A stretch of DNA of 35,642 nt from an uncultured Thermodesulfobacteriota bacterium. Lineage in GTDB: Bacteria; Desulfobacterota; B13-G15; RBG-16-54-18. The notes beneath the pieces were generated by a model that ran no database searches, had not been told where the DNA came from, and saw only the letters and a program-made list of their open reading frames with translations. The stretch is from assembly GCA_964519535.1 (NCBI GenBank), contig CAZFIR010000038.1:1-35642 (forward strand), given 5' to 3'. The number at the start of each line of letters is the position of its first letter. Position 1 is the stretch's first letter. The position numbers were made by a program, and so were the translations under genes. Shown in pieces: positions 1 through 35,642 of the stretch.

Positions 1-1
1 G

Positions 2-1390
2 GGACAAAATCCAGCCTGCTCCGGTGCCAATGCCAACAAGACGAGGCAGGCGTTGACCAAGCTGAAATGGCTGGTGAATGTCAATATGTTTGATAACGAA
101 ACCGCTTCCTTCTGGAAGGGGCCGGGGATGGATCCCAAAAAGGTCCAGACCGAGGTCTTCTTCCTTCCCTGCGCAGTGTCGGCAGAGAAGGAGGGCTCGA
201 TTACGAACTCCGGCCGCTGGATGCAGTGGCGCTATGCAGCTGCCAAACCGCCGGGGAAGGCCCTCCCTGACGGTGATATGATCGTCGAGCTCTTCGCAAA
301 GATACAAGAGCTCTACCGAAAAGAGGGCGGAGTCTTGCCCGAGCCGATCATCAACCTCAAATGGGACTACACAACCAGGGGCAAATTCGACGCACATAAG
401 GTAGCAAAAGAGATCAACGGCTATTTCTTGAAGGACGTCACCATCAAGGATACAACCTATAAGAAAGGGACCCTCGTTCCCTCATTCGCCTTCCTGCAGG
501 CAGACGGCTCCACCTCTTCGGGCAACTGGCTCTACTGCAATTCTTACACCGAGAAGGGGAACATGGCCGCCCGTAGGGGCCTGAAAGATACCTCCGGCAT
601 CGGGCTCTACCTCGAGTGGTCATGGTGCTGGCCGGTGAACCGCCGGATCATCTACAACCGGGCCTCGGTAGACCTCAAGGGTCAACCGTGGGATACGAAG
701 CATCCGGTAATCAGCTGGACAGGCGAAAAGTGGGTGGGTGATGTGCCTGACGGTGGGTGGCCACCTATGGCCAATCCCGATGGGACTCGTAACCCCAATT
801 CCAAGTACCCCTTCATCATGAAGGAAGAGGGGTATGCCCACATCTTCGGCCCGGGTCGTCCTGATGGACCCTTCCCCGAGCACTATGAACCATTGGAGTG
901 TCCGGTGGAGCGGAACCTGATGAGCTCTCAGTTCATCAACCCGACGGTGAAGCAATTTGAGACCGAGATGGACAAACGCTTCACCTGCGATCCGCGGTAC
1001 CCCTTTGTGGGCACCACCTATCGGGTCACCGAACACTGGCAGAGCGGTGTGGCCACGAGATGGCAGCCGTGGTTGCTCGAGGCACAGCCCCAGCAGTTCT
1101 GCGAGATGAGTGAGGAGTTGGCAAAACTGAGGGGCATCAAGAATGGTGACAACGTTATCGTGGAGTCTGGTCGCGGCAGGGTGACCGCGGTGGCCATGGT
1201 TACCAAGCGGTTTAGACCCCTCACTGTTATGGGGCAGACCGTCCATGAAGTCGGGTTACCGTGGTGCTACGGCTGGGTGCACCCCAAAGATGGTGGTGAC
1301 TCCTCTAACCTGTTGACCCCGTCGGTGGGCGACCCCAACACAAAAATACCTGAGACCAAGGCGTTCATGGTGAACGTGCGCAAGGCATAA
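2..1390 (+). CDS. fdhA: Formate dehydrogenase catalytic (molybdopterin) alpha subunit, C-terminal part; the 5' end lies upstream of the window
   Basis: The frame is open from position 2 with no stop; the track ORF merely begins at an internal TTG at 53. The sequence looks like the C-terminal domains of a molybdopterin oxidoreductase. It is followed by an FdhB-type ferredoxin subunit, FdhE and FdhD. AGGAGG of the next gene sits right after its stop. Confidence 0.85.
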   Translation, partial: GQNPACSGANANKTRQALTKLKWLVNVNMFDNETASFWKGPGMDPKKVQTEVFFLPCAVSAEKEGSITNSGRWMQWRYAAAKPPGKALPDGDMIVELFAKIQELYRKEGGVLPEPIINLKWDYTTRGKFDAHKVAKEINGYFLKDVTIKDTTYKKGTLVPSFAFLQADGSTSSGNWLYCNSYTEKGNMAARRGLKDTSGIGLYLEWSWCWPVNRRIIYNRASVDLKGQPWDTKHPVISWTGEKWVGDVPDGGWPPMANPDGTRNPNSKYPFIMKEEGYAHIFGPGRPDGPFPEHYEPLECPVERNLMSSQFINPTVKQFETEMDKRFTCDPRYPFVGTTYRVTEHWQSGVATRWQPWLLEAQPQQFCEMSEELAKLRGIKNGDNVIVESGRGRVTAVAMVTKRFRPLTVMGQTVHEVGLPWCYGWVHPKDGGDSSNLLTPSVGDPNTKIPETKAFMVNVRKA

Positions 1391-1403
1391 AGGAGGAGAT
1401 CCT

Positions 1404-2141
1404 ATGGCTGATAAAACGTTCTTTATCGATACTACCCGGTGCACCGCTTGTCGTGGCTGTCAGGTAGCGTGCAAAGAGTGGAACCAGAACCCCGCTACCA
1501 AGACCAAGAACTGGGGAAGTCACCAGAACCCTGCGGATCTCTCCTTTGAGACCTATAAGCTCGTTCGCTTCTCTGAGGTGGTCTCGGATGGGGAGCTCCG
1601 GTGGTACTTCTTCCCCGATCAGTGCCGCCACTGTATAGAGCCTCCGTGTAAAGAGATCGCCGAGGCCCTCGGGTACAAGAAGGCTATCACACAAGATGCG
1701 GCGACCGGCGCGGTGCTCTTTAATCAGAAGGTAAAGGTAAAAGCGGAGGACTTCGAGGAGATCAGGGATGCCTGTCCCTTTAACATCCCGAGATATGATC
1801 CCAAGCAGATGGCTATTGCTAAATGCACCATGTGCATTGACCGTGTCTCCAACGGGCTGTTACCTGCCTGCGTCAAGACCTGTCCCACAGGGACCATGAA
1901 TTTTGGCGATCGGAGCCAGATGCTGGCCCTGGGCAATAAGCGGCTGAAGGAGCTGAAGGCCCAATACCCGAAGGCCCAACTTCTCAATGCTGAGGATATC
2001 CGCACCATCTTTCTGGTCATCGATGACTCCGAGAAGTACTATGAGTTCGCCAAGGCGAACGGTCCTTTGGGTATTACACGCTTGGTGGCTATGAAGAAGC
2101 TCATCAGCCCCCTGGTGCGTCTGTCAGGATTGAAGGGATAG
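1404..2141 (+). CDS. fdhB: Formate dehydrogenase iron-sulfur (beta) subunit, 4x[4Fe-4S] ferredoxin type, with no obvious C-terminal membrane anchor
   Basis: The N-terminus reads FFIDTTRCTACRGCQVACKEWN, and further Cys clusters are present (CRHCIEPPC, CPFNIP, CTMCIDR, CVKTCP). The RBS AGGAGG lies 6 nt upstream of the ATG. Confidence 0.85.
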   Translation: MADKTFFIDTTRCTACRGCQVACKEWNQNPATKTKNWGSHQNPADLSFETYKLVRFSEVVSDGELRWYFFPDQCRHCIEPPCKEIAEALGYKKAITQDAATGAVLFNQKVKVKAEDFEEIRDACPFNIPRYDPKQMAIAKCTMCIDRVSNGLLPACVKTCPTGTMNFGDRSQMLALGNKRLKELKAQYPKAQLLNAEDIRTIFLVIDDSEKYYEFAKANGPLGITRLVAMKKLISPLVRLSGLKG

Positions 2142-2169
2142 TTTTTCCCTTCATGCACTATAAATGGAT

Positions 2170-2216
2170 GGGCTTGTCTTGAGAGGTTCCCTTTCAGGAC
2201 AAGCCCTTTCTTTCTT
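2170..2216 (+). terminator. Intrinsic terminator after fdhB
   Basis: GGGCUUGUC (2170-2178) pairs with GACAAGCCC (2198-2206). The stem extends inward with G-U pairs to about 17 bp and is followed by UUUCUUUCUU. Confidence 0.6.
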
Positions 2217-2261
2217 CAGGTGAATGGTATAGTATAGATAAATAGGGAGAGGATTGTTCAT

Positions 2262-3164
2262 ATGGCGGAGTTGCTTGATCGGATCAGAGAGCGGATTGCA
2301 CGGTTTCAAAAAGAGAGGCCGCACTATCGGGAGATCCTCGATCTCTACGCCTTGATTCTTGAGGAACAGGTGAAAATGCTCCGTCAGGTACAGATCACCG
2401 TGCCCAAGGTGGATAAGAAACTCGTGAAGTCACGTTTGGGGGAAGGCCTTCCTCTGCTGGGGAGAGAGGGATTCGCAATAGACCTTGAGGCAGCGCAAAA
2501 ACTCTTTTATACCCTGAGCTTGATCGGACAGGGCGCAACCGCGAAGATGGGTGATGCAATTCCGAGAATCTCAAAGTCGGCAGAGGCGGGCGAGCTGGAT
2601 CTGAGAGATATATTCAGTAAGCACTACGATGAAATGTATCTCGCTCAAGAGGCTGAGCAATGCGGTTTAGATACGGGCATTCTCGCCTTCTTGGTCCGGG
2701 CCAGTGTCAGACCTTCTGTAATAGCCCAGATGGAGCAGCTGCGGGGTGCTCTCAACCTGGAAGAGTGGCTGCAGGGGCAGTGTCCCCTCTGTGGATCTGC
2801 CCCCCAGATAGCCCAGTTGAGGGATGAGGAGGGGAAGAGGTATCTGCAGTGCTCGTTTTGCAGTTGTCAGTGGCGCTGGGAGCGCATAGCCTGTCCCTCG
2901 TGCCACAACAAGGACTTGGACTCACTGCACTACCTCTACGCCGAAGAGGAAGAGGCCTACCGGGTGGATCTCTGCGATCAGTGCAGAGGATATATCAAGA
3001 CGGTGGATTCGCGCAAACTCGATTACGAGCCCTCTTTGGATCTCGAGGACATCGTCACCATGCACCTCGACATCCTTGCCTTCGAGAAGGGATACCGCAG
3101 AACTGCCCCGACCCCCTGGGGTCCATGGTCGTTACACGAGGGAGGTGTGGTTGGGCGTGCTTAA
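2262..3164 (+). CDS. fdhE: Formate dehydrogenase accessory protein FdhE
   Basis: It has the FdhE-type paired CxxC motifs: CPLCGS, CSFCSCQW, CPSCHN and CDQCRGYIK. It sits between fdhB and fdhD. Confidence 0.85.
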   Translation: MAELLDRIRERIARFQKERPHYREILDLYALILEEQVKMLRQVQITVPKVDKKLVKSRLGEGLPLLGREGFAIDLEAAQKLFYTLSLIGQGATAKMGDAIPRISKSAEAGELDLRDIFSKHYDEMYLAQEAEQCGLDTGILAFLVRASVRPSVIAQMEQLRGALNLEEWLQGQCPLCGSAPQIAQLRDEEGKRYLQCSFCSCQWRWERIACPSCHNKDLDSLHYLYAEEEEAYRVDLCDQCRGYIKTVDSRKLDYEPSLDLEDIVTMHLDILAFEKGYRRTAPTPWGPWSLHEGGVVGRA

Positions 3165-3912
3165 GAAACGCTCTGCCATTCTGGTACAGGATGGAAAGGC
3201 GAAGGAGATTGAAGACTGGGTCGCCGCTGAGGACTCATACGAGCTCTATATTAATAATGCCCTGATCGATGCCATTGTAGTCTCCCCCTTAGACCTTGAG
3301 GCCCATGCCGTCGGCTACGTCGTAACTGAGGGACTTGTTGAACCGGATGAGGTGGAGGGAGTGAGTCAAAAGGGGTGCCGGGTCTTCATCAAGACCAGTG
3401 ATGGCAAGGACGTTGTTCCGTCAAAGACCGTCTGGCGGAATTCGGCCTATAGGGGGAGCAACGGGCCATCAATTACCCCGATTTCCTCAAACGTCTTGAT
3501 CGAACCGGCCTTGATCGTGCAGTGTGCACGACAGATTACCGAACAGGCTAAAAACTGGAAAAAGTCCGGGGGTGTTCATATCTCGTTGCTCTTTAATTCG
3601 GAGGGTGAGCTGATCAAGGCCGCCGAAGACATCGGGCGGCACAACAGTGTGGACAAGGTAGTAGGGTACGCCCTCCTTCACGGCATCCCTCTGGCCGAAA
3701 CCATACTGGCGTGCAGTGGCCGGCAGCCTGAGGGGATGGTCCTGAAGGCCGCTCGGGCGAAGATACCCATTGTTCTCACCAAGGCCGCCGTGACCGATAA
3801 AGGGTTTGATATTGCACAGCAATTGGGGGTGACCCTCATCGGCTTTGCCCGTGATGATCGGTTTACCCTATACACGCACCCGGAGAGGGTGCAGGTTGTC
3901 TTTGCGTCATAA
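3157..3912 (+). CDS. fdhD: Sulfurtransferase FdhD (formate dehydrogenase maturation)
   Basis: FdhD signatures are present: GGVHISLLF and EDIGRHNSVDKVVGY. The track ORF starts at 3076, but GTG 3157 (or TTG 3151) follows GGGAGG at 3138-3143 and overlaps the fdhE stop, so I prefer it. The start is uncertain by about 30 codons. Confidence 0.8.
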   Translation: MLKKRSAILVQDGKAKEIEDWVAAEDSYELYINNALIDAIVVSPLDLEAHAVGYVVTEGLVEPDEVEGVSQKGCRVFIKTSDGKDVVPSKTVWRNSAYRGSNGPSITPISSNVLIEPALIVQCARQITEQAKNWKKSGGVHISLLFNSEGELIKAAEDIGRHNSVDKVVGYALLHGIPLAETILACSGRQPEGMVLKAARAKIPIVLTKAAVTDKGFDIAQQLGVTLIGFARDDRFTLYTHPERVQVVFAS

Positions 3913-3962
3913 TTGCGATAAAATTTATTGAGAACGGCTCATTTTACATTGAGGGGTGAACA

Positions 3963-5060
3963 ATGAAGAGAACATTAACCACGATATTTATCACTTTAGT
4001 ACTCTTACTGAGCGTCGTGATTTCCGCCGCTTTGGCGGAGAAGACGCAGGTCACCATCCTCCTCTACAGCAACAATATCAACGGCCAGATCTATCCCGCC
4101 GGGTGAGGGTCGTCCAGATCTGGCGGTCTTGCCAGAAGGGCAGGGGTGATACAGGAAATCAAAAATGATGGGAAGGACGTTCTCATTGTGGATGCAGGGG
4201 ATCTCCTCTATTATAGAAATGTACAGCCCGCCCTGCCCGCTGCCCAGAAAAAAGAGGCCGTGTTGAACGCCCAATTGATAGTCGACGCCTTCAATCTCAT
4301 GGGGTGCGACGTCGTGGGCATAGGAGAGGATGACCTCAGGCTGGGTGCCAAGGACTTCGCGCACATGAAAAAAAAGGCCGCCTTTCCCTTTGTTTCCGCC
4401 AATGTGGTCAGCAAGGGCGTCCGCCACGTATCAGTCCCCTCCGTGATCAAGAACGCAGGGGGTCTGCGGTGGGGGATTTTCAGCCTCATGAGTGCCAACC
4501 CGTCTTCACAAGACCAAACCCGGGACTGGAAGGTACTGGATCCGGTGCGTAAGGGCAAGGAGATGGTAGAGGAATTGCAGGGTAAGGCCGATGTCATTAT
4601 TCTCCTTGCAGCCATGCCTTTGCAGGAGCTTACGGACCTCCTCTCCCACGTGTCAGGGATAACGATCGCTGTGGCCGGGCACAATCCAACAGGGTTGAGA
4701 AGGGCCCTGCAGGTGGGGCAGACCATCGTGGTTGGCAGCTACGCCTATGGCAGATATCTGGGGGTGTTGACACTCTCCATCAAGGGCCCCGACGCGCCCT
4801 TTGTCGATGAGGCCAAGATCATGCAACTGGAGAGAGAACTGGATGTGCTGGAGGGCACGATCAAGCAAGGGACATCGGGATCGTTGACAGAGCGCAAGCA
4901 AAAGCTGAAGGCCGAACTCGAGGAGTTGAGGCAGGGTAATAGCTATCGCAATGAGCTCGTCGTCCTCTCATCCAGAATCCGGGAAGACCACGCGGTGCAG
5001 AAATTGATCAGAGATTTCAGCGCGCAGCGGAACAAGCTGAATACAGGATGCTCTGAATAA
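3963..5060 (+). CDS. Secreted calcineurin-like/5'-nucleotidase-like metallophosphoesterase homologue with degenerate metal-binding motifs, interrupted by an in-frame TGA at 4104-4106 (recoding or pseudogene)
   Basis: ATG 3963 follows the RBS GAGGGG and encodes a signal peptide, MKRTLTTIFITLVLLLSVVISAALA. The same frame continues through TGA 4104 into the track ORF 4146-5060 (GGLARRAGVIQEIKNDGKDVLIVDAGD). That is one continuous metallophosphoesterase fold. Confidence 0.6.
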
Positions 5061-5394
5061 TAGATGCTTGGGGGGCTGTAAGACTATGATTCAGCACAGT
5101 TCAAGATGTCAGGCGGGAGTTTTTCCGCATCATTTAGCCATGGTGCAGATTCATCAACCAGTTGATCGTCCTGTGGATACCTGGAACCTGTAGCTTCAGT
5201 AACCGTGGTTGTCAGTATCATTCCATAGCGCACATGCGCGAGCGTGTTAAGAGTAAAAATGCGGTCTCAACATTTCGACCTTAACGATGAAGGCCTTTTT
5301 GATTTTCCTCGTCAACCTCAATAGGCTCTTTGCTTGTTTTCACTCAATCATGAGAGGCATGCGGATCACAGTCTAGGGATAGCTCAGGGGTATC

Positions 5395-6210
5395 TTGTCA
5401 GATGACGCTCAATGGTTTGCAACGATGATTCAGAGGGGGAAGCGAAAAAATAGTGCGTGCACTTTGAGACCCATTGCTGTTTGTTTTCTTGTATTGATGT
5501 TGACTATGGGTTGCGCACAAAGGTTTCGCGTTGGTCCCGACTCTGAGGCTGCTGTTCCCCCGGAAGGTCTTGCCCCGATGGGTTATACGGTCCAGCTTGG
5601 GGCGTTCTCAAAACTATCCAACGCTGTTCGGCTATCAGAGACATTACTGCAACGCGGCTTGAATGCCTATTACTTTGTTCACAGAACGGGGCTCTACAAG
5701 GTTCGGTTTGGGAATTTTGCGTCAAAAGAGCGTGCCCGAAGCCATGCCGAAGACCTTCATGTCTTAGGTATTATTAATGAATATTTCATTGTCGGTCCGG
5801 AAGACTATCCTCAAGACCCCAGACCCGGAAAGCCATATCTGAAGAATGAGATCGTCAGAACGGCAAGGAGTTTTCTCGGTGTGCCCTATCGGTGGGGCGG
5901 CACATCATCCGCGGAGGGGTTTGATTGCAGCGGATTTTCGATGACGGTATATCAGCTCAACGGCCTCAACATGCCGAGATCGTCAAAGGCACAATGGGAG
6001 GCCGGTATGCCGATCGATCGCGATCAATTATCAAAGGGTGACCTCGTCTTTTTTGATCCTACGGGAAGCGGAGAGGTATCTCACGTGGGTATCTACCTTG
6101 GTGAGAATAACATAATCCATGCACCAGGATGGGGTAAAAAGATACGGATCGATTCCCTTTCGAAGGGATATTACCGTCGGCATTTTGTTGGGGTGAGATC
6201 GTATTTGTAG
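5395..6210 (+). CDS. Lipoprotein with a SPOR domain and an NlpC/P60 (C40) peptidoglycan endopeptidase domain
   Basis: A lipobox LTMGC is present. The SPOR-like segment reads YTVQLGAFSKLSNA...YKVRFGNF. NlpC/P60 motifs are PYRWGG...FDCSGF...SHVGIY...IHAP. An alternative start is ATG 5425. Confidence 0.8.
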   Translation: MSDDAQWFATMIQRGKRKNSACTLRPIAVCFLVLMLTMGCAQRFRVGPDSEAAVPPEGLAPMGYTVQLGAFSKLSNAVRLSETLLQRGLNAYYFVHRTGLYKVRFGNFASKERARSHAEDLHVLGIINEYFIVGPEDYPQDPRPGKPYLKNEIVRTARSFLGVPYRWGGTSSAEGFDCSGFSMTVYQLNGLNMPRSSKAQWEAGMPIDRDQLSKGDLVFFDPTGSGEVSHVGIYLGENNIIHAPGWGKKIRIDSLSKGYYRRHFVGVRSYL

Positions 6211-6230
6211 CTGTGACGGCTGTATTGTTG

Positions 6231-6872
6231 TTATTTCGGCTTGCGAAAATTGAGGGTATAGCTCCACCAGTTGCCGTAGCGTTCTTCCAACTCAAATCCT
6301 GCCTCTTCTGCCCAGCGGATCGTTGTTCTGGCCAAGGGATAGTCGGGGTCTAAGAACTCTTCCGTGATTGAGAGCACTCCCCCCGGTTTGAGTACCCGTC
6401 GGAGTTCTTTCAACGCACGTTTTCGATCCGGGATCTCTGGCAAGACGGTCACTAAAAAGGCGCGATCGACGGTCTCTTTTCCCACCGGCAGGTGTGAGGC
6501 ATCGGCAATGTGGGTCTCGACGTTGGTCAGCTTCGAGTCGCTCACCTTTCGTTTCACCGCGGCGATCATGGCGGGCTGGATGTCCACAGCCAAGAGTTTT
6601 CCTCCTGGTTCCGTACGGCGCGCCGCCTCTATGGTAAAGGCCCCCGGGCCCGGTCCTAGTTCCAATACTCTCTCGCCGGGGCGGATGCCGACGCGAGCAA
6701 GGACCGGACGCATGTACCAACGGCGGATGGAATTGTCTACGATCCACCGAAACGAGGCAGGACATGCTCCCCGCTCGGTCACCTTTGAGAGCAACCTGAC
6801 TACCACGAGCCAGACAAAGAGCAGCCCAACGCATCCGATGAGGGCGATCCGTAGCGCTCTGGTCACATCCAT
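6231..6872 (-). CDS. Class I SAM-dependent methyltransferase with an N-terminal transmembrane helix
   Basis: Motif I reads VLELGPGPGAFT and the post-I motif reads LLAVDIQ. The N-terminus is hydrophobic. It is the last gene of the feo operon on the same strand. Confidence 0.8.
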   Translation of the reverse strand: MDVTRALRIALIGCVGLLFVWLVVVRLLSKVTERGACPASFRWIVDNSIRRWYMRPVLARVGIRPGERVLELGPGPGAFTIEAARRTEPGGKLLAVDIQPAMIAAVKRKVSDSKLTNVETHIADASHLPVGKETVDRAFLVTVLPEIPDRKRALKELRRVLKPGGVLSITEEFLDPDYPLARTTIRWAEEAGFELEERYGNWWSYTLNFRKPK

Positions 6873-6916
6873 AATGCATTCCGCTGTTTAGCCATGTGAG
6901 ATCGGGGCTGTTCCCA

Positions 6917-9094
6917 CTATCCCCAGCTGAGGAGCATTCCTCCCCGGTAGATGATAAAGGCCAAGATCCAGGCTAGGGCAAGGCCGTAGCCGACCGAGAA
7001 GGCCGTCCACCCCCAGGACCCTGTCTCACGCCGAATGGCCGCTACGGTGGCCAGACAGGGGGTGTAGGCCAAGACAAAAATCATAAAGGCATATCCGACC
7101 AGCGGTGTCATGGCATGCTGGATGGCCGCGCGGAGGCCTTCGCTTTTTTCTCCCTCATCTCTGCCAACCTGATAGAGGACGCCGAAGGTGCTGACCACGA
7201 TCTCCTTCGCGACAAAGCCGGTGAGCAGGGCCACGCCCGCCCTCCAGTCAAAGCCCACGGGGTGCAGGACCGGGGCGATGACCTTCCCCAACCTCCCCAG
7301 AAGGCTCCTTTCCTGGAATTCCATTTTTTGGAGGGTCTCTATCTCGCCGATCTTCTCATCCATCTTTGCGGCGAGCACCTCGGCCTTTGCTGCGTCTGCC
7401 CTTTGGATCACCGCTGCGTACTCCTCGTGGATATGGCTTTTTTGTGCTTCGTAATCCCTGGAGTAGTCCACGCTCTGGGGGAAGGAGCTGAGGGCCCACA
7501 CGATGATAGACCCGAGGAGGATCACCCCCCCCATCTTTTTGATAAAGATGGAACCGCGCTCCCACATGTGGATAACGGTCCCCTTGAGGGTCGGCATGCG
7601 GTAGGGGGGAAGCTCTAAAACAAACGGTGCGATCTCCCCCCTGAAGAGGGTCCGTTTAAAGATCTGGCCCATCAGGATGGCCATGGCGATGCCGATGAGA
7701 TAGATGGAGAAGATGACGTTGCCCGCGCGGGCCCCGAAGAGTGCCCCGGCGATGAGCACGTAGACGGGCAGCTTGCCGCTGCAGCTGATCAGCGGATTGA
7801 TCAGGATGCTGAGGATCCTGTCCCTCCTGCTCTCCAGTACGCGTGTCGCCATAATGGCCGGCACATTGCAGCCGAACCCCATGATCATGGGGATGAAGGA
7901 TTTGCCGTGCAGCCCCAGGGTGTGCATGACCTTGTCCATGATGAAGGCGGCCCTCGCCATGTATCCCGTATCCTCAAAGAGGGCGATGCAGAAAAAGAGG
8001 ATGAAGATATTGGGAAGGAACACGGCCACGCCGCCGACGCCGCTGATAATCCCGTCGACGACGAGACCCCTGAGAAGCCCTTCTCCCATCAGCCCCCCGA
8101 CGAATTCGGTGAGGAGCCCCACCCCGGCGTCGATCCATGCCATGGGATAGCTGCCGAGGTTGAAGGTGAGTTGGAACATGGCCCAGATAAAGAAGATGAA
8201 GATCGGAAACCCGAACAGCCGATTGGTCAGGACCGTATCCACCTGATCGGAGAGGTATCGTCTGTCTTTTTTGGAATGGTGCAGTGTCTCTTTGAGGGCC
8301 CCGTGGATGAATCCGTAGCGGCGGTCGGCTATGAGGGATTCCGGGTCATCGCCCAGTATCTGTTGGAGGCGGAGCTTGCTGCGTTGCAGCTGATCAAGGA
8401 TGGCCTTCTTTCGGGGTTTCTTTTCGATCTCCTTGATGACCTCTTCGTCGTTTTCCAGGAGCTTGATCCCCATCCACCGGGCATGGTGCTCATCCATTGA
8501 TGATCGAGCGGAACGGATCATCCCCTGCACCTTTGCGATCTCCTCTTCGAGTTCCCTGCCGTAATCGATATGGATGTGCCGGGTGACCGATTCTCTATCC
8601 TCCGCCACCCTGACGATGGCCTCTAACAACTCCTTGGTTCCCCGCCCTTTGGTCCCCACCGTTGGTATGATGGGGACGCCCATGAGGAGGGCAAGCTGCT
8701 CGTGATCGATGATCTGCCCCCTCGAGTGGGCAAGATCCACCATATTGAGGGCGAAGACCAGTTTGACACCGAGGTCGATCAACTGCGATGCTAGATAGAG
8801 ATTGCGTTCCAGGTTTGAGGCGTCGATCACGTTGACCACGAGATCGGGTTTTTCCTCGATGATGTAGTTGCGCGCGATGATCTCCTCTTGAGAGTATGGG
8901 GTCAGGCTGTAGGTCCCGGGGAGGTCGACCACATGGATGGTGTAGCCGCCATAGGTAGCGGTCCCCTCCTTCTTCTCGACGGTGACACCGGGCCAGTTTC
9001 CCACCTTTTGGCGTGCACCTGTCAGGTTGTTGAAGATGGTCGTCTTTCCGGAATTCGGGTTGCCCGCGAGGGCGATGGTGATTTCCTTGGCCAT
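6917..9094 (-). CDS. feoB: Ferrous iron transporter FeoB
   Basis: The N-terminal G-domain has GNPNSGKTT and DLPG. A large polytopic membrane domain follows. The 725-aa length is typical of FeoB. Confidence 0.95.
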   Translation of the reverse strand: MAKEITIALAGNPNSGKTTIFNNLTGARQKVGNWPGVTVEKKEGTATYGGYTIHVVDLPGTYSLTPYSQEEIIARNYIIEEKPDLVVNVIDASNLERNLYLASQLIDLGVKLVFALNMVDLAHSRGQIIDHEQLALLMGVPIIPTVGTKGRGTKELLEAIVRVAEDRESVTRHIHIDYGRELEEEIAKVQGMIRSARSSMDEHHARWMGIKLLENDEEVIKEIEKKPRKKAILDQLQRSKLRLQQILGDDPESLIADRRYGFIHGALKETLHHSKKDRRYLSDQVDTVLTNRLFGFPIFIFFIWAMFQLTFNLGSYPMAWIDAGVGLLTEFVGGLMGEGLLRGLVVDGIISGVGGVAVFLPNIFILFFCIALFEDTGYMARAAFIMDKVMHTLGLHGKSFIPMIMGFGCNVPAIMATRVLESRRDRILSILINPLISCSGKLPVYVLIAGALFGARAGNVIFSIYLIGIAMAILMGQIFKRTLFRGEIAPFVLELPPYRMPTLKGTVIHMWERGSIFIKKMGGVILLGSIIVWALSSFPQSVDYSRDYEAQKSHIHEEYAAVIQRADAAKAEVLAAKMDEKIGEIETLQKMEFQERSLLGRLGKVIAPVLHPVGFDWRAGVALLTGFVAKEIVVSTFGVLYQVGRDEGEKSEGLRAAIQHAMTPLVGYAFMIFVLAYTPCLATVAAIRRETGSWGWTAFSVGYGLALAWILAFIIYRGGMLLSWG

Positions 9095-9348
9095 TAGTCC
9101 TCTCTTGACTCTTCCTCGGTTTTTCGCACCAACACCCGGTCGGCCTCTTCATGTCTCAGGCTGACGTGGTAGCCCTTCAGGACGTATTCAATGGGGTCCT
9201 TCAGGGGGGCATATTTTTCCACCATAATCTCCGTTCCCGGGACAAAGCCCATCTCCATGAGCCGCTGCCTGAACCTGCCCGTCCCCGTGATCCGTTCAAT
9301 GATGCCCCGCTCTCCGGTCCTCAGCTCATTCAGTTTTCGCACAGCCAT
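9094..9348 (-). CDS. feoA: FeoA family protein
   Basis: It is an 84-aa SH3-like FeoA sequence (GERGIIERI...RLMEMGFVPGTEI). Its stop overlaps the feoB start (TAATG). Confidence 0.85.
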   Translation of the reverse strand: MAVRKLNELRTGERGIIERITGTGRFRQRLMEMGFVPGTEIMVEKYAPLKDPIEYVLKGYHVSLRHEEADRVLVRKTEEESRED

Positions 9349-9358
9349 CCCCCGTGCC

Positions 9359-10075
9359 TCATTTCTGATCTTGAGGGGTCGTTGTCACTAAGATTTTCTT
9401 GGCCATTCCGGCACCCAGGGCGATCCGGGTTTCCTGCGAGGCCACGATCAGCGGTCCTGGGCCGCTGCTCTTGATCACTTCCACCTCGGCACCCCTCTTG
9501 AGGCCCATGCTTGTTAACCGCCGTTCCATCCCCCTGGCGCCCCGAAATCCCACAATGCGCACCTGCTCACCCGGGGAGGCCATGATAAGGGGCATGACAT
9601 CCTTCCGTTTCCTCAGGCAGTTGGCGCAGAGCCCATAGATATCCATGCGGTGCTGGAGGTCGTGGAATCCCATGCGACGGGCCGTCTCCGCCTGCAGGTC
9701 CTCGATTTCCGGATTATAAAACTCCAGGATGGAACCGCACCGGACACAGATCAGGTGATCGTGGTGTTTGCCCAGGTGATGATGTTCATATTGTGTCGCC
9801 TGATCGCCGAAGTGTTTTTCTTGGGCAAAGCCGTATTGGGCAAAGAGCCTCAAATTTTCGGCTACAAACTCCTCCGTCGCGGAAATCCCCTTTTCTTTCA
9901 GGATACCTGTCAACTCAGAAGCAGTCAGGTGGTTTTCGGTACCGAGAAAAGTTGCAAGGATCGTTAGCCTCTCATCGATCCGGTCGAGCCCTTCACCCTC
10001 GAAGATGACCTTGAACTGTTGATAGATATTCCTGTGGTCTTTCGCAAGTCTTCTGCCTCGCATTCGTGCTCTCAT
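9359..10075 (-). CDS. Fur-family metalloregulator fused to a C-terminal FeoA domain
   Basis: Residues ~30-155 are Fur-like: a winged-helix part, HHHLGKHHDHLICVRCG and a C-terminal CANC. Residues ~161-231 (coordinates 9383-9595) are FeoA-like: GEQVRIVGF...RRLTSMGLKRGAEVEV. Confidence 0.7.
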   Translation of the reverse strand: MRARMRGRRLAKDHRNIYQQFKVIFEGEGLDRIDERLTILATFLGTENHLTASELTGILKEKGISATEEFVAENLRLFAQYGFAQEKHFGDQATQYEHHHLGKHHDHLICVRCGSILEFYNPEIEDLQAETARRMGFHDLQHRMDIYGLCANCLRKRKDVMPLIMASPGEQVRIVGFRGARGMERRLTSMGLKRGAEVEVIKSSGPGPLIVASQETRIALGAGMAKKILVTTTPQDQK

Positions 10076-10084
10076 GTCTTGTGC

Positions 10085-10453
10085 TCAATCATCCAGCCCC
10101 TCTTGAAACCCGACGGTAGGGCGTTCTGCAGTGATGAGCTCACCCCGCTTCACCTTTTCAATGGCAGCGCTGACTGTTCCGGATGCGACAGTATAGACAT
10201 CCATGCCGGCTCCCGTGAGGGTTACGAGTGCGTTGTGCCCGATATTCTTAACGACAACCCCATCGATATCCTTGGCAATAAGCATTTGGCATGCTCGGAT
10301 GCCGGCAGCATTTTTTTCTTTCTGTCCAGGATTTTCAATCGTCTCAGTTGTCATCGATTTTGTATCTATTACCAGAAAGTACGGACAGCGACCGAAACGA
10401 TCGTCAACGCGCGATGATATGGTCTTTCCCTTGGATGCAATGGCGATTTTCAT
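10085..10453 (-). CDS. NifB/NifX-family (dinitrogenase Fe-Mo cofactor biosynthesis domain) protein
   Basis: The N-terminus MKIAIAS...RVDDRFGRCPYFLVID is typical of this family. The 122-aa size fits. It shows ATGA translational coupling with the upstream fur. Confidence 0.75.
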   Translation of the reverse strand: MKIAIASKGKTISSRVDDRFGRCPYFLVIDTKSMTTETIENPGQKEKNAAGIRACQMLIAKDIDGVVVKNIGHNALVTLTGAGMDVYTVASGTVSAAIEKVKRGELITAERPTVGFQEGLDD

Positions 10454-11019
10454 CTTCTGGTATTCCCTGTTTGGTTATGAAGGTTCTTGGTTTGCCTGCT
10501 CATATCAAGTGTCTGATGCTTTTTTAATGCTTTACGTGATGAGTTCCGGACAGTGCATGCTTCCTGCTCCTGCGCGCACTGTGAGCAATACCCTAAGAGT
10601 TCAAATCGATGGGATGTTATAGCAAAATCGTACTTTTTCCCGATCCGGCTCTGAATAGACGCGACAGCGTTATCTGCAAACTCAATGATCCTTCCGCAGC
10701 TGACACATCGGAGGTGACTGTGATGTTTGTGGCCATAGACGTGCTCATAGTGGAGATGGCCGTCCTCGAAATAGACCTCCTTAATCAATCCGCTGTCGAT
10801 GAGGAGGGGGATGGTCCTGTACAGGGAGGCCTTGGAGATCCGCTTCTTCTTGTTCCTCAACCGCAAAAAGAGCTCATCCACGTCGAAGTGATCGTGGATC
10901 GAGAATATCTCATCGATAATTGTCTCCCGTTCCGGCGTATTCCGCAGCCCCTTTTCCTTGATGTATTCCCGGAATTTTTGTATGGCGTCCATGACCGTAC
11001 TATTATTATTGAGTTTCAT
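10450..11019 (-). CDS. fur: Fur family transcriptional regulator
   Basis: Fur signatures include RNTPERETII, SKASLYRTI, HHSHLRCVSCGRIIEF and CSQC. I prefer ATG 11019 because the track start TTG 11025 lies inside the predicted -10 box. Confidence 0.8.
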   Translation of the reverse strand: MKLNNNSTVMDAIQKFREYIKEKGLRNTPERETIIDEIFSIHDHFDVDELFLRLRNKKKRISKASLYRTIPLLIDSGLIKEVYFEDGHLHYEHVYGHKHHSHLRCVSCGRIIEFADNAVASIQSRIGKKYDFAITSHRFELLGYCSQCAQEQEACTVRNSSRKALKKHQTLDMSRQTKNLHNQTGNTRR

Positions 11020-11053
11020 TTTCAATAATACCCCCTTGATCCGGCTCTGTCAA
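11005..11053 (-). promoter_or_regulatory. Candidate sigma70 promoter of the fur-feo operon, with an overlapping Fur-box-like site
   Basis: On the minus strand: TTGACA (11053-11048), a 17-nt spacer, then TATTAT (11030-11025). The -10 ends 5 nt before ATG 11019. GAAAATGAAACTCAATAAT (11023-11005) matches 13/19 of the E. coli Fur-box consensus GATAATGATAATCATTATC. Confidence 0.4.
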
Positions 11054-11151
11054 GTCCCTTTTTGTTCCTCAGCAAAGGCGGACCCGCGGTTTGCTGGCCG
11101 TTGCAGAACAAAAGGATGGCTGGCTTGCGAGGGAGGATAATACAAAAAAGG

Positions 11152-11180
11152 TTGACAGGGTTAATGAATATATGGTAATG
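11152..11180 (+). promoter_or_regulatory. Possible promoter for the Tyr-leader/aminotransferase transcript
   Basis: There is a perfect TTGACA at 11152-11157. The best -10 candidates are only GGTAAT (16-nt spacer) or GTAATG (17-nt spacer), so the -10 is weak. Confidence 0.3.
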
Positions 11181-11199
11181 ACACTGACAAGAGGGTCAC

Positions 11200-11295
11200 A
11201 TGGGATTTAAAAGCCTTTACTACTACTACTACTACTACTACTATTACTACTATAGCGAGAAAGAAAGGAGCCCGGGAGCCTCTCTGCACCAATGA
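11200..11295 (+). CDS. Leader peptide with 12 consecutive Tyr codons (MGFKSLYYYYYYYYYYYYSEKERSPGASLHQ)
   Basis: ATG 11200 is preceded by GAGGG (11191-11195). Twelve in-frame Tyr codons span 11218-11253 and the stop TGA is at 11293-11295. It is followed by a terminator directly upstream of the aminotransferase. At 31 codons it is too short for the supplied ORF track. Confidence 0.7.
   Translation: MGFKSLYYYYYYYYYYYYSEKERSPGASLHQ
11218..11253. repeat. Trinucleotide microsatellite (TAC)8-TAT-(TAC)2-TAT
   Basis: Read directly from the sequence. It is in frame with the leader ORF. Confidence 0.95.
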
Positions 11296-11331
11296 TTTAA
11301 CGGGAAAAGGGTTTATTAGAGGCCGATGGGC
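11270..11331 (+). promoter_or_regulatory. Candidate antiterminator helix of the Tyr attenuator
   Basis: GCCCGGGAGCCUCU (11270-11283) can pair with AGAGGCCGAUGGGC (11318-11331). That gives 5 bp (one G-U), a 3x3 internal loop, then 6 bp. The helix sequesters the whole 5' arm of the terminator. Confidence 0.5.
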
Positions 11332-11356
11332 ACCACGTCCATCGGCCCTTTTTTTA
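11321..11356 (+). terminator. Intrinsic terminator (attenuator) immediately upstream of the aminotransferase
   Basis: An 11-bp GC-rich stem (11321-11331 with 11337-11347) has the loop ACCAC. It is followed by C and U7 (11349-11355). No upstream + strand gene needs it; the SD GGAGG is at 11365 and the ATG at 11376. Confidence 0.8.
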
Positions 11357-11375
11357 TTTCATATGGAGGTGTCAG

Positions 11376-12560
11376 ATGAAGAAAAAGGCACAGTTTGAAC
11401 CGGCACAGCGTCTCAAGGAGCTCCCCCCCTATGTCTTTGCCGAGATCGAGGCGAAGAAACAGGAACTTGAGGCCAAAGGGGTGGAGATCATAGATCTGGG
11501 CAGGGGCGACCCCGATCTCCCTACACCCCCCCATATCGTCGAACGGCTCAAGGAGGCCCTGAAGGCCCCTGACTTCAACCGCTATCCTTCGTACGTCGGA
11601 ATTTCTGAGTTCCGCCGGGCAGCGGCCCGGTGGTATAAAAAGAGGTTCGGGGTATCCCTAGATCCGGAGACCGAGGTCATCTCCCTCATCGGCTCCAAAG
11701 AAGGGGTGTCGCATGCCCCCATGGCATATGTCGATCAGGGGGACATCGCCCTGTTTCCCGATCCCTGTTTCCCCATCTTCTATACCTCCATCCTTTTTGC
11801 CAAGGGCAGGCCCTATCCCATGCCGCTGTTGGAGGAAAACGCATACCTTCCCGACCTGGGCAAGATCCCCAAAGAGGTGGCTGAAGGTGCCAAGCTGATT
11901 TCCCTGAATTATCCCCATAACCCCACGACAGGGGTGGCTACACATGATTTTTTCCGGGAGGTGGTCCGTTTCGCCAAGCAGTACCACCTTGTGGTGATTC
12001 ATGACTTGGCCTACTCGGAGATATACTATGATGGACACTATTGCCCCAGCATCCTTGAGGTGGACGGTGCCAAGGATGTGGTGGTTGAATTTCACTCACT
12101 TTCTAAGACCTATAATATGGCTGGCTGGCGCATCGGTTTCGCCGTTGGTAATGCAGAACTGGTGGGATATCTGACCCTGGTGAAGACCAACATCGACGTG
12201 GGGATCTTCGGACCGATTCAGTTGGCGGGTGTCGAGGCCCTGGAGGGGGACCAATCAAGCGTCGATGAGCTTCGCAGGGTCTACCAGCGGCGCAGGGATA
12301 TCCTGGTGGCCGGGCTGCGTGAGGCCGGGCTCGAGTTCAATGTCCCGCAGGCTACTTTTTACATCTGGGTGCGGGTCCCTTCCGGACATACCTCGGCATC
12401 CTACACGGATTACCTCCTGGACAAAGCGGGGATCATGGTTACCCCGGGCCACGGCTTTGGCAAGACCGGGGAGGGGTACATCCGCTTCGCCCTCACCTTT
12501 TCCGAAGAAAAGCTTCAGGAAGCAGCCCGCCGCCTGGCGGCATTAAAAAAGGAGGGGTAG
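11376..12560 (+). CDS. PLP-dependent class I/II aminotransferase (AspC/LL-diaminopimelate-aminotransferase-like)
   Basis: The N-terminus LPPYVFAEI...IDLGRGDPDLPTP, the NYPHNPTG-like motif and the PLP-lysine motif SLSKTYNMAGWRIGF are present. The RBS is a strong GGAGG. Confidence 0.9.
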   Translation: MKKKAQFEPAQRLKELPPYVFAEIEAKKQELEAKGVEIIDLGRGDPDLPTPPHIVERLKEALKAPDFNRYPSYVGISEFRRAAARWYKKRFGVSLDPETEVISLIGSKEGVSHAPMAYVDQGDIALFPDPCFPIFYTSILFAKGRPYPMPLLEENAYLPDLGKIPKEVAEGAKLISLNYPHNPTTGVATHDFFREVVRFAKQYHLVVIHDLAYSEIYYDGHYCPSILEVDGAKDVVVEFHSLSKTYNMAGWRIGFAVGNAELVGYLTLVKTNIDVGIFGPIQLAGVEALEGDQSSVDELRRVYQRRRDILVAGLREAGLEFNVPQATFYIWVRVPSGHTSASYTDYLLDKAGIMVTPGHGFGKTGEGYIRFALTFSEEKLQEAARRLAALKKEG

Positions 12561-12645
12561 GGTATAAAGAAGAATGCAATCCTTAGATTGATGAGGCTGA
12601 AGATAATGCGGTATGGATTAGAGAGACTATGGGGGAGGGGGGTAT

Positions 12646-12692
12646 GATTTAGGGTCAGGTCCCAACAGGCCGTTGGGACCTGACCCTAAATC
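12646..12692. terminator. Bidirectional terminator hairpin between convergent genes
   Basis: A perfect 21-bp inverted repeat, GATTTAGGGTCAGGTCCCAAC (12646-12666) with 12672-12692, has the loop AGGCC. A T-run follows on the + strand. Confidence 0.75.
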
Positions 12693-12694
12693 TT

Positions 12695-13648
12695 TTAATA
12701 CGTTCTCTCGGCCAAGAATTTCAAGAGGTGATGCAAGATCGGGTGTGAAAAGTTGATGGAATCGGCGATGGACTCAGCCTTATGTAATTGTTTCTCAATA
12801 AATTGTTGGGCTTCATCCAGGACCCCCGCTTGTACGACGGCGTCCCTGGCTGCTGGAAATTCTGGCAGGGCAAAGAGGTCGGGCGGGAGTTGGGGGTTGG
12901 CCTTGTGAAGGTACCCGATGGTGATATAGGTCTTCTTCTTCCGCCGCCAATCGCTTCCCACATCTTTGCCCAAGGTCTTTTCATCCGCTACAAAATCCAG
13001 GAGATCGTCTCTGACCTGAAAGGCCAAGCCGATATGTCCCCCCATATCCTTTAAATGCCCTAAGACATCGCTATTGGATGCACAGGAGAAGTAGCCCAAT
13101 TCAAAGGCCAGCGCGAAAAGCCGTGCCGTCTTTTGGGAGATCATGGGGAGATAGTCATCCAGGGACACGCCATCTCTCGTCTCAAATTCTTTATCCCGCG
13201 CCTGGCCTTCACACACCACGTACATGCCGTCGGTAAAGGCCTCGATCATTTTAATGAGGTGGGGTGACTGGGCGGTGAGCAGTTTCTGATAGGCGAGGGC
13301 GATCATGGCGTCACCCGACAATAAGGCGGTGCCGACATCCCATTTGGTATGCACGGTTTGATATCCCCTTCTGAAGTGATCGTCATCCATGATATCGTCA
13401 TGGACAAGGGTGAAGTCGTGCAAGACCTCGATGGCTATTGCAGCGGGGAGGGCACCTTCGTAATCATTGCAGAAGTGTTCGGCCGTGATAAGGGTGATCA
13501 ACGGTCGAACGCGTTTTCCCGGCAATGTAAAGAAATAGGCGATCGGGTCCCGCAAGGCAGCGAGCCGAGGGAACGGAGCGAAGTTGCGAAATTCCCTGTC
13601 AATGCGTTCCTGATAGGGGAGTAATATGGCCTTTAATGCATCTTCCAT
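12695..13648 (-). CDS. Polyprenyl diphosphate synthase (trans-isoprenyl, FPP/GGPP-synthase family)
   Basis: The first Asp-rich motif is LVHDDIMDDD and the second is FQVRDDLLD. Confidence 0.9.
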   Translation of the reverse strand: MEDALKAILLPYQERIDREFRNFAPFPRLAALRDPIAYFFTLPGKRVRPLITLITAEHFCNDYEGALPAAIAIEVLHDFTLVHDDIMDDDHFRRGYQTVHTKWDVGTALLSGDAMIALAYQKLLTAQSPHLIKMIEAFTDGMYVVCEGQARDKEFETRDGVSLDDYLPMISQKTARLFALAFELGYFSCASNSDVLGHLKDMGGHIGLAFQVRDDLLDFVADEKTLGKDVGSDWRRKKKTYITIGYLHKANPQLPPDLFALPEFPAARDAVVQAGVLDEAQQFIEKQLHKAESIADSINFSHPILHHLLKFLAERTY

Positions 13649-13867
13649 AGCTGTAATAGGTTTGAGACAGTGCTCTCGTAATCGTTCGGAAATATGGCTG
13701 AAAAGTTAACAATAAGATGACAGCATATACTCTCTGTTTTGTCAACAAAAAAATATCTTTTTGGGCGCGCTCATGACAGCGGCTGATGAACTCAAGACAG
13801 TTGTAATTCGCACGAATCTCCAATACAATATTTTGCTACTGAGAGCGACCACGGAGGAGGGGAAGCG

Positions 13868-15601
13868 TTGAGGGTCAAACTGGCAAAGAGGGCCGGGTTC
13901 TGCATGGGCGTGCGGCGCGCCATGGAGATCGTGCTGTCGGAGATCAATCATGGAACCCGACCTCTCTATACGTACGGCCCCCTCATCCATAATCAACAGG
14001 TGTTAGCGCTGCTCGAAACCAAGGGCGTCAGGGCAGTTGATGACGTCAAAGGTCTGGACGGGGGTGCCATTGTCATTCGGGCGCACGGCATCCCCCCGCA
14101 CGAGCGCCGCGCCATCAAGGACTCGGGCCTGCGGATCCGGGATGCCACCTGCCCCCGCGTGGCCCGGGTGCAGGGCATTATCAGCGCTCACACCAAGCAG
14201 GGATATAGCGCCGTTATCGTGGGCGACAAGGATCACCCGGAGGTCGCGGGCCTTATGGGTTATTCCCATGGCAGGGCTTACGCTGTCAACACCTCGGAGG
14301 AGATCGCGAAACTGCCACGCCTGAAGAAAGTGTTCGTGGTCGCCCAAACCACCCAGTCGGCACAAAACTTTCAGGAGGTGGCGCAGGCCGTCAAGGAGCG
14401 TTTTTCCGAGGCCATGATCTTCGACACGATTTGTGACGCTACCTATAACCGTCAAGAAGAAGTTCGGGCCTTCGCGGGGCATGTAGATGGGCTCGTGGTG
14501 GTGGGCGGCTATAACAGCGGGAATACCCAGCGGCTTGTGCAGGTCTCCCGTGAGTCGGGTATGCCGACCCTGCATGTGGAGACTGAAAAAGATATTGACA
14601 AGTCAAAGCTTGCGGATATGGAGGTGGTGGGTGTGACGGCAGGTGCCTCAACCCCCAACTGGATGATCAAGAGTGTGGTCAGGGAGATAGAGGCCATCCG
14701 GAGCCGCAAAGAGACCTTCCTGGGTCGCTGGATCATCAAGACCGCCCGTTTTTTACTGATGAGCAATTGCGTCGTGGCAGCGGGGGCCTTCGCCCTTGCC
14801 CATGCGGCCGCCGTTCTCACCGGAAGGACCACCGGTCTCATCTATCCATCGCTGGCGTTTTTCTACATCTACGCCATGCACGTCTTGAATCGTTTTCTCG
14901 ATAAAGGCGCCAGCGCTTATAATGATCCGGAGATAGCTACCTTTTACCGAAAATATCGGACCTTTTTGATCGTATCAGGAATCGTCTCCATTATAACGGC
15001 CCTTGCCCTCTCCTGGTATCTGGGGCCGGGGGTCTTTTTCGTTATGGCAGGCTTAAACCTCTTAGGGATCGTGTACAGTATCCCTCTGGTGCCCGAGAGA
15101 CTCAGGCCGGTGTGGCGATACGCTCGCATTAAGGACTTCCCCGGGTCCAAGACCCTCTCAGAGGCCCTGGCATGGGGTGTGGTCATCGCCCTCCTCCCGT
15201 TGTTAGGGAGCCAAGACGTGGCATTGCTGGCTGCATTGGCTGCGTTCATCTTCGTATTTTCAATTACGTATTTCCGATCCGCGCTCTTCGATATCTTTCA
15301 GGAGCAGGGCGATCTCTTCGTCGGTGTGGAGACCCTTCCCATTACCCTGGGGCAGGAAAGGACCCTTTTGCTCCTGAAGGGTGTGGCCGTCTTTACGGGA
15401 GTATTCCTTATTGCGGCCCCCCTTTCCGGGGTGGTTGGACCATTCGCATATCTCCTGCTTCTCTGTGTCCTCTCATTGACCCTCTGCCTCTTCGCCTATG
15501 AGCGAAAGTGGCTTCATCCGGGCAGGCGTTTTGAGGCCCTGGTGGAAGGGAATTTCTTTTTGGCGGGTCTCTTGGGCCTGATCTGGCAGATCCTTTTTTG
15601 A
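13868..15601 (+). CDS. ispH: IspH (HMBPP reductase) fused to a C-terminal polytopic UbiA-like prenyltransferase-type membrane domain
   Basis: Residues 1-~278 are IspH-like, with the three cluster cysteines (GFCMGV, ATCPRV, TICDAT) and GASTPNW. Residues ~283-577 (14714-15598) contain about 8 hydrophobic helices. They carry NRFLDKGASAYND and EQGDLFVGVETLPITLG, which resemble UbiA/MenA Asp-rich motifs. The TTG start follows GGAGGAGGGG. Confidence 0.8.
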   Translation: MRVKLAKRAGFCMGVRRAMEIVLSEINHGTRPLYTYGPLIHNQQVLALLETKGVRAVDDVKGLDGGAIVIRAHGIPPHERRAIKDSGLRIRDATCPRVARVQGIISAHTKQGYSAVIVGDKDHPEVAGLMGYSHGRAYAVNTSEEIAKLPRLKKVFVVAQTTQSAQNFQEVAQAVKERFSEAMIFDTICDATYNRQEEVRAFAGHVDGLVVVGGYNSGNTQRLVQVSRESGMPTLHVETEKDIDKSKLADMEVVGVTAGASTPNWMIKSVVREIEAIRSRKETFLGRWIIKTARFLLMSNCVVAAGAFALAHAAAVLTGRTTGLIYPSLAFFYIYAMHVLNRFLDKGASAYNDPEIATFYRKYRTFLIVSGIVSIITALALSWYLGPGVFFVMAGLNLLGIVYSIPLVPERLRPVWRYARIKDFPGSKTLSEALAWGVVIALLPLLGSQDVALLAALAAFIFVFSITYFRSALFDIFQEQGDLFVGVETLPITLGQERTLLLLKGVAVFTGVFLIAAPLSGVVGPFAYLLLLCVLSLTLCLFAYERKWLHPGRRFEALVEGNFFLAGLLGLIWQILF

Positions 15602-15633
15602 TTTTAGACTGTAACTAGGATACAAAGGGCGTT

Positions 15634-15846
15634 ATGGTTGAAGAGATTCAAACAATGTTTCAAGGGAATGGGGGTATATTGGGTTTTGTCAGCGCCGAGA
15701 TAGCCTGGGTCTATATCGGCTGCATACTGGCCTCTCTGCTCTGTGTCGTGTACGGTCTGATCCAGTGGAACAGGGACGGGAAAAGCACCCGGGTGCGGAG
15801 GGCGAGGCGGGTAAAAAAGGGTGGACGCCCCCGGCGCAGACGATAA
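15634..15846 (+). CDS. Symporter small accessory membrane protein
   Basis: It has a single TM helix (WVYIGCILASLLCVVYGLIQWN) and a basic tail. It lies directly upstream of the solute:sodium symporter, which is the typical arrangement. The start could instead be ATG 15655. Confidence 0.6.
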   Translation: MVEEIQTMFQGNGGILGFVSAEIAWVYIGCILASLLCVVYGLIQWNRDGKSTRVRRARRVKKGGRPRRRR

Positions 15847-15868
15847 TTCCATAGTGTAGGCAAGGGAA

Positions 15869-17467
15869 ATGGGTTTCATTATTACTATCTGTGTCACCGT
15901 CATATACCTCATCGTCGTATGCTATCTAGCATACAAGGGATGGAGGAGAACCCGGACGGCTGCGGACTACATGGTGGCCGGGCGGGCCATGCACCCCGGT
16001 GTGATGGCCCTGTCGTATGGGGCGACCTTTATCGGCACGACGGCCATCATCGGGTTTGGGGGGGTAGCGGCCCTGTTCGGGTTTTCCCTCCTGTGGCTCG
16101 GGTTTTTCAACATTATGGTGGGGATATTTATTGCCTTCGTCTTCTTCGGCCGGAGGACCCGCCGTATGGGACTTGCCCTCAATGCCCACACCTTTCCGGA
16201 GGTGCTTGGTGAGCGGTATCAGTCCCGGTTTATCCAGGGCTTTGCCGGGATGGTGATCTTTGCCTTCATCCCCATCTATGCAGCCGCGGTCCTCATCGGG
16301 ATCGCCCGGTTCATGGAGGTCTCGCTTCGTGTCCCGTATGCCGTGGGGCTCCTGGCCTTTTGCCTTTTTTTGGCCCTCTACGTGATCATGGGGGGGATCA
16401 AGGCCGTGATGTATACCGACGCCTTTCAGGGTGTGGTTATGTTCGTCATGATGGCGGTCCTCTGCATCTGGACCTACTACCTCCTCGGCGGGATCATCCC
16501 CGCCCACCAGGCCCTGACAGCGATCGCTCCCCTGGTCCCGGAGAAGTGGATTCGTGAAGGACACCGGGGATGGACCGCGGGGTTGCAGATGGGGAGCCCC
16601 TTTTGGTGGATCGTCTACTCCAGCATTGTTTACGGGGTGGGGATCGGGGTCCTCGCTCAGCCTCAGCTCGTGACGAGGTTTCTCACGGTACCATCGGACC
16701 GGGCGTTGAATCGGGCCGTGCTGGTAGGGGGGGTCTTCATCATGGCCATGACCGGGGTTTCATTGACCGTCGGCCCCTTGACAAACGTTATCTTCTTCCA
16801 GAGATTCGGCGACATCTCCTTAGCCATGGCCGAAGGTAATGTGGATAAGATCATCCCCGTGTATATCAACACGGTCATGCCCTGGTGGTTTGGTCCCCTG
16901 TTTCTGGTGGGAATGTTGGCGGCATCCATGGCTACCTTAAGCTCGCAGTTTCACGTCGGCGGCACCGCCCTCGGGAGAGACTTCTACGGCAGGGCGATGG
17001 GGCTCGGAAGGACAGGAGAGGTCTTCGCCACCAGGCTGGGAATTGCCCTGACCATTATCGCAACCATCATTTGGGGTTTGGTGTTGCCGTCCAGTATCAT
17101 CGCCGTTGCCGTCGCCTTTTTTTTCGGATTGTGCGCTGCCTCTTTCCTCCCCCTGTATTTCTTGGGGCTCTATTGGAAGGGGGTTACCAGGGCCGGGGCC
17201 ATTGCGAGCATGGTGGGGGGGCTCTGTACGAGCTTTGTCTGGATGATCTTCTTCCACTATCAGGAATCGGCGGCCCTCGGGGTCTGCCGGCTCCTCTTCG
17301 GCACGGTGAACCTGGCGGCGGGCTTCCCGCCCACCTCCTGGGTATGGAAGCTGCAGTATGTAGACCCCCTTGTCGTCGCCCTGCCCATCTCCTTCGCCCT
17401 CTGCATGGGGGTGAGCCGCATTACGCAAAAGATGCCCACGGCTCACCTCAAGCGCTGTTTCAAGTAG
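15869..17467 (+). CDS. Sodium:solute symporter (SSS) family transporter
   Basis: It is a 532-aa polytopic protein. The N-terminus ...DYMVAGRAM...ALSYGATFIGTTAIIGFGG is typical of the SSS family. Confidence 0.9.
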   Translation: MGFIITICVTVIYLIVVCYLAYKGWRRTRTAADYMVAGRAMHPGVMALSYGATFIGTTAIIGFGGVAALFGFSLLWLGFFNIMVGIFIAFVFFGRRTRRMGLALNAHTFPEVLGERYQSRFIQGFAGMVIFAFIPIYAAAVLIGIARFMEVSLRVPYAVGLLAFCLFLALYVIMGGIKAVMYTDAFQGVVMFVMMAVLCIWTYYLLGGIIPAHQALTAIAPLVPEKWIREGHRGWTAGLQMGSPFWWIVYSSIVYGVGIGVLAQPQLVTRFLTVPSDRALNRAVLVGGVFIMAMTGVSLTVGPLTNVIFFQRFGDISLAMAEGNVDKIIPVYINTVMPWWFGPLFLVGMLAASMATLSSQFHVGGTALGRDFYGRAMGLGRTGEVFATRLGIALTIIATIIWGLVLPSSIIAVAVAFFFGLCAASFLPLYFLGLYWKGVTRAGAIASMVGGLCTSFVWMIFFHYQESAALGVCRLLFGTVNLAAGFPPTSWVWKLQYVDPLVVALPISFALCMGVSRITQKMPTAHLKRCFK

Positions 17468-17558
17468 ATTGCTCAGAAAAGAGGATATTGGCCGTCAAGG
17501 CCGCTATCACCGCCCGTTTCGTCTTAAAACCGGCTGTCGAATCCATGAGCCGCTATTG

Positions 17559-18989
17559 TCAGAGTTCCTCCACGGTGATCAGATTGGTGGTGCCGGGCAG
17601 GTCTACGGGGGTCCCTGCGGTGACCACCACCCGCTGGCCTTTGGCTACCCAACCCCGCTGGAGGGCGGCGGTGATCCCCTTACCCACGATCTCATCGACG
17701 TTGGTGAATTCGGTTACCAGGATGGGGTATACCCCCCAGGAGAGGACGAGCCGCCTGACCGTAGTGGATTTGGGGCTGAAGGCGAGGATGGGAGAGCGGG
17801 GTCGGTACCGGGAGACCAATCTGGCCGTCCTGCCGGTCCTGGTCGGGGTGATGATGGCGGCCACCCCCAGGTCCTCTGCCAGCCGGCAGGCGGCATGACT
17901 CATGGAGTCGGCTATCTCCCCCCGCTGATAGGGGTTCGGCGGGAGGAAGGCTTCATGGGGAAAGCTCCGCTCCGTCGCCCAGGCGATCAGCGCCATGAAC
18001 TTCACCGCGTCGACGGGGTACCTGCCTGTCGCGGTCTCCTCCGACAGCATGACGGCGTCGGTGCCGTCGAGGATGGCGTTGGCCACGTCGGACGCCTCCG
18101 CCCTGGTAGGGCGGGGGCTTTCCACCATCGAGCGCAGCATCTGGGTGGCAGTGATGACGGGTTTTCCGAGGCTGTTGGCCCGCTTGATCAGTTCCTTCTG
18201 TGCCATGGGGACCTCCTCGAGGGGTATCTCCACCCCGAGATCCCCCCTGGCCACCATGATCCCGTCGGCCTCCGCCATGATCTCTTCGATATGTCCTAAG
18301 GCCTCATTCCGCTCGATTTTTGCGATGATGGGGATATCGGCATTTTGAGCCCTCAAGGCCTCTTTGGCCTCAATGATATCATCGCGGTCCCTGACGTAGG
18401 AGAGGGCGATGAGATCCACACCCGCCTCCACGCCGAACACGAGATCCTCTTTGTCCTTGTCGGTTAGGGCCCTGGCCCGCAGCTTACCACTGGGCATATT
18501 GACCCCCTTATGGGAGCTGAGCTCCCCACCCACCACCACCTGGCAGGTGATCTCGGGGGGCTTAACCGCGACGACGGTGAGTTCAAGGGTTCCATCCGCC
18601 AGAAGAATGGTATCCCCCTCATTGACGTCTTGTGCCAGTCCAGGGTAAGTAACGGATATTTTGTGTGTGTTTCCCGTGACCTGTTTGCTGGTCAGGGTGA
18701 TGGTAGCGCCGGTCTCCAGCACTATGGTTCCCCCCTCGATCTCTCCCACCCGCACCTTCCCCCCCCCAAGATCTTGGAGGATGGCCACCGGCCGGCCTGC
18801 CTGTTCGCTCAGCCGCTTCAGCTGGGCGATCTTTTCCCCGTGCCCCTGGCGATTACCATGGGAGAAGTTGAGCCTGGCCACATCCATCCCCTCCCTGATC
18901 ATCTCCTCCATGATGGCTGGGTCGCTGCTGGCCGGCCCGATGGTGCAGACTATCTTGGTTTTCTTTGTCTCCCTGACTGTTGCTTTCAT
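17559..18989 (-). CDS. pyk: Pyruvate kinase
   Basis: The sequence contains KTKIVCTIGPAS, ARLNFSHG and MVARGDLGVEIP. The length is 476 aa. Confidence 0.95.
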   Translation of the reverse strand: MKATVRETKKTKIVCTIGPASSDPAIMEEMIREGMDVARLNFSHGNRQGHGEKIAQLKRLSEQAGRPVAILQDLGGGKVRVGEIEGGTIVLETGATITLTSKQVTGNTHKISVTYPGLAQDVNEGDTILLADGTLELTVVAVKPPEITCQVVVGGELSSHKGVNMPSGKLRARALTDKDKEDLVFGVEAGVDLIALSYVRDRDDIIEAKEALRAQNADIPIIAKIERNEALGHIEEIMAEADGIMVARGDLGVEIPLEEVPMAQKELIKRANSLGKPVITATQMLRSMVESPRPTRAEASDVANAILDGTDAVMLSEETATGRYPVDAVKFMALIAWATERSFPHEAFLPPNPYQRGEIADSMSHAACRLAEDLGVAAIITPTRTGRTARLVSRYRPRSPILAFSPKSTTVRRLVLSWGVYPILVTEFTNVDEIVGKGITAALQRGWVAKGQRVVVTAGTPVDLPGTTNLITVEEL

Positions 18990-19010
18990 CCTGCTCGATC
19001 CCCAAAGGAC

Positions 19011-19046
19011 AGAAAAAGGCCTATTCCTTGCGTGCGAGAATAGGCC
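19011..19046 (-). terminator. Intrinsic terminator downstream of the 19074-19346 gene, about 20 nt upstream of the pyk start
   Basis: On the minus strand, GGCCUAUUC (19046-19038) pairs with GAAUAGGCC (19026-19018) around an 11-nt loop, followed by UUUUUCU. Confidence 0.55.
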
Positions 19047-19073
19047 CTCTTGAATCTCCGGATCGGTTGGCCG

Positions 19074-19346
19074 TTACACCTTTGGGATATCTTTCTCTCC
19101 TCCCTCTTCCTTTGTTTCCTTCTTTCCCCCAGTCTTTTGCTCTCTGGCCCTCAGGCCCGCCTCCAGTTTGTCCAGGACATCGGCCGTCTTTTCCCGCAGG
19201 GAATTGGTGGCCTTTATGATGGCATCACCGATTTGGGTGAGGACTTCGGTCTGCTTTTTCAGATCGCCAAGTCCCCCCACCTTTTGATAGGCCAAGAAGG
19301 CCAGGAACAAGGCGATGATGGCGATGATGAGTGCTAATGCTGCCAT
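19074..19346 (-). CDS. Small membrane-anchored coiled-coil protein (YtxH/DUF948-like, uncertain)
   Basis: An N-terminal TM helix (ALALIIAIIALFLAFLAY) is followed by a charged helical region. It shares strand and spacing with its neighbours. Confidence 0.5.
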   Translation of the reverse strand: MAALALIIAIIALFLAFLAYQKVGGLGDLKKQTEVLTQIGDAIIKATNSLREKTADVLDKLEAGLRAREQKTGGKKETKEEGGEKDIPKV

Positions 19347-19352
19347 GTTTTT

Positions 19353-19598
19353 TCACCTCCCCTCTTTTTTTCGCTTTTTTTGTCGCGCCTTTTTCTTTTT
19401 CTCTTTGTTGAACTGATCTATCTTGGCGATGATGAAGCCAAGAATAACCCCCGCCAGGAAAGCTCCGAGGGTGACCAAGGCCGTGGATGCCTGGGTCTCC
19501 CAACAGAGAAACTTCACCTCCACTGCCTGGGTGTTGTACACGACGTAGACGAGGATAATGGCGATGAAGACGACGAGGGTGATGATACGTCCATACAT
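19353..19598 (-). CDS. LapA/DUF1049-like small inner-membrane protein
   Basis: It has two TM helices and a Lys-rich tail. It starts 5 nt after the purB stop. Confidence 0.55.
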   Translation of the reverse strand: MYGRIITLVVFIAIILVYVVYNTQAVEVKFLCWETQASTALVTLGAFLAGVILGFIIAKIDQFNKEKKKKARQKKRKKEGR

Positions 19599-19603
19599 AT
19601 TAA

Positions 19604-20920
19604 TTATTTTCCTCCCTCCCCCTTGCGTGAGTTGAATACCCTCTTGAATATAATATTAACATACTTGAGGTGGATATTCAAGTCGAAAATAGCGTCGATC
19701 TCTTTTTCACTCAGGATAGCGGCGATATCCGTGTCTTTCTCGACTAATCGACGAAAGTCCTCTCCCTTTTGCCATGCCCGCATGGCGTTGCGCTGTACCC
19801 AGTGGTATGAATCCCCCCGGGCCGTCCCCTTTCGGATGAGGGCCAGCATGAGCTGTTGAGAGGAGATGAGCCCCTTGGTCAGCTCGAGGTTTTCCCGCAT
19901 CCGCTCGGGATATACCACCAGCCCCCTGACGATGCGGGTGAGCCGGGCGAGCATGTAATCCGCCAGGATAGTGCTGTCAGGTGCGATGACCCGCTCCACC
20001 GAAGAGTGGCTGATGTCCCGTTCGTGCCAGAGGGGTATGTTCTCCATGGCTGCCGAGGCGTTGCTCCTCACCAGCCGTGCCAGCCCCGAGAGGTTCTCCG
20101 TCCCGATGGGGTTTCTCTTGTGGGGCATGGCTGACGAGCCCTTTTGGCCTTGGGCAAAGGGTTCCTCGGCCTCCGAGACCTCGGTCCGTTGCAGGTGGCG
20201 GATCTCCACGGCGAACTTTTCTATGGAGGAGGCGAGCAAGGCCAGGGCTGTAAAGAACTCGGCATGTCTGTCCCGCTGGATGATCTGTGAGGAGACCGGG
20301 GCGGGAGTGAGGCCTAGTTTTTTACAGACATATTCTTCTACCGAGGGGGGGGCATTGGCAAAGGTGCCCACGGCCCCCGACAACTTGCCGACGCTGATGA
20401 TTGCCCTGCCCCGCTCCATCCGAGCCCTATGCCGGCGCATCTCCTCGTACCAGAGGGCCATTTTGAGTCCGAAGGTGATGGGCTCGGCGTGCACCCCATG
20501 GGTTCTCCCGATCATGATTGTTTCCTGATGTTCAAAGGCCTTTTCTTTGATCGCCTCCATGAGGTCATCGATGTCCTCGATGATGATCTCTGCCGCTTCC
20601 CGTAGTCGTAGGGAGAGGGCGGTATCGACGACATCGTAGGAGGTGAGCCCAAAGTGGATATACTTTCCGGCCTCCCCCACCGTCTCTTCCAATTGGCCCA
20701 CAAAAGCGGCCACATCGTGTTTGGTCTCGCGCTCGATCTCCTCAATGCGTTGTGGGTCAATCCGGGCCCGCTCTTTGATCTGCTGTACGGCCTCGTGCGG
20801 TATCTCACCCAGTTCGGCCCAGGCCTCGCAGGCCAAGATCTCCACCATGAGCCAGGTTTGATATTTATGCTCCTCGCTCCAGAGCGCGCCCATTTTTTCT
20901 CTCGTGTATCGCGGAATCAC
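19604..20920 (-). CDS. purB: Adenylosuccinate lyase
   Basis: The N-terminus is (M)IPRYTREKMGALWSEEHKYQTW. The fumarate-lyase signature GSSAMPHKRNP is present. The GTG start follows AAGGAG. Confidence 0.95.
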   Translation of the reverse strand: MIPRYTREKMGALWSEEHKYQTWLMVEILACEAWAELGEIPHEAVQQIKERARIDPQRIEEIERETKHDVAAFVGQLEETVGEAGKYIHFGLTSYDVVDTALSLRLREAAEIIIEDIDDLMEAIKEKAFEHQETIMIGRTHGVHAEPITFGLKMALWYEEMRRHRARMERGRAIISVGKLSGAVGTFANAPPSVEEYVCKKLGLTPAPVSSQIIQRDRHAEFFTALALLASSIEKFAVEIRHLQRTEVSEAEEPFAQGQKGSSAMPHKRNPIGTENLSGLARLVRSNASAAMENIPLWHERDISHSSVERVIAPDSTILADYMLARLTRIVRGLVVYPERMRENLELTKGLISSQQLMLALIRKGTARGDSYHWVQRNAMRAWQKGEDFRRLVEKDTDIAAILSEKEIDAIFDLNIHLKYVNIIFKRVFNSRKGEGGK

Positions 20921-21022
20921 CGTTATCGCTCCTTTCCCGTAGTCAGCTTAACTTTAAGGTAGCAGGGGGGAGTTGTCAATGTGAAATAGCAGATGGTTTT
21001 TAACAATAATCTTTTCGTGACC

Positions 21023-21051
21023 TTGACACTCCTCCATTACCCTGTTAGATT
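21023..21051 (+). promoter_or_regulatory. Candidate sigma70 promoter of the GalT-like operon
   Basis: TTGACA (21023-21028), a 17-nt spacer, then TAGATT (21046-21051). It lies about 40 nt upstream of the TTG start. Confidence 0.45.
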
Positions 21052-21089
21052 TTGAGCTGAGCATTGATGTTTTCATCGGGGGCTGCGCA

Positions 21090-22115
21090 TTGGGTATAAA
21101 TTTTAAAAAAACACTGCAACACGCAAAGATATTGGATCCAAAAAAGGGATATGAGGAGAAGACCTTGTCCTTGGAGACGAGGTGGGATCCGCTGACTCAG
21201 AGGACGGTACGGGTACTCGATCTCCCCATCAAAAAATTGGACAAGCTCGATATAGAAGCGTTGTTAAAAAGGGCAGGGGATGTCCGGTGTCCCTTTTGTC
21301 CCGGTGCCTTGGAGGAAGTAACCCCTCGGTTTCCTCATGATCTCATCGAGGGAGGGAGGCTGCGTTTTGGCGAGGTTTGTGTGATCCCTAACCAACTCCC
21401 CTTTGATCGGTACTGTGCTGTCGTCGTCCTCACCCAGAGACACTATGTCCCGCTGGCAGATTTTACCGCGGAGATGCTCTTTGCCGCCTTCTCCATCGCC
21501 TGCGTCTTCCTGCGCAGACTGGTTGCGGTGGACCCCACGGCACGGTTCTTCTCCATCAACTGGAATTATCTCCCCATGGCGGGGGGGAGCGTCATTCATC
21601 CCCACCTTCAGATCATTGCGGGCGATCTGCCCACTCACTACCAAGGGGAGATGATTCAGAGGGGGAGGGAGTATCATCAGCAGTGGGGGGACGTCTTTTG
21701 GGATGAGCTGATCGTCAAGGAGCGGGAGTTGGCCCAACGGTATATAGGGGCTGTCGGCAACACGGAGTGGCTGGCGAGCTATGCCCCGCTGGGGTTCGGG
21801 GATATCATGGCCGTCTTCCGAGAACGGACCTCCATTGTCGATCTCTCCGATAACGACCTGCGGGACCTTTCCCAGGGCTTGGTTAAGGTCTTTCAGTACT
21901 TCCAAGATTTCAATCACTACAGCTTCAATCTCGGCCTCTACTCAGGGGAGTACGCGGGGGATGATTCCTTTTGGGTCAACGCCAGGATGGTGACGAGGAG
22001 GTTGCTGCCGCCCGTAGGGGCCAGCGACGTCAGTTACTTCGAGAAGCTCCACGGAGAGTCGATCGGATACAAGAAACCGGAGCAGCTGTGCGAGGAGATG
22101 AAGGAGTATTTCTAA
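21090..22115 (+). CDS. Galactose-1-phosphate uridylyltransferase-like nucleotidyltransferase/phosphorylase (HIT superfamily, GalT branch)
   Basis: The sequence shows ETRWDPLT, the zinc motif CPFCPG, VIPNQLPF and the HxHxQ active site SVIHPHLQI. The TTG start is uncertain. Confidence 0.75.
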   Translation: MGINFKKTLQHAKILDPKKGYEEKTLSLETRWDPLTQRTVRVLDLPIKKLDKLDIEALLKRAGDVRCPFCPGALEEVTPRFPHDLIEGGRLRFGEVCVIPNQLPFDRYCAVVVLTQRHYVPLADFTAEMLFAAFSIACVFLRRLVAVDPTARFFSINWNYLPMAGGSVIHPHLQIIAGDLPTHYQGEMIQRGREYHQQWGDVFWDELIVKERELAQRYIGAVGNTEWLASYAPLGFGDIMAVFRERTSIVDLSDNDLRDLSQGLVKVFQYFQDFNHYSFNLGLYSGEYAGDDSFWVNARMVTRRLLPPVGASDVSYFEKLHGESIGYKKPEQLCEEMKEYF

Positions 22116-22162
22116 GGGTTGCCTTTTCACCGCCAGTTTGTCAGGAGTTATAAGGAGAGCAA

Positions 22163-22765
22163 GTGATCACCTTACCCCCGCCAGCGTTCAAAGGTACACT
22201 ATCCCTGGAAGAAGCCCTCAATGCGCGCAGGACCGTGAGGTCTTTTGCCCCCACGACCTTGAGTTTGGACCAGCTCTCACAACTCCTCTGGGCAACCTAT
22301 GGCATGACTGGTCCTCGCGGGGGGATGAAGACGACCCCCTCTGCCGGCGCCTTGTACCCTCTTGATTGCTACCTCGCAGCGGGTGATGATGGGGTGGATG
22401 GGCTGGAAGGGGGGGTGTATCATTATCTGCCCTCCCCTCATGCCCTGGAGGCAATGACCCCAGGCGATAGGAGACAGGAGATTGCCCGCGCCTCTTTGAG
22501 CCAGATGTGGATGGCCAAGGCCCCGGTCATGATGATCATCACCGCCGAGTACGAGAGGATCACCGGAAAGTACGGGGAGCGCGGGATCAGGTATGCGCAC
22601 ATGGAGGTGGGGCATGCCGGGGAGAATCTCTTTCTCCAATGCGTCGCCCTCGGGTTGGGTGCGGGCATTGTAGGGGCCTTTACAGATGATGCGGTGGCGG
22701 ATGCCGCGGGGCTCCCCCCCGGTCATGAGCCCCTTCTCATTGTCCCTCTAGGCCATCCCCGCTGA
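22163..22765 (+). CDS. SagB-type dehydrogenase / nitroreductase-family protein
   Basis: The sequence shows RRTVRSF, TTPSAGALYP, GVYHY and AHMEVGHAGENL. The GTG start follows AAGGAGAG. Confidence 0.8.
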   Translation: MITLPPPAFKGTLSLEEALNARRTVRSFAPTTLSLDQLSQLLWATYGMTGPRGGMKTTPSAGALYPLDCYLAAGDDGVDGLEGGVYHYLPSPHALEAMTPGDRRQEIARASLSQMWMAKAPVMMIITAEYERITGKYGERGIRYAHMEVGHAGENLFLQCVALGLGAGIVGAFTDDAVADAAGLPPGHEPLLIVPLGHPR

Positions 22766-22773
22766 CTCCCTTG

Positions 22774-23295
22774 ATGAAGCTGCTGCTTACCGGCCCCCCC
22801 GGTGTCGGCAAGACTACGGTTATCCGCACGGTACTCTCGGGGATTAAGATCAAGGCAGGGGGTTTCTACACCCAGGAGATGAGGAGGGGAGGACGGCGGG
22901 TCGGATTCGCCATGAAGACCCTTGATGGAGAGGAAGGGGTCCTGGCCCACATCGACAATCGCGGGGGACATCGGGTGGGGCGATACGGGGTGGATATTTC
23001 CCTCTTCGAGGCCATGGCCCTGCCGGCCCTGGAGAGGGCTTTACGGGAAAAGGAGCTCATCGTCATTGATGAAATTGGCAAGATGGAATTGTTCTCCTGG
23101 AGATTTCAGGAGATGGTCACGCGGGTCCTCGATCAGGATGAGCGACACCTCCTCGGGGTTATCCACCAGAGCAGGGAACCCTTTGCGGAGTCCGTCAAGA
23201 AAAGGGGTGCAGTGGAGGTTATCGCGGTGAGCCGCCTCAATCGTAATGAGCTCCCTGCCCAGATCATCACGCGCTTACAGGGAGCGAGGAGATGA
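22774..23295 (+). CDS. THEP1-like nucleoside-triphosphatase (P-loop NTPase)
   Basis: The Walker A motif is LLTGPPGVGKTT, followed by GFYTQEMR..GRRVGF. The Walker B-like motif is LIVIDEIGKME. Confidence 0.8.
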   Translation: MKLLLTGPPGVGKTTVIRTVLSGIKIKAGGFYTQEMRRGGRRVGFAMKTLDGEEGVLAHIDNRGGHRVGRYGVDISLFEAMALPALERALREKELIVIDEIGKMELFSWRFQEMVTRVLDQDERHLLGVIHQSREPFAESVKKRGAVEVIAVSRLNRNELPAQIITRLQGARR

Positions 23296-24404
23296 CGCCG
23301 CTGAAAGAGGCATATGTGGATCCCTCACTGGAGGACCATCCCGTTGTTCAGCGGATTCGGCACGGCCTTGCGCATCTCCCGTGGACTGCTCGGACAGATC
23401 TCGATACGGTGACGCATGAACTGATTGCCTACAGGCACGACCCCTGGGGGGAGGGCAAGCAGATTCTCATGATTCTTCCGTATCGGGGGAGCGTGGTGAA
23501 GAACTGTCCCGGGACCATGGGTCACATCTGCTGCGGCTACAAGATCATCAACGTCATGACCAATTGCCCCATGGATTGTTCTTATTGTATCCTCCAGGTC
23601 TATTTGAACAATCCCTGTGTAACCCTCTATCCTGAGTTCGGCAAGGTCTTTCGGGAGATAGAGGTGATCCTGGATACACATCCTGATCGCATCTTCAGGT
23701 TTGGTACGGGGGAGCTCGGGGACAGCCTGGCCCTCGATGGGATCGTCGGCTTTGCCCGAGAGGTCGTCCCTTTTTTCTCTACCAAGCGGAATGCGATCCT
23801 GGAACTGAAGACCAAAGCCGCCGCAGTGGATCACCTCCTTGACCTGGACCATGGGGAGAAGACTGTGTGCTCCTGGTCCCTCAACCCACCGCAGATAATA
23901 GAGGAAGAAGAACATCTGGCAGCCCCCCTGGACGAGCGTTTGCGGGCGGCCAGGCGCTGCGCTGATGCAGGGTATCCCCTGGGATTTCACTTTGACCCCC
24001 TTATACATTATCCGGGATGGGAGGATGACTATCGGAAGGTGATTGACCTTCTCTTCGATCACATCGACCCCCGCAGGGTCATGTGGGTGAGTCTTGGTGC
24101 GCTTCGCTATCCACCCGCCCTGAAAGAGGTGGTTCGGGCGCGGTTTCCCAACTCAAGGATATTCTTCGGCGAATTGATTCCGGGTGAGGATGGCAAATTA
24201 CGATACCTCAAGCCCATCAGGGTGGAGATGTATCGGAGGCTCGTATCGTGGCTGCGGGGCTGGGACCATGATCTCTTCATCTATCTCTGTATGGAGCGCA
24301 GTGACGTCTGGCACGAGGTCTTCGGCAGCAGCCCGGGGAGCTCTGAGGGGTTGAACAGGAGATTCGAGGAGCGCGTCATCCAATTCGTGAGGCATGGACA
24401 ATGA
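23292..24404 (+). CDS. Spore-photoproduct-lyase-like (SplB family) radical SAM protein
   Basis: The radical SAM motif is CPMDCSYC, and the size and layout are SplB-like. ATGA overlaps join it to both neighbouring genes. Confidence 0.75.
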   Translation: MTPLKEAYVDPSLEDHPVVQRIRHGLAHLPWTARTDLDTVTHELIAYRHDPWGEGKQILMILPYRGSVVKNCPGTMGHICCGYKIINVMTNCPMDCSYCILQVYLNNPCVTLYPEFGKVFREIEVILDTHPDRIFRFGTGELGDSLALDGIVGFAREVVPFFSTKRNAILELKTKAAAVDHLLDLDHGEKTVCSWSLNPPQIIEEEEHLAAPLDERLRAARRCADAGYPLGFHFDPLIHYPGWEDDYRKVIDLLFDHIDPRRVMWVSLGALRYPPALKEVVRARFPNSRIFFGELIPGEDGKLRYLKPIRVEMYRRLVSWLRGWDHDLFIYLCMERSDVWHEVFGSSPGSSEGLNRRFEERVIQFVRHGQ

Positions 24405-25375
24405 CCACTGCGATAGGGCTCATGTCAGGGGGGCTTGACAGCATCCTGGCGGCCAGGCTCATTCTCGAACAGGGGATAGATGTCCTCGGCATCTCTTTTA
24501 TCACCCCTTTTTTCAGCTCCCAGGGGGCTGAGCGGGCAACTGCGGCATTGGGTGTTCCCCTGCTGGTCCTGGATATCACCGAGCCCCATCTTGTCATGCT
24601 GCGCAATCCCACGCACGGATACGGCAGCAACATGAACCCCTGTATAGACTGTCACATCCTCATGCTCAGAGAGGCGGGGAGGTTGATGGAGGAAAGAGGG
24701 GGCGATTTTCTCTTTACCGGCGAGGTATTGGGACAGCGTCCCATGTCTCAGAACAAGGGGTCCTTGCGGGTCGTGGAGCGGGAGTCCGGCTATGAAGGGT
24801 TAGTCCTTCGCCCGCTCAGCGCTCAGCTGCTTCCCGAGACCGTTCCGGAGAAAGAAGGCACGGTCGACAGGGCAAAGCTCTTGGCAATCGAAGGTCGCTC
24901 CCGGAAGAGACAAATGGAATTTGCCGATAAATATCACATTACCGAGTATCTCTCACCTGCCGGAGGCTGCCTCCTCACCGATCCTATCTTCTCCCGTCGC
25001 CTGGGCGACCTTTTTTACCATCAAGAAGGGCTTCAGGGCAGGGACATAGAACTCTTGAAAGCGGGGAGACACCTCCGCCTCTCCCCCGGGCTGAAGGTAG
25101 TGGTGGGGAGGCATGCCCAAGATAACGAAAACATCTCGCAGCTGGTTGTGTCAGGGGATGACCTCCTCAGGGTGGAAGGCTATCCTGGTCCGCTCTGCCT
25201 TATCCCGTATGGGGGCACATCGGAGGATATTAAACAGGCGGCCTCCATCTGTGTGAGATACAGCGATGCCCCGGCGGATGAGGAGGTGACGGTGCTGTGG
25301 AGTAAAGATGGGGTAGAGCAAAAGATCAGCGCACGATCGTGCCCCGCCTCCCTGCCCGCTGAGCTGATGATTTAG
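24401..25375 (+). CDS. PP-loop ATP pyrophosphatase family protein (ThiI/MnmA-like, putative RNA thiolation or related adenylating enzyme)
   Basis: The PP-loop is GLMSGGLDS. It is followed by NPCIDCH and FTGEVLGQRPMSQ. Confidence 0.7.
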   Translation: MTTAIGLMSGGLDSILAARLILEQGIDVLGISFITPFFSSQGAERATAALGVPLLVLDITEPHLVMLRNPTHGYGSNMNPCIDCHILMLREAGRLMEERGGDFLFTGEVLGQRPMSQNKGSLRVVERESGYEGLVLRPLSAQLLPETVPEKEGTVDRAKLLAIEGRSRKRQMEFADKYHITEYLSPAGGCLLTDPIFSRRLGDLFYHQEGLQGRDIELLKAGRHLRLSPGLKVVVGRHAQDNENISQLVVSGDDLLRVEGYPGPLCLIPYGGTSEDIKQAASICVRYSDAPADEEVTVLWSKDGVEQKISARSCPASLPAELMI

Positions 25376-25391
25376 GTGAACAAGGCCCTCT

Positions 25392-26786
25392 TTGGGTCTT
25401 TACGCAATCATGGCATACGAGGAGATATTTAAAAGGAAAAGCAGCGCCATGGCAAGAGGCATTGTGTCCGGATCCCTTTTGGTTGTTTTTTTAATGACCT
25501 TTTTTTACTTCCCAGCCAATGCGGACGGCGTTGATCCGTGTTGTCCCCTTCATAAGGAGCTCCGATATCTCCTCCAGCCCCCACCGGATGCCGAGTTCAG
25601 GTATCAGGTCCGCCATGAGGTATTTTTTTCTTCTTCTTTGGGAAAGGAGAAGAATTTCTTTATCATCCTCCCCCCTGACTTTGATCCCCACTCCTCGAAG
25701 CGATATCCCCTCCTCATCCTCTTGCATGGGTATAATTTTCAGCGAAACAGGCTGGGGCGATCGGCGTGCGATCCCGCAGTGGCCCGTGATCTTTTGTGCC
25801 AGGCGGAACATGAGGAATATCATTGGCTCTTGCTCGAGGATATTGCGCCCATCGCCGCGGCTATGATGGACGAGAGAAACAAGACCTATCGGGATCTACA
25901 GGAGGATCTAAAGAAACGATTCCAGGAGCTCGCCACCCACGGCGGGCTGAGGGAAGAGGACTACGAGCCTTTGCAGATCGCTGCTTCCTTGGTGGAGCAC
26001 AACCTCCATCCCAAAGGTGGGCTCGATGAGCCCTGGCAACCCATCTGCAAGATGATCATCGTGCTGCCGGACGGGGATAACAGCTTTTATACGGACGAGG
26101 ACGAGGGGAAGGACCTCTTTCCATGTACCCGTAACAAGGGCTCTTGCGACGCCTTTTTGCCGGATGAGTGCCTGAGGATCTCGCCGGCTCTGCGCCGTTA
26201 CATGAAGCCCGGGGCCCTGGGGAAATACGAGAGCTATATCCTGGAGCTGATGGAATACCTCCGCAACAAGTCTTCCCTTAAAGGCAGAATCTTTTCCCCT
26301 CCCCATACCGGCATCGGCGGGTTTTCCATGGGGGGGTTCGGGGCCCTGAAGATCGCCCTGCGCCATCCCACGGTGTTTTCTTCGGTGAGCAGTCAAAGTG
26401 GCTTGGTCGATATAGAGCTGCTTACCAATAAGATAGTCCTCAAGACCACGATGCCCGAGTTCTTGGAGGTCTTCGGCCATCTCGCACCCCTGGCCCTGCC
26501 GAGCAGTTCCATCATCAATGAGTCCTATCTCAGGGCGCACAACCCCGTGCGCCTGATCAGCGAAGGGCAAGGGAAAGGGTTGCGGAACAGGATCTATTTT
26601 GACTACGGGGCACGAGAAAGCTTTGATGCCATTCGGGAGGGAAATCAAAGGTTGGAGCAATGCCTCGGCGTCACTGGTCGGATGATCTCAGTGCAGCCGT
26701 ATAACGGTAAGGCTGAACACAACTACCTCTTTTGGCGCTCGAGAATGGGAGCCGTGCTCGAACATCACTCCCGGTGTTTGAGGTAA
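25392..26786 (+). CDS. Secreted alpha/beta hydrolase, putative esterase family
   Basis: The nucleophile elbow is GGFSMGGFGA. The signal peptide MARGIVSGSLLVVFLMTFFYFPANA suggests the true start is ATG 25449. Confidence 0.75.
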   Translation: MGLYAIMAYEEIFKRKSSAMARGIVSGSLLVVFLMTFFYFPANADGVDPCCPLHKELRYLLQPPPDAEFRYQVRHEVFFSSSLGKEKNFFIILPPDFDPHSSKRYPLLILLHGYNFQRNRLGRSACDPAVARDLLCQAEHEEYHWLLLEDIAPIAAAMMDERNKTYRDLQEDLKKRFQELATHGGLREEDYEPLQIAASLVEHNLHPKGGLDEPWQPICKMIIVLPDGDNSFYTDEDEGKDLFPCTRNKGSCDAFLPDECLRISPALRRYMKPGALGKYESYILELMEYLRNKSSLKGRIFSPPHTGIGGFSMGGFGALKIALRHPTVFSSVSSQSGLVDIELLTNKIVLKTTMPEFLEVFGHLAPLALPSSSIINESYLRAHNPVRLISEGQGKGLRNRIYFDYGARESFDAIREGNQRLEQCLGVTGRMISVQPYNGKAEHNYLFWRSRMGAVLEHHSRCLR

Positions 26787-26987
26787 TGCCCTCATCGAGG
26801 TTGACGAGGCGTGAAAACTTTTTACAATACCCCCTCAAGACGGTAAGGGGAGCGTTTTCAAGGGCGTTCCCCTCGTGCGCTCCTCTTATGTTTCTAGATT
26901 CATCAGGCTAAGAGAAAGAATATTTAATATTGAAGATGCGGCCCCCTTTGATTTTGCCGCGAGTCAGGTGGAGCGATTGGTTAGCCA

Positions 26988-27899
26988 TTAGGACTTTATG
27001 TCACGAAAATTGAATCTACGATCCATACCAATTTCCGTTTCATAAACTCGAATGTGTGCCATCGAATTCTTTGCGATTGACACTATCTCACCTTTATCTT
27101 TCGCATCCATAAGCGGCCCCAGAAATACGCGATTAAACTCTCTTGGGTTCAATTTGTAATCTGATGTGGTCCCTGCCTCATTAGGCCTGTTAAAACTTAC
27201 CACACGCCACTCTCTTTCGTAACCCCAAGCCGGAGTTTTTGTATAAGCACACATTTCAAATAAGCTCATGATGGCTTGTTTTTCCGGCATCGTTAATAAT
27301 TTAGACCAGCCGTTCGGGGTAAAAATATCTGGCCTTTCTTCAGGGTAATCTACAGGCCTGGCTAGCAAGAGAGCGCTATCAAACTCATCAATACAATTAA
27401 ACTCTATAACGGCCCCCCTGTATTTATCTGCATAGTGATACCACATAGAGACCACTTCATGACTTTCACAGAAACCTAATATTCGAAACTGGGGAATCAA
27501 GCTTCTCCAATGCTCTCGAAGCTTCTCTAAGCTGCTTTCATCCGGAGGGGTTCTTTCCAACTCTTTCTTTGCCTCTTCGATTATTTTTGTTTTGATTTCC
27601 TGAGAAGCGGCCTTTTTCAGAGTTTCGACTATTAACCTTAACTTTGGCTTTAATACTTCGGTATTGTCGGGTGGGTTTTCAATTAATTTAATGAATCGAT
27701 GAACCACTGCTTTTTTTAGCTCCGATGGAGATATGCCAAAAGCCAGCTCTCTGGCCACATCAAATGGGTCATTAAATTCCTGAGGTGAACTCCATCTCAA
27801 GGTTTTACTCTTCAATACAATTTGAGCAGTGCTCGCCGACATGTATTTGTAGAAATTATTTCGTTCATGTTTTCTATTGGGAGATTTGTACATAACCAT
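26988..27899 (-). CDS. DUF2971-family protein (low-GC accessory gene)
   Basis: It carries the family motifs as I recall them: FYKYMS....L....LRWSSPQEFNDPFD, SMWYHYADKYRGAVIEF and YEREWRVV. Its G+C (~40% by eye) is well below the flanks. There is no SD. Confidence 0.8.
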   Translation of the reverse strand: MVMYKSPNRKHERNNFYKYMSASTAQIVLKSKTLRWSSPQEFNDPFDVARELAFGISPSELKKAVVHRFIKLIENPPDNTEVLKPKLRLIVETLKKAASQEIKTKIIEEAKKELERTPPDESSLEKLREHWRSLIPQFRILGFCESHEVVSMWYHYADKYRGAVIEFNCIDEFDSALLLARPVDYPEERPDIFTPNGWSKLLTMPEKQAIMSLFEMCAYTKTPAWGYEREWRVVSFNRPNEAGTTSDYKLNPREFNRVFLGPLMDAKDKGEIVSIAKNSMAHIRVYETEIGMDRRFNFRDIKS

Positions 27900-27931
27900 G
27901 ATTTCGCTATATGGCTAACGCCGGTATGAAC

Positions 27932-27967
27932 GGTTTCAACTTGACGCGAAGCGGCGAGTTGAAATCC
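27932..27967. other. Extended stem-loop with a GCGAAGC mini-hairpin tip in the spacer between the two island genes
   Basis: TTTCAACT (27934-27941) pairs with AGTTGAAA (27957-27964) and is flanked by GG/CC. The inner CGC-GAA-GCG lies at 27945-27953. Confidence 0.5.
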
Positions 27968-28002
27968 GTCTCAATACTTTTGTTGAGTGGTTTGATCTCT
28001 TT

Positions 28003-29013
28003 TTACCTATGAAAGCTTGATCTTAATGGTATTTGCATTTCCAAGCTGTAATCCTTATTAATTAGGAGTTGAGCACATTTATGGGATAGTGATGAGGATT
28101 CTCTATTTATTGTTTTCATTTCATGAATCCATTTATTTCGAGATTTTCTTACTTTTGTAATATCCTCATATAATTTGTGTTCTAAAACTCCAGCAAATGA
28201 CATGAGTTCTAATTTAATGGATATCGAGTAATCAAGTAATATTTCTTTTCTTTCCTTATTTATAAACACAGAGATTTTGCCATCGATATTTCTTTTTCGG
28301 TTTCCCTCTACGTACTCTAACCAATTTTTCTCAATAAACATTTCTATTATAGACCAACTTGCTATTAGTGAATGTTCATAATTGTGCTCTTCGAAATCTT
28401 TTGCAGACTTTATTAACTGATCTAAAGGACTAAGCAAAGATATGTTTTCTTCTAATACTGTTTCAAACATTTTTGATGTCGCCTCCAAGACATCCTTAGT
28501 TATGACAAAATTTCTACTTTGGTTACGCCAATCCATTGATGTTGGAAGGCCTTGAGTGTATGTTGATCTATAACGCGCTAAAGCCAAGGAAGAAACAACA
28601 CTATTCCCGAAACTAGAACCTTCATCATCGATGCTGTTTTTAGATATGACCAATTCAGGACTCATTGCCATTTTATCAATATTAAAATTTGATATTTTAG
28701 ATATCATCGAGTAAAGGCAAGCCAAATAGGAATTCATCAGTTTAATTCTGTTTCGGTAAACCTCACAATCAAAATCAAAATCTTCATTTTTAACTTTTTC
28801 AGATATTTCACTGAATTCAAAACCGCTCTCAGAAAAATTCTCGAAGTCAAATATAAATAAGCCTTCTCTTAGGACTTTAAATTTTAGGCCACAATGAAAT
28901 AAGTGCCTATACATCTCATCAGATAATATATTAGGATCGAAATTAAAGTCTCGAGGCCGTTCAACAATCCAGAGAGTTGGAAAATGATAAAAAGCTGAAG
29001 CGTATGAATTCAT
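28003..29013 (-). CDS. Hypothetical protein with a C-terminal HEPN-like RNxxxH motif (very low GC)
   Basis: It is a 336-aa ORF with about 30-35% G+C by eye. I recognise no N-terminal family. The C-terminal helical region ends with VRKSRNKWIHE, and RNKWIH is encoded at 28140-28123. Confidence 0.7.
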   Translation of the reverse strand: MNSYASAFYHFPTLWIVERPRDFNFDPNILSDEMYRHLFHCGLKFKVLREGLFIFDFENFSESGFEFSEISEKVKNEDFDFDCEVYRNRIKLMNSYLACLYSMISKISNFNIDKMAMSPELVISKNSIDDEGSSFGNSVVSSLALARYRSTYTQGLPTSMDWRNQSRNFVITKDVLEATSKMFETVLEENISLLSPLDQLIKSAKDFEEHNYEHSLIASWSIIEMFIEKNWLEYVEGNRKRNIDGKISVFINKERKEILLDYSISIKLELMSFAGVLEHKLYEDITKVRKSRNKWIHEMKTINRESSSLSHKCAQLLINKDYSLEMQIPLRSSFHR

Positions 29014-29402
29014 AGCATTAGTCGAGCGATTGGTGTGATAATAGAGTTAAAAAAATCCACTTAACAATGTTTATATGGTTCCTTATAATACCCCAACTAT
29101 TGTTATATTTGCCATATAAGACACCTGCGAAACAAGAGCCGAATCGGGCATAGACCTTTTCTTATCAGCCACTTGCGTATAGGAGCGATTCTTATCACGG
29201 CATCTTATACTGGTCGGCATAAAACACCTCTTGGCAAGCTCACAGCGAGTCAGCGGGGCTGCGAACGCCCGCAGGCCCGCGTTGAGTACATGCGTGTAAC
29301 CCATGCATCTTCGGGGTCAGGTCTCAACTTTGGCATTTCCTTTCCCCGCATCCTTTTCTCTTCCGATTTTGATATTATCACGCGTATCTACCGCGTATCT
29401 TC

Positions 29403-29434
29403 AGCAAACAAAAAAGGGGCATAGTGTGCCCCTT
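29403..29434 (-). terminator. Minus-strand intrinsic terminator in non-coding DNA downstream of vapBC
   Basis: On the minus strand the sequence is AAGGGGC-ACACUAU-GCCCCUU followed by UUUUGUUU. Confidence 0.5.
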
Positions 29435-29673
29435 GGATAGTTAAACCTAGTTTTTCTTTCCACCCCTCTGCGGCATGCCTTTACCCCCTAAGGCCGTGAA
29501 GGTGTTGTATGAACGTTACAGGTTATGTGTTTTATAGCACACAGTTTCCTAAAAGTAAATCCTGAAGAGGCACAGGTCACATTCTGCGTGATGTTTTTGC
29601 TCGATACGCTATATCGGAGTCTTTCCGTTCCTTGCTTTCGCAAACCGCTCCTGGCCGTGCAGACCAAGCCTAC

Positions 29674-30075
29674 TTACCCTGAAGGAAACCGCTCAGCAGT
29701 CAATGGTCTGATCCCGGCGATTGTTTCAAAATCGTGGTCTTGGTGCAGCAGGAGTGCGTCTGTTTCCATGGCTATCTGGGCTATACAGCAATCTATGGGG
29801 CTGCTGAGGGTAACGCCCTTTCTTCTTAACTCAAAGTAGGTCCGTGCAGCCTCTTTCCAGGTATCATCGTGGGCCTCGAGATAGTACTGGGTAGCAAGGT
29901 ATTCATCAAGCCGTCGCCATTCCTGTTCGTCTCTGGCGCCTTGGAGGAGTTCAAGCTGGGTAAAACGACTGAGGACATAGATGTCCGTACCGATCTTTTC
30001 GTGAAAGGTCTGAGAGATCTTCCCTGAATTGTCCCTGAGCACCGCAACCCAGACCGACGTATCAACAAGGATCAT
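29674..30075 (-). CDS. vapC: PIN-domain toxin VapC
   Basis: The N-terminus is MILVDTSVWV. The acidic residues are spaced as in a PIN domain. The start overlaps the vapB stop by 4 bp. Confidence 0.9.
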   Translation of the reverse strand: MILVDTSVWVAVLRDNSGKISQTFHEKIGTDIYVLSRFTQLELLQGARDEQEWRRLDEYLATQYYLEAHDDTWKEAARTYFELRRKGVTLSSPIDCCIAQIAMETDALLLHQDHDFETIAGIRPLTAERFPSG

Positions 30076-30275
30076 CCCCTCATCTTCCGCAGCTTCTTGT
30101 GATCATAGCCCTGATGAAACTCGATGGAGCCGGCCAATTCGGACAGATCCTTGCGCTTCCTGAGACGGATCAACTCACTGAGCGCCTCGTGAACCAGGTC
30201 CTTCTTGGTACGCGCCCTGCTCACGGAAAAGGCCTCTTCCAACAGCTCGTCGTCAATAATGATATTTGTCCTCAC
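30072..30275 (-). CDS. vapB: VapB-family antitoxin
   Basis: The N-terminus (M)RTNIIIDDELLEEA is typical. The protein is 67 aa. The GTG start follows GGAGGGGG. Confidence 0.85.
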   Translation of the reverse strand: MRTNIIIDDELLEEAFSVSRARTKKDLVHEALSELIRLRKRKDLSELAGSIEFHQGYDHKKLRKMRG

Positions 30276-30287
30276 AACCCCCTCCTG

Positions 30288-30332
30288 ATGTGTATAGTAT
30301 ACACATAATACACCAGTTATGTGTCATGTCAA
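30288..30332 (-). promoter_or_regulatory. vapBC promoter with palindromic operators
   Basis: On the minus strand: TTGACA (30332-30327), a 16-nt spacer, then TATTAT (30310-30305). A perfect 9-1-9 palindrome, ATGTGTATAgTATACACAT, spans 30288-30306. A second inverted repeat is ACACATAA (30301-30308) with TTATGTGT (30317-30324). Confidence 0.65.
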
Positions 30333-30401
30333 GGGAGATTCGTTGGCCCCTGTAGGGAGAGGAGATCCATCAGAAGGAAGATGGTATCTTCTCGGTAGAT
30401 A

Positions 30402-31076
30402 TTACCCCTTGTTATACTCCTCCCTGATCTGCTTCATGTCTTCCCACACTGCCCGCTTGAACTGCGGATTGCGCAGGAGAAAGGCGGGGTGGTAGGTGGG
30501 CATGAGTTTGGTGCCTTTGTATGCGTGGAAGCGCCCCCTGAGGGCGGATATCCGCTCCTCGGTCCCCAGGAGGGTCTGGGCGGCAAAGGTCCCGAGGCAG
30601 CAGATGAGCTTTGGTCTGATGGCCTCCAGTTGTTTGAGGAGGAAGGGAAGGCAGGTTTGGATCTCATCGGGTCGGGGATCGCGGTTATTAGGGGGGCGGC
30701 ATTTCACGATGTTGGCGATGTATACCTCCTCTCTCGTCAGGTCTATGGCCTCGATGATGCGGGTGAGGAGCTCCCCCGCCCTGCCGACGAAGGGTTTGCC
30801 CTGGAGGTCTTCTTCTCGGCCGGGTCCCTCTCCCACAAATACGAGTGCGGCATGGGGATCGCCCGCGCCGAAGACCAAGTGGTTTCTCCCTTCATGGAGG
30901 CGGCACCTGGTACACTCTCCCAACTCCTGTCTGACGCCGTCGAGTGTCAAGCGTTCTTTCCTTTTACCCTGTGAGAGGAGGGTTATTATCCCCAGCTCCT
31001 TTTGGTATTTCAGGTGGCCCTTCAGTTGGGCGACGATCTGCCTTAATTCTCGATGGGTGTCTTCTTTCGTCGGCAT
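30402..31076 (-). CDS. udg: Family 4 uracil-DNA glycosylase
   Basis: It has the CxxC cluster motifs CTRCRL and the active-site motif GEGPGREED. HPAFLLR is also present. Confidence 0.9.
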   Translation of the reverse strand: MPTKEDTHRELRQIVAQLKGHLKYQKELGIITLLSQGKRKERLTLDGVRQELGECTRCRLHEGRNHLVFGAGDPHAALVFVGEGPGREEDLQGKPFVGRAGELLTRIIEAIDLTREEVYIANIVKCRPPNNRDPRPDEIQTCLPFLLKQLEAIRPKLICCLGTFAAQTLLGTEERISALRGRFHAYKGTKLMPTYHPAFLLRNPQFKRAVWEDMKQIREEYNKG

Positions 31077-31103
31077 AGAGCCCTCTCAGTAAATGATTCT
31101 TTC

Positions 31104-32297
31104 TTACACTTCTATCAATGCCTCTTCCGCCGGTGTGAGCTTTTCGACACCATCCGCACCCGTGGCGAAGGTATTCTCTATCCCTACAGCCCCTTCCCCC
31201 AAAAAGACCATCTTGGGCTCCAGGGCGAATGTCATCCCCTCTTCGAGGGGATAATCATGGCCCTGGGCGATAAAGGGGTATTCGTCGATCTCCAGACCGA
31301 TACCGTGGCCGATGAAGCGGGTCTTATATCCCGGGGGTCCCATAAAGTATTCTTCATATCCCAATCGTTGCGCCACCTCCCACCCCGTGCGGTAGAGCTC
31401 GTGACAGGAAACCCCTGGTCTGGCCCCGGCTGTCATCGCGTCCTCTATTTTGCGTGTGACACCATAGGCATCAGTGAACCGCTTCGGAAGCGCACCCACG
31501 CAGAACATCCTGGTCTCGTCGACCTGGTACCCATTGTAACAGATCCCGAAGTCTATGAGGATGGGCTCATGGGCCTTGATCCGCTTTTGGCTGGCTCCCA
31601 CCGGAAAGGAGGGAGAAAGCCCCATCCCGCCCATGGGGGCATCTATATAGCTCAGCATTCCGCCGGTATAACCGCTCAGGACATGCCAAGAATACGCATA
31701 GGAATTGAATGCCCTCATGCGGAGATAGTTTTGATGTCCGTGACGCATGGACAACGCCACCAAGATGCCGGCGAGCTCTATCTCCGTCATTCCCTCCCTG
31801 AGCACGCGCGGCACCTCGTCGTAAACGATCTTCCCGATCCGTCCTGCCTGTTTTATCAGATCGATTTCATAGGGAGATTTTATCTTTCTGATCGCCTTGA
31901 TCATGGATGATGAGTCGGTGATCTCGACCTCGGCAAAAATCCTTTGCAGGCGTACATACTCCTTGGCGGGAAGGACATCGAGTTCCACCCCCATCTTTTT
32001 CGGCAACCTCCCCTGATGCTCCATTAAGAGGGAGGGCATTTTGTTCCATGAACTGAGGGGAATGATCTGTTCCACCGCCGATTCCCTCTGTGCCCGCTCG
32101 CCGTATTTTTTGACCATGAGGATTTCCTTTCCGTCCGGTGGGACGAACAGCAAGGCGTTCTGCATGGTGCCGGAGAAGTAGAGGAGGTCCACATTGTGCA
32201 CAATAAGGGCTGCATCCCAATCCATCTTTGCCACTTCACTTCTTAATTTTTGCAATCTTCGCTCTATCTCTTTTGCAGGGACATACTGTTGCTCCAT
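31104..32297 (-). CDS. M24-family Xaa-Pro aminopeptidase/creatinase-like peptidase
   Basis: The sequence contains HGIGLEIDEYP and a pita-bread fold metal-ligand pattern. The length is 397 aa. Confidence 0.85.
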   Translation of the reverse strand: MEQQYVPAKEIERRLQKLRSEVAKMDWDAALIVHNVDLLYFSGTMQNALLFVPPDGKEILMVKKYGERAQRESAVEQIIPLSSWNKMPSLLMEHQGRLPKKMGVELDVLPAKEYVRLQRIFAEVEITDSSSMIKAIRKIKSPYEIDLIKQAGRIGKIVYDEVPRVLREGMTEIELAGILVALSMRHGHQNYLRMRAFNSYAYSWHVLSGYTGGMLSYIDAPMGGMGLSPSFPVGASQKRIKAHEPILIDFGICYNGYQVDETRMFCVGALPKRFTDAYGVTRKIEDAMTAGARPGVSCHELYRTGWEVAQRLGYEEYFMGPPGYKTRFIGHGIGLEIDEYPFIAQGHDYPLEEGMTFALEPKMVFLGEGAVGIENTFATGADGVEKLTPAEEALIEV

Positions 32298-32520
32298 AGA
32301 TGCCCTCTTTCCGTCTTTTGGGATAAGACCTTACGCTTTATTTCCCCTCTCTGTCAAATTTTTTCTGGAGAAGGGTGATTTAGAAGGGGTTTTATGGCAA
32401 AAAACTTTATAGTTGACAAGAGAGGGTCGGAATGTTACTTTGATCGGTGATTTTCCTGATATTTTCTTACCATAATCTCGATATGAGTAAAACAGCGAAG
32501 ACCTTGTCAGGAGAGATATC

Positions 32521-33888
32521 TTGGACGTAAAAGAAATGCAAGATTTTCGACCCTTGCAGTCTTCTGATTTCCCCACTACGAAGTTCTTCCAACACCTTTT
32601 TCAGGGCACCACCTTTTTCCACAACAAGGAATATGAGAAGGCCATCACGGAGTGGCAGGAGGCCGCCAAGCGTCGCCCTAATTCTGAAGAGTTGCCGATG
32701 GTATCGGAATCAGCCGCCTTTCGGAGCACTCTCGATGATGTTCCATTGTTAGGACTCTTGTACACGCTTTTCTCTAACGCTCAAACGGGAGTGGCCGTTA
32801 TCCGCAGTGAACATGCCCAAAAGGAAGTTTTTTTCAAGGAGGGGTGGATCGTTTCCGCCCGTACCACGAGGTCCGAAGAGCGGCTCGGCAACTTCTTGCT
32901 TCGGAGGGATCTTATTGCCTCATCCAATCTGGAGGAGATGGTGAACCGGGCCAAAGCGGATGGGGTGAAGCTCGGCACTTTTTTGGTAATGACGGGATTG
33001 CTCACAGGAAAGGAACTGCTTGAATTGCTGGATTTTCAGGCCAAGGAGATCCTCTCCGACCTCTTTACATGGAAGGATGGTGAGTTTTATTTCGATAGGC
33101 AGATGGTGGAAGACGAGGATGTCGTAGTGAGTTACACACCCCTGGATATTGCCCTGTTTGCCGCCCGGAGAGGCCTCGATTTTGCCACCTTTAGGAGGAT
33201 GATTCCCAATAATAAGATCATCTTCCGCATTCCCCCATACATCGAGAGGGATAAAGCGGGGGTTATGGAGGAGTTAGACGCCAATGAACGTTTCATCTTT
33301 TCGTTGATCGATGGCAACAGGAATGTCGCCCAATTGATCAAGTTCAGCGGAGATGACGAGATTTCTGTCATCAATATACTCTATCGTTTGGTGTTAATGG
33401 GGCTGATAAAAAAATCGAGGGATATCGGTACCTATGAGGATAAAGAGTATGGCGAGATTACCAGATTTTTGAGGACCTTTGTGGAGGTCTTTAGATTGGT
33501 GGTGGAAGATATGAGGAAGGAGTTGGGGAAAAGAGCCACAGGGGTAGTGGACAAGGCCATGGAACGGATGGTAGTGGACTACGGCAAGCTATTTAGTGGT
33601 GTAGCGGTGTATGATGACCTGCTCCTAGACGAAAATAAAATACTCAAGAATATATCCCTCTACTATCCTGACCCCTCCGATCGGTTGATCTTCATCGAGG
33701 GGTTCTATGCTCTGCTCAGCAATCTATTGGTAGAAATGGTTAATCTTCTGGGGATGCCTTTGACGAAGCGGGTGGTCGCAGAGATCGGCAGGATCAGATG
33801 GGATATCTACCGGTTTTACACTGATTCCCCCATGAAAAGAAAGGTTTTGGAGGCCTTTGATAAGATCGTTGCGCAGTTTCCACAGTGA
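32521..33888 (+). CDS. DUF4388 (PATAN-like) domain protein
   Basis: The segment LGLLYTLFSNAQTGVAVIRSEHAQKEVFFKEGWIVSA...LGNFLL...LGTFLV resembles DUF4388. The TTG start follows AGGAGAG; an alternative start is ATG 32536. Confidence 0.65.
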   Translation: MDVKEMQDFRPLQSSDFPTTKFFQHLFQGTTFFHNKEYEKAITEWQEAAKRRPNSEELPMVSESAAFRSTLDDVPLLGLLYTLFSNAQTGVAVIRSEHAQKEVFFKEGWIVSARTTRSEERLGNFLLRRDLIASSNLEEMVNRAKADGVKLGTFLVMTGLLTGKELLELLDFQAKEILSDLFTWKDGEFYFDRQMVEDEDVVVSYTPLDIALFAARRGLDFATFRRMIPNNKIIFRIPPYIERDKAGVMEELDANERFIFSLIDGNRNVAQLIKFSGDDEISVINILYRLVLMGLIKKSRDIGTYEDKEYGEITRFLRTFVEVFRLVVEDMRKELGKRATGVVDKAMERMVVDYGKLFSGVAVYDDLLLDENKILKNISLYYPDPSDRLIFIEGFYALLSNLLVEMVNLLGMPLTKRVVAEIGRIRWDIYRFYTDSPMKRKVLEAFDKIVAQFPQ

Positions 33889-33918
33889 TCACATAAAGAA
33901 TGGAAAGGGGTTTGGCCT

Positions 33919-34212
33919 ATGAAGATTCCTATGGCAATGACGGAGTTATTCCTTACGCTTTGTTTGATGTTGGCCATCTATTTAATAATTATCCTCGTCT
34001 TCTTGTTTGCGCGGAGGAAATATAAGGGTGGATTAATAGAGACGGTAATTAATCTGATTATTTGCACCGTTGGTTTTCTTTTTGTGGCCGACCTTTCGCT
34101 CTTTTTAAGCTATCAATATGGTCTTAAGCTGGCCTTCACCATCCACGTTATTTTTAAGATCATCGCCATGGTCTTTCTCTCTGTAGGGGGAATGAAGTTC
34201 TTTGTAAAATGA
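33919..34212 (+). CDS. Small hypothetical membrane protein (3 predicted TM helices)
   Basis: The 97-aa ORF is hydrophobic. I recognise no family. Confidence 0.45.
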   Translation: MKIPMAMTELFLTLCLMLAIYLIIILVFLFARRKYKGGLIETVINLIICTVGFLFVADLSLFLSYQYGLKLAFTIHVIFKIIAMVFLSVGGMKFFVK

Positions 34213-34254
34213 GGGCTTGATCCCCTGTTGTAAAATCATATTGATTTTTGGCAT

Positions 34255-34294
34255 CCTCTCCCGTAACATACTACCGTAAAACTTACGGGAGAGG
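34255..34294 (+). promoter_or_regulatory. 12-bp hairpin sequestering the yqaA Shine-Dalgarno, with a competing 6-bp alternative helix
   Basis: CCTCTCCCGTAA (34255-34266) is the perfect complement of TTACGGGAGAGG (34283-34294), which contains the SD 3 nt before ATG 34298. An internal CCGTAA (34274-34279) can pair with TTACGG (34283-34288) instead. Confidence 0.45.
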
Positions 34295-34297
34295 GTT

Positions 34298-34894
34298 ATG
34301 GTGTCATCAGAGGGATGGATTGCATGGGTTGTATCGTGGGCCTATACCCCGTATGGGGGAGTGGCCCTTTTTCTTAACGCCGTTGCCGAATCGTCCTTCT
34401 TTCCCCTTCCTCCCGATGTAGTGCTCATTGCCCTCTCTATGCTTCGTCCCCCCCTTGCTTTCGTTTATGCAGCAGTCTGCAGTGCGGGGTCGGTGTTGGG
34501 TGGGGTTGTGGGGTTTTTTTTGGGGCTCAAAGGGGGCAGGCCCCTGCTGAGACGCCTCATGTCGGAGGAACGAATCGGGTTTGTGGAGCGATATTACCAG
34601 AAGTATGACATCTGGGCCGTGGGTATCGCCGGTTTTACCCCCATACCCTATAAGGCCTTCACCATCTCAGCCGGGGTCTTTGACCTCGATCTTAAACGGT
34701 TCGTCCTCATTTCGGTGGTGAGCAGAAGCGCTCGTTTCTTTTTGGTTGGACTCGTGATATTCCTTTTTGGGGAGACCGCGAAGACCTATCTGACCAAATA
34801 TATCGATACCTTCAGCATCGCCTTTGTGGCCTTATTGATTCTGGGCTTTTTGGCAGTTCGTTACGTTGTCAAAAGGATGGCGGTGAAGGAGTAA
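34298..34894 (+). CDS. YqaA/DedA (SNARE-associated) family membrane protein
   Basis: The sequence contains VAESSFFPLPPDVVLIAL and FTPIPYKAFTISAG. Confidence 0.8.
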   Translation: MVSSEGWIAWVVSWAYTPYGGVALFLNAVAESSFFPLPPDVVLIALSMLRPPLAFVYAAVCSAGSVLGGVVGFFLGLKGGRPLLRRLMSEERIGFVERYYQKYDIWAVGIAGFTPIPYKAFTISAGVFDLDLKRFVLISVVSRSARFFLVGLVIFLFGETAKTYLTKYIDTFSIAFVALLILGFLAVRYVVKRMAVKE

Positions 34895-34912
34895 GTCTCA
34901 GACCTGGAGGGT

Positions 34913-35642
34913 ATGATGAATCCCGCCATATTCCGTGAGTATGACATCAGGGGGGTTGTGGATCAGGATCTCACTGAAGACACGGTCCGCAAGCTGGGCA
35001 AAGGCTGCGGCAGCTATTTCGCCCAGCACGGGATCAAGCTGATTGCCGTGGGGAGAGATTGCCGTCCGAGCTCAGAAACATTCTTTCATGCCCTCTTAGA
35101 AGGACTGCTCGCCAGCGGCATGGCAGTCACCGATGTCGGGGTCTGCCCCACGCCGTTGCTCTACTTTTCCATCGTGCACTTGGGACAAGAGGGAGGGGTG
35201 ATGATTACGGGAAGTCACAATCCTCCCGAGTTCAACGGGTTCAAGGTCTGCGTGGGGAAGGATGCGATCTACGGGCGAGAGCTGCAGCAGGTACGGGAGC
35301 TCGTTGACAAACAGGAGTACGTCCGGGGGAAGGGGAGCCTCGCTCAGCATAATATTATCGAAGACTACCACCCGTATATCCTCTCAAACATCGAGGTGGA
35401 CAGGGAGATCAAGGTCGCGGTCGACGCCGGCAATGGGACAGGAGGGGTAGTAGCTGTGCCCATTATGCGCGACCTGGGATGCCAGGTGGAGGCGCTCTAT
35501 TGTGAGATGGACGGCCGGTTCCCTCATCATCACCCTGACCCCACCGTGGAGAAGAATCTCACCGACCTCATTGCTACGGTAAAAGATACCGGGGCCGATC
35601 TGGGGATAGGCTATGACGGGGATGCCGATCGTATCGGGGTCA
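34913..35642 (+). CDS. Phosphomannomutase/phosphoglucomutase, 5' part; it runs off the window end
   Basis: It is absent from the ORF track because the window contains no stop. By my own translation the sequence reads MMNPAIFREYDIRG..., with the active-site loop TGSHNPPEFNGFK and the Mg loop GYDGDADRIG. The RBS GGAGGG lies upstream. Confidence 0.9.
   Translation, partial: MMNPAIFREYDIRGVVDQDLTEDTVRKLGKGCGSYFAQHGIKLIAVGRDCRPSSETFFHALLEGLLASGMAVTDVGVCPTPLLYFSIVHLGQEGGVMITGSHNPPEFNGFKVCVGKDAIYGRELQQVRELVDKQEYVRGKGSLAQHNIIEDYHPYILSNIEVDREIKVAVDAGNGTGGVVAVPIMRDLGCQVEALYCEMDGRFPHHHPDPTVEKNLTDLIATVKDTGADLGIGYDGDADRIGV

Follow-up and report, generated by a model that had tools for sequence, protein, structure and literature searches.

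A putative tyrosine-codon attenuator in front of a DapL-family aminotransferase gene in an uncultured Desulfobacterota-type lineage

The leader region and its gene

The stretch of DNA analysed here (35,642 nucleotides, referred to as the window) carries on its plus strand a class I aminotransferase gene (PF00155) that belongs to the DapL family (PRK09276/TIGR03540) and is preceded by a short open reading frame (ORF) with a long run of tyrosine codons and by a strong hairpin. The gene is monocistronic and lies among unrelated neighbours, both in the window and in every member of its clade that was inspected. The features, in the order in which they would be transcribed, are as follows.

11152–11157, plus strand: putative −35 box TTGACA, inferred from conservation
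11173–11181, plus strand: putative extended −10 element TGgTAATGA, likewise inferred, 15 nt past the −35 box
11186–11204, plus strand: region 1, comprising the Shine–Dalgarno (SD) sequence AGAGGG (11190–11195) and the leader start codon; tentative pairing partner of region 2 if no ribosome is present
11200–11295, plus strand: leader ORF of 31 codons, MGFKSL-Y12-SEKERSPGASLHQ, with ATG at 11200 and TGA at 11293–11295
11218–11253, plus strand: candidate regulatory codons, 12 uninterrupted Tyr codons, also a (TAC)n microsatellite
11254–11269, plus strand: spacer of 16 nt from the last Tyr codon to region 2
11270–11283, plus strand: region 2, the antiterminator 5′ strand GCCCGGGAGCCUCU, which reads GCCCAUGGGCC in most relatives
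11306–11316, plus strand: conserved block AAAAGGGTTTA, kept in most homologues
11318–11331, plus strand: region 3, the antiterminator 3′ strand, made up of the terminator 5′ arm (11321–11331) and three further nucleotides
11337–11347, plus strand: region 4, the terminator 3′ arm, from the terminator scan
11349–11359, plus strand: terminator U-tract (T7, A, T3)
11376–12560, plus strand: DapL-family aminotransferase gene, with SD GGAGG at 11366–11370
12646–12692, no strand assigned: 20-bp hairpin terminator between convergent genes, which ends the monocistronic aminotransferase transcript

The leader ORF translates to MGFKSLYYYYYYYYYYYYSEKERSPGASLHQ and has its SD sequence GAGGG (11191–11195) 4 nt in front of the ATG. 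Its Tyr codons are eight TAC followed by TAT, TAC, TAC and TAT, and Tandem Repeats Finder reports the same tract as (TAC)11.7 at 11218–11252. Tyrosine makes up 3.3% of the residues in ten long ORFs of the window, and the run is the sole amino-acid run of more than five residues in any frame of the 35.6 kb. An identical 251-nt segment with 12 Tyr codons is found on three further contigs from three metagenome assemblies (L001, L104 and L111), and the run is therefore not an assembly artefact. The 16-nt spacer is close to the distance from the A site to the leading edge of a stalled ribosome. A poly-Val ORF on the minus strand (11161–11292) was discarded because it merely reflects the repeat; the orientation of promoter, SD sequence and terminator fits the plus strand in each case. 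No further amino-acid-run leader followed by a T-tract was found in the window or in 16 loci of the same lineage, so that a ‘Tyr regulon’ could not be defined.

Transcription of the leader is predicted to start at about 11187–11190. The −35 stretch GGTTGACA is kept in all six homologues that could be aligned over it and also in L098, L163 and L168, and a TGnTA block occupies the position of the extended −10 element in homologues, where it reads TGGTAATGA, TGATAAAGA, TGTTATTAG, TGTTAATTA or TGGTAAAGA. The distance from the −35 box to the TAATGA hexamer is 18 nt. The promoter scan called no plus-strand promoter upstream of the leader ORF, because the −10 hexamer lacks the final T.

The stem of the leader terminator (11321–11331 with 11337–11347) has 11 pairs, eight of them G–C, and a 5-nt loop; it is followed by one C and then by T7 at 11349–11355. 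It begins 25 nt past the leader stop codon and lies in front of the SD sequence and ATG of the aminotransferase gene. The nearest gene upstream, of the Fur family, is on the minus strand, and the terminator is therefore not needed by any upstream plus-strand gene. All of this agrees with the original prediction, which had placed the short ORF with its SD sequence and 12 Tyr codons and, beyond its stop, an 11-bp terminator with a U7 tract that serves no upstream gene: on re-reading and translating the sequence, and in the terminator scan, each coordinate was correct.

Competing helices and a proposed mechanism

Region 2 (GCCCGGGAGCCUCU, 11270–11283) pairs with region 3 (AGAGGCCGAUGGGC, 11318–11331) through 5 + 6 bp around a 3 × 3 internal loop, as checked by hand, and energy minimisation of the nascent RNA recovers this antiterminator as the best fold (−22.2 kcal/mol). 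Since no part of the terminator 5′ arm is left over once it has formed, only one of the two helices can exist at a time. The version of region 2 found in most relatives (GCCCAUGGGCC) nearly copies the terminator 3′ arm, GUCCAUCGGCC. We folded the leader with a 29-nt ribosome footprint in different places. With the footprint on Tyr codon 1, 6 or 12 and RNA polymerase just past region 3, the 2:3 antiterminator is the minimum-energy fold. With the footprint on the stop codon, the antiterminator is abolished and the terminator forms. It had been proposed from the sequence that 11270–11283 and 11318–11331 form an 11-bp antiterminator exclusive of the terminator, that a ribosome stalled on the Tyr codons leaves region 2 free and that one at the stop codon masks it; the hand check, the nascent-RNA and footprint folds and the conserved spacing described below bear these points out. 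At equilibrium the folds favour the terminator even in the presence of a stalled ribosome, and hence the switch would have to be kinetic, like the classical cases.

Without a ribosome, the minimum-energy fold of the leader contains a 1:2 helix together with the terminator. Across 11 sequences the leader ATG never changes and the GG of the SD sequence hardly does. In the 1:2 helix 74% of cells are paired, compared with 26–55% when the partners are slid against one another, and its covariation score of 0.252 was reached by 9 of 500 shuffles. We tentatively regard region 1 as the pairing partner of region 2. Two other pairings appear in the folds. GGGUUU in the conserved block at 11306–11316 has a possible partner in GAGCCC at the 5′ border of region 2, and the terminator U-tract has one in GGGAAAAGGG, an A-rich stretch directly 5′ of that block.

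Together with the comparison across relatives described below, this computational evidence makes it very probable that the element is a ribosome-mediated leader-peptide transcription attenuator with Tyr as the regulatory codon. The conserved TTGACA/extended −10 promoter would start a transcript at about 11188, and the SD sequence and ATG of the short message would load a ribosome. With charged tRNA(Tyr) plentiful, the ribosome would pass the 12 Tyr codons, reach the stop codon at 11293 and cover about 11278–11307, so that region 2 would be masked in its 3′ half. Nothing would then keep region 3 from pairing with region 4, and the resulting 11-bp/U7 terminator would halt RNA polymerase before the aminotransferase gene. 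With charged tRNA(Tyr) scarce, the ribosome would stall within 11218–11253 and its leading edge would reach no further than about 11266. Region 2 would be left naked and could pair with region 3 once the latter is transcribed, and this 2:3 pairing would block the terminator and allow read-through into the aminotransferase gene. If the leader were not translated at all, region 1, with the SD sequence and AUG, would pair with region 2, and the default would be termination. We thus infer that the leader ORF is translated, that termination and read-through both occur and that the signal is the charging of tRNA(Tyr).

Comparison across relatives

We define the full leader set as an SD sequence and ATG, a short ORF with a Tyr run, the spacer, the antiterminator strand, the stop codon and the terminator. 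This set is present in 11 of 12 distinct upstream regions, whose aminotransferases are 72–94% identical, and it is kept in different gene neighbourhoods (fur/feo, an opp ABC transporter or fdhE). The Tyr-run ORF, terminator and antiterminator that orthologues were expected to share if the prediction held are thus found together in all of these regions except that of L168, which is without the run. The 11 leaders have 3–12 consecutive Tyr codons, the 12 being those of the window; the runs of the relatives comprise 3 to 8 consecutive Tyr codons and 4 to 8 in total. Inside the consecutive runs TAT and TAC replace one another and nothing else changes; a Leu or Val codon sometimes stands immediately 5′ of a run. 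The run is the sole conserved feature of the peptide, and the N-termini differ between leaders.

The geometry of the leader is conserved. Of 12 sequences, 10 have 16 nt between the last Tyr codon and region 2, and the remaining two have 13 and 15 nt, while the sequence of this spacer varies across the 12 leaders. In the leaders that were measured, the end of region 2 is followed by the stop codon after 3–10 nt. L165 reads region 2 in another frame, giving GAHGPG in place of SPxAS, which indicates that region 2 is conserved as RNA and not as peptide. Region 3 (GCCGATGGG) is almost invariant in the homologue alignment.

When the nascent RNA of the 12 homologous leaders is folded, each of them forms the antiterminator (−14 to −35 kcal/mol), and the terminator is the RNAalifold consensus. 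In the terminator, 97.5% of cells are paired over 11 sequences, with G–C/G–U changes and one exchange of C–G for U–A. The antiterminator has 83.8% of cells paired, compared with 28–55% when slid, and one compensatory change from U–A to C–G. In L163, where an A of region 3 has become G, the partner positions in regions 2 and 4 carry C and U, respectively, and L168 shows by eye a G–C to A–U change in the terminator. The covariation of terminator and antiterminator was not above that of shuffles, which reached the same level in 170 of 500 and 160 of 500 cases respectively. Most of the helix sequence is itself conserved, which leaves little covariation to be seen. Since the shuffle tests are not decisive, we base the case for the helices on the slid-partner controls, on the constancy of the spacing and on the argument from reading frame.

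One clade member, L168/L169 (76% identical), keeps the promoter and terminator and has lost the ATG and the Tyr run, and its antiterminator is weakened. The device is thus dispensable or decaying in at least one lineage. Among the outgroups, the relatives at 58–60% identity are without the leader, and a scan of the genome collection found no upstream Tyr-run ORF at any of 79 loci with at most 52% identity, which were used only as negative controls. The same scan with the aminotransferase yielded a single close relative, L002. A metagenome scan with the terminator pattern GCCGATGGGCAC-N7-ATCGGCC gave 73 matches, seven of which are true homologues; the remainder are chance palindromes in unrelated GC-rich DNA.

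Role of the gene, alternative readings and related systems

The profile matches of the aminotransferase point in two directions. It scores 576.7 bits with NF006756, the LL-diaminopimelate (LL-DAP) aminotransferase subfamily of NCBIfam, above the cutoff of 507, and 570.1 with the equivalog TIGR03540, just under the cutoff of 593.25. The clade is tight at 72–94% identity and, among the matches listed, is followed by a gap to 60% or less. The nearest outgroup (58–60%), which includes Thermodesulforhabdus norvegica, is encoded in lysA-dapF-dapA-dapB-AT operons. Pfam annotation of the window found neither dap nor aromatic-pathway genes nearby, and the context therefore does not settle the role of the enzyme.

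A class I aminotransferase could catalyse the last step of tyrosine synthesis, and from the leader we infer that the present one acts there, on prephenate or 4-hydroxyphenylpyruvate, instead of or besides forming LL-diaminopimelate. Given the DapL-family profile and the dap operons of the 58–60% relatives, the idea that these Tyr codons serve a gene of their own pathway is a hypothesis. The same two observations would be expected if the Tyr-codon attenuator were real and the enzyme a plain DapL, serving lysine and peptidoglycan synthesis. The run would then sense something other than the demand for tyrosine, and candidate signals are the overall capacity for translation or the condition of tRNA(Tyr), its anticodon modification included. 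We consider this unlikely, but more probable than the alternatives that follow. In every established leader-peptide attenuator known to us, the regulatory codons match the pathway or synthetase that is controlled, and the present clade lies outside the dap operon and is monocistronic in all contexts seen. In addition to the sub-cutoff TIGR03540 score, 13 positions are fixed differently between the leader-bearing clade and the dap-operon clade. They include the PxYPxY segment, a motif of the active-site region, which has become PCFPIF; the aromatic aminotransferase of Pyrococcus horikoshii also has F at the first changed position.

The other alternatives concern the leader itself. Its (TAC)n tract might be a mere hypermutable microsatellite in the 5′ untranslated region, with a fortuitous, untranslated ORF and a hairpin that is a constitutive or otherwise regulated terminator. 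The tract is indeed a near-perfect tandem repeat, its strain lengths of 4, 5, 6, 7, 8 and 12 Tyr codons are those that slippage would give, and it is wholly absent in L168. However, the runs of relatives are not clean but mix TAT with TAC, and CTT or GTG breaks into them; even so, Tyr always occupies the three codons that adjoin the spacer, in frame with the conserved SD sequence and ATG, and neither the 13–16 nt (mostly 16) to region 2 nor the 3–10 nt from there to the stop codon is left to drift. Conservation of frame, start codon and spacing is unlike a neutral repeat, and we judge this explanation highly improbable.

Less probable still is an RNA switch that works without translation, whether as a riboswitch or as a T-box-like element, which binds a metabolite or tRNA(Tyr) and in which the ORF is incidental. 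Riboswitches, too, are read out by alternative terminator and antiterminator helices, UAC is a Tyr specifier codon, and in Firmicutes Tyr-specific T-box leaders control tyrS and tyrosine genes (PMC1262725, PMC3315439). Yet a scan of known RNA families, which had been suggested as a check on the prediction, matched no Rfam leader, T-box (RF00230) or riboswitch family between 10900 and 11600 at E ≤ 10 or in the whole window at the gathering score. The overall fold has a z-score of only −0.96, and the segment 5′ of region 2 is just about 80 nt long, variable in length and largely unstructured, with nothing conserved in it other than the SD sequence, the ATG and the Tyr codons. A T-box binds the tRNA directly, through the specifier codon and the T-box sequence and independently of translation, whereas the proposed sensor here is a ribosome; what the two would share is the sensing of uncharged versus charged tRNA(Tyr) and the terminator/antiterminator switch. 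No tRNA genes were found in the window. That the ORF encodes a functional Tyr-rich micropeptide or a TnaC-like nascent-peptide arrest sequence for a small molecule is as improbable as the RNA switch: most homologues share a C-terminal (E/D)RSP(G/W)ASL and JGI annotation calls the ORF a gene (on contig L001), but this motif coincides with the antiterminator strand, L165 has GAHGPGYAP from the same RNA block in the other frame, N-termini and lengths vary freely and the end of the ORF sits within the terminator/antiterminator switch.

The attenuator reading has close parallels among classical systems. Established leader-peptide attenuators respond to Trp, His, Phe, Leu, Thr or Ile/Val; to our knowledge tyrosine is missing from this catalogue, and control by tyrosine elsewhere is exerted by TyrR-type repressors or T-boxes. 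In Escherichia coli, pheL has seven Phe codons among 15, and hisL has seven consecutive His codons. We know of no classical attenuator with as many as 12 consecutive identical regulatory codons. Like pheL-pheA and hisL-his, the present leader combines a short ORF carrying a run of codons for one amino acid with regions 1–4 and the 1:2, 2:3 and 3:4 helices, has its stop codon just past region 2 and an intrinsic terminator before the structural gene, and would be read out by ribosome position. It differs from them in that the amino acid is tyrosine, region 1 consists of the leader SD/AUG instead of the regulatory codons, the only target is one DapL-family aminotransferase gene and the host is an uncultured ‘Deltaproteobacteria’ (Desulfobacterota-type) member known only from metagenomes. 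It also has no sequence or covariance-model similarity to Phe_leader, His_leader or any other leader family of Rfam (Trp_leader, Leu_leader, Thr_leader).

Full-text searches of the literature returned no leader peptide with a Tyr run, and the earlier suggestion that no Tyr-codon attenuator is established, and none in front of this class of aminotransferase, held within the literature searched. The nearest case is the aroR leader upstream of aroF in Corynebacterium glutamicum, which contains Phe-Tyr-Phe and for which Phe limitation is the signal (Neshat et al., 2014, as described in PMC11802643); that review gives Tyr availability as without effect. Both aroR and the present element are leader-peptide attenuators (here, putatively) with a Tyr codon, and aroR acts in aromatic amino-acid biosynthesis. 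In contrast to aroR, the run here is purely Tyr, with 3–12 consecutive codons, and the target is an aminotransferase and not DAHP synthase.

A role of the enzyme in the tyrosine pathway would have a precedent. In work attributed to Graindorge and colleagues, an N-succinyl-DAP aminotransferase of actinobacteria and Nitrosomonas reportedly proved to be the true prephenate aminotransferase of the tyrosine pathway. Those DAP-annotated enzymes are of the DapC type, whereas the one described here is DapL-type (PRK09276/TIGR03540) and known from sequence alone. The apparent regulation by tyrosine supply suggests an aromatic or prephenate aminotransferase role, possibly beside a DAP role. The full proposal, namely that this is the first Tyr-specific ribosome-mediated attenuator and that it controls a DapL-family enzyme recruited as a prephenate or 4-hydroxyphenylpyruvate aminotransferase of the tyrosine pathway in an uncultured Desulfobacterota-type lineage, is plausible, but we put it forward tentatively and stop short of calling it likely. 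If true, the enzyme would add a fourth class, unrecognised until now, to the bacterial prephenate/aromatic aminotransferases, and its function would have been predicted from a regulatory signal, against automatic annotation.

How the number of regulatory codons sets the sensitivity of an attenuator has been treated in theory (Elf and Ehrenberg, PMC1183508). The natural series of 4, 5, 6, 7, 8 and 12 Tyr codons, together with one loss, bears on this work. Should the proposal be correct, the in-frame (TAC)n, which ranges from 4 to 12 Tyr codons between strains, would be an evolvable ‘gain knob’ for attenuator sensitivity. The conserved Tyr-run leader would bring a further amino acid, tyrosine, and a poorly studied, uncultured deltaproteobacterial lineage within the range of leader-peptide attenuation, and it yields a functional hypothesis for a gene that pipelines uniformly name ‘LL-diaminopimelate aminotransferase’.

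The leader ORF and its homologues

The short ORF of the original prediction is present, with its SD sequence GAGGG 4 nt 5′ of the ATG. It belongs to the following arrangement:

11152–11157 (+), conserved TTGACA
11173–11181 (+), TGnTAnnnn extended −10-like block
11186–11204 (+), region 1, leader SD/AUG
11200–11295 (+), leader ORF
11218–11253 (+), 12 Tyr codons
11270–11283 (+), region 2
11306–11316 (+), conserved block AAAAGGGTTTA
11318–11331 (+), region 3
11337–11347 (+), region 4
11376–12560 (+), class I aminotransferase gene

The ORF opens with ATG GGA TTT AAA AGC CTT, continues through (TAC)8 TAT TAC TAC TAT and ends with AGC GAG AAA GAA AGG AGC CCG GGA GCC TCT CTG CAC CAA TGA; Tandem Repeats Finder reports the Tyr run as (TAC)11.7 at 11218–11252. 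Tyr accounts for 3.3% of residues in the long ORFs of the window and no second amino-acid run of more than five residues occurs in any of its frames, which argues against chance. Nor is the run an artefact, since three other contigs, from three metagenome assemblies, carry an identical 251-nt segment, 12 Tyr codons included. One JGI metagenome, Ga0315537, contains the 12-Tyr allele (MGFKSL..., locus L001) and an 8-Tyr allele (MDCRSL..., locus L112) on different contigs, so related populations of differing run length coexist. The promoter scan called no + strand promoter for the leader; conservation of the TTGACA and extended −10-like blocks among homologues suggests a transcription start at about 11188.

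Contig look-ups and a search of metagenomes for the terminator pattern yielded twelve distinct upstream regions from the clade of aminotransferases 72–94% identical to that of the window. The comparison of orthologous upstream regions suggested with the original prediction revealed a homologous leader in 11 of these.

Leader peptides encoded 5′ of homologous aminotransferase genes (L-numbers are DNA loci)
Window, L001, L104, L111: MGFKSL-Y12-SEKERSPGASLHQ
L112, L123, L156: MDCRSL-Y8-RDEERSPWASLHQ
L082: MVYRSPS-Y6-SAKERSPGASLH
L087: MDFGSL-Y6-RDEERSPGASLHQ
L002: MVSRSFYLYYYYSEKERSPGASLRR
L085: MGLRCYYLYYYSEKDRSPGTCLRR
L089: MGLMNLYLYYYVGENRSLWASL
L098: MGSLTIAYYYYSMDHMSPWAFLYR
L163: MYSKRLNKKGRYVYYYYGEEGSPRASLRC
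L164: MPYYYYIRNSGCLWASVR
L165: MRLYRAYCFYYYGERTGAHGPGYAP

Flanking genes are mostly fur/feo, with an opp transporter at L089 and fdhE plus unknown genes at L164 and L165; the conserved unit is therefore the leader together with the aminotransferase. The start codon of the leader ORF does not vary among the 11 aligned sequences, and the SD hardly does. TAT/TAC exchanges are the sole substitutions within the consecutive Tyr runs, an occasional Leu or Val codon lies directly 5′ of them, and the last three codons preceding the spacer encode Tyr in every leader. The spacer between the last Tyr codon and region 2 measures 16 nt in 10 of 12 sequences (13 and 15 nt in the others), a length kept although its sequence differs, and in all 12 the stop codon lies 3–10 nt 3′ of region 2. 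A common C-terminal motif, (E/D)RSP(G/W)ASL, falls on the antiterminator strand. Translation of this region 2 block (GCCCAUGGGCC) in another frame in L165 gives GAHGPG, which indicates that the block is constrained as RNA and that the Tyr run is the only conserved peptide feature. None of 79 genome loci with an aminotransferase of ≤ 52% identity has a Tyr-run ORF upstream. Relatives at 58–60% identity (P0039 from the protein search and the Thermodesulforhabdus norvegica protein) are encoded by the last gene of lysA-dapF-dapA-dapB operons; both loci lack the leader and have little or no intergenic space.

Competing helices in the leader RNA

Both predicted helices were recovered. The intrinsic terminator (3:4 helix, 11321–11347) reads GGCCGATGGGC-ACCAC-GTCCATCGGCC, with 11 pairs, 8 of them G–C, followed by one C and then T7; the SD and ATG of the aminotransferase lie ∼ 20 nt further 3′. 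Because the upstream Fur-family gene is on the opposite strand, the terminator serves no upstream + strand gene, as had been supposed. In the antiterminator (2:3 helix) regions 2 and 3 form 5 + 6 bp around a 3 × 3 loop, using up the 5′ arm of the terminator. Most relatives have a stronger version, 6 + 7 bp around a single G·G mismatch. Region 2 nearly duplicates region 4 (GUCCAUCGGCC), which is what strands competing for region 3 should do. The Rfam scan matched no leader family, T-box or riboswitch.

Across the 11 sequences the terminator, which is also the RNAalifold consensus structure, has 97.5% of cells paired, with several G–C/G–U changes and one C–G to U–A change. For the antiterminator the figure is 83.8%, against 28–55% when the partner is slid by 1–3 columns, and the alignment contains one U–A to C–G compensatory pair and the conserved G·G mismatch. 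An A-to-G change in region 3 of L163 is accommodated by C in region 2 and U in region 4. As the helices vary little in sequence, covariation did not exceed the shuffle controls (170/500 for the terminator, 160/500 for the antiterminator). Region 1 pairs with region 2 when the untranslated leader RNA is folded to its minimum energy. This 1:2 helix (74% of cells paired vs 26–55% slid; covariation score reached by 9/500 shuffles) is a probable, though not established, third element. Most homologues also share the block at 11306–11316, which lies 3′ of the leader stop codon and 5′ of the terminator. Through its GGGUUU it could base-pair with GAGCCC on the 5′ edge of region 2, and it may act as an anti-antiterminator. 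Directly 5′ of it, an A-rich stretch can pair with the terminator U-tract in our folds.

We modelled the ribosome as a 29-nt footprint and folded the stalled state with RNA polymerase just past region 3. As predicted, the helices proved mutually exclusive: with the footprint on Tyr codon 1, 6 or 12 the minimum-energy fold contains the antiterminator, whereas a footprint on the stop codon blocks it and lets the terminator form in the full leader. Without a footprint the fold is 1:2 plus terminator. In the stalled-ribosome fold each of the 12 homologous leaders forms the antiterminator (−14 to −35 kcal/mol). At equilibrium the full-length RNA favours the terminator, so the model implies that the decision would have to be kinetic. 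The trp and his attenuators are the paradigms of such a decision.

We infer leader translation, termination and a Tyr response as follows. A ribosome would load on the leader ORF as soon as it is transcribed. With ample Tyr-tRNA it would reach the stop codon and mask region 2, the 3:4 helix would form and transcription would end at 11349–11356; with scarce Tyr-tRNA it would stall within the Tyr run, the 2:3 helix would form and the aminotransferase gene would be transcribed. The spacing fits the classical model, as a ribosome on the last Tyr codon stays just short of region 2 and one at the stop codon covers it. At the level of sequence, where comparison establishes the elements with their exclusivity, conservation and spacing, the Tyr leader has every feature of a classical leader-peptide attenuator.

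At L168 (about 1000–1147) and L169, where the aminotransferase is 76% identical, the promoter, region 2, the terminator and an SD-like sequence are retained. GTA replaces the ATG, and with the Tyr run missing only an ORF of 10 codons (MKGSPWASHY) is left. A GGGC to GGAC change in region 3 has a compensating partner in region 4 and lacks one in region 2, which weakens the antiterminator (nascent fold −13.3 kcal/mol). These losses indicate that the Tyr device can decay, and the leader resembles an attenuator that has decayed or been rewired. Retention of the terminator and loss of the antiterminator once the Tyr run has gone fits the attenuator model.

Genes surrounding the leader

6917–9348, feoA-feoB cluster
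9359–10075 (−), 238-aa Fur domain + FeoA domain protein, inside that cluster
10450–11025 (−), stand-alone Fur-family gene
12646–12692, perfect 20-bp hairpin (10 G–C pairs)
12695–13648 (−), polyprenyl diphosphate synthase gene
13868–15601 (+), 577-aa fusion of IspH/LytB (PF02401) and UbiA-type prenyltransferase (PF01040)

The aminotransferase gene is monocistronic; the hairpin, probably a bidirectional terminator, separates it from the convergent polyprenyl synthase gene, which the IspH–UbiA fusion (domains as given for homologous locus L085) adjoins. The Fur–FeoA protein (Pfam assignments from homologous loci) adjoins the second, stand-alone Fur-family gene, which has a near-consensus minus-strand promoter, TTGACA-17-TATTAT (11053 to 11025, 11/12 matches). 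An in-frame ATG at 11019 follows the −10 box after only ∼ 5 nt, which makes a leaderless fur mRNA probable. Autoregulation is suggested by a Fur-box-like 7-1-7 palindrome that overlaps the fur start (TGAGTTTCATTTTCA in the window, TGAGAATCATTTTCA in L002). This promoter/start block (10997–11053) is conserved in L002, L082, L085, L087 and L168. The remaining window genes encode formate dehydrogenase accessory proteins, FeoAB and the two Fur-family proteins, the IspH–UbiA fusion, pyruvate kinase, adenylosuccinate lyase and others; the rest of the window is devoid of dap and aromatic-pathway genes.

The downstream aminotransferase and its leader

The aminotransferase scores above the cutoff of the NCBIfam LL-diaminopimelate aminotransferase subfamily model (576.7 bits, cutoff 507) and slightly below that of the TIGR03540 equivalog model (570.1, cutoff 593.25). 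Among the matches listed in the protein search, the Tyr-leader enzymes form a tight clade (72–94% identity to the window's), followed by a gap to ≤ 60%. The window stems from an uncultured bacterium, and of the genomes scanned a single one is close, the MAG 'Deltaproteobacteria bacterium RBG_13_52_11' (aminotransferase 85% identical). The outgroup at 58–60% is clearly a dap-operon enzyme, whereas the Tyr-leader clade has moved out of that operon and scores under the TIGR03540 cutoff. Thirteen positions, ones at residues 68, 118, 130–135, 143, 176, 249 and 280 included, hold different fixed residues in the clade (33 sequences) and in the 57–60% outgroup (87 sequences, dap-operon DapL genes among them), judged from the matches listed. 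The PxYPxY segment, which adjoins the cofactor/substrate site, has changed from Y to F at two positions in the clade, giving PCFPIF (residues 130–135); H68N, F118Y and G143K are further changes. Residue 132 is Y in DAP-type PDB relatives and F in both the Pyrococcus horikoshii aromatic aminotransferase 1dju and the clade, which is no more than a weak hint. In actinobacteria and Nitrosomonas, N-succinyl-DAP aminotransferases reportedly have the role of prephenate aminotransferases (Graindorge et al. 2014), so a DAP-family enzyme in Tyr synthesis has precedent. Were Tyr made via arogenate and Phe via phenylpyruvate, Tyr-only control of a prephenate-aminotransferase-type enzyme would logically follow. 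We favour a dedicated Tyr enzyme or a bifunctional one over an ordinary DapL with an unusual sensor.

The literature searched in full text yielded no tyrosine-run leader peptide, and the claim that no Tyr-codon attenuator is established is upheld there. The nearest case, C. glutamicum aroR, has a Phe-Tyr-Phe leader that, according to a review, responds to Phe and not Tyr (PMC11802643), whereas the run described here is purely Tyr. A comparative study describes T-box control for tyrosine genes and attenuators for His, Thr and Phe (PMC1262725). The amino-acid specificity, the target gene family and the bacterial lineage would be new, and the run is unusually long and variable (4–12 Tyr codons). 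Conceptually the Tyr leader is unsurprising, yet it fills a real gap in the attenuator catalogue. The variation in run length offers a natural series in which to study how attenuator sensitivity depends on codon number, and the leader leads to a testable re-annotation of the aminotransferase.
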